DNA of 61,553 nucleotides, the filler included, from Choristocarpus tenellus KU-1152 (taxonomy: Eukaryota; Protista; Phaeophyceae): assembly GCA_964200185.2 (NCBI GenBank). It is 11 parts of 11 records of this genome, joined end to end, with 100 filler letters (N's around TTAATTAATTAA, not from the genome) between each part and the next. Parts side by side here need not be neighbours in the genome. Positions count along the whole stretch, not along the records: positions 47,257 to 50,900 come from CAXNAD020018773.1; 10 more parts are not named here. The stretch is one strand, 5' to 3'. Position numbers and translations under genes: made by a program. Positions 1 through 61,553 of this stretch are shown here, in pieces. Every line of letters starts with the position of its first letter. The stretch's first letter is position 1. Under the pieces are notes generated by a model. The model made no database searches. It had not been told where the DNA came from and saw only the letters and a program-made list of their open reading frames with translations.

Positions 1-590
1 CCCTCAATGCTCACCTTTCCAGGATGTACAACTCAAATACAACGACCTTAATACAACGCTATGGGGGCGTTGCCTTTTACAATGAGTTATAGGGTGTCAG
101 ATAGTCTTCTCTTGATACTCCACTCAGTACTTAGCTCAAAGCTTGACTCAATGTTTCGTTCAAAATATAGACTGAGGCAAGAGTGGGGTCCTGGATTAAC
201 CAAAAGCCCTCTTATTATTTTCATCATCCACCCAATTTCGTTGGTCTTCTATCAACTACTCTATAGGTACTCCAATCATAAATAAACCTCTATTCTTCAA
301 CTTCTTAGTAGCTTTGACATTTTCCTCTGTAATGTTACGTAGGTATTCCGAATCTTACTCTGCATCTTCTTTAATAATCACTTGTTCTGTAAGGCTACCT
401 ATGTGTTACTAATATCTTATACAGTTCGCACTTGTCAGAACTCGAGAAACAATCTTCACACTATATGTCTGTTACAAATGTTCGTATTTCCTAACACATG
501 AGGAGAAAATGCTCGAACTATTTGCGTGTAACAAACGCTTGCACTTCGTTGAAATACAAGAAGAAACGATCGTGCTATTCGCCTGTAACA
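1..590. mobile_element. LTR family D copy 1 (cut by the window start)
   Basis: Aligns by eye along its length to 24912-25449 and 25524-26198 (AGGATGTACAACTCAAA, GTAAGGCTACCTATGTGTTACTAATATC). Ends in GCTATTCGCCTGTAACA at 590. Confidence 0.75.
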
Positions 591-859
591 AATATGGTAG
601 ATTCATAGGAGAGACTCATTCTGCGAACGAATATCTCTTGCAGTCAATTTCATGTCATTGCGGTGGACTGGATGACACTCTTGCATCACAAGATATTTCG
701 ATTTTGTCAAATAGGTTCTTCCTTTAGTACCATAATTTCTTCAATTCCTTGTTTTGGCTAAATCTTCAACTTGCCCAATTTTCGGCTCTAGGTTGTTGCA
801 GCATATGCACACCAGGCTTGACATCTGGCACAAGCCCCGTTTGCATTCCACCCACACTT

Positions 860-1118
860 GAGGGAAAATATCTTAGTGGGTACGAGTTTTACCCTGTTTG
901 TCCATTTGGGGCTTGGCTTCCCATGGGTTCTTTTATGACATTTTCCTACTCCAGAACATTTTGGAGTGGGTAACGTGTGTATGTTATGAAAGGATGTGTC
1001 CGGAACATGGATATTGACACTTCCTAACAAACATGATAGCCAAAATTGCACCAAAATCTCAACATTGGATATTAGCCCCCAAATGGACACGGCCCTACCC
1101 TCTAAGATACTTTGGCTC
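860..1118 (-). mobile_element. MITE family A, full copy
   Basis: ~23-bp TIRs (GAGGGAAAATATCTTAG...CTAAGATACTTTGGCTC). 4-bp TSD ACTT at 856-859 and 1119-1122. Confidence 0.9.
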
Positions 1119-1375
1119 ACTTGGCATTGAAAACTGACTCTCATAGTGCTCGCTGTAAGTGCATGCCTAAAACATAATCCAGATCCACAGGTCCCTAGAT
1201 TCAAACTGCCCATGACCTCTAGGTCCACAGCTTGGCAAATCAATATTGGGAGCAACATTGGTCTATCAATTTTCTCTCCTGCTGCAGAGTCTCACCTCTT
1301 GTCATCACAATTTCATTTGATCATCTCTCTTCCCCACCCAACTGTGGCGACGATCTGACCTATGTGTCATGTCAG

Positions 1376-2428
1376 AGGAATCTCTGGTCCTGGCAAATGA
1401 GCAATGCGAAAGTCTTTCGAAGTTTTTGGGTGTGAAATATGTGGACTGCAGCTCGTCGAACAAAGAGACTGATGAAGACTGCTTGCACGAGGTATGTCCC
1501 GAAACCCTAACCCTAACCCTAACCCCACAAAGCATTGAACTGCAAACTAGACTTTTTTCAGGGCCATGCATGGGCAAACAACGCACTGCTATTCTGGAGT
1601 CCCCTTTCCATCTGTTCAAACGTTCAGTTCCTTGGGACATTTTTTTTTTTTTTTTGGACGAGCAGGTTGGTGCTTTCTGGGGATGAGTGCCCGCCCACAT
1701 TTTATATTTTCTGTTCCCTGAAATTCTTATTTACCAATCGGACGAGAAAGAGGGTTGCAATCACAGAATGGTTTCCAGGCACACACCTCCCTACATCCTC
1801 ACGGTCCTCTCCTTTTTCATGCATCCTTCCAATGATAATTCCACCACTTTTCAAACATATCCTGACGGTGTGTACCTTTCTCTTCTCAATGCCAACTTGG
1901 CTAGCTTCTTACACCAAAGAGCCTCAAACCCCACAAGAGACGCTCGGCAGTTTCCGCAGCTCATACTCATAACACAACCCCACACGTATTCCACTCCCTG
2001 TTCTTATTTCCTGCTGCCAAAACGGTCCTGGTAGCCCTCTCCAGTGGGAGAATTTCGACCTCCACATCTAGTGCCTGGTCGGCAGTTTCTTGTGGCAATG
2101 CATCCGTCCCTAACCCTAACCCATTGGAGTGCACTTTGTCTGGAGTCAGGGTTAAGGCTATTGACCGGGAAAAGGCAGAAGAGATCTTGGAGATGGAGGG
2201 GGAGGGCGTTGAGAGGAGGGGGGAGACAGGTCTCAAAGGAAGGGAGGATGTGGAAGGGAGGGGAAAGAGTATTGGTGGGAACTGGACGGAGAACAAAAAG
2301 GCACTCGCAATCGCACTTGACAAAATGGAGGTATCGTTGGCACTGACCAAGGCCGATCTCAACTTTAGCGAGAGTCAGATGGAGAGACTTGAAAGCGAGA
2401 ATCAGAACCTCAACAACGACCTCGGTAG
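1376..2428 (+). CDS. Exon fragments of a probable coiled-coil protein (approx. 1376-1491 and 2150-2428); joining unresolved
   Basis: EESLVLANEQCESLSKFLGVKYVDCSSSNKETDEDCLHE is bounded by cag|...|gtatgt. The second block KALAIALDKMEVSLALTKADLNFSESQMERLESENQNLNNDL has heptad character. Phases do not join directly. Confidence 0.4.
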
Positions 2429-2687
2429 GTGGGATATGTGTTCTTGGTGATAGGGTCGTTGGTTGTAGTATTGTGGGGGGCGCAGGAGTGGGGAGGGTTT
2501 GCCGTTGCGAGCCTGGGTGTTATGGTCTGCAGGCGGATCAATACATAATACATATAATTTTTTTTGTGGATGATGTAAAAAAAAAGAAGACAAGGCACAC
2601 GAACGTGTTCCCATCAAAGAGGAAAAAAAACAGTCGATATTTTGTTGGGTCAGGGTCAGGGTCAGGGTTAGGGTTAGGGTTAGGTTA

Positions 2688-2958
2688 GAGTCAAAGTATC
2701 TTAGAGAGGGTAGAGCCGTATCCGTTTGGGGGCCAAAATCCCATGTTGTGATTTTTTAATATAATTTTGGACAATTGTGTTTGTTGGGAAGTGTCAATAC
2801 TCCTGTTCTGGTTATACCTTTTCATAACAGTTATATTTTACCTACTCCAAAACGTTTCAGATTAGATCAAATGTCATAAAAACAACCCTTGGTAAGACAA
2901 GACAAGCCTCAAACGGACAAATAGGGCAAAACTCATACCTCCTAAGATACTTTCACTC
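2688..2958 (+). mobile_element. MITE family A inserted in a TTAGGG tract
   Basis: GAGTCAAAGTATCTTAGAG...CTAAGATACTTTCACTC; TSD TTA; telomere-like repeats on both flanks. Confidence 0.9.
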
Positions 2959-3069
2959 TTAGGGTCAGGTTAGGGTTAGGGACATGAAAGTCAATATTTG
3001 GGTTAGGGTTAGGGTTAGGGAAAAGGGCTAAAAATTACAGGAGAGGTACACCTTATTTTCCTGCAAAGA

Positions 3070-3255
3070 GGGTCAAAGTATCTAGGGGGGGGGGGTGTCA
3101 ACGTCCGTTTTTCACCCTTTTTTCCATCTTCACGTTTTTGGTGTGATTTGGTCACACGAGTCGGATTTGAAACCTCAGCAAAAAAAAGAGTTGTTTGACC
3201 GAAACGGACGCCTCCTCACAAACCACACCCCCCCTCGCCCAAGATACTTTAACCC
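3070..3255. mobile_element. MITE family B variant (B')
   Basis: GGGTCAAAGTATCTAG(G)n ... (C)nTCGCCCAAGATACTTTAACCC; TSD AGA. Confidence 0.85.
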
Positions 3256-4901
3256 AGAGTAAGGGTTAGGGCACGAGGCAGCAGAAAAGATTCAAGAGGT
3301 TTGGGGTTATGGACAATGTTTAACTTTTCCACTCAGTTGGAGTTGAAAAAAGTTAAAGGGAACTTTTCTCAGTACAGGATCAATCGGATCGAAATTTTCG
3401 ACATACTACTGAAATTGAAAAATCGAAAAAAAAGGAAAAAGATCGCGCGCTCAGCAGGACAAGACGATGAAGACACACGCAGAATGACGATTACTGCGGG
3501 CCTCTGTGAGCAGAACGCACGAAACGCATGTGCTCCAGAAAATAAACTCATCGAAAATTGCTCCTCGATTTTCAGTTTCAACTTTTAAATGGAAACAAAA
3601 AATAAATAAATATATATATATATATATTTTTTGTGTTTCAATCAATAAGATCCACAAGACAACCTGTAACAGTCAACGTGTCCCGTTGAGCCAATCAAAT
3701 GTGCCTGCCCTGCAACCCTAACCCTAAAGGACATGATTTCTTTTCAGAATGAGAAACATCACTCCTTTTTTTATTTTCTGTGTGATGTTTTGCACCCTGG
3801 GAATAACCCTAACCCTAACTCAAACTCAAACCCTAACTTAAACCCTAACTCTAACCCTAACCCTAACCCTTGATTGTGGGCATCACATCACAGTTGTGTG
3901 TGCAGAGAGTGTTTGTAATAAGACCTTACATGCAGCAAATCCCAGAGGGTGCAATATTACACCAATGCAGGTGTTGGGGTCATGCAAATGATCAATAGCG
4001 TTTCCACCTGAGGATAAACTGTGAAATGTTACACAGTTAGGTAAATGCTGGGACTTCCTTACGAAATCATATTAGGGGCACATATTTAGGGTTAGGGTTA
4101 ATTTGAACCCTAATCCTAACCCTAACCCTTTGTTACAATCTGAATATATCTGCCTCTAGCTTCCTTGGCATTGATTCGTGCTCGATCATTCCACACCTTC
4201 AAGGTTTAGGGTCAGGGTGTTTATTTCCAGCCTTCTTAAGTAACGGTGTTTCCACAGCATTGAGGGGGTACGTGCTGGAGGTTGCGGGACGAGTGGATTC
4301 ATTTTGATTGGACGGGTATGACAAATAGACTCTTTTCATTGGTGCATACCATGGGTTAGGGTTAAGGTATCCAATGAGTGAGTGTCTTTGAGGTGGGGGC
4401 GGGCAGGGTCGAACCACCCTGACCCTAACCCTAACCCTAAGAGACGAGGGATTTTCGTGCACTGAAGCGTACCTGTTTGCCAGAGGGAACTTGTGAACAG
4501 TCCTGATTGGTCTATTGTCCCTGCGGACTTAGGGATAAGGTTAGTTTTAGGGTTAGGGTTAGTGCGGTGCGCATTCGCGACAAAGTCCTGACTTTTCATT
4601 GGTCAACAGACCAATTGCATCCTTTCATTGGTCAACAAACCAATAGCACCCAAGAGGAGGAGTCATACGTCCATATGGGGCCAGATTGAACCTAACCCGC
4701 AGTGATCTTAATGTCATTTAAGTCAATATGTCAGATGTAATGGCAATTTCCTTCGGCTGAATGCACCTTCCTTTTCCATCCCCCCTAACCCTAACCCTAA
4801 CCAAATCTGAGACACAGGCATCAAAGTGAATTATCTTGCAACACCCCTTCAAGCCCCGAATGGACTATTTTCCCTAAACAACCTCCCCCCCCCCTATGAT
4901 A

Positions 4902-4931
4902 GACCCAAAGTATCTAGGGGGGGGGGGGGGG
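4902..4931 (+). mobile_element. MITE family B left end, cut by contig end
   Basis: GACCCAAAGTATCTAG followed by poly-G running into the spacer. Confidence 0.8.
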
Positions 4932-5031
4932 NNNNNNNNNNNNNNNNNNNNNNNNNNNNNNNNNNNNNNNNNNNNTTAATTAATTAANNNNNNNNNNNNN
5001 NNNNNNNNNNNNNNNNNNNNNNNNNNNNNNN
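4932..5031. other. Artificial contig spacer N44-TTAATTAATTAA-N44 (first of ten)
   Basis: Identical 100-nt spacers at 4932, 15104, 19268, 24468, 30935, 44465, 47157, 50901, 54143 and 57755. The 12-mer places stops in all six frames. A separate 10-N gap lies at 22487-22496. Confidence 0.99.
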
Positions 5032-5214
5032 ATTCAGGGACACTTGGGCACCCTTCTTACGCGGGGGGGCCGACGGGGGGGTTGCCATTCCGACGTTCTG
5101 ACCCTCGACGTGCCCAGTTCTGCCCTCAAAATCACCCCAAGAGATCCCTACTTTGACGGATTGAAGCACCTTGAGTTTGAACCTGATGATCCTCGACCCC
5201 CACCTTTTCTGAAA

Positions 5215-5464
5215 GAGTGAAAGTATCTTAGAGGGTACGAGTTTTGCCCTGTTTGTCCATTTATGGCTTGACTTCCTTCGGGGTTTTTAATGACGTTTTT
5301 CTACTCCAAAATATTTCGGAGAAGATAAATGTGTATGTTATGAAAAGGTGTGCCCGGAAGGTTATTGACACTCCCTAACACAATATCCAAAATTACATCA
5401 AAATTGCAACATTGGATTTGGACCCCAAATGGACGCGGCTCTACACTCTTAGATACTTTGACTC
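5215..5464 (-). mobile_element. MITE family A, full copy
   Basis: GAGTGAAAGTATCTTAGAGGGTA...AGATACTTTGACTC; 4-bp TSD GAAA. Confidence 0.92.
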
Positions 5465-6154
5465 GAAAACTGAGATTATCAACCCAATTTCAGTAGGGTT
5501 ATCGTCCGACTGGGCACCGTTCTCGCTCGGCGAGCTCAGATATTTCGCGGCACAAACTTATGGCACAGAGGTATTAACATTTTTCGTTATTTCGAAGAAG
5601 AGCTTGACCATCTCTAACCCCTAACCGTATGGCTCTACTTCAATTACTCTTCCTAGAATTGCTAAAAGATCTCACCGAGGCACAGACAAATACATCATGC
5701 CAACAATATAATGCGTATGATGAGTGGGCAGAGGGTGGTTTCATTCCTACACCCTATTAATACCTCGGACTCTATTTAGTATGGTAGGACAAGAACTCGA
5801 CTTATCATACTACGTAGGGTTAGGGTTAGGGTTAGGGTTATGGTAGAATGCATGATTCTTGGTACAACATTGGCCTGTTTTACTGCCACACAGTACAGAT
5901 ATTAGGCGCTTTTCGAAAAAGCTCTACACACGGATGAAACGCCGCCAGCTAAAAATATATATATATTTTTTGGTTGTACTTGCACATATTACATGCTCTT
6001 CGTCAAATATTTCAGGTAGGTCCAAACAATAAAATAATTTCTTCCTTCAATCTACAACTGTTCTATGACAAGTGGTTGGAGTATACACAAGGCTATCACT
6101 CATATCAATGTCACACACTGTTCTTGTCGTATAACTTCGGTAAAAAATCGTTTA

Positions 6155-7330
6155 TTAGGTCTGATTTCTCGTACATATTATCTCTATCATCGCATGAAGC
6201 ATAAGAGACAGTATTCCTCCCCCGACCCACCCATTACGCACTGATGTTAGCAGAGTATATGACATCTGACTAGTCCTTGTGGTGGACTCGCATACCCATA
6301 AAACCATCTCGCCCCTCCCAGAGGTCTCCCATGGACATCCATCCTCCAAAAAAATACATACAGTGAACTCTGCAATACTGTAATAATGCGAGAAAAAAAT
6401 TCGCGACTGTTGTTTGTGCTCAAAGCATCCAGTCCTACACATAATAATGTCGAGCTTCATACAATGAACCATCCTGTCGAGTAGAACTTGTGGTGCGCTG
6501 GCGAAGACTGCCGAGACACTGCACAAAGCATAGAAACCAGTAACCAATGTACCCTAATGCACTAAATGCTATCATTTTTATTATTATTATCGACAACAAA
6601 CCACTAACCCCACATCAGCACAATCCAGCGGGAGGATTCGTAAATAGTCCGGGCATTTATTGTCCGTGAAACAGAAAGCAATAGTATCTATGTGACCTTC
6701 CTACCCTATTCCAGTAGGCTTTTATTGCCAAGCACTATACTTCTGTCTGTTGTGGTAGTAAAATGAGAGAAACTAAGTGCGCCTGAGTAGTCACTCTATT
6801 CCGCAGGAAAAGGGTCATGTCAAGTTCTGGCAGGCCTACTTTTGCACTCCTTGCTACTTTCTCTTTCCTATTATGTCAGCGTCTCTTCTGTGTGTCCCTC
6901 GACACCTGCAGATATCCTCTATTTTCTTCTTCATTCCCAAATACCTCTTCCACCGGTCCACTGTGGCAGCAGCATTGAAAGAAGCTGCAATTGTGGCAGT
7001 GGCCACAGCAACGTGCGGGACCCTGGATGTGGTTGCGGCAGTCTGGACTCTGGGGAGAATATCACTGGTTAAAACAGAGCTTTGGGATAGAAGAACTGAA
7101 TACATGCAATATCTCGGAAGTTTAAAAGAGCATTTGTGCGTTGCGGCAATTCCTCCAGCAGATTGGTCAATAGTGAAGCTCCCAGCAAGGAATTGGGGGA
7201 CCAAGAGGGGGTAGAGGCAGGTGGAGTTGTTAATGGAGTCACGGACGTTGTCAATGGAACTAGATCAGTAGGTAGTACGGTCACCAGCTCCATGGGTGCT
7301 GACAGTGGTACATCGGGGTTTTTTGCATTG
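6155..7330 (-). pseudogene. Possible decayed LTR-retrotransposon gag/integrase remnant
   Basis: Only weak resemblance to Copia integrase (APQVLLDRMV... and GRGEMVLWVC) in broken ORFs. Confidence 0.2.
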
Positions 7331-8949
7331 TGAACATTTAGTAATGCTGAGATGAAAGCTAAAGCCTTGCCTCTTTTGTTGTTTTATCCTGTGCTTTGTT
7401 GCACTTAAGCTTCTTGTCTTATTCTTGTGTGTTTATTCTGTATGTCGGTTGAGACTGGGGTTATATGATGAAGTCTGGCATGTTTATTCCCCTCTTTCCT
7501 TATGTGCTGTAAGTGAATGAGGGTCAGGGTTGTTGATATATTTCGTATCATCTGGCACTTTTTCTCCTGTCTCCCTCACCATATGTTGGTGCCACCAATT
7601 TGAACTGCTCACCGTGTCCACAACAGTAATGTAGTAGTACAGAGTAGTTATCATCGCGCTAGTGGCAGTGGTTCGTAGAAGAAGCAGTCTCACCACTCTG
7701 TCTCCTATTGACTCAACAGGGATGGGGAGTTGCTACTACGACAAACCTTTCCTTCCAATTCATTGTCGTATCTGATGCTTTGTTTGTCTCCTTGGACACT
7801 TACTTCGTGAAAGTATTGTACAATGCCCACTGTATCTCTCAGAAAGTCATGCGGGGGGTTCACCTGCCCCTCCGCAATAGTGGTTGGGATACAAGGGAGT
7901 GTGACAAGATATTTGTTTGGGTTTGGATCAGATTCAGGGCGCCACAAGACATTTTCACCAGACACCCAAGACCTCTAGCCATGGATTCCACTCTCTGTTA
8001 AACACCATGATGAACAAATACCAAAACCATGAGTGTGCGTTGAGAGTCAGGGGACATTTCGACTTTCAAGGCCTACATGCTCAGAGGGCTGACTTGCTGG
8101 GATTTGGGGTCAAGGGTGGCACACATGAAACTTGGAGCAACACTCACTACCTCAATGTTCTGATCAAGAATGCTGAGCACAGGATCATGGCTTGGAGTGA
8201 CTACCTGAAGATAGAAATGTTGGGAGTGCAAGCAAAGATGACAGGGCAAAACAATGTCGTTGTTTAAGGCGATGACAAGGATATATCACATAACAACAAG
8301 AATACCGTGGTTGTAACCCCAGTCACATGAACAAAGTACTTTTGACTAATAATCTGGAGGATAACATTTCTGGATCGTTTTCTTTGGTATTAGCCATAGC
8401 GAAACTATCTATATGTGTGCTTTTCATCTTCTATGGTGCCAATGCACTGTTCATGTATGAATAAGCATCTTTTGTATATATTTACTGTAACCCTGCGTCT
8501 ATTACGTCTAGTGTTGTTAGTTCTTCCCTATTTTATTCGATCATCTCTCTTCCTCCTTGTAGGACATGGGTTTTAACATCGTGCAAGTGCTGTGCGATTT
8601 CTTCCAGTTTTAAAGTGCATATCCATCGCACATGGAAAATACTTGGTAGATGCATATTGTGTAAGAAATAGTAGTAGTACTAGTAGTAGCAGTATCAACA
8701 CGAGCTGCAACATGGTGGTAACGTTTCTTCATGACTACGTACTTCTTACGCCTGTGTGTCTTACTTCGTTCTAGTGCGACATCACTCACACCGTTACTAC
8801 GTATATAGTACCTCTATAATACTGCTGGTACTAGTACATATATTCATTAAAAAAAAAAAGGTGTTGATGCTTTGATCTCTTTTCCTCTTAATTGCTGCCA
8901 CCACAACACCAACAGTTAATTAGCTGGAGGAGCGATGAAATCACTGTGT

Positions 8950-9030
8950 CATCATTTTATTATTACGCCCTCTGACATTTCGGAGATGTGTCAGGGGAAA
9001 AATCAACAAAACTATTAACATGTCAGAATA
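8950..9030. repeat. Dispersed repeat E, inverse copy at about 47345-47430
   Basis: TTATTACGCCCTCTGACATTTCGGAGATGTG...AATCAA..AAACTATT is the near reverse complement of AATAGTT..TTGATT...CACATCTCCAAAATGTCAGAGGGCATAATAA. Confidence 0.75.
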
Positions 9031-9733
9031 AACCCCCAAAAAGTATTCCGTCAACATCAATAACTTGTTTCTTTACTAATATAAAACGTACAGTGTTCTC
9101 CTCGTTCTCGTTATCATCATGCCAATCCCTTCCACAACGAAGTAGTTGCAGTAGTACTAAAAATTTAAGGTTTAAACGCAGTACGAAATGTCTCATGCTT
9201 GATGTTGCCTCATCATTTCATTAACACCAACAGTAAGTACTACTAATAGTAGTATTATTTGAGACAACGATAGGAATGGTACCAAAGGGAATAAATAGGG
9301 AGTAGAGGAAATAATGAACTACACACACATACACACGTAACTCGTCCACAAGCACCGTAGAATCAATTCTGTCAGACGAGCACCTTCTATTTCTCTTAAA
9401 ACTTACAGCCCTAGAACATGCTAGACAAGGGAATACACAACACTATTCCACATCGCCCTTTCCTCACCAGGAAGAAATTTCTATAGAAACAGGAATTAAA
9501 TAGCGATTTTTTTCCCACCTCACTGAATGAAATGCACAAAATATTAATATTTTGAAAATATCCACTAGGTTGAAAAACATAGTAATACTCTACCATTCAA
9601 AAGAGTTCAAGATTGCAGACAAATTATAATTATTTTTGTCGCTTACTGGAGAGTTTGGAAGATGGTCATCGTGATAACCATCATTGGCCAGTTGACTTGG
9701 ACATCACAAGACAATGAACATTTGGTGAGAACA

Positions 9734-9977
9734 GAGCCAAACCAATTGAGAGCTAGGCAAGGGTACATTTGAAGGATAAAAGACGCTATTTTGTGTAATT
9801 GTAGAAAGAGCCTTCTTTGCTGAATTGTGGTGTGAGTTTGTGTTATGTTGGGGGAATGTTGATACTGCTTACACTATTGTGGACATGAAGCAATGAAATA
9901 GAGTTTATTGCACAGGGTAAGAAAGATGGCTTAGGATGCAGAGGGGTCAAAGTCGGCCTACCCAACTGGTTTCGCTC
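9734..9977 (+). mobile_element. MITE family C (old, diverged)
   Basis: GAGCCAAACCAATTGAGAG ... CAACTGGTTTCGCTC; internal similarity to 41510-41713 and 43262-43733. No clean TSD. Confidence 0.75.
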
Positions 9978-10179
9978 CACGTTATCAGCACATGCAGGTA
10001 TGTGATGTAGTACAATGGTGATCTTTTATTGCACACATTCTCGAGTCAACAAAAGAAAACCCTTCGAAGTAGCCAGGTCCGCAAGTAGTGTGGATTGTCC
10101 AATAAAACATTATCGCTCAGTTTAGAATAACTAACAATAACATCATGATGATAATATCTTAAATCAAATCCCGCCAAGA

Positions 10180-11100
10180 ACATTGGAGTTAATGTGCCAT
10201 AGAAAGGAAACTCCTTGTATCAAGCCAGTTAACTCCGACTGGGAAGTGTCAAGTATTGAGGGCAGCAAATCACATACATTGCTTCTTCTGGTCAGACCTC
10301 TGGTGAAACGGGTCATCACACCGGGTCAACACCAAATATTGTCACCACCCCATTGTTTTGAGCGGGTGTGATGACGAGAGCCAAGACAAAAATAATGATC
10401 AAAACAAATGTATCTCTTTTCTAGGAAAGCATGAACAAATGTTGTGTTGCCTCTAAAGTTGAAACCTCTTCTTTTCACTCTTTAATTCTCGAGGGTATTC
10501 CAGTCATAGTCTCAGAATTTTGGCACTCTGCAGATAGGTCTACATCCGTACCTACCCTACCGACCATAACTCCTCCGGCCTACCTGCAGACACAGAAAAA
10601 GCCTCCACTGCACTTCCAGGATACAAAAGTTCCATTATCTCTAACCTAGTACTCACTTTGATCTCTTCTCCAGCATTAAAATCTCCACGGAATGCCATAA
10701 CTTCACATAGGCTTCTACAAGGACAGGTGCTGTTGTTATGCTGTACTATCACGTCCGAATCCACTCAAGAAACATCAAGTAAGCAAGAGTCAGTGCAACA
10801 CAGAAAGCCTCAAGGGGAGGACATCAACAAGCACAGTATGTTCAATAACATGACATCGTTGTGTCCTTCAGGATATCACCCACAAGCTCTGCTCTTAAGT
10901 AGCCTTTGTTGTACCTCCTCCCTAAGACCATGCCATTCCTCCCCCCCCCCCTCCCCCCGGCTAGGCCCCGATACCTTTTTCTCCTCTTCCATTCAACAAA
11001 CAAAAAACCCAACAGCAAAACGACACCATCTACTTTCAGGAACAACCATTCACGACCAGACTCATTAACCGCCTCCGATCCTCCATTCTCCCTTCTCCTT
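10180..11100 (-). pseudogene. Decayed Ty1/Copia gag-protease-integrase remnant
   Basis: Minus strand shows, in order, GRGGGR, VDSDVIVQH (cf. DSGA.H), TPAQNNGVV (cf. TPQQNGVVE) and FPFYG, with many stops. Confidence 0.35.
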
Positions 11101-14100
11101 GTCGAAGCTGCCCTTCTTTCCAAAGTCAGGCATCATGTGGTCATACCTGTGTCAGGGTCACAGGCGTTTCAAGTTGTAGGTTAATATTACCCCAACAAAA
11201 ATATTCCGGTCACTTGGCAGACTCTATGATTCTAAAGTACACACCTGACTCGAAGAGAGAGAGAGAGGTTCTTTGATATCCCTAATCCTAACATATGAAC
11301 AGACCATCGGGATACTCAAGAGGAAGAGGATGATGAATAACAACAACTGAGAGCTACCACGTGGGATATCCAGCCCCTTCCTCAGGGCGATCAGAGGTAT
11401 GAAATTCCTCCTAACAAGGGCACAAGGGCCGACGGAACCAACGCCAAGCAAGTCATACTCATTGCTCTGTTCCTAGTGTGAACGTAGGCGTTTTGAAGAG
11501 ATACACAGTCTGGTAGACGTTCCTGTTCAACAGCACTCTATCAACTTAACTGCACCACCTGTGCAGTGGTTTCAACTGCCATCACAATATGTTGACTTTA
11601 GATCAGGTGCAGTTCATGCTAAAATGCAACAACTATGTGGAACTGATATCTGACTGCATGTTGCTCCACGGTGGAATAGCATCCATCCAGGTTTGGTCGA
11701 TATTCAGGGTGGTACAAACTTGTGCAAGCGATTCTCAAGAAAAGGGTAGGCACTGTAGGCTCTATCCAGAACGGAAACATTGCATGTTTTGTTTTTTTAT
11801 TGTTGGGGTGCAAAATCGCCACAATCAGAGAGATACAATCAGACACACATGCAACAAACAAACAAAAGAGACTGCACACAAATTAGACCTTGCATGAATC
11901 CAAAGGTCTTGTTCCTAAATTTCTCAACCGTGTTGCTAGCAATAACTTCTCCACAACCAGCACCTAATCTCGGGGCGAATTAAACATGGCACTCCAGGAA
12001 AAATGCAAGAGCCTCTTGGATGAACAACAAAAAAATAAACTAGGTGAGGCAAATAGTCACACAAAGAAGTGACATATCAGGATGTAAGGTTACTACCAAT
12101 ACACAATAGTCAAGGATGTTAAGGGCATGTTATACATAACATATATATATATATATATATCATACTCACTTATCGTTTTGCCATGGCATCTCCTCCCCTT
12201 TCATTGCTGCCTGGTCCTCCATGTTCTCCAAGTCAAATACACTTACAGACCGGTCCTTCCAAGCACGGTCCTGTTCAGTGGTTACAGTTACGTTTTACAG
12301 CATCCGATCCCAATGTTGGCATATATATCATAACAACCACAAAAAAACATACTATTTCATCATCCTGTTAAGACCAATCTATGAATCCACTCTGTAATTC
12401 CCTACTCGTAGAAATGTTATAGAAAAAAAAAGAAGGTAATGAATAAGAAATGAAAAGTGTTAGATTTCATTAAATAAATGTATGTGAGAATGTCTACATT
12501 TTTTTCATTCGTTTTCAAATACGCTCTACTGCATCTGTTTCAACAGAACAAAAACCAAATTATTTATTTTAAAAATCATTCCAATGTTCTATTTTTTTTA
12601 TTCTTGAACAGCAAAGAGTTGAGAAGAAAGGACATGCTATCAAGGTAGACACACACAAGTATTAACATCTCTCAAGAACTACCAAATGACCTTCAGGTAG
12701 AGAACACTATGCCGTTATCTAGGACAAGGACAAGGACAAGCACTCAATCACCTTCAATGCAGAAACTCATGCATCAACCATCACAATAACCCTAACCCTC
12801 AACGCACCACAATATGGGGTTATTGTTAACAGCATAACCCGGTGCACAAAGGGCTTTTGACCTACCACGCCTCTTACAACAGGAGTACCTACACTCGCTT
12901 TTTCCGCTCACGAGAGCGATAAGATGATAGTGAATGAATACTCCCCTCGAGTAGTGAATGAATGCTACACCCATTTAATACACGGATTTGGTTCAGCGGA
13001 TGCCGGCGTGTTGTAACATCACAAGCACAGAGGCACCCAAAAGCCTACCAAAGCAATAAACCCACAAACATACCCAACAAAAATGACAAAAATCGGAAAA
13101 CCCTCGCCGAAATAGTAATGCGCACCAATCAAATCCTTTCAAATTCCAAGATCCTCAATCCCCGAGGCCCACTCTAGTATTGCTTTGTTCAATCAATTAA
13201 TGCCTTTTATTTTTTTCAGTGTAGGGATGCTCAGAACAGCATCGGGCTACTCAGTCACAATAATAAGGCTCTTACGAGGGTAAGGTTAGGGTCAGGGCTA
13301 TCGAGGTTCGACACTGTAAGTATGACCAAAGTTGATCTACGGCAGACAATCCCATCCTAAATTCTCCAAATAAGAGAAAGTTAATCCCATACCACAGTAC
13401 CAAAGGCAAAATCAAGAAGGGCGATTATTTAGTCACTTGTAGTCTGGGTTAGGGTTAGGGACCCATGTAGGAACTCGAGAGGAACATTACCAAGCACGCC
13501 CTTCAACAAGTGTTGATGTTGCCATAAGAACAAAGAGTGATTTTTCTTAAACGCCTTCCTTCCTTACAACAACCCCTCACTTGCCTTAGGTCAAATGGAA
13601 CAATCTCAGCAAATGAGTACATGGAGGAGACTTGGGGGTAGTTTTAATGGAAATAGGGAATTCTACCACCACTGACAGCATTACTTTCAACTATGTTCTT
13701 GACTTATATTTTTTTTTAAAGGTGAGGATTTGTGGGGCTGTTTGATAACCCTAACCCTAAAATAGACAAAACTGAGCGTGCACTTTTTTTTGTTCTCATG
13801 AGAATTTTTTTGTTTTTGAATAAAAAACTCATACGCTATGCTCATACAAAAAAATGACCCCCTTCCCTAAATCACCTTAAACCTTTATACCTTCAGCCTG
13901 CTCAGTCCCCCGGAGAGTAAGTACCTCATTTCATCAATGTGTACTCTCACACACAGACACATATTCCTCCAACTGATGCAGTGCACAGACTAAAGAACAT
14001 CTACCCAAAACAACCAATCTGTCACAACACACCTTGCAACAAAAAGAAAAAGATGTTTATGCTCCTCTGCCAGTAAAATAATGCCATCCAAGCTAACAGC

Positions 14101-16599
14101 ACAGGGAAATATCTCTCCTCTCTCCTCTCCTCTCCTCCCCTACTCTCTACAACATTTACCTGCTGATCTTGGGGGGTTTGGCTCTGTCCATACAGCTCTG
14201 TGGCCACCTGCTCTGCTTCCATGATGATCTCATCAATCTGGTCAGCAAACCCAACCTGCATTCACACAAGCAGTGGTAAATCGAACCGCCTTTCCATCCA
14301 ATACAAGATCCTTGATATTGCAAATTGAACCACCTTTCCATCCAATGCATGCAGCAGCATACATCTCATGTATACTCCACACACTCTAGTAGATGCAATC
14401 TGCACCCCCCTATGACACAGTAGTTGGTACTTGATACATCAATGCCAATGCCAACGCCAACACCACGACTACAAAAACCTCGATCCGGGTGCACAGTCCA
14501 CACAATCCTCCCCCGTAGCACAGGACATGCACAAAAACAAAGGGAGTGAAGGGACACCCAACAACATCAACACGACGATAACCAACACACTGCAATGAAA
14601 TTACTATCGAGTCACCTCTGATTCACCGATGTTACCAAAGTTAGACATCAAACTTCGTACAACTTCAAGGAACTGGGGAGGCTCCACGTCTGGCTTGTCT
14701 GAGGTCTCTTCTCCCCCTGGTAGGGCCACCTTAGCCTTCTGCCGGAACGCGCTGTTCAAAAGCTTAAAAAAAACACACACACACACACAAAAAAGAAAAT
14801 ACGAGGGGGACAGCACGACAGATGGAAGGCGTGTACGTGCAAAAAAACTATATTAATAAATGAGTGTAGAGACTTCACCGTAAAACAAGTGTGTGTGTGT
14901 AGGTGCATCGGAATGAGGTATACCCCCCTGATCATGTTAGGAAGGTAATCGCATCATACTGTACCAGTCGGTAAGCTGAACCGCTACCCTTTTTACCCTT
15001 TACCCTAACACTTGTGATAGGCAAGGAGTAGGCATTATAAATATCATGACACTGTATTGGAACCGGGAGAGGTAAAATGTGTGTTTGTGTGTGTGTGTGG
15101 GGGNNNNNNNNNNNNNNNNNNNNNNNNNNNNNNNNNNNNNNNNNNNNTTAATTAATTAANNNNNNNNNNNNNNNNNNNNNNNNNNNNNNNNNNNNNNNNN
15201 NNNCAGATGAAATAAAGCAGCACCTCCATCCCTCAGTCCTCATTTCAATTCATTCCCTTCCGTACATACCATTCAAAAAGGGGCCCTAAAAAGGGTTTAT
15301 GACATTTACAAAAAAAAACATATGGGCACTTTCCGCGCACCATATCGGTCAAACCCATCCTCCATGAAATGATCCATCCGCCATTATCATGATCCGCTGT
15401 TACTAGCCACTGCATCCCACAAGGCATTTGAGTCTCGCGCCCTCTCATACCCAGGGATTGCACCACCACACTGTTCTTTGTTCGAATGTTTGAGTCTGGA
15501 CCCCAGACAGACTTCTGGGCTGAAGAATTGGGACCAACGGGTGGAATGGGATGAGTAAGACGCTCTGAACAACAGGGGTCATCCTACGCATCCCAATGAA
15601 CACTGGTTTGACAGTTTCATGAGGTTTTTTGAACCACATCAAACCCTACTTGGTCAACTTTGCACTGGGGATCCTCCACAGTCATGACAGTCCACCATCT
15701 CAAACTTTGCATGCCCCCCAATTTATATGAGAACTAAGCGTCATCCAGAGAGGGTTTATTGCATGGGTTGTTCCCGAGCTGGAACAGAGCTTGCAAAAAT
15801 TAAGTTATATTTGATTCCGAACCGAGGAAGTGCATAACAAGAATATGTGCGATAAAATGGCATGTTAATTGTTGTGGAGAAAACATTTGCGTGCAGGTTG
15901 TCACATCATATTATTACTGAAATTGCTCCTGAGGAGGATGAACATGCCATGCAAAATAGGAACTAGTAATACTTGAACATCTATGAAGCACCTACGACTT
16001 ATTTTATGTGATACTGCAGTTGTGGTAATGAAAGTGCAGTGATTGATAAATATGATACAGGTAGGAAGGTAATAGCTACTTCTTCTGAGTCCTTGGCATC
16101 ACCTTGTTCTTGGCGAAGAAGAGAGCGAAATACATTTGTTATTAATATATTCTAGAGATGGTCTAGACTAAATGCAAGATAGACTTGCATGTATACCATC
16201 ACTATACAACTTGCAGCACCACCAAAACTAGTAGAATATTGTAACTACTTGCTGGTGCAAGAGTAAGCAGTTACGCATGTACACCTCTTCTTTTCAAGAT
16301 GGCTCCTCACCCTTTGAATTCAGGGGAGCGCAGGGGAGGCAGCAACAAGCACCAAGCAAACAGTAACCACTAACTATTGTGAACCAAACAAAATCTTTAG
16401 ACAACATTTAAAAAAAATCTAGGCCTACGTATCACCAATACATGTAGAATTGTTAGCAGTATGTGATAGGCCTCTGTTCTCCCAAACAAAAATCATTCCT
16501 TGACCAAAATTGCATGCATAGACAGAGGTGTTGTAACCCAGCATTTCAGTCCTATTGATTGTTGCATGAATCCCAGCAAAGGAGGGACTACAGTTCTAA

Positions 16600-18790
16600 T
16601 AGACTACCACAGCACAAGCAATTAATTTCCCACCCACTCAAGACAAACACACGTCTCTAACCACCGCCACAAAATCAACTCTTCCCATGCACCTGGTGTG
16701 CATAGCATAATGCATCTCTGTCAGGGCTCATTTCCAAGGGTCATGCGCAGTCACACTACTTCCCACTGCCCTGTCAGGCACATATGCAAGAAAACGCACA
16801 AATTCAAAGCACTAAAACACACTGCTCAGTAGGAGACATTGCAGAAAAATCGCAGTATGATTGTTCTAGCTTCACCCTCATATGACTCTCTGGGGGCACT
16901 CTTTAAGGCGGGCATCAGCCCACTCTTCGAACTTATGGGCAGCCAACACCTCTGCATCTGCAAGGCGGCATATCCTCTCTATGGCATTCACTGCCCCTGT
17001 CACAGCACCCTTGCCATAAGCGTCATTGCTGTTTGCGGCCCTATAACCACCACTTCTTAATCTATCTGAAATCCAAGATGGAGTGTCCGTTGCTGGTGCA
17101 GGTATTGGAAGGCTGGGGCACACAGTCAACAAACAAAAAAGGTGGTTGATGACACGGGACGAGCACGGTATGGACAGAAAGAACAGGGGTGGCTAGGTGA
17201 GAGGAAACTTTGTTTGCATGTATGATCGATTGGGATCAGATTAAATAACTTGCGCCATCCTCCACAACCTGTCAAATACAGCTTCAGACAAGAGCCACAC
17301 GCAACAATTGCAGTGGCAACAGAAGCAAGTACAGTACCCTTTGACCACAAGCGACATGCCCTAACTAAGCCTAATGGAGTGGATACCTCCAAATTAATTT
17401 GAAAAAAACACAAACTGCCATGATGTTTCTATTCGCAACTGTTACAGACATCTACGCATTACCCAGAGCTTCAGGACCTAAGCAGAACTGCAGGTAACTG
17501 TACTGCATCAAACCAGGCCTCGGAAAAAAAAGTGCTTTACTCTCTGACATTTACTTTTTCTAAATGTTATGGTGGGCAAAACTAAACATCTCATGAAATG
17601 TTAAACCACTCCAACCTGACATACATTCAATGGTGATCTCTGCCATAAATCAGAGTTGTATGTCTTACCTACAACTGCCGAAAATTTAACCAGAAGGTGC
17701 TCTCTGAGTGGCAAAACTATCTCCAAGTATGCTTACAACCACTAGGTTAACTAACCTAAACCATGCACTGCATATACATGGCCACAAAATTAGGATATCT
17801 CATTGATATCAATTACTCAAATATGTAAAACATTCAACAGCAAAAAGAGGATACAAAGATGTGGAAAAGGTTGCAGTAGACCAGTAGGAATCAAATCCTG
17901 GAAACAAACAAAGAACAAACAATAAGACACCAAGATAGATCTCATTCACTGCACACTTCCTAAGTCGTAAGATGTTGACGACCAAAGAAAAATCTGGATC
18001 AACACAAGATTCACAACTAAATCTCGTTTGTTTATGTCTGTGGACACCAAGGTTAAACGCGTTGGGCGGTAAAAGATGACACCTCAGGCACAGACAATTC
18101 CCAACTGTTGCAGCCCATTTACTTTTGAACTAAAATGACTTGTACATATTCCTAGTCCACTTTCATTATTGTGTAAAGAGAGTTGTAACCATCGAGGGGT
18201 GACATGACCACATACCTGTAGCCTCCGCCCCTATGCCCCTTGGTACCAGTCCAGGCCCCTCCACTCCCCCAACCCTGCCAAGCATCTCCTTTCCTTGCAG
18301 ACGCCTGCCATGACCCGCCTCGTACATAACCACCTTTATCACCATCCAAGCCACTGGGGCCACTGACACTGACCCCCTGAGATCGTGCAGGGGTATCCCC
18401 CTCAACCGGTACAGTTTGTTTCTCCCAGCGATTCAGTGACACCTTGGAACACAACTCAAACTCCTTGTAGGCCCGGTTCTCCTCCCTGATCGCTTTGCTC
18501 ACATCCGCCAGCATCCTATTGAATCCGTCAGACCTCCCACGCATTCCTGGCGAGGTGGCAGTGGCAAGAGTCTCTGTCTTGTGCGCTGGCACTGAGGTTC
18601 TTGTCTCAACCCCTACCCCCTTCCGCTTCTCTCCTACTACTGTAATGGGTAGTTGGGATTCCCATAGTGAAGGAGCAGTGTACCTCGGAGACAGCGGACC
18701 ATCATGCAGGCCTCTTATGCGAGCAGGTTCCATGTTCTCAAGTCCATGGCGGTTAGTAGTAACTGGATCAGGTAGGACAGGCAATGTCAC
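16600..18790 (-). mobile_element. Decayed coding element, possibly DIRS/tyrosine-recombinase retroelement
   Basis: A 212-aa gag-like ORF with a Gly-rich tail (18152-18790). Then fragments DSFAT, YNSDLW and FCPP near 17.56-17.73 kb, resembling the DIRS methyltransferase-like region. Then GAVNAIERICRL, resembling a recombinase N-terminus. All matches are weak. Confidence 0.25.
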
Positions 18791-19052
18791 CTCCTTTGCC
18801 CCAATAGGTAGCTGATTGGGTGGTCATGTGCAAAGCGGTTGGTGGATTGAGGGGGAGGTGTAGGGGAGAGGTGGGGGGGGGGGGAGGGGGAGTTGAGGCC
18901 AAGGAATTCTTGGACTTCATCTCTAAAGACCAAAACTATGACTGTATGAAAGAGGAAGTATGAAATCAGAGCATAATTGCTGTAGAGGATAGATAACTAA
19001 ATCTCCCCGAATTACAATGGGAAGGGCAATGAACGCATTAGTCAAAAAAGGT

Positions 19053-19090
<38 letters not shown>

Positions 19091-20366
19091 AGAGCAACTC
19101 ACTTACAACACGTCACTCATACTTTCGTATCCATCAAAAAAGGGTCCTCTGCACTTTTTACAATACATACTCGATAACCAACCCCCTCATGCTTCACGTT
19201 CCATTCATCAAAGAAGGAGAAGATTTTTTCAAGTACTCAAAAATGTCCACACTCTTGGCACCAAGGTNNNNNNNNNNNNNNNNNNNNNNNNNNNNNNNNN
19301 NNNNNNNNNNNTTAATTAATTAANNNNNNNNNNNNNNNNNNNNNNNNNNNNNNNNNNNNNNNNNNNNGGGTGGCGGGGTTGTCTGCGTGCGCCCTTCCCA
19401 TCCCCCACCCCCACCCCCCTCCCCCCCCCCCCCCCCTCCCTTTCCCTCCACCTTCCTGTGGTTCTGGTAGCAGGGCCGGCGACTGTGTATGTTCACCGGA
19501 GACTTAACCATGACGGGCAGCCTATGCCAGAGCTGGGATTCTCACTTAATCGTGGCGGGGCTAGTGAATCGATGTATAGGTGGGGCGGAGGGGAATAGGT
19601 TTTCAAGTAGGCATTGTGTTGGGGTGGGGTTGGTGTCGTTTGGCTTGTAGCTGTGTGTAAGTCTAATGTTTTGAATTTAGGGTTAGGGTTAGAAGAGGTT
19701 GGAACATGTTTGTGATGGTGATGGGATATGGTGAGGTAGGTGGCTGTGGTTTTGTAAGGTGGTACAGGACTAGTAGTGTTTTTTTTTTTGTGGTTGATGG
19801 AGTGAACAGTAATTGAATAATAATAATAATAATAATACTTGTATTTTTGGTACTTGCGTCTGAGGTTGTGTTTTGGGTACTTGTGTGAACCCTAACCCTT
19901 GAGCCCTCAACGAGTATGCAGGCGAAAGAGGTGGCCGCTTCCTGACCTGACCTGGTCATTTTTTGTAACATGGGGTAAAGGCAGTTGGTGGGCAATTGAT
20001 TGAGTCTCCTTCTTTGCGTCCATTTCTATGTTTCTATGGTTTTATCTCCACTTGTGTTGAACACTGATAGCACTGTTGATGTACTCTATTACTTAGCGAA
20101 GCTGGATGGGCGCCCCTGCCACTACAAGAGAAATGTTCTGAGTATCATATATTTTCTTGTTGCACTCTCTCAGCAGATGCCCTATGTCATCGTCTAGGCA
20201 ACCGTCATAATGTAGTCATCAACTTAGTGTCTTGTCGTTCCTCTTCCCCCCCTCCCCTCCCCCCATCCCCTTTGCTGTCTGCTTTGCCTGACCGCTTGTT
20301 AGCCTTGAGGGTACAGGAAATGGGCGTGCTGAGGAAGGGCAGGGGGGAGAAGTCTACAGCAGGAGT

Positions 20367-20591
20367 GTGTTTCAAGGTGGTTATAACCGTGATTGTGATG
20401 AGAGCAGTGATGACAGTGATGACAGTGATGGCAAGGAGGAGGAGGAGGAAGAGGAGGAAGAGGGGGAGGGGGAGGGGGAGGGGGAAGCAAATAGTGACCA
20501 GTTTGGGAGAGCCCCTGCTTGGCAAGAGTATGCTGCTAAGGAAGAGGAGGAGGAGGAAAGGGAAAATAATGACGAGGAGGTCAGATATTGA
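20367..20591 (+). other. Acidic low-complexity tract (D/E/G codons); possible exon or transposon ORF tail
   Basis: DESSDDSDDSDGKEEEEEEEEEGEGEGEGE; no domain recognised. Confidence 0.3.
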
Positions 20592-20767
20592 AAGGAATAT
20601 ATAGTATGTGCTTGGGTCACTATTGGTGGAGTAGGGAGCGCTGGGGGGATTTAAGGTGATCCTACGAGCATAATTTCGGAAACTTGTGATTGCCTCTCTG
20701 TAAAGAACTATAGTTTTTGTTGGTTTGTGAGACAGTATGGTAGTGTAAAAGTCTTTCATGATATATT

Positions 20768-20769
<2 letters not shown>

Positions 20770-20805
<36 letters not shown>

Positions 20806-20815
20806 TGTGTGTGTT
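20770..20815. repeat. (GT)n microsatellite
   Basis: Direct reading. Confidence 0.95.
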
Positions 20816-21446
20816 TTGTTTTTTTTCTAAATGATTTTGTTCATGTATATCGCCTTCCTATTTATATAGCTTACGACCAATGTGCCGAAGCTGGGTGGTG
20901 CCAGGGTCTTAGTTCTTGAGTGAAAATGTAAATTGCGTTGGGACTGTGGTGTAATAGATAAGTGATAAGTGTACTGGGATTTGTATCAGAAAATGTTCTG
21001 AAGTGATGATTTCTTAATAGCGATTGGGGTTAGGGCTAGGGCTGGATAGATGAGGGTGGCGGGGGGGGCACTGTGACAAAATTTCTCCTCTGAGAAACTA
21101 CTCAAGTGCATGACATTTCCAAGCAAGTTGGGAGATCCACAAGGTGTGTTGGAACGCTAAAGGTTTCGGCAACATATTCAGGTTTACAACTTTTGTGTTG
21201 CATAGTGTTAAGGTTACGATTAGCTTACGATTTCAGGGGGTATTCAATCTATGGTGGATCTGTTGGTGGTTGACACCCACTGTCCAGTCTTGTGCAGAGC
21301 TTTAGTGCGGCAGGTACATGGACGAGGGAGGAGGATTAGTGGGGAGGGGAAGATATGTTATTGAGAGTATTAGTAGGATGAAAACGTCATGTTCTGTTTC
21401 TTTATGGCAGGAATAAAAAAAGGGAGTGTAAGAGCAAAGGGACCTA

Positions 21447-21481
21447 TTTTGGGCATATTTTGGGCATATTTTGGGCATATT
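21447..21481. repeat. 12-bp tandem repeat TTTTGGGCATA(T) x3
   Basis: Direct reading. Confidence 0.9.
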
Positions 21482-22562
21482 CTGTGGTGCTTCACAGATA
21501 TTCTATGGGTATTTTTTATACTTTTGACTGAAGGAGGAAGCTGAAGCTGACATAACCGCCTTTCCGAATGGACAAGCCGATGGGCTTGCAAACGTTTTTT
21601 GGCAACCTCTTACATGGGTTTTCCTAGTCAGTGAAAAGGCAGCGTGTTTACCATACCTACTGTGCTGAAGATATTTCTGGGATGTTGGGGTCTTTCTTGT
21701 TTATATGTACATGAACGCCTTTTTGGTTCTCGGGTCCTAATCTGGTCAATGGCAATAAAAGATTGTAGATGTGAGTTCCATGAGAGGTCACTTCCCCTAA
21801 CCCTTAAAAATTCCATCGGCTGCATTTTTTTTTTTCCAGAGGTGTGTGTCAACAGATATTTGCTTGTATGAGTTTGATTGGGTCGTACCACCCGAAAGGC
21901 GTAGTGTTTCATTGTAAGGATCCCCAGAAATAACCAAAACGTGTTTAAAAAAAAATGCAATGAAAGGAGTCTTTCTTGTTCCGTTGTGGCATTTTTTAAT
22001 TTATTTGTTGAGTTCTCTTCTGCTGCACTAACTTCATCTTGGGAGCCCTCTGTTGTGCAAATTAAACAAAAAAAAATGTAAGAAAAAGGTGTGTTGATGG
22101 AATTGAACTGGGTTCGAAGAAGTTTTTTTTTTTAAATGCAGTACGGTCTAATCAGGCGTATGTCTCAGTTCATAAGACTCATCACAGACAAACCCTAGCA
22201 TCTTGCAATTGACCCTACTTTGAGCCACGGGGGTGGGGGTGGGGGACTATTTTGCTGTTGGAGGAAAGTCGTGTCTCTTGTGAGTGTGCTCTCTCTCCTT
22301 GTGCCACCCCTCAATTAGGCTGTTGATGGTAGTGCTGTTGATGTTGCAAATTTCTGTATCCACAAGAGAAATCATCTTTGAAATATGGGGAAGGGGAGGG
22401 GGGGGAGGGGGGGGAGGGGGGGGAGGGCATTCTGCACATTCTTGTACTGGTTGCATGGGTTGGCTGAAAGTCTTAAAGGAGTGATGNNNNNNNNNNCCTC
22501 CTCCCCACTCTTCCCCTTCGTGATTTGTTTGATTTTGTTTCAAACTGAGGGAAAGAAGGGGA

Positions 22563-22610
<48 letters not shown>

Positions 22611-22998
22611 TGGTAAAAAGCACATTCTAGTACTTCTTCCATCGGTTGGATGGATTTCCTAAAAGATTGTTGGGTGTTCCGCTTTGGGCTGATTTTAACC
22701 CGAGATAGCTGGACAGCGAGACCAACAATAATTCATGGTTTTGTGTTGTTTTGTTTAAAGTGATGGGATTAGTGTATGCTATTGCATGTGTTATTCAACT
22801 AATGATTGCGTGTACAACTCTTTTCAACACAGTTTTGGTTGGCTTGGATGCCCGTCACCAGGGCAAACCTCTCTTGTTGCAGTTTATTTATTACCCTTTG
22901 TATTACCCTCCACCATCAATAGGAAGCAGTACTCCACTGCTGATGGTGTGTAGATGATCCTTGTGGGTAGACTACGTCATAAGATGCTTTTGCTGGCG

Positions 22999-23034
<36 letters not shown>

Positions 23035-23906
23035 ATTTTGGTCAACCGCTTTGAGTGGGCGATGTGCTATTTAAGGAAAAGTTTTTTTATTTTCCTGTTC
23101 AAGTGATATTTCACCCTGCATTTTCCATGTTGGCAGAGGAAAACCCCTCCTCCACTGTGAAGTAACTCTTATGTTGTTTCTTGATGAGCAGTTCAGACTG
23201 GGAGGAGGAGTCACCACCCAATTATAATGCTCTTTCCAAGACGATTGTATGCTGGTGAACACATTGCAAGTGTTGGATGCTGTGGTCTGTTTTCAGAGAT
23301 TTCATGCGCTTTGCCCCGGGGGGGGGGAAGAATACCCTCCCACTGCGTGGCATTAACTGCTGTTGATAGTGCCCCCCCCTACACTACAAGAGATGAAGCC
23401 TAGCATTTGCAGTGTTTTGTTTTGCTTGAAATTGTGTTCTTAATCAATACAGTAAGTGTTGCCTTTTTGCAAGATAAAGCACTACAGTTTATTCTTGCAA
23501 AAGGGGCGCGCACGCAGATTGTGCCTCAAAGTAAAGAGCATAATTTTTTAGGTCTATCACTCCGGTCAACAGTTGCATTGGTGCTCACTCTCTCACTCTC
23601 TCTCTCTCTCTCTCTCTTTCAATCTCTTTCAATCTCTCCCTTTTTTTTATTGTTCGCTCGTTTTTTTTTTTTCACGCATAAGTGGTATCGGGCGTGATCC
23701 CCTGAGAATCGATGAGGCCTGCTGGTTGGGTTATATATAGTAGGTTATATATAGTAGGTCGTACGTATATATATTCCCCGTCCCCGTGGATAATCCACAC
23801 ACTTGAGTTTTTTTTGGCTCAATTGGTTTTGCACACTGGACGGGGTGTCTGACGGTATCCGCAGGTATCTCGTGGCTCGTGGCTACCTTACGTGCTTGGT
23901 TGGTCG

Positions 23907-23980
23907 GTGCTAAGAGTTGTGCTAAGAGTTGTGCTAAGAGTTGTGTGATGATAGTGTGATGATAGTGTGATGATAGTGTG
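23907..23980. repeat. Abutting tandem repeats GTGCTAAGAGTT x3 then GTGTGATGATA x3
   Basis: Direct reading; flanked by CGTGGCT repeats near 23870 and 24095-24128. Confidence 0.9.
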
Positions 23981-24567
23981 CACCTCTAAAATTTTTGTAG
24001 GGTTGTCAACCGAGTCCGCGAGGGGATTTGTGACCTACAATTGTAATCAGTTCGGATCTCGATGGTCAATCGTCTGGGTCATCGCACATGGTCCGTGGCT
24101 GGCTCGTGGCTGGCGCGTGGCGTGGCTGCACAGAAGTAGGTGTTGTGATTTGTGAGGGCCTTCCCCACCAGGGGCATTTTTTTTAAAGGGTAATATGGAA
24201 TACTTTTTGTACATGGTAGTAGTCATCATGCACGGTGTAGACGGGGACTTTTGAGGTGTGTTCGAATGGGGCTGGCATGAAGAATAGCTGACGGTTCAGT
24301 TAATGGGGAGAGGATGGATGCGACTGATTGTTAACACCGCCTGTTCACAGTTAAGTTTTTGTTGAAGGGAGGGGGGGGGGAGGGGGGGGGAAAGTACAAG
24401 TTTAGCGCTTTTTGAGGTATTTTGTACAATAGTCTATCTAGTGCATATTTAGAGATGGGTCAAAGATNNNNNNNNNNNNNNNNNNNNNNNNNNNNNNNNN
24501 NNNNNNNNNNNTTAATTAATTAANNNNNNNNNNNNNNNNNNNNNNNNNNNNNNNNNNNNNNNNNNNN

Positions 24568-24619
24568 AAATTGGCCCCAAATGGACAGCCGCCACCCCCC
24601 CCCCCAGGTACTTTGAGCC
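24568..24619 (+). mobile_element. MITE family B right end at contig start (a B' left end sits at 24457-24467 on the previous contig)
   Basis: CCCCAAATGGACAGCCGCCA(C)nAGGTACTTTGAGCC. Confidence 0.8.
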
Positions 24620-24911
24620 AGATGTCGATGAAATTCATTTCTGAAAGAAGATTTGGAATCCTTGACGAATTTCTGGTTAGTGTCAGGTCTTGTTAGGTCT
24701 TGTTATTATTATTAATCCCCATCCATCACAATTTTACCAGCCACAGAAAAAGCCTCCATGTCTACCTTTGGCGTGGTTCCAAGATCACCAGACAACTGCC
24801 TCTTCCTAACCCCCTGTCTGTGTGCTCCACACTGAAGTCATTCCCCCCTTTGTATCTAAGTGCTTGATTGTACACCAGAAAAAGGAGCTGCTAAGCCCTC
24901 TCAAGTGTGGT

Positions 24912-25449
24912 TGTTAGAGGCGCCCCTCAGAACTCACCTCCATAGGATGTACAACTCAAATCGAACGACCTTAAAACGACGCTACGAGGGGGGTCTACAG
25001 ATGATAACCACGTTCAGTGTCAGTTTGATGCTTAGCTCAGTCAATCAATGTCTCGCTTTTCGCTTTATCAAAAGAGGTAACATCAAAAAGGAGCAGAGGG
25101 CATGGTGATCCGCATCAGCCTTCTATTAACATAATTCACCATTTTTCTACAGCCAAAGAGTTAAATGGAGTCTGCAAACTGCTAAGTAGATACTTTAATC
25201 ATAAATCTTCATTCTGCAACTTCCAGGAATTGACATCTATTCTGTAAGATTATGAATGCATTTCAAATCTTACTCTGCATCTCCTATCAAATCATCATTT
25301 ATCCTGTAAGGCTACCTATGTGTTACTAATATCGTATATTGTTCGCATTTGTTAGAACGCGAGAAACAATCCTCACACTATACGTCTGTCACAAATGTTC
25401 GTGTTTGCTAAAATATGGGAAGAAATGCTCGCGCTATTCGCCTGTAACA
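24912..25449. mobile_element. Solo LTR, family D
   Basis: TGTTAGA...TGTAACA termini with a 4-bp TSD TGGT on both sides (24908-24911, 25450-25453). Two other copies in the window. Confidence 0.85.
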
Positions 25450-25523
25450 TGGTTTCATCATACTCCTTAAACTGTTTCTCAATGACCCTCTGCTACAAGG
25501 TGGAAGTCTCGGTAGGACCTCCA

Positions 25524-26198
25524 TGTTACAACACGCTCCAGAACTCACCTCCACAGGATGTGCAACTCAAATCCAACGACCTGAAAACGACGCTATGGGG
25601 ACGTTGTCCTTGATAACAGTTTCTTGGATGTCAGAAGTTCTTCTCTCGATGCTTCATTCAGTGCTTAGCTTAAGCTGGACTTAATGTTTCACTCAAGATC
25701 AAAGAACTGAGACCCAAAATATCTGGTGGTGGGGAGAGTCTATACACCAGGATGTCCATTTTGGGCAAAATCAGGAAAAGTGCATTTACATTATCCATCC
25801 AATGCATGCAACCAAATCACCCAAAAATCGCGATATGAAAAAATTGACATCAATTGTACAGCCGCCACCCCCCCCCAGACACTTTGAGCCTGAAAGAGGG
25901 GTAATGGATCATGTCTAAAAGCTATTTTTTTTTATCATCCACTCGATTTCAATAGACTATAAGTTAAAAGAAATCTGCAAACCACTGTATACATACTCCA
26001 ATCATAAACCTTTATTCTGCGCCTTCTAGGAGTTTTAACGTTTCTTCTGTAAGGTTACGTATGCATTGCGAATCTCACTCTTCATCTTCTAAGAAATCAG
26101 CATTTATTCTATAAGGCTACCTATGTGCTGCTAATCTCATATAGTGCTCGCGCTTTTTAAAATTTGAGAAGAAATGCTCGCTCTATTCGCCTGTAACA
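25524..26198 (-). mobile_element. LTR family D copy 3, probably a 3' LTR on the minus strand
   Basis: TGTTACA...TGTAACA with no TSD. On the minus strand a GGGGGG PPT-like run lies 2 nt before TGTTACAGGCG. Interrupted by MITE B. Confidence 0.75.
25711..25890 (+). mobile_element. MITE family B inside the LTR
   Basis: GACCCAAAATATCTGG...CCAGACACTTTGAGCC; TSD TGA; absent from the other two LTR copies. Confidence 0.9.
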
Positions 26199-26959
26199 TG
26201 CCCCCCAGCGTGAACTAGCAGTACATGCTTTATGCTTACCACAGGCGATTGTCACCAGTGAAGGCAATAGATATCATCAATCATCTCAGATCATCCTGTG
26301 GCAAGGAGAAAGAAAGAAGAAAAAATACTTATCTCCTGCTAGGCTCAAAACATGTATCCTTATCTATTTGGAGAAATCTGTCTGCTAATCTGAGTATATA
26401 TGACTCTTTCTAAAGTACAGCTTCCCTAAGGTACCACGTATCATCTTATTATTGCCTGACTCATGTCCCCCATATTGCACGAAGCATATTGACGGCTGCT
26501 AGTGCGTAAAACAGGCAATAATATCAACATCAGCTATAACAAAAAAATGAGACAAGGGACAGAAACGAAGGACTGTAGAAAGTCAGAACAGAACAAAGAA
26601 TTAAGGGGATCATGTAGCTGGTCGGACAAAAAGAGGAGAAAAAAAAATGAAGCAAGGAATAGGGTTAAAAAAAATGGAAAAACAAAAACAAAAGAAAAAA
26701 AGATGAAATAAAAAAGAAAAAGAAAAGAAAAGTAGACCAAACACGGAATAAAGGGGGTCAGGTACCTCATATACGGAGATTAAAAAAATGAGAAAGAAGT
26801 AAAAATAATAAATAAAAAATGCATCTTATATTAATTACTGTCTGACCTGATGTTGGTTACTTCACGGTTCCAACTTCTGCTATCCTACGTTCATTGACCT
26901 GGGTAATAAGTATCATCCATGACCTTAGATCATGCTGCAGCAGTATGCATAATTGCCAT

Positions 26960-27100
26960 TTAGTAACATAGGGGCTTCAGTTCCGACTCTGCCAGTTGTT
27001 TCCAACATAGGGACTCCAGTTCCAACTCTGCCAGTTGTTTCCAACATAGAGAATCCAGTTCCGACTCTGCCAGTTGTCTCTAGCATAGGGACTCCAGCTA
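26960..27100. repeat. 39-bp minisatellite x3.5 (frame-preserving: NIGTPVPTLPVVS on +)
   Basis: Unit AACATAGGGACTCCAGTTCCAACTCTGCCAGTTGTTTCC. Confidence 0.9.
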
Positions 27101-29129
27101 CAAATGAACCCATGGATTCCAACAATGATCAACAAATCCCCTCGTTTCCTTTGAGAATGGATCCCCAAAAATTGTAAGGCACAGTCAAGATCAATATATG
27201 TCTGACCAGATATGAGTATATACTTTCATAAAAAATATAACTCCAACTAGGCCCAAACAGGGCAACAAATATCCTTGTTATCCTTAAGAAAATCTTTCCC
27301 AAGGGCCACAGAATACCATCAAAGTCAGTTTGCCCTTGACATAATCTGAGTATACATTTGCTCTTTCTGAAGCACACCTTCAAAATTTACAAAATATGTA
27401 TCTCTGATATGGCCTAGAATGAATGGGTCCCCAGTTCTGATCTCTCTAATCGCAAATGTGAAGAATTTATTAACGTTTCCTTCAAAGTGTCCATAAGGAC
27501 ACACTATACAATTTCCGTCAAATTGTGTCTGCCCTAATCCGAATATACAATTGTTTCTTCTGAACTGGACCTTCAAAAGTTACAAAGTACATAGCTCTGA
27601 TTAGGCCTATCATTAATGGGTCCTTCCGTTCCAATCTTCCCGGTTATAGATGCAAGTGCTATCAGGGGGTAGACTTACTCAACGGGATTCATGGCCTACT
27701 CGACATCTGATTGTTGCCTGTATGATGCCCCCCAAGCACAAAGCATACTCAAGGCTACTTACTAGTGCGCAAATCAGGCAATGACAAAAATTAAAATAAA
27801 TAAATAAATAAATAAGGGTCAATGAGAGCAATAAATTGTAATAATAATAAATGAAAGAGAGAAAAAATAATAAAAAAAGGAGTATAAATAGAAAGGAAAG
27901 GAAAATAATATGTGGATGATGAGGGAAACAAAGTGGAGACTGAATAAATAATAAATAAATAAAAGAACAAGAAAAAAAGTAAATAAGGACAGTAACTGAA
28001 AAAAAATGAAATTAAAAATCAAGGAATGATGGAATGAGAACTAAAAATAAAAAACATTGGAAGAACAGAAATAAGATAAAGAAGATATATGTATATAAAA
28101 TAGAAAATTCAAGATCACAGAGAGAAGTTAAAACATAGAAAAGAGGAAAATATATATATATAATAAAATAAAAAAGTAATGAGTTCGGTGCATATTTTTT
28201 CTAAGGATTTCAGCCTATACAACCGATATGTATTATTGTATTCTCTAATGTGGGCAGCTTCTTCATTCCAACTTCTGCTGTCTCATGTTCCTTTCAGTAA
28301 CGATGATTATCACTACTTTAACCTCTTGTTCTAGCATGTGTTTAAACGTAGGTTACTCATCTGTTTGTTCCTTGATACGATACAGTTCCACCAGCCAACA
28401 CTGTTGATTGATCTGTTACGTTCTAGACGTTACTTTCACTAGTTCATCATCACATCAACTACAATTGGTGCTTGCAACACCATGATTCCTCATCGCTCGT
28501 AGTCTACACATTTTGCTTACATGTACGATGCACTTGATTCAGATTTCAACAGGTTGTGAGCCTCAATACTGGATCAACACATACAACAACACATTTGACC
28601 GACCTTGTCTTGTACTTCCACCAACTACGCACTAGATAAACCCACTATACCGCCATGGAACGCAAGCTAACATCATCTATTTCCCATGGCGATGACTCTC
28701 CCTGAACCATGTTTGAACTCTGCTTCGTGAACACCTGGAGCTGTGTGGACCCTTCGGGACCAGCAAGTTTTGATCCAGCGCGCTTCTCGTTGTTTCACCA
28801 CTGCTACTCCATCTACCATCTCATACGAAGAAGTTGACGACCAGTTGTTATGCAGTCTCGTTACTACCTGCCACGGACCTGCGCAAGACCTTCACGGACT
28901 CCAGCAGGGGGCAATAATCCCGACCTGTGTCTCATGCACCCCCACAAGACTAAAAGCTGAGTCGGGGACCCCTCAGCCTTACTCCTACTGATCGTGCTCT
29001 CTACTGCAGCTACTGTCACCAACCTGGACAGCCCCTGCGCCATTTTCCAAACTGTCCTCCTGTCCCCACCTCACCACCACCCGATGCCCCCACCCCACCA
29101 CCAATTACGACCAAGCACACACTCACAAT

Positions 29130-29649
29130 GAGTGAAAGTATCTTAGAGGGTACGATTTTTGCCCTGTTTGTGAGCCAAAGTACCTTAGAGGGTAGGGCCG
29201 TGTCCATTTGAGGGCCAAAAGGCAATTGTGCCATTTGGATTTAATTTTGGCTATCGTGTTGTTAGGAAGTGTCGATATCCTTGTTGCGGACACACCTTTT
29301 CATAACGTATACATTTTACTTACTCCAAAACATTTTGGAGTAGGAAAATATCATTAAAAAAAAACATGGGAAGCCAAGCTCCAAATGGACAAGCAGGACA
29401 AAACTCATACCCTCTAAGATACTTTCACTCTGTCCGTTTGGGGCTTGGCTTCCCAAGAGGTTTTTAATGATATTTTTCTATTCTGAAATGCTTCAGAGTA
29501 GGTAAAATGTATACATTATGAAAAGGTATGTCTGGAACAAGGATATTGACAGTTCCTAACAACACGATAGCCAAAATTACATCAAAATTGCAACATTGGA
29601 TATTGACCCCCAAATGGACACGGTTCTACCCTCTAAGATACTTTGAATC
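29130..29649 (-). mobile_element. MITE family A (outer copy) carrying a nested copy
   Basis: GAGTGAAAGTATC at 29130, GATACTTTGAATC at 29649; flanks CAAT/CAGT. The outer sequence resumes exactly after the insert. Confidence 0.9.
29172..29430 (+). mobile_element. MITE family A nested in opposite orientation
   Basis: GAGCCAAAGTACCTTAG...CTAAGATACTTTCACTC; TSD TGT. Confidence 0.92.
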
Positions 29650-29689
29650 CAGTACAAGACACACCAATAACCGACCTCACCACAATAAT

Positions 29690-30130
29690 ACCTCACCCTG
29701 GCTGCACAGCTCCTCCCCTGGCTAATCCCTCCTGTCAAACACCCCACCCAACACCTCTTGTCACACCCTTTTTACCCCTCCCCATCCCATCAGTGCCCCC
29801 GGCATGGGGAACCTCCATCTCCCTACAAATTGGCAAGCCATCTTCACTGGACTGTTGCAGCAACACTCATCTCACCTGTCTCATTGTCCTTGATTGTCCT
29901 GCTGGTACCTGGTTCGAGCCGTCATTTGTGTCCTCCACCTGTGCTATGGCGACTACTGGCTGGACTACCGTGACTATCCACACCCACTTCTACTGAATTA
30001 CAATGGCCAGACACGGATTTCAGAGCTTGGACGCTTTATACTCCTTGGACTTCTCCCCGTGTCCCTCCCCCAACCCGCCACCTTCTCACCCACAACATTC
30101 CCACATCTGCCCTTCCGTCTTTACCTACGC
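29690..30130 (+). pseudogene. Possible Penelope-type GIY-YIG endonuclease remnant
   Basis: PGCTAPPLANPSCQT, DCCSNTHLTCLIVLDC and LCYGDY loosely follow the CxxC / TCxxxNVIYxIxC / YIGET order. Very degenerate. Confidence 0.2.
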
Positions 30131-30619
30131 ACTCCACCGACCAACTGACACCCTAAGCCCACCTGCCCTCCTGGTATCACCTACTCCCACCCCTACCCCA
30201 CTCACCTCTCCCAATGACCCTACGCCCCCACCAATCACACCTGTCCCTATAACATCCACCAAACTGTCATTACCATCCATACCATTTACCACCTCCATCA
30301 CCGCTCCCTAGCACTTCCAACAAACTCCACACTCAGGCACCCCTTTCACTCTGCCCACACCGCCGTCACAGACCCAGCCCTAACCACCTTACTTTCCAGG
30401 AGCCGCGCCCATGTCCGCACCACGTTACCACAACATCGACCACGTGTTCACAAGTCACTGCTCCACACATCACTTGTCCAAGACACATCCACACACACCA
30501 TCACTTGCCCAAGACCACCCCCGCACACACCATCGCTTGCCCAAGACCATCCCCATCCCCACACCACGTCACTTACCCAAGACCCCCCCACCACACACAC
30601 CACATCACCTGCCCAAGAC

Positions 30620-30817
30620 CCGCGAGCGACGCGCTCGTCGTTCGTTCGTTCGTTCGTTCGTTCGTTCGTTCTGCGACGTTGTTCCTGGGGCGGGCCCTGT
30701 TTTTTGCACGTCTCTTTCCCCGCGCGCCTGGTGTTTCCGCGTTGTCCGAGTCCGTGTGAGGGGCGTTCCTACCCGCGCTTTGGAAATGTCTTTTTGTTTT
30801 CGTGGTGCGGTGTGTTT
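30620..30817. repeat. CpG-rich insert with (TCGT)n microsatellite inside a C-rich CACTTGCCCAAGACC repeat array (approx. 30470-30934)
   Basis: Abrupt composition switch at 30620 and about 30817; GCCCAAGACC-type units on both sides. Confidence 0.7.
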
Positions 30818-31034
30818 ACCTACCCTCCAACACATCACACAACCTGCACAAGACCCCCACCCCCAACACATCATAGACCCTACTCAAGGCCCACCCCCCC
30901 CCCACGCACCACCGAACCTGCTCAAGACCCACCCNNNNNNNNNNNNNNNNNNNNNNNNNNNNNNNNNNNNNNNNNNNNTTAATTAATTAANNNNNNNNNN
31001 NNNNNNNNNNNNNNNNNNNNNNNNNNNNNNNNNN

Positions 31035-32752
31035 CTGGTCCCATATTAGGTCCCAACCCTTGCCCTTGTGGTAATCCAATCATGCCCCCTCCCATGCCCA
31101 TCATATCCACTGGTGGTCCCAGAGGCTGACCTTGCATCATCATAGGACCTGGACCTGGTTGAAATACATTCATGGCGACAACAAATAGTGGATATAAGAA
31201 AAAAAAGAAAAAACAGGGCAGAAGCATAAGCTGCTCTACCACACTGCAGGTACATGAACAAACAAAAATAGTAGGTATGGTTACCTGGACACGACTGAGA
31301 AGATTCTACAGGATTGACAGAAATAAGTGGACAGATTAAAGGGTTTTCATTTTGAAGGGATTTCAATTTTGCACACTTACCTCTACCCCTGAATGACCCT
31401 CTTCCGCCCTTCCACATGTCACCTTGATGATTAGGGCCACGATCGCGCCTGCTCAGTTAGGAAAGGACATTGATAGCATTTGTCAATATCAGCATTGATA
31501 GTGGACAGAAAAGAGACAGAAAAGATAAGCGCTGGCCACACCCTCTGTCCAACTGCCCAGTACATTTGATACTCTTAGTCCAGGTCATAACAATATGTTA
31601 CCTTCCACCCCTCCCTCGTCGGCCATCAAAGGAGTCGCTTCTTCCCTCACGCCTGTCACGCCTCTCCCTCTCCCTCATGGCTGAGTGGTCCCGATCGCGA
31701 TCCCGATCCCGATCCCTAGTCCGATCCGCATCCCTTCCCCTGTCACGGTCACCATTGTTTTCTCTGTCCCTTTCTCTTCCTCCATCACGATCCCGGTCTT
31801 TATCCCAGTCTCGGCCCCTGTCCCTATCTCTGTCCCTGTCCCTATCCCTGTCCCTGTCTCGGGCTCTGTCTCCATCTCGAGCCCGATCACTGTCCCGAGA
31901 CCTTTCCCCATCCCGGGTCCTATCCCTTTCCCTCTCCCTTGAACTACCCCGTTCTCTATCTCTGCCCCTGCCCCTACCCCGATCTCGGTTCCTGTCCCAA
32001 CCTCCATCTCTGTCTCTATTCCGGTCTTTGCTCCTCTCCCTGACTTCGGTCTGGTCCGCCGTACTTTCTTCACCGGTAGCCTTGTCACCCCTCTTGGCCT
32101 CACTGCCATCCTTTGCATCAGATGTCCCCTCATCGACAACTCGACTCTCACTCTTGCTCCTGGTAAGAGGGGGAAACAGGATTGGCTGTGTACACTCCAG
32201 GCATTCACAAGTTTTGGGACTTTTGTTGCAAATATCCATTGACCGCAACAAGGCAGTAAAGTTAAGATGAAATCATTTTTTCAATTCAATGCAATTGATC
32301 TGTCTTTCGGCGTAAGTCGATTTGCAAGTCACACGGTTAGTGCTATACCTGCTTCGCCCCCTCTTGTTTTTTCTCTTTTCACCATCAGAGTCGGATGCAT
32401 GGTCATTGTCGCTAAGATTCCCTTCAGAGTAGAGCTTGGTCTCGAAATCATCTGTACTGCCGATTACCTGGTCCATACATATATTTGAAATTGAAAAGAA
32501 TGTCAGAGCTTGTCAATCTTGTTGCTTGAAATGAGATGTGTTGACCGAGTCTTGTTGACTATGGGTATTTGAACTCGCCTGGTGACCTTCGTCTTCATTG
32601 ACACCATCTCCAACACCCTTAGCTGGTTCATCAGCACTAACTCCGATAGAAGTGCTAAGATCTCCGTTGTCCGAAGGTGGCAAGGTGTCCGCCTTGTCAT
32701 CCCCACCTGAATTGGCATCCTCGGCACCAGTCGCTGGTAAGTGTTCATCCAT
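31035..32752 (-). CDS. Arg/Asp(Glu)-dipeptide-rich, Gly/Pro/Met-rich low-complexity protein, 3' partial; composition typical of RNA-processing factors
   Basis: Exons 32752-32579, 32467-32349, 32159-31602, 31448-31381 and 31154-<31035 join in frame (phases 0, 2, 2, 1): MDEHLPAT...EGHQ|VIGS...RGRSR|SKSE...(RD)n...GRGGR|RDRGP...RGR|GPGPMMMQG. CTAAC branch site before 31449. Confidence 0.75.
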
Positions 32753-33126
32753 ATCTTGTGTTGGCGCACAATTTACACCCTCCAGAGAAGGTGATGCAAA
32801 CTGCAATGATTGTCGTGCGCAGGAAGGGGGATACCCTAGAGGCACCAACTACAATTCCTACCCTTTACACGTTGTGGTTTGAGGTTACTTCACCTGTGAG
32901 GTGAGATATTTTCCCTCCAGTTCAATAGCCATGGATGGCGTTTCTCTCTGTTATCGGTATGCTGATCGATATATATCTTCTTTGATCATTCCTCTCTCAC
33001 TTCATGACTTGCTTTGTACCGTCACTACTGTTGGGCTTGCAACAATTGGAACTTCCCAACTCATCTTCCCATTGTATCTTCACTACTAGTCTCTGCTTTG
33101 AAGTTGACTTGTCATAACGCCGAAAT
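32753..33126. promoter_or_regulatory. Probable bidirectional promoter / 5' UTRs between head-to-head genes
   Basis: Predicted start codons of two divergent genes are about 375 nt apart with no recognised repeat between them. Confidence 0.5.
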
Positions 33127-36100
33127 ATGGCTGGCCTTGATAACTTGGCACATGCGGCCTCTGCTCAGCCTCAAGCACACGAACCACCGCTTAGTATGAA
33201 CATGGGTGGGCGGCCATTGCTCTGGCGGTCACAGAGCAGGTAGGACAGAATGATACTTGGAACTCGCCTTCTCCCATGTCCTGGTTGCTGATGTCCCTCG
33301 CTTACCCCATGCCTCATCAGTGATATGGCTGGTCAACCGGCTTTCAATGGACGACCAGAGAGGAGCATTCCCTCTTCGGCGAAACCTGGAAGTTCCGAAT
33401 GGCAACGGTGAGACAATTTGAACTATGGATTGGCAAGCCAAGGGAAACAAGTTCCCGATAAGTCAATATTATGATACAGTCGCGTTCATCTAGCCTTAAC
33501 TTTGTTGTGATTAATGAAGCTTCTCCAATATTTGTGCAGGTGGTTAACGATAGAGGAGCGTCAACACATTCGACAAAAGATCCGGCAAGCCTACGTACAG
33601 ACCTGCCCTACCTACCAGGTATTGTCAGACATAACTCGCCCACGTATTAACATGACCATTGGTAGTGTTGTAATGTGTAGGTAATTAATGGTCTATGGCA
33701 TCATGTGCTGAGTCAATAAGCTGTTGTATGTCCTTGTTGACAAGCAAATTCTGTAATGGTATTTCATACTCTACCACCACCCACTGGCGACCTCATCTTG
33801 GCAGGAGCTTCTTGGCTGTGTGGTCGCTATCGAGGAGGAGTTCTTACACATCTCTGCGCCGTCCAGGTGCAGACCCTTCAAGAACTTTCTTATTCTGATA
33901 TTTTTGTTATTTGAAGCTTGAGGTTATTTTCTGCCCACTGTGCACGATTATTTGCTAATGAACAATGTGTCACACGTTATGCTCAATAGCTCTAAATAGG
34001 TGTGGGTCTTATTTTCTTGCTTCGTTTGTTGAATATAAGGTCAAAATTCACATCTACCCATTCACAACGATACTTAAAACACTTCGAGAGCATTTTTTTG
34101 AATATTTGAATTAGTTTTTTTAATCATCTTGTGCTGGCTGATGTTGATCACTTGAATGCTAAAATCAACAAAACTATCTGTGTGCAAAATCTAAGCCTAC
34201 ATGGCAAGAAGAACATGTTTTTTTTATCCACTCCAAAACAGAAATAAAAAATCCAAAATGACCATGAAACAGGATGTACTCACCAACAAATATAACAGAA
34301 GCATTCTAGGCTTCATTCTTATAAATAGTTTTTCAGTCAGGGTTTTTGACAACAGAACAGGTTTCTAGCATACAAGGTTCAAATGTGGCAACAAGGTTCA
34401 TTTTTTTTATTTAACATTTTTTCTTTTTATACTTGGATTGTCTGCATGTTCCTACATGACAATTCAACAAAAATACTTGGTTATTACACACATCCCCAGA
34501 CTGCATGCCATGGAGATAAATTTGAAAATTTGATTCTCAGTTTGTGGAGATTACAATTACAATTCAAATTGTGTCCAACTACGAATAGTTTTAATTTATT
34601 TCTTAACCAAGAGAAAAAATATATATTTGGCTTGTGTTTCTGGTTTCTCCTGTTGTGTATCATTTTCACAGTAGGTTAGCTTGCAATGCTTGTATTTGCT
34701 TGTGATGGAATTCCAGGGTTCAAGTTTGTGGGGAGTATGTAAGGTTTAACAAGTAAGTTAAAGTTGTCTGGTGTGTGAGTGCACAGGCTTACTTTTTCAG
34801 GCGCATATCCTTTTTTTTGCTTCTGCTTGGCAATGATTACTTTTCCGGACATCAATCCTATCAACCCCTTCCCAATTATTTACTCTCACTTTCATTGTGT
34901 GTAATTAAGGTGAATTCTCAGTGGATGCAGAAGTGCCTCCAATCTAGTGACTGTGATTAATCTTTGGATGAACTCAGTTTGTATGCTAGATGCCACAAAT
35001 TTCAAATTTCAATTAAGATATGCTCTCACCTGTAAGTTTTTTTGACCTGATAGGCTGGACTATTTCAAGAGTGGTGTGCAGTATGATAAGCGGGTGATCA
35101 AGAAGCGTAAGGAACTGGTAAGTGACTTTTTCAAGACTTTTTTTTTTCTTATGTCAAGAGTTGTGTTTTTTTTTCTTATGTGATATTACTCTCTGCACTA
35201 TCTTTTTATGGAACAATCAACTTGACCCGCGAGGACTGGGTTCCTCAGCATTTTGTTTTATGTTTGGTGTACGTTGATTTCAGCCCCTGTTTGGAGAAAT
35301 TATTGCTGTTTTCTGTCTAAAGTTGCTTACTTACCTATCCCTCAATAGCGAATTTTCTAGGTGTTCAATTCAAATTCATATATATATATACAGTCTTGTT
35401 GTTGGTCAGTTTTTCTTTTTGACAGATCAGACATGATCTACAAATCCCAATTTGTTGAAATAACCTTGTTGGTTAGCATCATGTACACATGATCTGTATA
35501 TAAATATACATATATATATGTCATTTTTATCAACATGTATAAATGATATATCTGCCCCTATGCGTCAAGATACGAAAATTGTGTATCATCATTGATCTGT
35601 CCTAGCTCATCTTCATATACAAGTCTTATGTTGTGGTTGAGTCAAAGTAAACAAGAGATACCCAGAGTTGCATTCTAAGGATGCTGACAAAGTGCAACAA
35701 TTGACTTTTTTACAAGTATGTGTATGGTATATTTTATTAAATGTGTCGTAAAGTATCAAACATTAGAGAAATCAACACTTTCAAGTCAAACTTGCCATTT
35801 TTTCATGATAGAAGAGAAGTATGGGTGAACTGCAAAATATTTTGAAAAACTGGCTTATTTCATATTTTATTACCCAATGTGAATAATGGTTTCAATTTGG
35901 TTAGACCTCCTGAAACGGCCAAGGAGATCAAATATTGTAGTACACCCCCAATATATTTGTTATAATAGCTATTGGAGTCGTTGGATATCAAGGATTTGCT
36001 TTGATTTGTCTATTAGAGGGGCTTAAAGACCCCGCTGACAACTCTTTTGTGCCAATGTAAATTGTGTATATTCCCTTCTTGATACTATCAGTGCCAATCA

Positions 36101-39100
36101 TGGATAATTACTTTTTTATATTTTAACACCTACAGAAGGGATATATTAATAGGTAGACCCATATCGGAAAAAGAGGGAGTATATGTATCACCCACATACA
36201 GACAGTCAGCAGAAGACTTCTGAAATGCTCACACATAGATAGGTGTAGAGTGTCAAGCTGGATACCAAATCTTGAGGGCACAGTCCTCCAACCAATGGAT
36301 ACATCTCCAATAAGCTCTCCTGAAGTCATTCTAGGTGGTTCACTTGATGACTGTTGATGACTGGCGCCTGCGGCTCCTAAAGGTCGGTTGGCACAAGTCT
36401 GTTACATCTGTTATGTCTGTTATGTCTGTTACATTGGCACTACCAACACCACTAGTGCCTACCTTGGTGCTTTGTACAGGCCAGTGTTGCCTTCCCAATA
36501 CTTTGTACCACAAGAATAACATAGTACTTTTGGATTAGTAGTGGCCAGGTCAGATCCTACAATACCACCATCATCCTTACAACTAACTCACAACTGTGAA
36601 TGTCGTTTCTCACTGCCTTCTCTCTCCATCTCTCCCAAGCTATAGTAACACTAATAGCTATTATTCCTGTAACTCTAATGCTTGCTTTGCTTCTGTCCAT
36701 CAGTGTTCATGTTTTGTACAGAATTATTGGGCTGGTAGACATCGTAATATTAATCTTAATCTTATATACACATTTGTGGGATATCTCCTTGTTTGACACC
36801 ACAACTGACAAATGAAGTGTTTCTGTATTTAGCTGATTAAGAGCGTTCAAAGAGAGTTGGCCACCTTATTTTGAGAAATAGTATTATTGACACCAAGTAC
36901 ATTGACTCAACCTCCTGATAATAGTGTATTATTATAAAGCGAGCAAATTAACCAAGTTGATTGATCTAGATTGTCTTGAGTTTTATTTGTCTATTTCAAT
37001 AATCTCTGTTATGTTTATGATTTTGCTGTGTCAACTAGAATAGAAAAAGTGCTGTTCATCTTAACTTTCTCTCTACTTCCTACAAATCTTGCCCCCACCA
37101 TAACCAACCTACAACTTACCATTGAATTCTAAAATGTCAAAGATTCAATCTCACAATTCGCCAACAACTAGCAGCTAACTCTTTTGTATGGCTGAGTGCC
37201 ATCAGTAGCATCAAATGAATGTAATGACACAATACATTTTCAAGCTAAGGAGGCATGATGTGAACATCAATTAATCATCAATCTCTCAACAACCCCTTCC
37301 TCAGACTCATGCACCCTGTGGATATACTGCCTCCTGTGTTGTAGTTGTGAAATGTGTTACTATCTATTGTACAGGGGAATGAATGCTATATGGTATGATT
37401 ATTGGATCATATGTTAACTCTCACAATACGCCTCACCTCACCCCAAGCAAGAGAATGAAAGGATACAAGTTATTGTGTCAGCCCCCTGTTGTAATGGACT
37501 GAATAAAAAACAACTGCATTGAAACAGGGGGATTTGCACATTTGACAAGGGATAATAAATGCAATCTCAAGGCTGTAAACTACTGTTGGTCTACTCTAGT
37601 GAAGACCTCTTCTTACACTGCGCCTTGCTATTATCTTCTATGACAGTGGATTTTTTTGGTGTCTAATTGTCCAAGGTCAAGAATCACAAAATATTTCTAT
37701 TGCCTTGAATGGAACACTATGAAAACCTCACAATTATTGTAAATACAATTGTTGTGTGTACAGTAGTAGCTCAAGAGTCCACCATGTTACCATTTATTTT
37801 TCAGCAGTGTTAAACATGGTGACTCACCAAAGGTGAAAATCCTCTTCTTGTACATCCATGAACTTTGAACATGTCCTGCTCAATGCAAGTAAAGAAAACT
37901 AACTTGATGGACCTCTGTTGAGAGTAAGATCTGCCACTTTGAGGCTAATATGTTGATTGTACTGTAGTCATTTACCCCTAACCCTAAGTCAGAATGTGTA
38001 ACAATGCTTCTACATCATTCCCACCCGTGTCAAACCCCAAGCCATGCACTTAAGACATAGATCTTATCCCTGTCTGACACAACCAATGTTGTAAACATCT
38101 AGCATGACCCTGGTGTGAGATACTATCCTGAACTTTTACATCTTCAACTGGACATCATTCATTTCCTCAGTAAACAGGCCACTGCTGTGTTTTTGTACAG
38201 TTCAGCCTGTATGCCAAACCCAGAGCAACCTCTACTCTGTTGTGAAAATCACCTACCACTTCCCCCCCTTCCTTTGGCAGTACCTCCTTCAAGAATTTAG
38301 TGATCCCTCCCAAGTCCCACCTTGTGTCAATCTTTGCCATGATAAAAGCCCTGCCACCCACATACCCAACATCATTCCTGGTTGGCAGGATTTGTTCCTC
38401 CATGATACCCCCAGAGGTTTGGTCACTGTGTTCCAAAGATTGTGCAGACTTTGTCCATGTCTCATTCTTGACATTGCTTTTTTATTTAATGTTGATTCAA
38501 CACCAAAGTCATACCGTGCACCATTGTGTTATCCTTTGAAGGATATCTATTTAAAGTGAGTGTACCACATGACACCCCCCTAGGCATGATCCCAAACCCT
38601 TCCCAAGATGCTTGTTAGTATAATTCCTATTCCCAATATGATTCGACAGACCATTCATATGACCTCATGCAGGTGAGGTATCCATAGGCAAGTAGACACC
38701 GCCTTGTCAGTCTCAAGTCCCTCAATCACTGGAATTTCCTCTGGTGTAACCGCTGTCCAAGGATCCACCACCCACCCTCAATGGCACCACTACTAGTGTC
38801 TTGCTACTATTAAGAGTTCATAGAGCTGCACCTACCCAAATGCATGCACTTTAGCAGCGACTTCCTTCGGGGACAACTTCTTGGCTGGCCAGACTCTGCA
38901 GATAGGTGAACATCAAGGCTAGAGGGAGCATGGGTTGTGTTTTTTTCAGAGACTGTTTCAGTACTAAGTGATACTGAGCCCCCAATAATAGCATAGATGT
39001 CTTGGGGTGCACCGAGGCAACATTATCCTCCCCATGCCAAGAGGAAGACTGACTTCTCACACCAGAACACAGAATCTGATGGGAGTCACCTCCAGTGTCA

Positions 39101-40265
39101 TCACAACACAATACTGTTGTTGTTAATGCTGCTCTTATGGAGGTGTTGTGATCACTCCTTATCTACACTCAGCTTCCTCTTCTTGCTACTGGAATCACTC
39201 TAATAATTGGATTACTCCCTCCTCTCCCTCCTCTTATCACCGTAACATTTTGCTAGCCTGCTTGACATGCACTGTCACTCTTATACCCATTTGAGCTTGC
39301 CCCAATTATGCTATTGTACAAGCACCTTGCATCCGAATGTGCACTCATGAGCACATTATTTATCAACCTGGAGAAGCTTATGATCTTCCAGTGAGGAGGG
39401 ATGATCCCCAGGTTTGCATTTACTCTTGCCTTCTATGATGATGTTCCCCTTGTTGAGGTGCCCCGCCCCTACTCAGACGAGTGCATACCTTGTCCAATGT
39501 CAGTGAATCCAGGGAAAGATTGATGACAAGGTGGACCATGTAGACTATTAGTGCTGACCATTAATGCCCACCTTGAAGTGGATGATCACCTTGATGTGCT
39601 CATTCCCTGGTCACGAAATTTGGTTATCTCAATCTTCCCATCCTAGTGGTACCTTCCTGGTTGCACATGATCCAGGTTCAATGGGCTCTACTGCTACAAG
39701 GACACTCCACTCATTAAGCTTGTGATGCCTCCTTGTTAATGTTTTTACCATGGTAACTTTGGGTGATCTCTTGTCAAAAAGTAAAAAAAAATAGTGACTA
39801 AATAGTGAAAATACCTGCGGTGTATATGGGAGAAAGAAACTGGTGATACATTTATTCATGACACATCCCATAATCTATCTAAAGTAGTTACTGTACCTGG
39901 TGCTGATGTAGTGGACAAAATACTATTATTAGTTTTATGAGTAAATCGTTTGACCTACTTCCACTAACACTTGGGCTTTGTAGTTTGTGACCTGTGAAGG
40001 CTTTCCTTGACTTGGTATGGCAGTCAACTTGACTGACAGTAGTTCAAATGTTCACAGCAGTATTTTGAAGGTGCAATTTCAGAATATTGTGGGGTAATTT
40101 GTACACTTGATGCTTTTACCTATCTTCTTCTGTGTGCAGAATGGCCAGGTGCAGGGAACTGAAGGGGGTCCAATGAGCAGCCTTACTGACATAGAGGGGA
40201 AGGATGGCAAGGATCCAGGCAACATAAATGAAGACCATGAAGACAAGAAGCGAAGGAAAAACTGA
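33127..40265 (+). CDS. Small KIX-like domain protein (MED15/CBP KIX fold), 176 aa, 6 exons
   Basis: Exons 33127-33239, 33321-33407, 33540-33618, 33805-33866, 35054-35117 and 40140-40265 are all GT-AG, 531 nt in frame. Core EWQRWLTIEERQHIRQKIRQAY...AIEEEFLHISAPSRLDYFK follows the KIX pattern W...R..I..KI / IE.....A.S..DY. C-terminal KKRRK is NLS-like. Confidence 0.8.
36398..36435. repeat. 9-bp tandem repeat TCTGTTA(CA/TG) x4
   Basis: Direct reading. Confidence 0.85.
37780..39720 (-). pseudogene. Decayed Ty1/Copia pol inside the 5-kb last intron of the KIX gene
   Basis: Minus strand shows FGCKVLV...GKL (integrase C-terminal FGC..KL motif) upstream of GGITKFLKEVLPKE (cf. G.I.KFKARLVAKG), i.e. 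Copia INT-before-RT order, with many stops. Confidence 0.5.
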
Positions 40266-41509
40266 CTGTGTGCAGTACATTTGTCACATATGTTGTGTCT
40301 AGGGTCTGCTGTTTGTTTAGTAATTTGTCACTGAAAGCATGCGCAGGGTTGAGGAAGTTGGTTGTAATTTCCCTGCTGTAAAGTTAGATTCTTCCAGCGG
40401 CTTCTCCGCTTCAATGTTTTGTTTTTGATGGAGTACTTGTATTGTCTTCTCTGGTCTTATCACACCAAAATTGATACGGCTTCATGACTGATCCTTGTCC
40501 ATATCTGTTGATCCATTGCGTCATTTACCTGGGTGGTCATGAAATAGGTGCATTCCAGTATTCTCCTTAGTTGCGTTGATGTGGAGGAGACAGATGTTGT
40601 GCAATAGTACCATGGTTGTACTGAGGGCAAGAAAATTAAGCAAGGAACCACTGTGTTAGGTTATGAGGTGAGCAGTAGTGCCACCTATGAGTGTTCTTGT
40701 AACCTTCCTTACCTGATGCCTACATACATTTCACCAGCTGCTGTTTGAATACCAAAGAGATAAGTTCATGTGAAGTATAATATTTGTCAATCACTTCAAG
40801 CACGTAACATATGCAACACTACACTGCAGTGCTTGCTACTTTTGTACAGCGTATGAAGGTCGTTTTTGACACTATTCACACCAAACTTGAACATGATATG
40901 TTCTAGATTAGCTTGGTGCTGTTGAGAACACACCATGAATCCGGTGGAAGGTAAGGAAAGAAATGGACATATGGGGGGGGGGGGTTGAGGTGAATTACCA
41001 TTGTATGCCCTGTAGCCCCCTATGCACCTATGCAGAGATTATGGTCCAGCAGAATAGAGCACCTTGCAAGCAGTTTTTGTGCACAGTTGAAATAGGCTGT
41101 AAGATATGTTTGAAATGTCATTGGCCACTTGAAAATATGTTTGGATACTCTCCTCTCCCATTGGTACATGACCCTGAGAAGCAACCCAGTAAAGGAAAAG
41201 AAAAAATAGACTGTGAGGGAGTTTGTCTTGGTCTGTCACAAGAGAAGATCACCTCCATGCATGGGACTTGTGGGTCGTGCAAGGCCTTGTTTATTAGGCT
41301 TGTTGCATGGCATATATGTGGCCTTCTAGCATGTACTTACTCTTTAGTTGTGTTGGTATCCGATTTCTATCAATAGATAGGTAAGAAGATGCAGGGAATA
41401 GCATAGAGATACCCTACGGAGTATGTAACACAGAGATGCCTTCTGCCATTCACTCAGACATGCATCACACATTCTGTAGCTTCCTGGATCACTCATGCCA
41501 AAAGTGAAA

Positions 41510-41713
41510 GAGTCAAACCGAGAGATAGGGTTGCATTTTAAGGGTCCCAAGAAAGGGAAAAAGATGTCATTTTGTACAAATGCAGAAACAGCCTTTGCTG
41601 AGTGGTGGTGTCACTTTGTGTAGCGGGGAAATATCAATTTTCTTTGCACTATTGTGCACATGAAGTAATAGCTTAAGATGCAAAATAGTCCTTCCTCTCA
41701 ATTGGTTTCGCTC
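41510..41713 (+). mobile_element. MITE family C
   Basis: GAGTCAAACC...CAATTGGTTTCGCTC; TSD AAA. Shows the empty site (AGCCTTTGCTG) occupied by MITE A in the 43.3-kb copy. Confidence 0.75.
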
Positions 41714-42288
41714 AAATTATTCATTCTCATCCCCAACTTAGTCAAAGTAACGAATACTACAATATTCTGTTTCTGAAATCAGAGGGAGATACAGACAAGG
41801 GTTTTATGTCCTAAATTGTTTTCCCTCCAGGTAGGAAGGTGCATATCCTTTCCAACTGTTGGTGCAAAGAACTTCGGAGTTTGCTGGTGTTGGTAGAAGC
41901 AAACTCAGGTGCTCCACCATGGCCATACTTAGCTATTAATAGATCTGCACTTGTTCTACTTTATGTGACCTGTTGAGTTACAAAAAAAGTCAAATTGATA
42001 TCATCTCATAAAAATGTAGCTCATGTTGCTGTGACATTCATTGGCACTGCGTATCCCCCAAGTCCATGAGCCAAGCTAGTTCATATAGGCAGTCTACCAA
42101 GTAGTTAAGACACAGAACGGTATCCCTTAGTGACAATCAATTTACCAGGATCCATTTCCGATAGTGGTGTATGTAGTGAAGTATAGTGAAACCTAATGAA
42201 TTATCAGTATTGTGGGGAAGAAATTCAGTGGTTTAAATAAAGTTAGTTATTAGCCATAACGCGAACAAATGTATTGTGTTTTGTAGTA

Positions 42289-42451
42289 GACCCAAAGTAT
42301 CTGGGGGGGGGAACTACACCAGGGTGTCCATTTGTGTCAAAATCAGGAAAAGTGCATGTACATTATCCATCCGACGTATGCAACTAACTCACCCCAATAC
42401 CACGATATGAAAAAAATGACCCCAAATGGACAGCCGCAGATACTTTGAGCC
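42289..42451 (+). mobile_element. MITE family B, full copy
   Basis: GACCCAAAGTATCTG...CAGATACTTTGAGCC; 4-bp TSD AGTA. Confidence 0.92.
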
Positions 42452-43261
42452 AGTAACAAGGTAAGACCACAAACAAACAAGGGGGGAAATAGCAACACAA
42501 AACTATACAGCACATATTACACTGTTGCCCTTGCAAAGAGATGATGGGTGGTGTAGAATTGTATGGGAGCTTTTTCCCTCCTCCCTAGCGCTGCTATGGA
42601 TGGATTGCGAGAATTTAGAGCTCTTTTCAATTACAATTTTCACACGTTGGGATCCATAACATTCACCACATAAAATGGTGAATCCTCCTGATGTTAAAGT
42701 AACATAGGAAATGTTTTAATTGCTGATCTACAGAATTGCATGAAAGCGTGATTATGGAGATTAAGAACTACCCCCCCTAATGAACAGGAATCACTCTTCG
42801 CTGTAACTTAATGATGGATATTCTACTTCATCATCTCCTTCTTGGTGAAGCAGTACACTCTTGGCAGCGTGCGAACACTGCCACATCAAGATGAGCCTCA
42901 TTGCACTCGAAACAATAAGTGCAAACAGAGAGGCAAACCGTGCCATACTGCTTACGAGGATTGGTCGTTCAGGGTTAATATCAGACCAAGTCAAACATCT
43001 CTGATGGATGCTCACCTGCCCATTGCATGGCAGTAAGCGCAACCAAATGTAAGTCCTCCTGAACAACATCCCAGGGTAGCATTCTGGAACAATATTAATG
43101 CGCAGTTAACACCTAATATCAGTAGGTAGTTAGGTAGGCAGGTAGGTGTTTGAAATGAAAACAAAACTAGAGATGTTTGGCCTATGTGGAATTGGGTAGG
43201 CATCTTGTCATTGTTACACCCTGTACCACACGACCGTTAGGTGCGACATCTATTTACTATA

Positions 43262-43733
43262 GAGCTAAATCAACTTAGTGGTAGGCAGGGTTGCATTTTA
43301 AGAAGCCCGAGAAGGGTACAAAAGATGCATTTTGTACCATTGCAGAAAGAGCTTTTTGAGTCGAAGTATCATAGAGGGTAGAGCCGCGTCCGTTCGGAGG
43401 TCAAAATCCAATGCTGCGATTTTGATATAATTATTGCTATCGTGTTTTCTAGGAAGTGTCAATATCCTTGTTCCGGACATACACAAAATACCTACTCCAA
43501 AACATTTCGAGTAGGAAAACGTCATAAAAGGACCGTGGAAAGTCTCAAACAGACAAATAGGGCAAAACTCGTACCCTCTAAGATACTTTCACTCTTTGCT
43601 GAATTGTGATGTCACTTTGTGTGTGAAAAGGGGGAATATCAGTTTTGTGTTCACTATTTTGCACAGGGTAACAAAGATGGCTTGGAATCCCCAAAAGGGT
43701 TCAAACTTGCCTACCTCTCAATTCGATTGGCTC
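43262..43733 (+). mobile_element. MITE family C interrupted by family A
   Basis: GAGCTAAATCAAC..GGTAGGCA ... TGCCTACC..AATTCGATTGGCTC. Confidence 0.75.
43358..43594 (+). mobile_element. MITE family A nested in family C
   Basis: GAGTCGAAGTATC...GATACTTTCACTC; TSD TTT. Confidence 0.9.
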
Positions 43734-44295
43734 ATTTGTAGGAGGAGGCAGAGCAACAAGTGGTGGGATAACTGAACCCAATGTGAGAGCAGAATCAACA
43801 CAATATGCATGATGTAGCGCAATTAGCCATTGCGCAACTGTTACTATAGTTCATAGGTGTTGATGAGAGGTAGTGCGAGTGACTAGAGCAGTAGAAGTGC
43901 CTCTGACAACGTGTCAGGGTTAGGTAGGGTTGATGTAGTGGTTCCTAGTCACAAACGAAAGTGAGACTTTCAATAAAAGATATTATGAAGAAATAGAATT
44001 AGATACTGCGGCTGCTGGATGCCTGTAGAAATCTCATGGCAAAAGATTTTACTCCACGTAACTCTAGAACTGTAGCAATAGTGACAATAGACTTGTCATT
44101 ACTGGCCCAACTATTTGCCCTCATTTAAAGCGGTATCATGCATCAGCAATAATGTAGGTTGAAAACATACATATATCATGTGCCTTCACTTACTTGCCTT
44201 CCACAGGAACAATCTTTGGAATATATGCATACCATGTTCACCTCCTGGCAATACATCGTGGTAGTAGGTAGTTGAGGAGACAAGGAGTTGTGTAT

Positions 44296-44464
44296 GGTCC
44301 AAAGTATTTGGGGGTGAGGGGACGGTCCACACCAGGGTGTCCATTTGGACCAAAATTAGGAAAAGTGCATTTGCATTTTCCATCCAGCGTATGCAACCAA
44401 ATCACCCAAAAATCGCAACATGGGAAAAAAATGACTCCAAACGGACAGCCGCCCCCCCCCCCCC
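44296..44464 (+). mobile_element. MITE family B, cut at poly-C by contig end
   Basis: Matches 42289-42451. Confidence 0.85.
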
Positions 44465-44639
44465 NNNNNNNNNNNNNNNNNNNNNNNNNNNNNNNNNNNN
44501 NNNNNNNNTTAATTAATTAANNNNNNNNNNNNNNNNNNNNNNNNNNNNNNNNNNNNNNNNNNNNATACTAACCAAACGAAGAAAAAACAAAACACCCCAA
44601 AAACAAAAAAAAAAAAAAAAAACCCCAACACACACCCCC

Positions 44640-44835
44640 CCCCCCCCCCCCCCCCCCCTAGATACTTTGACCCCAATATCCTTGTTCCCGACACTTATTT
44701 ATAATGTACACATATACACATATTATCTACTCCCAAACATTTCGGAGTAGGAAAATGTAATATAAAAACCCGTGAAAGTCAAACCCTAAACGGAAAAACA
44801 GGGTAAAGCTCGTGCCCTCCAAGATACCTTCACTC
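44640..44835 (+). mobile_element. B' right end (to 44673) inserted in a family A copy whose 3' part runs 44674-44835
   Basis: (C)nTAGATACTTTGACCC is directly followed by CAATATCCTTGTTCC...AAGATACCTTCACTC. Confidence 0.8.
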
Positions 44836-45249
44836 AATAAGCTTTAGTGAGTATTGGGTAAGCTATAGACCTCTACTCTAGGGTTGTAATTGGTGTGGTC
44901 CTATTAATATCATAGTACAGTAATGTGTGTCTATATCAGCAAAGCTAGGATTTTGAATTAGTTTAACAATAATATTTTCTCATAGAAACCACCACTACGT
45001 AGGGATTTGTGCTCTGGAGTAGTTCTCCCAGTCGCTTCCCTACTGTTCTTGTCGGAAAATAATAGAGTGTAGAGGTAAGAGCGTGACGCACCCAATGAAT
45101 TCCAGCCAAACTCCATACCACACCGATTTGTGCCAGGGTTTGAACCTCAACTTCTCGTTGGGTATCTTTAACAGTAATATTAAAGTAATGATTTTGTAAT
45201 CCAAGGGATGAAAGTTATTGCTTTCGTACACAATGGATACTGGATTGCA

Positions 45250-46560
45250 TCCAAAATAGTATGTGAACACACATTCTGATGAAAGCCTTTTTGTCAGGGG
45301 TCAACCAACATCCGCCATATACTAAAGTGTAGTTCACAATTATTCACTTGCTTGCAAATAGCAAACTGTGCGATTAGTTTGAGTCAGAGTATCTTAGAGG
45401 GTAGGGTCGCGTCCGTTTGCGGACCAAAATCTAATGTTGCGATTTTGATGTCATTTTGGCTATCGTGTTAGTTAGGAAGTGTCAATATCATTGTTCCCGA
45501 CACACCTTTTCATAATGTATGCATTTTTCCTACTCTGAAATGTTTCGGAGTAGGAAAAATGTCATTAAAAAAAAGGCAAGCCCAGCCCCAAACGGACGAA
45601 CAGGGCAAAACTCATACCCTCTAAGATACTTTCACTCATTGTTCTAACCAAGCAAGAGTGTCATTGATCGTATTAACCATCTTCTGACAAGGATTGGGAA
45701 TCAAACTTGAAGGAGAGATTTCAGAGTATTTCATAATCACAGAGTTGGGGGTTGCAGGCAGTTTCAGTACAAGAACAATAGACAAGATGCAAGCTACTCA
45801 AAGTTCCTAGGTAATTCATTGCAGCGCTACTGCAGTTAATGATTGAAAGGATAGGTAAATGAGAGGCTCACCGTTGGGTCCTCCATGACGTCATTGATCT
45901 GGACAAGGGATATGTCTCCATTGATAGGCCAGGGTTGGGTATCATTTTGTGGTAACAGCTTTACGAAAGCCTGAGAATTTGGGTGGATGTGGTTGGGGTG
46001 TACCTTGTGGAAAGTCGAGATCATGCCCCAAGGAAGGAATTTCTGGGTTGGGAAGGAGGAAAGAGCGTTCTTTGGACAACTCAGCAAATCTCAGCCTGTA
46101 CTTGAGGGCTCATTGCCACCAAAGCGGAGCAAGACCATTCTCAACATTTCACATCTACATCTGGCAATTCAAGTCATATTCTGACTTCCCAGCGTCAAAA
46201 AGACATACTTGGTCATTAGATACCAAGAATAATATAGTGGTCCAGAATAGGGTATTTCAAGTCGGGACAACAGGGGTTCAGTAGAGAAGTTGGGAGGGGG
46301 GAGAATGGGGGAAAAGAACCATATCAAAAAGGAGAACAGTCGAGCAGACTGCACCTGTCGCCTCCAACAAAAAATACAGCAACAAAGAAAAGAGGGGGAG
46401 AATGAGGCACATGGAGGGAAATAAATTTTGATTGATATGGAGGTCCTGGGTAATGCAGGTCAATGATACCCTTCATCAATTCGCCACATTGTGTGTGCTG
46501 GGTGCCTATTGCCCCGTAGACCTCTACCATCATTGAGTCTCAAAGTAGTAACAGAATCCG
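45250..46560 (-). pseudogene. Decayed Ty1/Copia RT-RNaseH remnant
   Basis: Minus strand shows, in order, GKSEYDLN (cf. KSLYGLK), FDSQS (cf. CDNQS) and MADVG*PLTKRL (cf. ADILTKPL). Confidence 0.4.
45381..45637 (+). mobile_element. MITE family A, full copy
   Basis: GAGTCAGAGTATCTTAGAGGGTA...TACCCTCTAAGATACTTTCACTC; flanks TTT/ATT (imperfect). Confidence 0.9.
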
Positions 46561-47006
46561 TGAACACACCCTGTTCCATGCATTGGCGGGCTCACTCGCT
46601 TAGTATTCAAGGTGGGTGTTGTACTCTTTGCTCTCACCTTCTACTTAAATTGCTGGACAGATAAACATGCGGTGCTACAGCGCTTATTTTCCTATTACGT
46701 TTTTAAGCATTGCATTAATCATTACCTACCTGGAGACCATTACCCTGAGGAACCTTCATAGAGACTTCTATCCTTCCGAAGGTGAAATAGAAGTTGTCTT
46801 TGGTTGACACCCGTCCTGCACAATGGTGGAAGGAATAATGAAGTGTGTGAAGGAATCAAGACTACCTTGATGTGTGTGAGACGAGGGGGGCTTTCAGAGA
46901 GGAACAAAGGTATTGGCTGAATGTATTCCTTTCATTCCTCCTTGTTATATGCCATAGCTCTGGGGCAAGTCAATGCGTCACATATTTGTCCTAAAAAAGA
47001 CGGGTA

Positions 47007-47156
47007 GACCCAAGGTATCTGGGAGGGGAAGGAGGTCTACACCAAGGTGTCCATTTGACCCCAAATCAGGAAACGTGCACTTACATTATCCATCCGACGT
47101 ATGCAACCAAATCACCCAAAAATGGCGGCATGAAAAAATTGACCCCAAATGGACAG
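47007..47156 (+). mobile_element. MITE family B, cut by contig end
   Basis: GACCCAAGGTATCTGGG...GACCCCAAATGGACAG. Confidence 0.85.
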
Positions 47157-48168
47157 NNNNNNNNNNNNNNNNNNNNNNNNNNNNNNNNNNNNNNNNNNNN
47201 TTAATTAATTAANNNNNNNNNNNNNNNNNNNNNNNNNNNNNNNNNNNNNNNNNNNNCTTGCCCGGCGATTCTCTTCGCCACCCTTGTCTGAGTGAACCAC
47301 GCCGCCACAGAATCACACGATTCACATATATGACATTTTATTTCCTTAGGGCTTTCGCTGACATGTGAATAGTTCTCATTGATTTCCCCCTATCACATCT
47401 CCAAAATGTCAGAGGGCATAATAATAAAAGTACTTCTCACCAGAAAGAAGTAGTTACTAATACCAAGTAGATTGATCCAAGAGAAGTTACTCCTCCCTGT
47501 CGACATCCCGCAAAGTAACGCCAATGACCTGGTCATGACATATCAGACTGGCACATTGTTTTACATCATATCGAAATTTGAATAAATGCGTTATTTTGAT
47601 GGAATCTAATATCCTTGTCCACACTTCTATCAATACTTGTCTTTCTTGTTCCCTCTATCACAACATATCATATAACGTAACAACCTTTCCAGAGCTCCAT
47701 ACCTCTCATCACATGAAAAATCTTATGTCCAAGAAGAACAGATGAATGCCATTGCACTCCCCCGAAAACCAACATAACTTTATATCTATACACACCATAT
47801 CCTCCCGACATTTAAAAATAAATGCCGAAGCAACATTTTTCCAGCCCCCTCTGCGTCTCAACCTGTTGCAGCCAGTCAGGGACAAAACATGGCGTCGAAT
47901 TACCTCGACCATAGTCTGCCTCCTCCCCTATGGATGGATAGCATGACAGGGAAAACCACACTCAGAACAAATCGGGTACAGTTTCAGTGAAGTCAGTTCC
48001 CAACTCCCCCCCGTTATTAGTATGTCCAAAAAATAGTATCTCAAGTCGTCCTGTTGTCCTTTTCTTGTGTTCCTTCAGTCCTGACCCAGTTAACCTAACA
48101 TCGGTGCAGTACTGTCACAACCTTGCAAGTCGTATGGAACCTAGCTAGTGCACAGCTGCAATAATAAC

Positions 48169-50532
48169 ATGAAGATCAGTTCTCTAGCCATACTGGGACT
48201 CCTTGGACTCACTGACGCCTACGCTACCTTACACCTCGCTGAAGATGAAAATGCCCATCGCAGAGGATTCCATATGTCGGTGAGGACACCTATCACTTAT
48301 AAGCTCATGTTTGTTAACCTATCAACTTCTCCAGGTCACAGCTGATAGGTCTGTGCAGTGATTGTGTTGTTCCCCTACTAATAGTGGTATACCTTGTTAA
48401 TCATCGAGACACGACTGTCTGCCCTGGCGAAACATTGGTGTATCAATATTCGACAAGCCTTACACCATACGCCCCTTGCTGGCATCTAAATTATCCTAAG
48501 CAACGCCCTTTCCTCTGGAACCCTGCACTTTTCCGCTCCGGTCGGTGCTTCAATTACGGCGGAAACTGCATATCTAACTGCTGCAAATCACAAGGACTAC
48601 GATCGCGCTGACCACGATCGTCTGCTGACAGTGAGCTTGCTCTACCTCATTACTCTTTCCCTACTCCGAAAAGTTCTTATAGCATAGATAACTTTAGAGA
48701 ATAGAGTGTGGGACACGATAAAATAACCCTGATTTTGTCGGCAAATGGGAATAAGATGTGTGGTCAAAATTTCGAACAACGAGATGCGACCTGCTGCTTT
48801 TACGTGCTTGAAGGAGAACCCTTGCTGGTATTGCAGAGAACTTAGTATAGCATAGGTCTGCCCAACAACTGCCGCAAGTAGCCGCTGCAGAAGGAGCAAG
48901 CCAGGCATGGGGCTCAAAGTATCTGGGGGGGGGTTGCAGCAGTCCATTTGGGTTCAATTTTTCATGTCGCGATTTTTGGTTGATTTGGTTGCATGCGTTG
49001 GATGGATAATGTAAATGCACTTTTCCTGATTTTGACCCAAATGGACACCCTGGTGTGGCACCCCCCCCCCCAGATACTTTGGGTCATGAGGGATCTCCAA
49101 TAGTTTGTTGTCAGTAGCATATCGTGACTCAATACGCTCCTTTCGATGTTCCTGTCGGGACTGATCACTACGTGTTATTGATCTACTGCCTAACGTACAG
49201 GACTACGATGACGACAATAACCATAAGAGGAAGGACAAGGACAAAAATAGGGGCCACAAAAGAAAGGAGATAGATGACGAGAAGGACCGCAAGAGGAAGG
49301 ACAAGTACAAGGACGACGACAAGGGACGCAAGCGGAAGGATAAGGACAACTACCATGCCCGTGCCTTGTCGGTGTGAATGCCTTGGTTGTGCCATTACAT
49401 GCATGGACCGAAGCACATCTTTTCCCTCGATTGTGCCCAGTATTAGTTACAGTAGTTTACATAGGGTACTGCTGAGCAAATACAACTTTAATTTAGACCG
49501 ACCCTACATTTCTAGTGCCCTACACCTATTACTATACTTTCCTTTCACATACTCTTTGCACGAAGGCTTATACATGTGAGTCGATGCCATAGTTGGTGCA
49601 TCACAAGAGCAGTGTATGAAATGACTACTTCAGTCATTAGCTCATTGGCAGTATCTACAGTAACTCACCATCTCAATGTTTATGTTGATAGATGTTGACA
49701 TGCTCCTCCACTAAACTTGCCTGTTTCAAAATGATATCCACACAGGACTACAGGGATAGGTCCTACGAGGATAAGGACGATAACAAAAACCACAAGAGAA
49801 AGGACAATAGCGACGACAAGGACTTCAAGAGGAAGGATAGGGACGACGACATGGGCCACAACCAGAACAACAAGGCCAACGACAAGTACCATGGCCGTGC
49901 CCTGTCGGTGAGGATTCTTACTCGCACCATGATTAAATACACCTTTGCACACAAAAGCTTGAGTTCGATTGTTCCCAAGTGCGACTACTTCAGAGTAATT
50001 GTTACTCCTGTACCGCATTGTGTCTACTGTGGTGATCATGCTGCTTCTACTAGTGGTACAATTCACACCATGTCCCTCTTGCGATGCTGTGCAACCTCAA
50101 ACACCGCCCTTTATGTTGGAACGCCCATTGCACTTTCTCCACACTGTTCGGTATTCATTTCCCCCCTGGACAAAACCCTTGAACTGCTGGAATCATTAGG
50201 ACTACGACCAGACGGTGAGCTTGGCTTGGTGTGATTAATTATTCTATTGTACCGGAAGTAGTGACACACAAGACCTATACTCTGGTCCACCAATTGTTAA
50301 GAGTAGTAGACTAATATTGCCTAGTCCATAATATGATGGGGGTTAATAGTCTCTTATTTATTAGGGCATAATACCATTCATTGTCTCTCTTGCGATATCC
50401 AATGCCAAAGCGTGAACCTTCTTTCCGCTGGAACCTTGCACTTGGCTCGTTGCTTCTATTCCTTCTGCAAACTGCCTCAACCACTGCAACCACAAGGGCT
50501 ATTACCGCGCTGACAACCATCGTCTACTGATG
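48169..50532 (+). CDS. Secreted modular precursor: signal peptide plus repeated phase-0 exons (DY...RxLx); 3' partial
   Basis: Exons 48169-48279 MKISSLAILGLLGLTDAYATLHLAEDENAHRRGFHMS; 48595-48630 DYDRADHDRLLT; 49201-49371 DYDDDNNHKRKD...NYHARALS; 49746-49907 DYRDRSYED...KYHGRALS; 50200-50214 DYDQT; 50497-50532 GYYRADNHRLLM. All have AG|...|GTGAG or GTGTG ends and lengths 111/36/171/162/15/36. CTAAC branch sites precede exons 2 and 3. Confidence 0.75.
48911..49085 (-). mobile_element. MITE family B in intron 2 of the secreted-precursor gene
   Basis: GGCTCAAAGTATCTG(G)n...(C)nAGATACTTTGGGTC; flanks ATGG/ATGA. Confidence 0.92.
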
Positions 50533-51052
50533 GTGAGCTTCCTTCAGCACCTTCCTCTTCTTACTATTAGTAACAGAAAACTGTGAACTCTGAAGTACTG
50601 TTGTTGTGTGGTGAGTATAATTCTTCTCTTACTACTATTGATAGCATTAGTCAAACCCATATAATATTATGTATACTTCGTTATGTACACAAAAACAGAT
50701 ACATTCCTGTCCTTTTATTTATCTACTTTTAATTAATATAGAGGGGTACTTTGAGATGTATGATAATGTGTACTTTGATACAGTTTTCAGGAGACGAATG
50801 AATCACCATCTAAAAAATACATTTACAACTGTGTACAGTACCTACCCCGATTTTGTTCATCCATGGGTATGCCCTAAAAAAGCGGCACACAATCTATATG
50901 NNNNNNNNNNNNNNNNNNNNNNNNNNNNNNNNNNNNNNNNNNNNTTAATTAATTAANNNNNNNNNNNNNNNNNNNNNNNNNNNNNNNNNNNNNNNNNNNN
51001 GGGGGGGGGGGAGGGAGGGCAGGGGGCGGGAGGGCGGGGGGGGGGGTGTTGT

Positions 51053-51089
<37 letters not shown>

Positions 51090-51666
51090 AGTCTTCCTCT
51101 ACCTACTTCCCTTTGTTAAATTGCCACACCGTTTTTTCTTGAATTGGAAGCAAAGGCGAAAGGTATTTTATTAGATCGACCCTGTGCACATTGCTACACA
51201 ACAAGGCAAATATGTGGTTCTAGAGTGTTTCTGGTTCGACACCCTCACTGCAAACAGATTCCAGAGAGTTCTTTGATGGGTGTTGTGCGATATGTTGTTC
51301 ATTTTTTTCCGCAAAAGACGTTGAGACATCATATGGCAACATCATAGTTGAGTAATAACGAAGTCGTTAACATGTGGTTGTACATGTTTTAATATGCCCA
51401 ATTTGTGACCATTACAACCCTTTTTCATGAAAAATATCCATGGATTGTCAGGGTTTGAACGACCAAATTCATCATTATTATTAACCGAATGCGAAACAGT
51501 CAAGAATATCACACGAATTTGAGCTCTAAAAACCTTCGCCTTAAAACGGGTTACCTACTATGTATTTGAGAATCAAGTCCTACCAGAATAATAAACCAAC
51601 CCATACGAATAATTGACTCATTCTTTCTTCTCGTATGTACTGTAAATATATATCATCAGAGCTTTT

Positions 51667-51816
51667 AACAGCAGATTCCAAAAATTGAGGATGGAGCTTT
51701 TCATTGAGGATGAGCTTGACCCAAAATTGACTGGGATAAAGTGTCGATATATATATATTTTTTCAATGTACATCCTCAATGAAAAGCTCCATCCTCAATT
51801 TTTGGAAAATGCTGTT
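51667..51816. mobile_element. Foldback/MITE-like element with perfect 37-bp inverted repeat
   Basis: 51676-51712 is the exact reverse complement of 51771-51807; it extends to AACAGCA/TGCTGTT with 2 mismatches. Confidence 0.8.
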
Positions 51817-51920
51817 TTTTGAGCAAAATGAAATAGACTATGGTATTTGTTTTGCTCACAAATTCTGGATTATTATTATTATTTGCTTATTCCTTGTTTG
51901 TCATTCCTCTATTCTCCGTT

Positions 51921-52158
51921 CCCCATTTGATGACCAACCATTGCTAATAATGCACTTGGTCAATGATTGCCAGCCATCCCGCACATTCGATGACCAACCA
52001 GTGCAAATGCCCTTCGTCAATGATTGCCAGCCATTCCCCACATTTGATGACCAACCAGTGTGAATGCCTTTCGTCACTGATTGCCAGCCATCCCCCACAT
52101 TTGATGACCAACCAGTGCGAATGCCCTTTGTCACTGATTGCCAGTCATCCCCAACCTT
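51921..52158. repeat. 57-60-bp minisatellite x4 (frame-preserving: MPFVTDCQPSPTFDDQPV)
   Basis: GATGACCAACCA recurs at 51929, 51989, 52046 and 52103. Confidence 0.92.
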
Positions 52159-53269
52159 TCAGCCCCACACAAGTTACCACTCCCCTCAACCCCACAACAG
52201 TTCCTACACCTCTCAACACCACTCCACAGTCATCCAAGAACACCCCTTCATGATCCTCTTTAGACCGTGCCTTTGAGCTAGAAGACTTCTACCCCGCCGT
52301 AACTTGACCTCCCCCCCCACCCCTCTCCCAGTGTTCCCGTCAGTCGTGAGCAAGTGAAAGGGTGGGTGGGTGGGAGGGCTTGCTCGGAGGTTGCCTTGGT
52401 CTCCCCTCCTCATCCTGTACCCCTGATTCTCAGCCTTCTTATTACTTACTGAACTCTGCTCCTATCCTTTCCCTGCCACTCGTTTCTATTTAACTTTTCT
52501 CCCCTTCCCTACCTATTCGTTCTCTTCCTGCTTCCTTCTTTTTCTTTGTCCCCAGCCAACCAGAATTCTTCCGCCCACAAAACTCAGATTACTTCATACA
52601 CTTTCACTTTTGTGCAAGGGCGATAAGAAAATACACCATGAAATCAGATTGCACAAAATGAAACTATCAAAAAGAAAAATTGTATAAAACAAGAAACGCC
52701 ACCCGAAGGTGACCAGCAAATCCAAACCATCTTCACCAGGGTTAGTGGGCGCCCCATGTCGAAAGAGCAGTCTGCTATAGTCCGTGTTAGCTCCCGACCC
52801 TTCCCCGGACATTCCCCAGTGGATTGAGCAATAATGGAGGTAGGTCTTTGTCGGAATATCGCTCGCCCTGTCTGTGGCTAAAGCAAGTGGGGATCGAAGC
52901 ACAGGCTGGGGAGCGGATGTGACTGGTCGAACGGGTTTTGATGCATTGCTTTTTGGAATGAACGAGTTTCCTATTTCGCAGGAACCGAAGCAGGTTGTTT
53001 GTTTAAGGCAGCACAAACAGTGGGCGAGGAGTTCTGGGTTAAAACAGGTTGAAAGCATCGGTGCGAGGGTTATCAGTACACTGACGACAACCCTTGATGT
53101 GGCAGCGAAGTTTGGCTTGATACCTCATCGCACATGGACGTCCTGTTCTGGCGAGGTAGTCCTAGTTCCTGACTAATAATCGGGGTTTCGATTGAGTCAG
53201 CGAAACGGTATGACATGCAAGCAAACAGAACACGCTCATCTAATCTCCCATGGTACCCAAACCATTGTG

Positions 53270-53990
53270 AGTTTTGTCCTTGTACAATGCAACTTTTGTA
53301 GCATTTTGGTTGGCTAAAACAAATGTGAATTGGTCTCTTCCATTGGACAATTCCTCTATGAGATCATCAAACTTTGAGTGTTGCTCTGAGGGTTTTACTG
53401 AGACCATAATGTTTTTTCACTATTGTTTCGAACTAGAAATGAGAAATTTCATCACATTTTATAATGAAAAATACTATACTGGCACCAGTAGCTTCGCCCT
53501 GCGGGTTCGTCCCGTCATAACTTTTGATGTAGACATCTGATTAAAAAATAAAAGTATAGTCGAGATGCCCGTCAAAATACCCTCCAGAGTACGGGCTTTA
53601 TTTTTTTTCGCCATTTTTTTCTTTTTTTGAAGAAAGACCGGTTATATTGACACCAAGAGTGGCAACAGATACACTATTACTACTTGATTGAAGTATAGGG
53701 TTTAGACAGGAAAAAGTCTCCCCACCCTTTCTTCCTGTTGTGTGTTCGCGCACCCACTCTTTGACCTCGGCAAGGATGTCCTCGTCGAGGTCCAAAACGA
53801 AACGCCTCTCATAGCACACTTGCTCAGATACCTTGATGTGACCCTTAGTTAGGAAGTCTCTCTCCCATTTTAAATTTTACTCACAGTTTTCCGCCCTGAC
53901 CATCGTAAATCCTGCTGCCATCTTGAGCGCCTTTTGACGGTCTTTCCCGTCATTCATACACAGGTACAGGATTCGTAGTGTTAGAGCCTT
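53270..53990 (-). pseudogene. Decayed IS630/Tc1/mariner-type transposase N-terminal half (YxDGHER-type family)
   Basis: KWERDFLTKGHIKVSEQ...LDEDILAEVKEWVRE followed by GYFDGH; stops and frameshifts; catalytic core not seen. Confidence 0.5.
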
Positions 53991-54071
53991 TACTATCACA
54001 TTTCCTCGTTGAGTGACAGAAATGGGTTACCTATTTTCGGGATTCAGAGCCCTTGTAGCCCAACCCTAACA

Positions 54072-54142
54072 GACCCAAAGTATCTGGGGGGGGGGAGTGT
54101 CTACACCAGGTTGTACATTTGGGCCAAAAACAGGAAAAGTGA
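54072..54142 (+). mobile_element. MITE family B, cut by contig end
   Basis: GACCCAAAGTATCT(G)nAGTGTCTACACCAGG. Confidence 0.85.
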
Positions 54143-56414
54143 NNNNNNNNNNNNNNNNNNNNNNNNNNNNNNNNNNNNNNNNNNNNTTAATTAATTAANN
54201 NNNNNNNNNNNNNNNNNNNNNNNNNNNNNNNNNNNNNNNNNNTTGCCTGATCTCATCTCCTTGAGGCTTGCAGGTTCCGTGTATGGGTACCAGTCACTTG
54301 GTTGTCAGGCTTTTCGACACAATGGATCCAAGCTGGTTCCCACTTGCAGAGGTTACGATACCAATCCCATCGAGTCAGAGAGATGGCATACAATACCTCT
54401 CGGACAAACAAAACCAGGGGAGTTTGCTATTACGTTCCATACTCACAACAACGCCAGCATCATAGAGAGCTTGAACTGCAGTTTGGCCTATTGCAGCTAT
54501 CAAGAGGTGTAGAGCTCTATATTCACCGGTCAAGGTGTGGAAGGCGAATCCATGCCAGGTCGAGGAGCTACCTACAGTTGTATCGTGACCTAGCCTTGTT
54601 GTAGTATTTGCTACACCACAACCATCAAGATCCCCCTCTTCTCCCCTCCCCTCTCTTCCCTTTGTCTTCACTCGCCTATTTTGTTCATATACCAGACGGC
54701 CTGGGCCTGGCAGCGTTTGCAAGCAGGAGAAGCCTGCATCCTTGTGGTTATGAAAGACCTGGCAAGGGCCCCAATCAGTGATCCCCCTGAGGGTGCACAC
54801 AACAGCATGTGATATCACCATGTCCACGCATATGGGCAAATAAGTTGAACCTGGCTCTGACGTTCACAATGTTTGCCCATGTTATTCTGTTGCTCCTTGC
54901 ATCAGCCACCCTGAGTTGTGGTGAGGGAAAGTGTGGAATCACTACTATCGGTAATGTGGCCTTGCCCACTGCAACCCAGCCGGCTGGTGAGAAGCTGCTG
55001 GTGCTGCTGGCCGTGCCGCTGAACGAAGGAAGTGTGAGAAGCGCACGACTTCTCCGTTTGTAATATGGGGTGGAGGTTGATTGTGGTGAGTTACAAGGAA
55101 GAAGTACTAAACAAACCTATTGTTATACCGAGTGCATATATATTTATATGTATCTCCGTGTGTGTTTGCGTATGCACATACATACTCAGTATGTATCGTT
55201 TCCATCTGACTGGTTATATATTAGGACTGAGATGGGGGAAAGGGGATGACGAGAACCATGGGTAGCAACAGGAGTCGTATCCGTGCCTGCAACCAGTTGC
55301 TCGACCGCTTGGTTGCTCACGATAATTGTTTTGTTTATTTTGTTGGAAAGGCAAGAGGTATTCGCAACAGGGGTAGCAATACCCTGCCTGCTCTATATTA
55401 TTCTGGAGCGAGCTTGTCTCAATTCCCTTATCCATCACTGTGCTTCAGTTATCCCTACCTACCCCCTCAAAAACTACACAGACTACACAAGCTGTCTTTT
55501 TTCCTTTGGAACGGGGGAGCAAATGTGTTCTCCAGTATCTCATTGAATATGCTGTACCCTCATGTACCTAATGCTTGATTGTATTCCTTCCCACCCACCT
55601 GCTATTATCCTTATCGCTCCCATGGCAAGTCAAACGTGGAGAAAGGAGAGTCAGAAGGCCACTCGCTCCAACTCACCAGCTACAGAAGTTATGATATTCA
55701 GTCTTGATAAGGCCTCTGTCAAACCGTCAAGGGCTGTTATGGCTAGGGGCGTATCAAGTGTACCTCCATTGTCCAAGGAGGGAGAAGAAGGAAAGAAGAA
55801 AACATAAGGGAAGACTGCAAGAGGAGGTGGGGGTCATGGTAGGAATTCTACGACTTGGAGTTAATCTTCTGGTTCAATGCGTACATAAAGATTCTACAGA
55901 GTTAATTCCTTCTCGATTTCTTTGGTGTAATGGCAATATATAGAGAGCATATGTCTACTGAACATGAAAACAGTACATGCCAAGTACATGTTTTCTTTTG
56001 AAGCTTTGTCGGTAGAGTGCTAAAATGCTGTTTGATATGCGTTCGTAGGGGATTTAGTGGTGCAGTACACAGGGGAACCACCCCCTCTTCGGGAGCCACT
56101 ACTAATATTTTTCACTTCTTCACACGCCTTTTTCGAGAACGTAACCCTAATCCTAACCCTCACCGTAACTCCGACCCTAACCCTGACCTGTGTGCGAAAC
56201 TAACCCCTAACATTTGTTTGAAGAAGTGAAAAAGGTATGACAGCGGTGGTTGCCCAACACAGGGGTTCCCCTGTGCACCTCAGTGGTCTATCGAGAGTAT
56301 GACAAATGATCAAGATCGGCAGTGACCACCAGATTGTTTCTATCTTGTTTATGGGCAGCATACTCACAGCACGGGATGCCATCTTTTTGTTGACTCTCAG
56401 AATGTACGAGTTGT

Positions 56415-56668
56415 GAGTCAAAGTATCTTAGAGGGTAGAGCCGCGTCCATTTGGGGGCCAAAATCCAATGTTGCGATATTGACGTGCTTTTGTTTATCTT
56501 GTTTGTTAAGAGGTGTCAATATCCTTGTTTTGGATCCATCTTTCATATCGTATAGATTTTACCTAAAACATTTTGGAGTAGGAAAATGTCATTAAAAAGC
56601 CGTGGGAAGCCAACCCCGAAATGGACAAAACCAGGGCAAACGTCATACACTCTAAGATACTTTCTCTC
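56415..56668 (+). mobile_element. MITE family A, full copy
   Basis: GAGTCAAAGTATCTTAGAGGGTA...CTAAGATACTTTCTCTC; TSD TGT. Confidence 0.92.
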
Positions 56669-57317
56669 TGTGATAGATATGTGGAGAGAGGTTTGACTGG
56701 ACCCAGTCTAGCAACACGGGATAGATAGTGCCCATTTGTATCCTGGGGTGCCTTGTGATGCACTGTGATGCAGTGGTTCGTTGCCCTTGCTTGTAGTAGT
56801 GATATACACTTGGGAAGTATGACACACTGTAAAGGTTGCCTCCAGCTATCCAGCCAAGACTGGTCTGGTCTGCTGCACGTGAACACCCTGATAAACAACC
56901 TATCCCCCTCAAGCGATGACTTCAAAAGAGGATCAATACATCATCAGCGGTAGGCTGCTGACAAGAGCGAACAAGAATCTTGTCCCTCTCCATAGCGCCT
57001 TCACACTTGCTTGTTCAAGAGGGGTATGTTGTAGGTCATTACACCACACAATTCCTTGGCCTAACGATGTTGGAATCTGATTCGGCCTCTGTTTGTGTCT
57101 CATTCATTACCTCGGATACTTGTATTTCGACAAGTGGTGAATACCCAGATATCTTTGCTTTTGGCTTATAGGGGACCTATCTTATCCTTTTCTACTGGAA
57201 AGGGATGAATCTTCTGAATTCAGTAGTATGGTGCTTGATGGGGAGGTATCATCCGCTTCCTGAGCACTTACATGCCTACCTATCTGCTTGCTCTGCTGCT
57301 TCTCATCACCAGTATCA

Positions 57318-57462
57318 GATTCAAAGTATCTTAAAGGGTAGAGCCGCGTCCGTTTGGTGCCCAAAGTACAATGTTGCGATTTTGATGTAATTTTGGCGTT
57401 GTGTTTGTTAGGAGGTGTCAATATCCTTGTTACGGACACACATTTCCATAACGTACACCTTT
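57318..57462 (+). mobile_element. MITE family A, 3'-truncated
   Basis: GATTCAAAGTATCTTAAAGGGTAGAGCCGCGTCC...; similarity ends near 57462. Confidence 0.85.
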
Positions 57463-57576
57463 TCCTTTTCTTGCACTGGACTGTCTGCCGTGATGTGGTG
57501 GCCAACCACCTTTTTATCGTTAGCCGACAGAGCCCGGCCTTAGGTGGGGGGGTGATGTGACAGACAGGTCCCATTG

Positions 57577-57754
57577 GACCCGAAGTATCTGAGGGGGCGG
57601 GCGGGTCTACACCAGGGTATCCATTTCGGGCGAAATCAGGAAAAGTGCATTTACATCATCCATGTGAAGTATGCAACCAATTCACCCAAAAATCGCGACA
57701 TGAAAAATTTGGCCCCAAATGGACAGCCAACAAACCCACGCCCCCCCCCCCCAC
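57577..57754 (+). mobile_element. MITE family B, cut by contig end
   Basis: GACCCGAAGTATCTG...CCCCAAATGGACAGCC...(C)n. Confidence 0.85.
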
Positions 57755-60075
57755 NNNNNNNNNNNNNNNNNNNNNNNNNNNNNNNNNNNNNNNNNNNNTT
57801 AATTAATTAANNNNNNNNNNNNNNNNNNNNNNNNNNNNNNNNNNNNNNNNNNNNACACTCTTTCCGATAAAAAAAAAAAAAAAAAGTTAATAAAAAAAAA
57901 AAAAAGGCAAGTAGCTTGGGCTTAATATATATATATATATAAATAAAGAAACGGAGATTCGACGACGATATATATATATATATATATATATTTATTTTAT
58001 TTTTTTCAACACGAGAGCGCCTTTTGGAGTGTGAGGTTATAGATTCGGTGGATGTGATTGGGCGGTGGGTGACATTCTAACACATGTCATTCCCGACGCA
58101 CCATCACAGATGACTCGGAACGGTGGTAGGCAGAAGACCCCCCGCACACGTCATCCCGAGAGCAATATGCATACACACAATTAACGCCGTGAGACATTAC
58201 GTGCTCGTCAATAAAAAAAAAATGGCAGGAAAGAAATTCATAAACCGTGGAGCAGTCAGTGAGTCATAAGAACCGCACGCTGAGGCCCGTCCCACTTGTA
58301 CCTATATACTACCTACATACTACCGAGATGACCAGGCACAGGTTTTGTAGTAGCAAGTGAGGCGTCTTCACGAAGCCACCTACCACCGGCAGGAGCGTCG
58401 GTCGTCGCAGTAGCAACGAGCAACTGTGCCGTGGTTCTGTGGGCCGAGCCGTCTTGGTGAAAACCCAGTCAGTTTCAAGACGCTCTGCGCCCCGGAAACC
58501 CACAACAAAGCCCACAGATAAGCAGTTGGTCATCCAGGCGGGCCCGACAAATATCCAAGACAAAATCCACCCGCGGTTTAGAGCCCCTCCGTCGACCCCG
58601 TCCGGGTTCAGTGCGGCCATACTGTTATTGTGTTCAGCAGTCATTCCAACTCGCGTTAAAGAGTTATTCTTCCTAGAAGTTTCTTCTCCAACGCTCCGAG
58701 CAAAATAAATATATTTTATGCGTGTACAAAATACACATTCCCACATCAAAACACTGGAGCTGTCCAAATACACCAAATGCGACTCACTCGCATGCTTAGA
58801 TTAGAGCCGGCGACATACATACGTACATACAAGGTGTGAGAATAAATAAATAGGGCCTCGATAAATCAACCGCCAACACATCGACCACCGGCACCGATTA
58901 GGAAATGGAAACAACACCAGGTACAGAGTGGGGAGCGGCAAAGACATGCACAGCATTGAGTTACATGTCTCCCTCGGGGAGAAGGAGCGAATGATAAATG
59001 GGTGACAGCACTGACTGCATTGTGGATGATGGGGTGCCTGGAGTGTCAAGACTCGGTGTAGTGTTTAAAAGACCAGAGATGCAAGAGGCTCTGTTCTGTC
59101 TGTTGACCTCATTTACACTTCGAGGTGCCTATGCAAAAGGAGACTCCGGAGGGCAATCATTTAATGTTCCTACTTGTCTGCATCTAAGATTCATTCGGGA
59201 GAAGCTGTTTTTTTCTTTTTTTCTCTTCCAAGTGGTTGCAACTCGGGCACCCGGGGGAGGAGGGTCGTCTTGTAGAGACCAAGTGCAGTCGAAACAGGGG
59301 AGTCGCCCACGTTGACGGGTCTCACAACTGGTGTATCAGGGCGATGAGTGTCTGGATGAGGAGATTCGACAGGGCGTGCTTGATACGACCGGTCCCATCA
59401 ATACGAATCGGGTATCGTAAGAGGCAGAAGCGAAAGCCCATCCTCAGCTCTCGATTAAGATTCCTCTTATCCACGTACCAAAAACAACGAGGTGGTATCA
59501 CCATCCCGACGCTGCGTGTCAGGAATCGAAGAGATCCTCCTCTACATTCAAGAGGCAATGTAACTGTTGCGAGAAGGGTCCGTGGTTTGACAGTTTCGGA
59601 GTCTCGAGAGAGTTTTTTTTTTTAATTTTAGTAATCAAGAAAAGAGAGATGGAGACGTTGCAAAAAGGGTGTTGATAAGCATACCTTGCTACTGCAAACT
59701 GAATGTACTTACTAAGCAGCCAAAGTGAGATGTGGAGGGTCCCGTAAATCTCAGCAGCACTCCCCTCCAAGATGCTTTGGCTCAAGGACGAAAGCATTAC
59801 TCACCTACCAGTTTAAATGACTGTAAAGCATAGTTATTTCACTACGTTCTTAACCAGAATTCAGTTGTCGGAATTTGGATCATTCAAATACCATACATAT
59901 TGTTCAGCTTGTAACAACACTACCAAAGAGTTTTGTCCTCCGATCCATATTAAAAATCAATTTACGAACCCAACAACAGACTCCATACGCAGCCACTCTG
60001 CATAGGCAGGTCGAGAGAGGATCCAAGGAAAATATTGCATCGGGGAGGGGATCATGGGGGAGGTGAAAGGTTTAC

Positions 60076-61334
60076 CTGGCAGGCAAAGTGGAGAGGTGTA
60101 GCCTGGTCGCTATTGCGAGCATCAACATGCGCCCCATTACTTAGCAGCAGCCTTGCCATTGCATTAGAGTAGGGTGGGGTACACACAGGGCGGTGGGGAA
60201 GGAGGTAAAAAAAAAGAGGCAATAAATTACCAGCAATACCTGTTGTTCCATTACTTACGTTGGGGTATATGCATGTGTACATGTGTGTAGGCAGTTTCCC
60301 TCTAAGTATCCTTCTCGCCAAAATGGACGAATGCAAGTACATCCGATTCCAATGATGAGATATGTAATGTGTATGTGTGACCTATCGAATGCTCCAAGGG
60401 TCTGATAGAGAGCATCACCTGATAAAGCGGGTTGCTTCTACTGTTGGTTCACAATTTGTATCGCAGGTGCTGCTCCTGCTCTTCCACACCTTAAAATGTC
60501 GACGTATCCCTGCTCCGAAGCAAAATGCAAAGGCGTGGACTGGAAGTGGCTTCGAGAGTCTACGTCTGCATTGTGTGCAAGAAGGAGCTTGGCGTAGTCA
60601 TGGTATCCTGCGTTACAGGCGAAATGCAAGGCCGTGAAAGAATCTTGATCCCTCTGATCTGGGTCTCCGCCCCTTTCGAAGTACAACCTATTGGTTATTA
60701 CGTGCAGGAGGTGGTGTTCAACCATCGTATCTCATTAGTTTGTTAACATGAATGCATTGATATCCTTCCACCTCGTTATCGACGGGTAACAATGTAGACA
60801 GTATACTATCTCTTATTCTCCGAGTCTAGACGGGTTCGGTTAGCTTTTCCCTTTCTTCAACTGTTGAAAACAACTGGCGGAATAAATTCCCGTATCTCAA
60901 GATGCACAGGCAAGGACGAAGCCCTTTGAAGCTAAAAGGCTGAGAAATCCAGATAATGAAACTGACGTTGAGTTGCAGGGTCATTGGTTGTGTGTGTCCC
61001 AGACCAGCCCATCGACTAACGACTTCATGATATGTGACTCCCCATGTGTGACATGTGGAAATTGAGTTGACACATCAGGACTAATGGACGTATGCTAAGG
61101 AGATGGGGTAAAGGAGAGTAAGTTATCCGATATGGTGTAGACATTGATAAGGGTAGTGTACATAGATGTTTGGGTGTCATGTTGAAGATGAAAAAATACT
61201 CCATAAAGAACATCCCCCTTCCCTTGCTATGAGCACAATCACGTAAAACCATCAATGCTGACCAAGAAACGTCACCTAAGAAGGGCAAGGTCTCCAGTTC
61301 TGGCAGCCCTGTGAGGATTGACAAATTCTGCCAT
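60076..61334 (-). CDS. Ankyrin-repeat protein, first three exons; 3' end unresolved
   Basis: Exons 61334-61276, 60687-60490 and 60151-60076 join in frame (GT-AG): MAEFVNPHRAARTGDLALLR|LYFERGGDPDQRDQDSFTALHFACNAGYHDYAKLLLAHNADVDSRSHFQSTPLHFASEQGYVDILR|LLLSNGAHVDARNSDQATPLHFACQ. Canonical TPLH..A...G......LL..GA.V motifs. Confidence 0.88.
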
Positions 61335-61553
61335 CACCCATCCAACAGAAGAAGCGGTCAAGTTGTAGGGTTCCTTCACCGTAATAATGGTGTTGTCAAT
61401 GGGGTTAATCGATTATTTATTAGTCCAAAAATAATATACATTTTAAATATGTACTAATAAGATGGAATTATTAGGATCAATATATATGTGACGGACAGGT
61501 CCCTTCGGGAGCTGATCTTAGTCCAAATACACATCCGCGCGCACACACAAAGG

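Follow-up and report, generated by a model that had tools for sequence, protein, structure and literature searches.

The brown alga Choristocarpus tenellus carries a real, expressed gene, restricted to the lineage of this species, whose product would be a secreted, disordered and highly charged protein that is cut at arginine-x-leucine (RxL) motifs located at the ends of its modules, with the resulting fragments destined for the cell wall or the extracellular matrix. This reading, which relies on the analogy with diatom wall-protein precursors, has been assigned a probability of about 35%. The literature searches turned up no description of a system for processing peptides, or for signalling with them, in brown algae, and the presence of RxL at module ends in a brown-algal protein would allow the question of whether RxL processing is an ancestral trait of ochrophytes or a speciality of diatom biosilica to be tested. 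The locus also provides a clear illustration of how a lineage-restricted gene was apparently built by duplication of a symmetric exon. If the protein is simply a charged matrix component that is never cleaved, the finding would be ordinary.

Gene structure and splicing

The DNA analysed (the window) is a stretch of 61,553 nucleotides made of 11 joined parts of the genome, one of which comes from contig CAXNAD020018773.1; positions count along the window. A gene of six exons spliced at canonical sites had been proposed in an earlier note on this DNA, and all six exons were found at 48169-50532, with GT..AG at the places proposed, lengths that are multiples of three and phase 0. The exons and other features of the locus are the following:

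48169-48279, plus strand: exon 1 (E1), 37 residues, MKISSLAILGLLGLTDAYATLHLAEDENAHRRGFHMS; residues 1-19 (MKISSLAILGLLGLTDAYA) resemble a signal peptide and are followed by a short acidic stretch to AHRRGFHMS; first exon of CAM9936913.1
48595-48630, plus strand: exon 2 (E2), 12 residues, DYDRADHDRLLT; short module, included in CAM9936913.1
48915-49081, no strand assigned: MITE-like high-copy element within intron 2, with perfect 19-nt terminal inverted repeats (CAAAGTATCTGGGGGGGGG)
49201-49371, plus strand: exon 3 (E3), 57 residues; long K/D/R-rich module, DYDDD...YHARALS, with four xKRK[D/E] sub-repeats
49372-49745, plus strand: intron 3, 374 nt, GT..AG; its excision was directly observed in the RNA-type run X3
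49746-49907, plus strand: exon 4 (E4), 54 residues; second long module, DYRDR...YHGRALS, with two xKRK[D/E] sub-repeats
49908-50234, plus strand: read-through tail of CAM9936913.1, 108 residues, stop at 50232-50234; most likely retained intron 4
50200-50214, plus strand: candidate exon 5 (E5), 15 nt, DYDQT; E2-type module lacking 21 nt internally, bordered by AG upstream and GTGAGC downstream
50497-50532, plus strand: candidate exon 6 (E6), 12 residues, GYYRADNHRLLM; E2-type module, 75% identical to E2

If the donor of E6 is ignored, the frame continues as VSFLQHLPLLTISNRKL and then reaches a stop. The contig itself terminates within a repeat at 50795-50900.

The public protein CAM9936913.1 ("unnamed protein product", identical to P0001 in our searches) joins E1-E2, E2-E3 and E3-E4 in the same way as the earlier note. 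It was produced with the Gmove pipeline, which is based on transcript evidence (10.1101/2024.02.19.579948), and since the protein has no homologue, the model can only be based on transcripts. Contigs of three runs, X3 (RNA-type), X1 and X2 (both DNA-type), were aligned to the piece. The E3-E4 junction was found in an X3 contig (record 21, depth 355) that passes from 49370/1 to 49745/6, skipping 374 nt with GT..AG borders, and that spans E4 (49745-49908). The same spliced joint was sought in X1 and X2 and its depth was 0 in both. A gene on the minus strand was ruled out because the GT..AG of the E3-E4 joint runs on the plus strand. No X3 contig lies on E2, and the inclusion of this exon rests on CAM9936913.1.

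The proposed splicing was thus borne out from E1 to E4 by CAM9936913.1, and for E3-E4 also by X3, but no spliced contig was found in X3 for E4-E5 or E5-E6, the only contig over E5 and E6 being unspliced (depth 11.7); E5 and E6 are candidate exons, and their use is inferred. At this point CAM9936913.1 reads through intron 4 instead of splicing E4 to E5. The X3 contigs fork at 49908/49909, where depth falls from 355 to 11.7, which suggests that about 97% of transcripts exit at the exon-4 donor. In the tail (49908-50234) the composition shifts to L/T/S/V/C, and the segment 50085-50199 shares homology with the 3' end of intron 1, itself spliced out in CAM9936913.1. Considering the composition switch, the homology to intron 1 and the drop in X3 depth, the public C-terminal tail was judged unlikely to be genuine coding sequence, and these 108 residues are probably retained intron 4.

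Signal peptide, composition and predicted structure

Exon 1 had been described as signal-peptide-like, and a heuristic check of the features of E1 agreed with this description: an n-region MK is followed by a 12-residue hydrophobic core (residues 3-14, mean Kyte-Doolittle hydropathy 2.28) and by TDAYA, with Ala at -3 and -1 (AYA at -3 to -1). Secretion of the protein through this predicted signal peptide would be expected. Heterokont bipartite plastid presequences typically have Phe at +1; the predicted cut, AYA/T, has no Phe at this position, so E1 does not appear to be plastid-targeted, and plastid targeting was rejected.

The mature part, probably disordered, consists of 24% Asp, 17% Lys, 13% Arg and 3.5% Ser, with a pI of 8.8, and includes six xKRK[D/E] motifs (residues 57, 68, 79, 92, 122 and 133) spaced 11-13 residues apart. 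AlphaFold2, run on the single sequence, predicted one long helix at residues 39-111 (pLDDT 63-84) and disorder in the rest, and the ESM Atlas model of the protein has a pLDDT of 0.37. At the DNA level, the sub-repeats of the xKRK[D/E] stretch fall in two repeat families, D1 and D2. The RKRKD core is retained in paralogous read fragments.

Such a composition and pI, together with the long helix, the disorder and the low Atlas pLDDT, also agree with a secreted, disordered polyampholyte, possibly containing a single charged helix, that is not processed and functions intact in the wall or matrix, an explanation which is considered quite possible, though only tentatively. Alginate, sulfated fucans or Ca2+ might be ligands of such a protein, or it might be cross-linked via Tyr.

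Repeat units separated by KR or RR dibasic sites are cut apart in animal neuropeptide precursors and in the fungal repeat proteins processed by Kex2. If a kexin-like convertase recognised the six xKRK[D/E] motifs and cut behind their Lys-Arg, the long modules would yield peptides of about 9-13 residues, with RxL cuts being optional, and the 11-13-residue period of the motifs and the retention of the RKRKD core in paralogous fragments fit this possibility. However, with 17% Lys and 13% Arg the KR pair is frequent from composition alone, and the peptides between KR sites show no mutual conservation. Dibasic processing is considered unlikely.

Duplication of a symmetric exon and conservation of module ends

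The existence of modules that start with DY and end with RxLx at exon borders, claimed previously, was supported. DY opens E2 to E5, in acidic contexts that include DYDDD, DYDRAD and DYDQT; in E6 the Asp of this pair has disappeared. RxL sites are located at the module ends of P0001 (RLL at 46-48, RAL at 103-105 and RAL at 157-159), with another RLL in candidate E6. The junctions read RLLT/DY, RALS/DY and RALS/DY (the slash marks the exon border), exactly as had been reported, and the end of E1, RRGFHMS/DY, does not match RxLx.

Sequence comparison suggests that the exons after E1 are all copies of a single duplicated module, DY...H-x-R-x-L-[S/T/M]. E2, E5 and E6 share about 100 nt of upstream intron. 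E3 and E4 are 62% identical, whereas their flanking introns are about 40% identical and effectively unalignable. The pattern of motifs is not due to chance, yet, as the exons are duplicates of one another, it does not represent five independent events either; the motifs coincide with the exon borders because a symmetric exon was duplicated, and a functional explanation of this coincidence is unnecessary.

The ends of E3 and E4 are better conserved (24/27 identical positions in the last 27 nt) than their interior (81/123), and the NG86 dN/dS between both exons is about 0.43, a value that varies with the method and comes from only 52 low-complexity codons. Between the short and the long module types, H-x-R-x-L-x is retained by means of synonymous codons (CAC/CAT, CTG/TTG/CTA). 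Conservation of the E3/E4 ends suggests a constraint on module ends, and in combination with the motif encoded by different codons it points to a specific role for them. On the other hand, E2 and E6 are conserved no better than the intron immediately upstream, so the short modules may be recent, nearly neutral duplicates.

These data bear in two directions on the polyampholyte that acts whole, for which the DY and RxLx at exon borders would come solely from the duplication of one symmetric exon. Every module is a duplicate, and E2 and E6 lack excess exon conservation over the adjacent intron, as it predicts; conversely, the better conserved ends of E3 and E4, whose flanking introns are beyond alignment, and the H-x-R-x-L-x kept with different codons in both module types weigh against it.

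The symmetric exons also recall the micro-exon genes (MEGs) of schistosomes. These genes encode secreted orphan proteins with a signal peptide in the first exon and short symmetric exons of 3-81 nt (10.1101/2023.06.21.545858). In the C. tenellus gene the predicted signal peptide is likewise in E1 and E2, E5 and E6 are symmetric exons of 36, 15 and 36 nt, but most of the coding sequence is held by E3 and E4 (171 and 162 nt), above the range of MEG exons, and the lineages are unrelated. Since the lengths are multiples of three, exon skipping would preserve the reading frame.

Homologue searches

Homology searches covered the exons singly, or P0001, which holds E1-E4. An HMMER profile of E3 and E4 compared with 1.84 billion representative proteins retrieved only the protein itself, and the same result was obtained in word-based searches with residues 1-160 of P0001, or with residues 38-160 (to catch shorter fragments), and when the E4 residues of the E4-containing genomic ORF were used as query. 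P0001 is a singleton cluster, present on this contig only. Pfam has no family for the protein, nothing above chance was found in the ESM Atlas (best feature score 0.77, with structural rows corresponding to long charged helices), Rfam gave no match within the piece, and an exact look-up of the 180-aa genomic ORF showed that it is not on record. Neither sequence homology to PSK/PSY/RGF/CIF precursors nor a conserved short core peptide was found in Pfam, in the 1.84 billion representatives or in the word-based searches.

Putative cleavage at the module ends

The closest analogue is considered to be a diatom wall-protein precursor with RXL-ended repeats. In the Sil1p silaffin polyprotein, silacidins, cingulins, frustulins and the 'RXL domain' of Silicanin-1, units are released by an RXL endoprotease (PMC4557024, PMC5525289), so that the mention of RxL spacers in diatom precursors corresponds to an established processing feature; the protease responsible was still unidentified as of 2017 (PMC5525289). 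Both the diatom precursors and the C. tenellus protein have an ER signal peptide (predicted in our case) followed by a short acidic stretch, and tandem charged, low-complexity, Lys-rich units each ending in R-x-L; they also share an ochrophyte host, lack a conserved fold and have at most a few sequence homologues. By contrast, C. tenellus is a non-silicifying brown alga and its protein has no database similarity, its units correspond to exons and carry one extra residue (S/T/M) after RxL, and it is Asp/Lys/Arg-rich, whereas the diatom type is Ser/Lys-rich (or Ser/Asp/Glu-rich) and bears phosphate and polyamine modifications. With Ser at only 3.5%, the mature part is not silaffin-like in composition.

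The gene appears to have grown as a symmetric phase-0 exon (DY...His-x-Arg-x-Leu-[Ser/Thr/Met]) was duplicated in tandem, with the interior of the E3/E4 copies expanded into sub-repeats of 11-13 residues, xKRK[D/E]. Following the diatom analogy, the exon-1 signal peptide would bring the protein into the secretory pathway, where an endoprotease would cut at the module-terminal RxL, as in diatom RXL wall precursors, and the K/D-rich, Tyr-capped fragments would end in the wall or extracellular matrix. Both the cleavage and the fate of the fragments are proposed from the diatom precedent, and some data oppose them: E2 and E6 show no advantage in conservation over their upstream intron, the E1 end departs from RxLx, and Ser is scarce.

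Similar motifs are processed in other organisms. PEXEL and TEXEL, which occur once per protein in its N-terminal part, direct the export of parasite effectors in alveolates and are cut after Leu by plasmepsin V/ASP5, which are ER/Golgi aspartic proteases. The resemblance to PEXEL noticed earlier is literal, as RLLTD (residue 46) and RALSD (residue 103) match RxLx[E/Q/D]; the first match is 27 residues past the predicted signal-peptide cut and the host belongs to the SAR clade. The likeness is limited to this motif match, and in C. tenellus, a free-living alga, the motif recurs at every module end.

The sites of S1P/SKI-1/SBT6.1, with substrates such as GLV1 and RALF23, are of the types RXXL and RXLX (PMC4983112), and RLLT/D, RALS/D, RALS/ and RLLM/ agree with RXLX, which places Arg at P4 and Leu at P2, as had been pointed out for this type of site; these substrates are not homologous to the C. 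tenellus protein, and the E1 end FHMS/D does not fit. The previous proposal of one peptide per exon, cut at the splice site, depends on the register. In the S1P-type register (RxLx followed by the cut) the cut falls exactly on the exon junction, and this is the only register in which it does so, whereas in the diatom or PEXEL register (RxL followed by the cut), the phylogenetically nearer precedents, it falls one residue before the junction.

The S1P-type register would be the basis of a prohormone, in which an S1P/SBT6.1-type subtilase would cut at the exon junctions to free sulfated signal peptides with N-terminal DY, but this possibility is regarded as very improbable. RLLT/DY and RALS/DY fit the RXLX sites of these enzymes (PMC4983112), DY in an acidic context is the determinant of plant TPST (PMC13074997), as found in DYDDD, DYDRAD and DYDQT, and many brown-algal genes gained early encode secreted or membrane proteins (Phaeoexplorer study, 10.1101/2024.02.19.579948). 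An acidic-context Asp-Tyr would indeed begin each released unit, as in plant PSK/PSY/RGF/GLV/CIF, if the cut occurred in the S1P register. Nevertheless, there is no homology to these precursors, and no conserved core peptide or homologue was found in the databases searched. The released peptides would be between 5 and 57 residues long, those from the long exons being low-complexity K/D sequences with six internal KR sites, unlike known hormones, and the end of E1 departs from the cleavage motif. In addition, the canonical plant sulfated-peptide families were detected from seed plants on only, and chlorophyte TPST-like proteins lacked canonical sulfotransferase domains (PMC13074997), so that the plant precedent is not transferable by homology. 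The literature retrieved for tyrosylprotein sulfotransferase and brown alga concerns polysaccharide sulfotransferases.

A broader extension of RxL cleavage, based on the diatom analogy and likewise considered unlikely, is that a secretory RxL endoprotease is shared by brown algae and diatoms across the ochrophytes. In that case this gene family would provide the first substrate of the enzyme in brown algae, an exon-modular polyprotein, and duplication or skipping of its symmetric exons would change the repertoire of charged, Tyr-capped and possibly sulfated peptides that are released into the wall or serve as signals.

Paralogous copies and repeats

Other copies of the family are apparently commoner than this gene, as the summed X3 depth on E1 is 28,632 compared with 355 for its own E3-E4 contig, and the X1 DNA depth on E1 is 105 compared with about 18-22 on the flanks. 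These depths have been considered in relation to a young, fast-evolving or degenerating gene with little or no function, a divergent copy for which the expression would come from other family copies and the motifs would be remnants of recent duplication. The lack of homologues in the databases searched, the 21-nt deletion in E5 and the loss of the Asp of DY in E6 are in line with this explanation. It is made doubtful, however, by the spliced contig of the gene itself (depth 355, versus 11.7 for unspliced RNA), by exons that are all open and in phase, and by the conserved E3/E4 ends with dN/dS below 1. One X1 contig (depth 129.5) joins 47840 to 48166, indicating paralogues that lack 325 nt upstream of the ATG. 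On the MITE-like element of intron 2 (48915-49081) the summed X1 depth reaches up to about 790,000, compared with about 18-22 on the single-copy flanks.

Gene structure and transcript evidence

The 47257-50900 piece of the window was read, and six candidate exons of one + strand gene (E1-E6, 48169-50532) were translated from their coordinates. All of them match the description in the earlier note, with exon 2 actually located at 48595-48630.

Candidate exons of the gene
48169-48279, +, E1, 37 aa, MKISS...HMS
48595-48630, +, E2, DYDRADHDRLLT
49201-49371, +, E3, 57 aa, DYDDD...YHARALS
49746-49907, +, E4, 54 aa, DYRDR...YHGRALS
50200-50214, +, E5, candidate exon, DYDQT
50497-50532, +, E6, candidate exon, GYYRADNHRLLM

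The six lengths are all divisible by three, and the five introns (316, 570, 374, 292 and 282 nt) show GT..AG ends in 5/5 cases. If translation continues beyond the E6 donor, 17 further residues precede a stop.

When proteins were searched by a word-based method for matches to the genomic ORF containing E4, the sole match was a public protein model of the brown alga C. tenellus, CAM9936913.1 (268 aa, "unnamed protein product [Choristocarpus tenellus]"), which is encoded on CAXNAD020018773.1 (3,644 nt, assembly GCA_964200185.2), that is, on this same piece. This model joins E1, E2, E3 and E4 identically to the joins proposed previously, and beyond E4 it leaves intron 4 unspliced and ends with the stop at 50232-50234. 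Gmove, the annotation pipeline, relies on aligned transcripts and on homology to proteins when building its models (10.1101/2024.02.19.579948); as CAM9936913.1 has no homologue, we infer that its three annotated introns must derive from transcript evidence.

Assembled contigs from three sequencing runs (X1-X3) were aligned to the piece. X1 and X2 are DNA-like, with contigs colinear with the genome and depths of ~18-22 and ~5-8, respectively, and X3 is RNA-like. X3 record 21 (255 nt, depth 355, zero mismatches) covers 49280-49370 and 49745-49908 and omits 374 nt bordered by GT..AG, precisely intron 3; the E3-E4 junction is thereby seen directly, and this splice joint is absent from the X1 and X2 contigs. 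Apart from the repeat, introns 1 and 2 have for the most part no X3 depth. Junctions E1-E2 and E2-E3 are based on the public model, no X3 contig being found over E2. Record 21 terminates at 49908, and the unspliced X3 record 23 (49879-50867, depth 11.7) begins 30 nt earlier, an overlap that equals the k-1 expected at a 31-mer graph fork. The fall in depth from 355 to 11.7 suggests that about 97% of the E4-containing RNA exits at the E4 donor. The sequence joined after this donor would also start with G, with which both E5 (GAC...) and E6 (GGC...) are compatible; none of the X3 contigs is a spliced contig over E5 or E6, and E4-E5 and E5-E6 are unconfirmed candidate junctions. The observation of the earlier note stands confirmed as regards exons 1-4; exons 5-6 are plausible. 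The gene probably continues, with its terminal exon and 3' UTR, past the contig end, which is itself a high-copy repeat.

The C-terminal tail of the public model

The X3 fork at the E4 donor marks the read-through tail as a minor form, and the last 108 residues of CAM9936913.1 (49908-50234) most likely result from translation of a retained intron. Composition shifts sharply to L/T/S/V/C in this tail, and within it 50085-50199 is alignable to the 3' end of intron 1, an intron that the same model splices out. The C-terminus of the public model is not to be trusted. An island, TCGATTGT[G/T]CCCA, is located at 49430-49445 and 49968-49983, about 60 nt inside introns 3 and 4; it is kept between these otherwise unalignable introns, perhaps as a relic of the duplication or as a signal within the intron.

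Database searches and paralogues

A HMMER search of 1.84 billion cluster representatives, using a profile built from E3 and E4, matched CAM9936913.1 only, word-based protein searches in different length ranges gave nothing beyond it, the Pfam search gave no match and the Atlas search none exceeding chance. The queries were individual exons, CAM9936913.1 or portions of that protein. The read data indicate paralogues in the same genome, family size and expression being indicative only. X1 DNA depth is 105 over E1 versus ~18-22 in the flanks, and X2 depth is 46 over E3 versus ~8. An X1 DNA contig of depth 129.5 (~7x single-copy) joins 47840 directly to 48166, a position 3 nt upstream of the ATG, so that either more abundant paralogues lack the 325 nt 47841-48165 or this copy has an insertion (promoter/5' UTR). 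Some X3 contigs have 48167-48211 in common, with the first 14 signal-peptide codons at 90% identity or above, and diverge on both sides, into ...CACACCTGACGAC upstream and GTGCTGCCCACACCGC (translating ...GLSAAHTA) downstream; they represent either a far more expressed paralogue or another secreted-protein gene sharing the leader. Summed X3 depth is 28,632 for E1 and 263,714 for E3; unrelated (AAG GAC)n-like transcripts may contribute to the value for E3.

Exon duplication and possible constraint

E2, E5 and E6 are repeats of a single unit, which extends ~100 nt into the intron upstream; E5 is of the E2 type, with 21 nt deleted internally. E3 and E4, in turn, are duplicates of one another (56% amino-acid and 62% nucleotide identity), with flanking introns effectively unalignable at ~40% identity. 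Their first 6 nt are identical, and their last 27 nt match at 24/27 positions versus 81/123 in the interior; the NG86 dN/dS of ~0.43 on 52 codons is weak and method-dependent. Long and short modules both open with GACTACGA... and close with H-x-R-x-L-x, written with different codons in each type (CAC/CAT, CTG/TTG/CTA, ACA/TCG). Accordingly, the five downstream exons (E2-E6) plausibly derive from one symmetric exon whose ends would be under some constraint. The E2/E6 pair is uninformative on constraint, since the exon (75% identical) is conserved barely above the adjacent intron. The motif lies at the exon border because the exon was duplicated, and not through five independent placements.

Protein properties and possible processing

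Residues 1-19 are signal-peptide-like in a feature check (MK, a 12-residue hydrophobic core and AYA at -3 to -1). The mature E1-E4 part (141 aa) contains 24% D, 17% K, 13% R, 8.5% N and 7% H, with a pI of 8.8, and six xKRK[D/E] motifs recur with a period of 11-13 residues (DNA repeat families D1 and D2). AlphaFold2 run without an alignment gave a single helix at residues 39-111 with moderate confidence and the remainder disordered; the Atlas model of the whole CAM9936913.1 has a pLDDT of 0.37.

In diatom Sil1p and other biosilica proteins, a signal peptide is followed by a short stretch with RXL at its end and by repeats that each finish in RXL (RRIL/RRNL); maturation removes these motifs through a still unknown protease (PMC4557024; PMC5525289). 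The C. tenellus protein has the same layout and both hosts are ochrophytes, but it is Asp/Lys/Arg-rich instead of Ser-rich, it carries one extra residue after RxL, and C. tenellus, unlike diatoms, is non-silicifying. A secreted modular precursor processed at RxL is our tentative reading (probability about 0.35). The extra residue bears on the central claim of the earlier note. With the S1P/SBT6.1 register, RXLX and then cut (PMC4983112), the predicted cut would fall exactly at the exon junction and expose DY; with the diatom/PEXEL register, RxL and then cut, the predicted N-terminus would be [S/T]-D-Y, one residue ahead of the junction. Both registers are compatible with the data, the cut itself being hypothetical. 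Almost as probable as the RxL-processed precursor is a secreted, unprocessed polyampholyte whose motifs were inherited through duplication. As to the earlier suggestion of tyrosine sulfation, the plant TPST determinant is indeed DY in acidic context; however, plant sulfated-peptide families have been detected from seed plants onward only (PMC13074997), and our literature search found nothing on tyrosine sulfation in brown algae. A sulfated-peptide hormone is unsupported and very improbable.

Repeats around the gene

The contig ends, 47257-47500 and 50795-50900, are high-copy repeats with X1 summed depths of up to 272,000 and 19,800, and the loose ends of both lead into AT-rich sequence. These repeats probably account for the assembly break here and the missing 3' end of the gene. 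Within intron 2, a MITE-like element (48915-49081, core 48958-49056) carries perfect 19-nt terminal inverted repeats, which finish in runs of G9/C9. Its X1 summed contig depth reaches ~790,000 versus ~18-22 for single-copy sequence, and it is abundant in the RNA-type X3 too, other copies having variant flanks.
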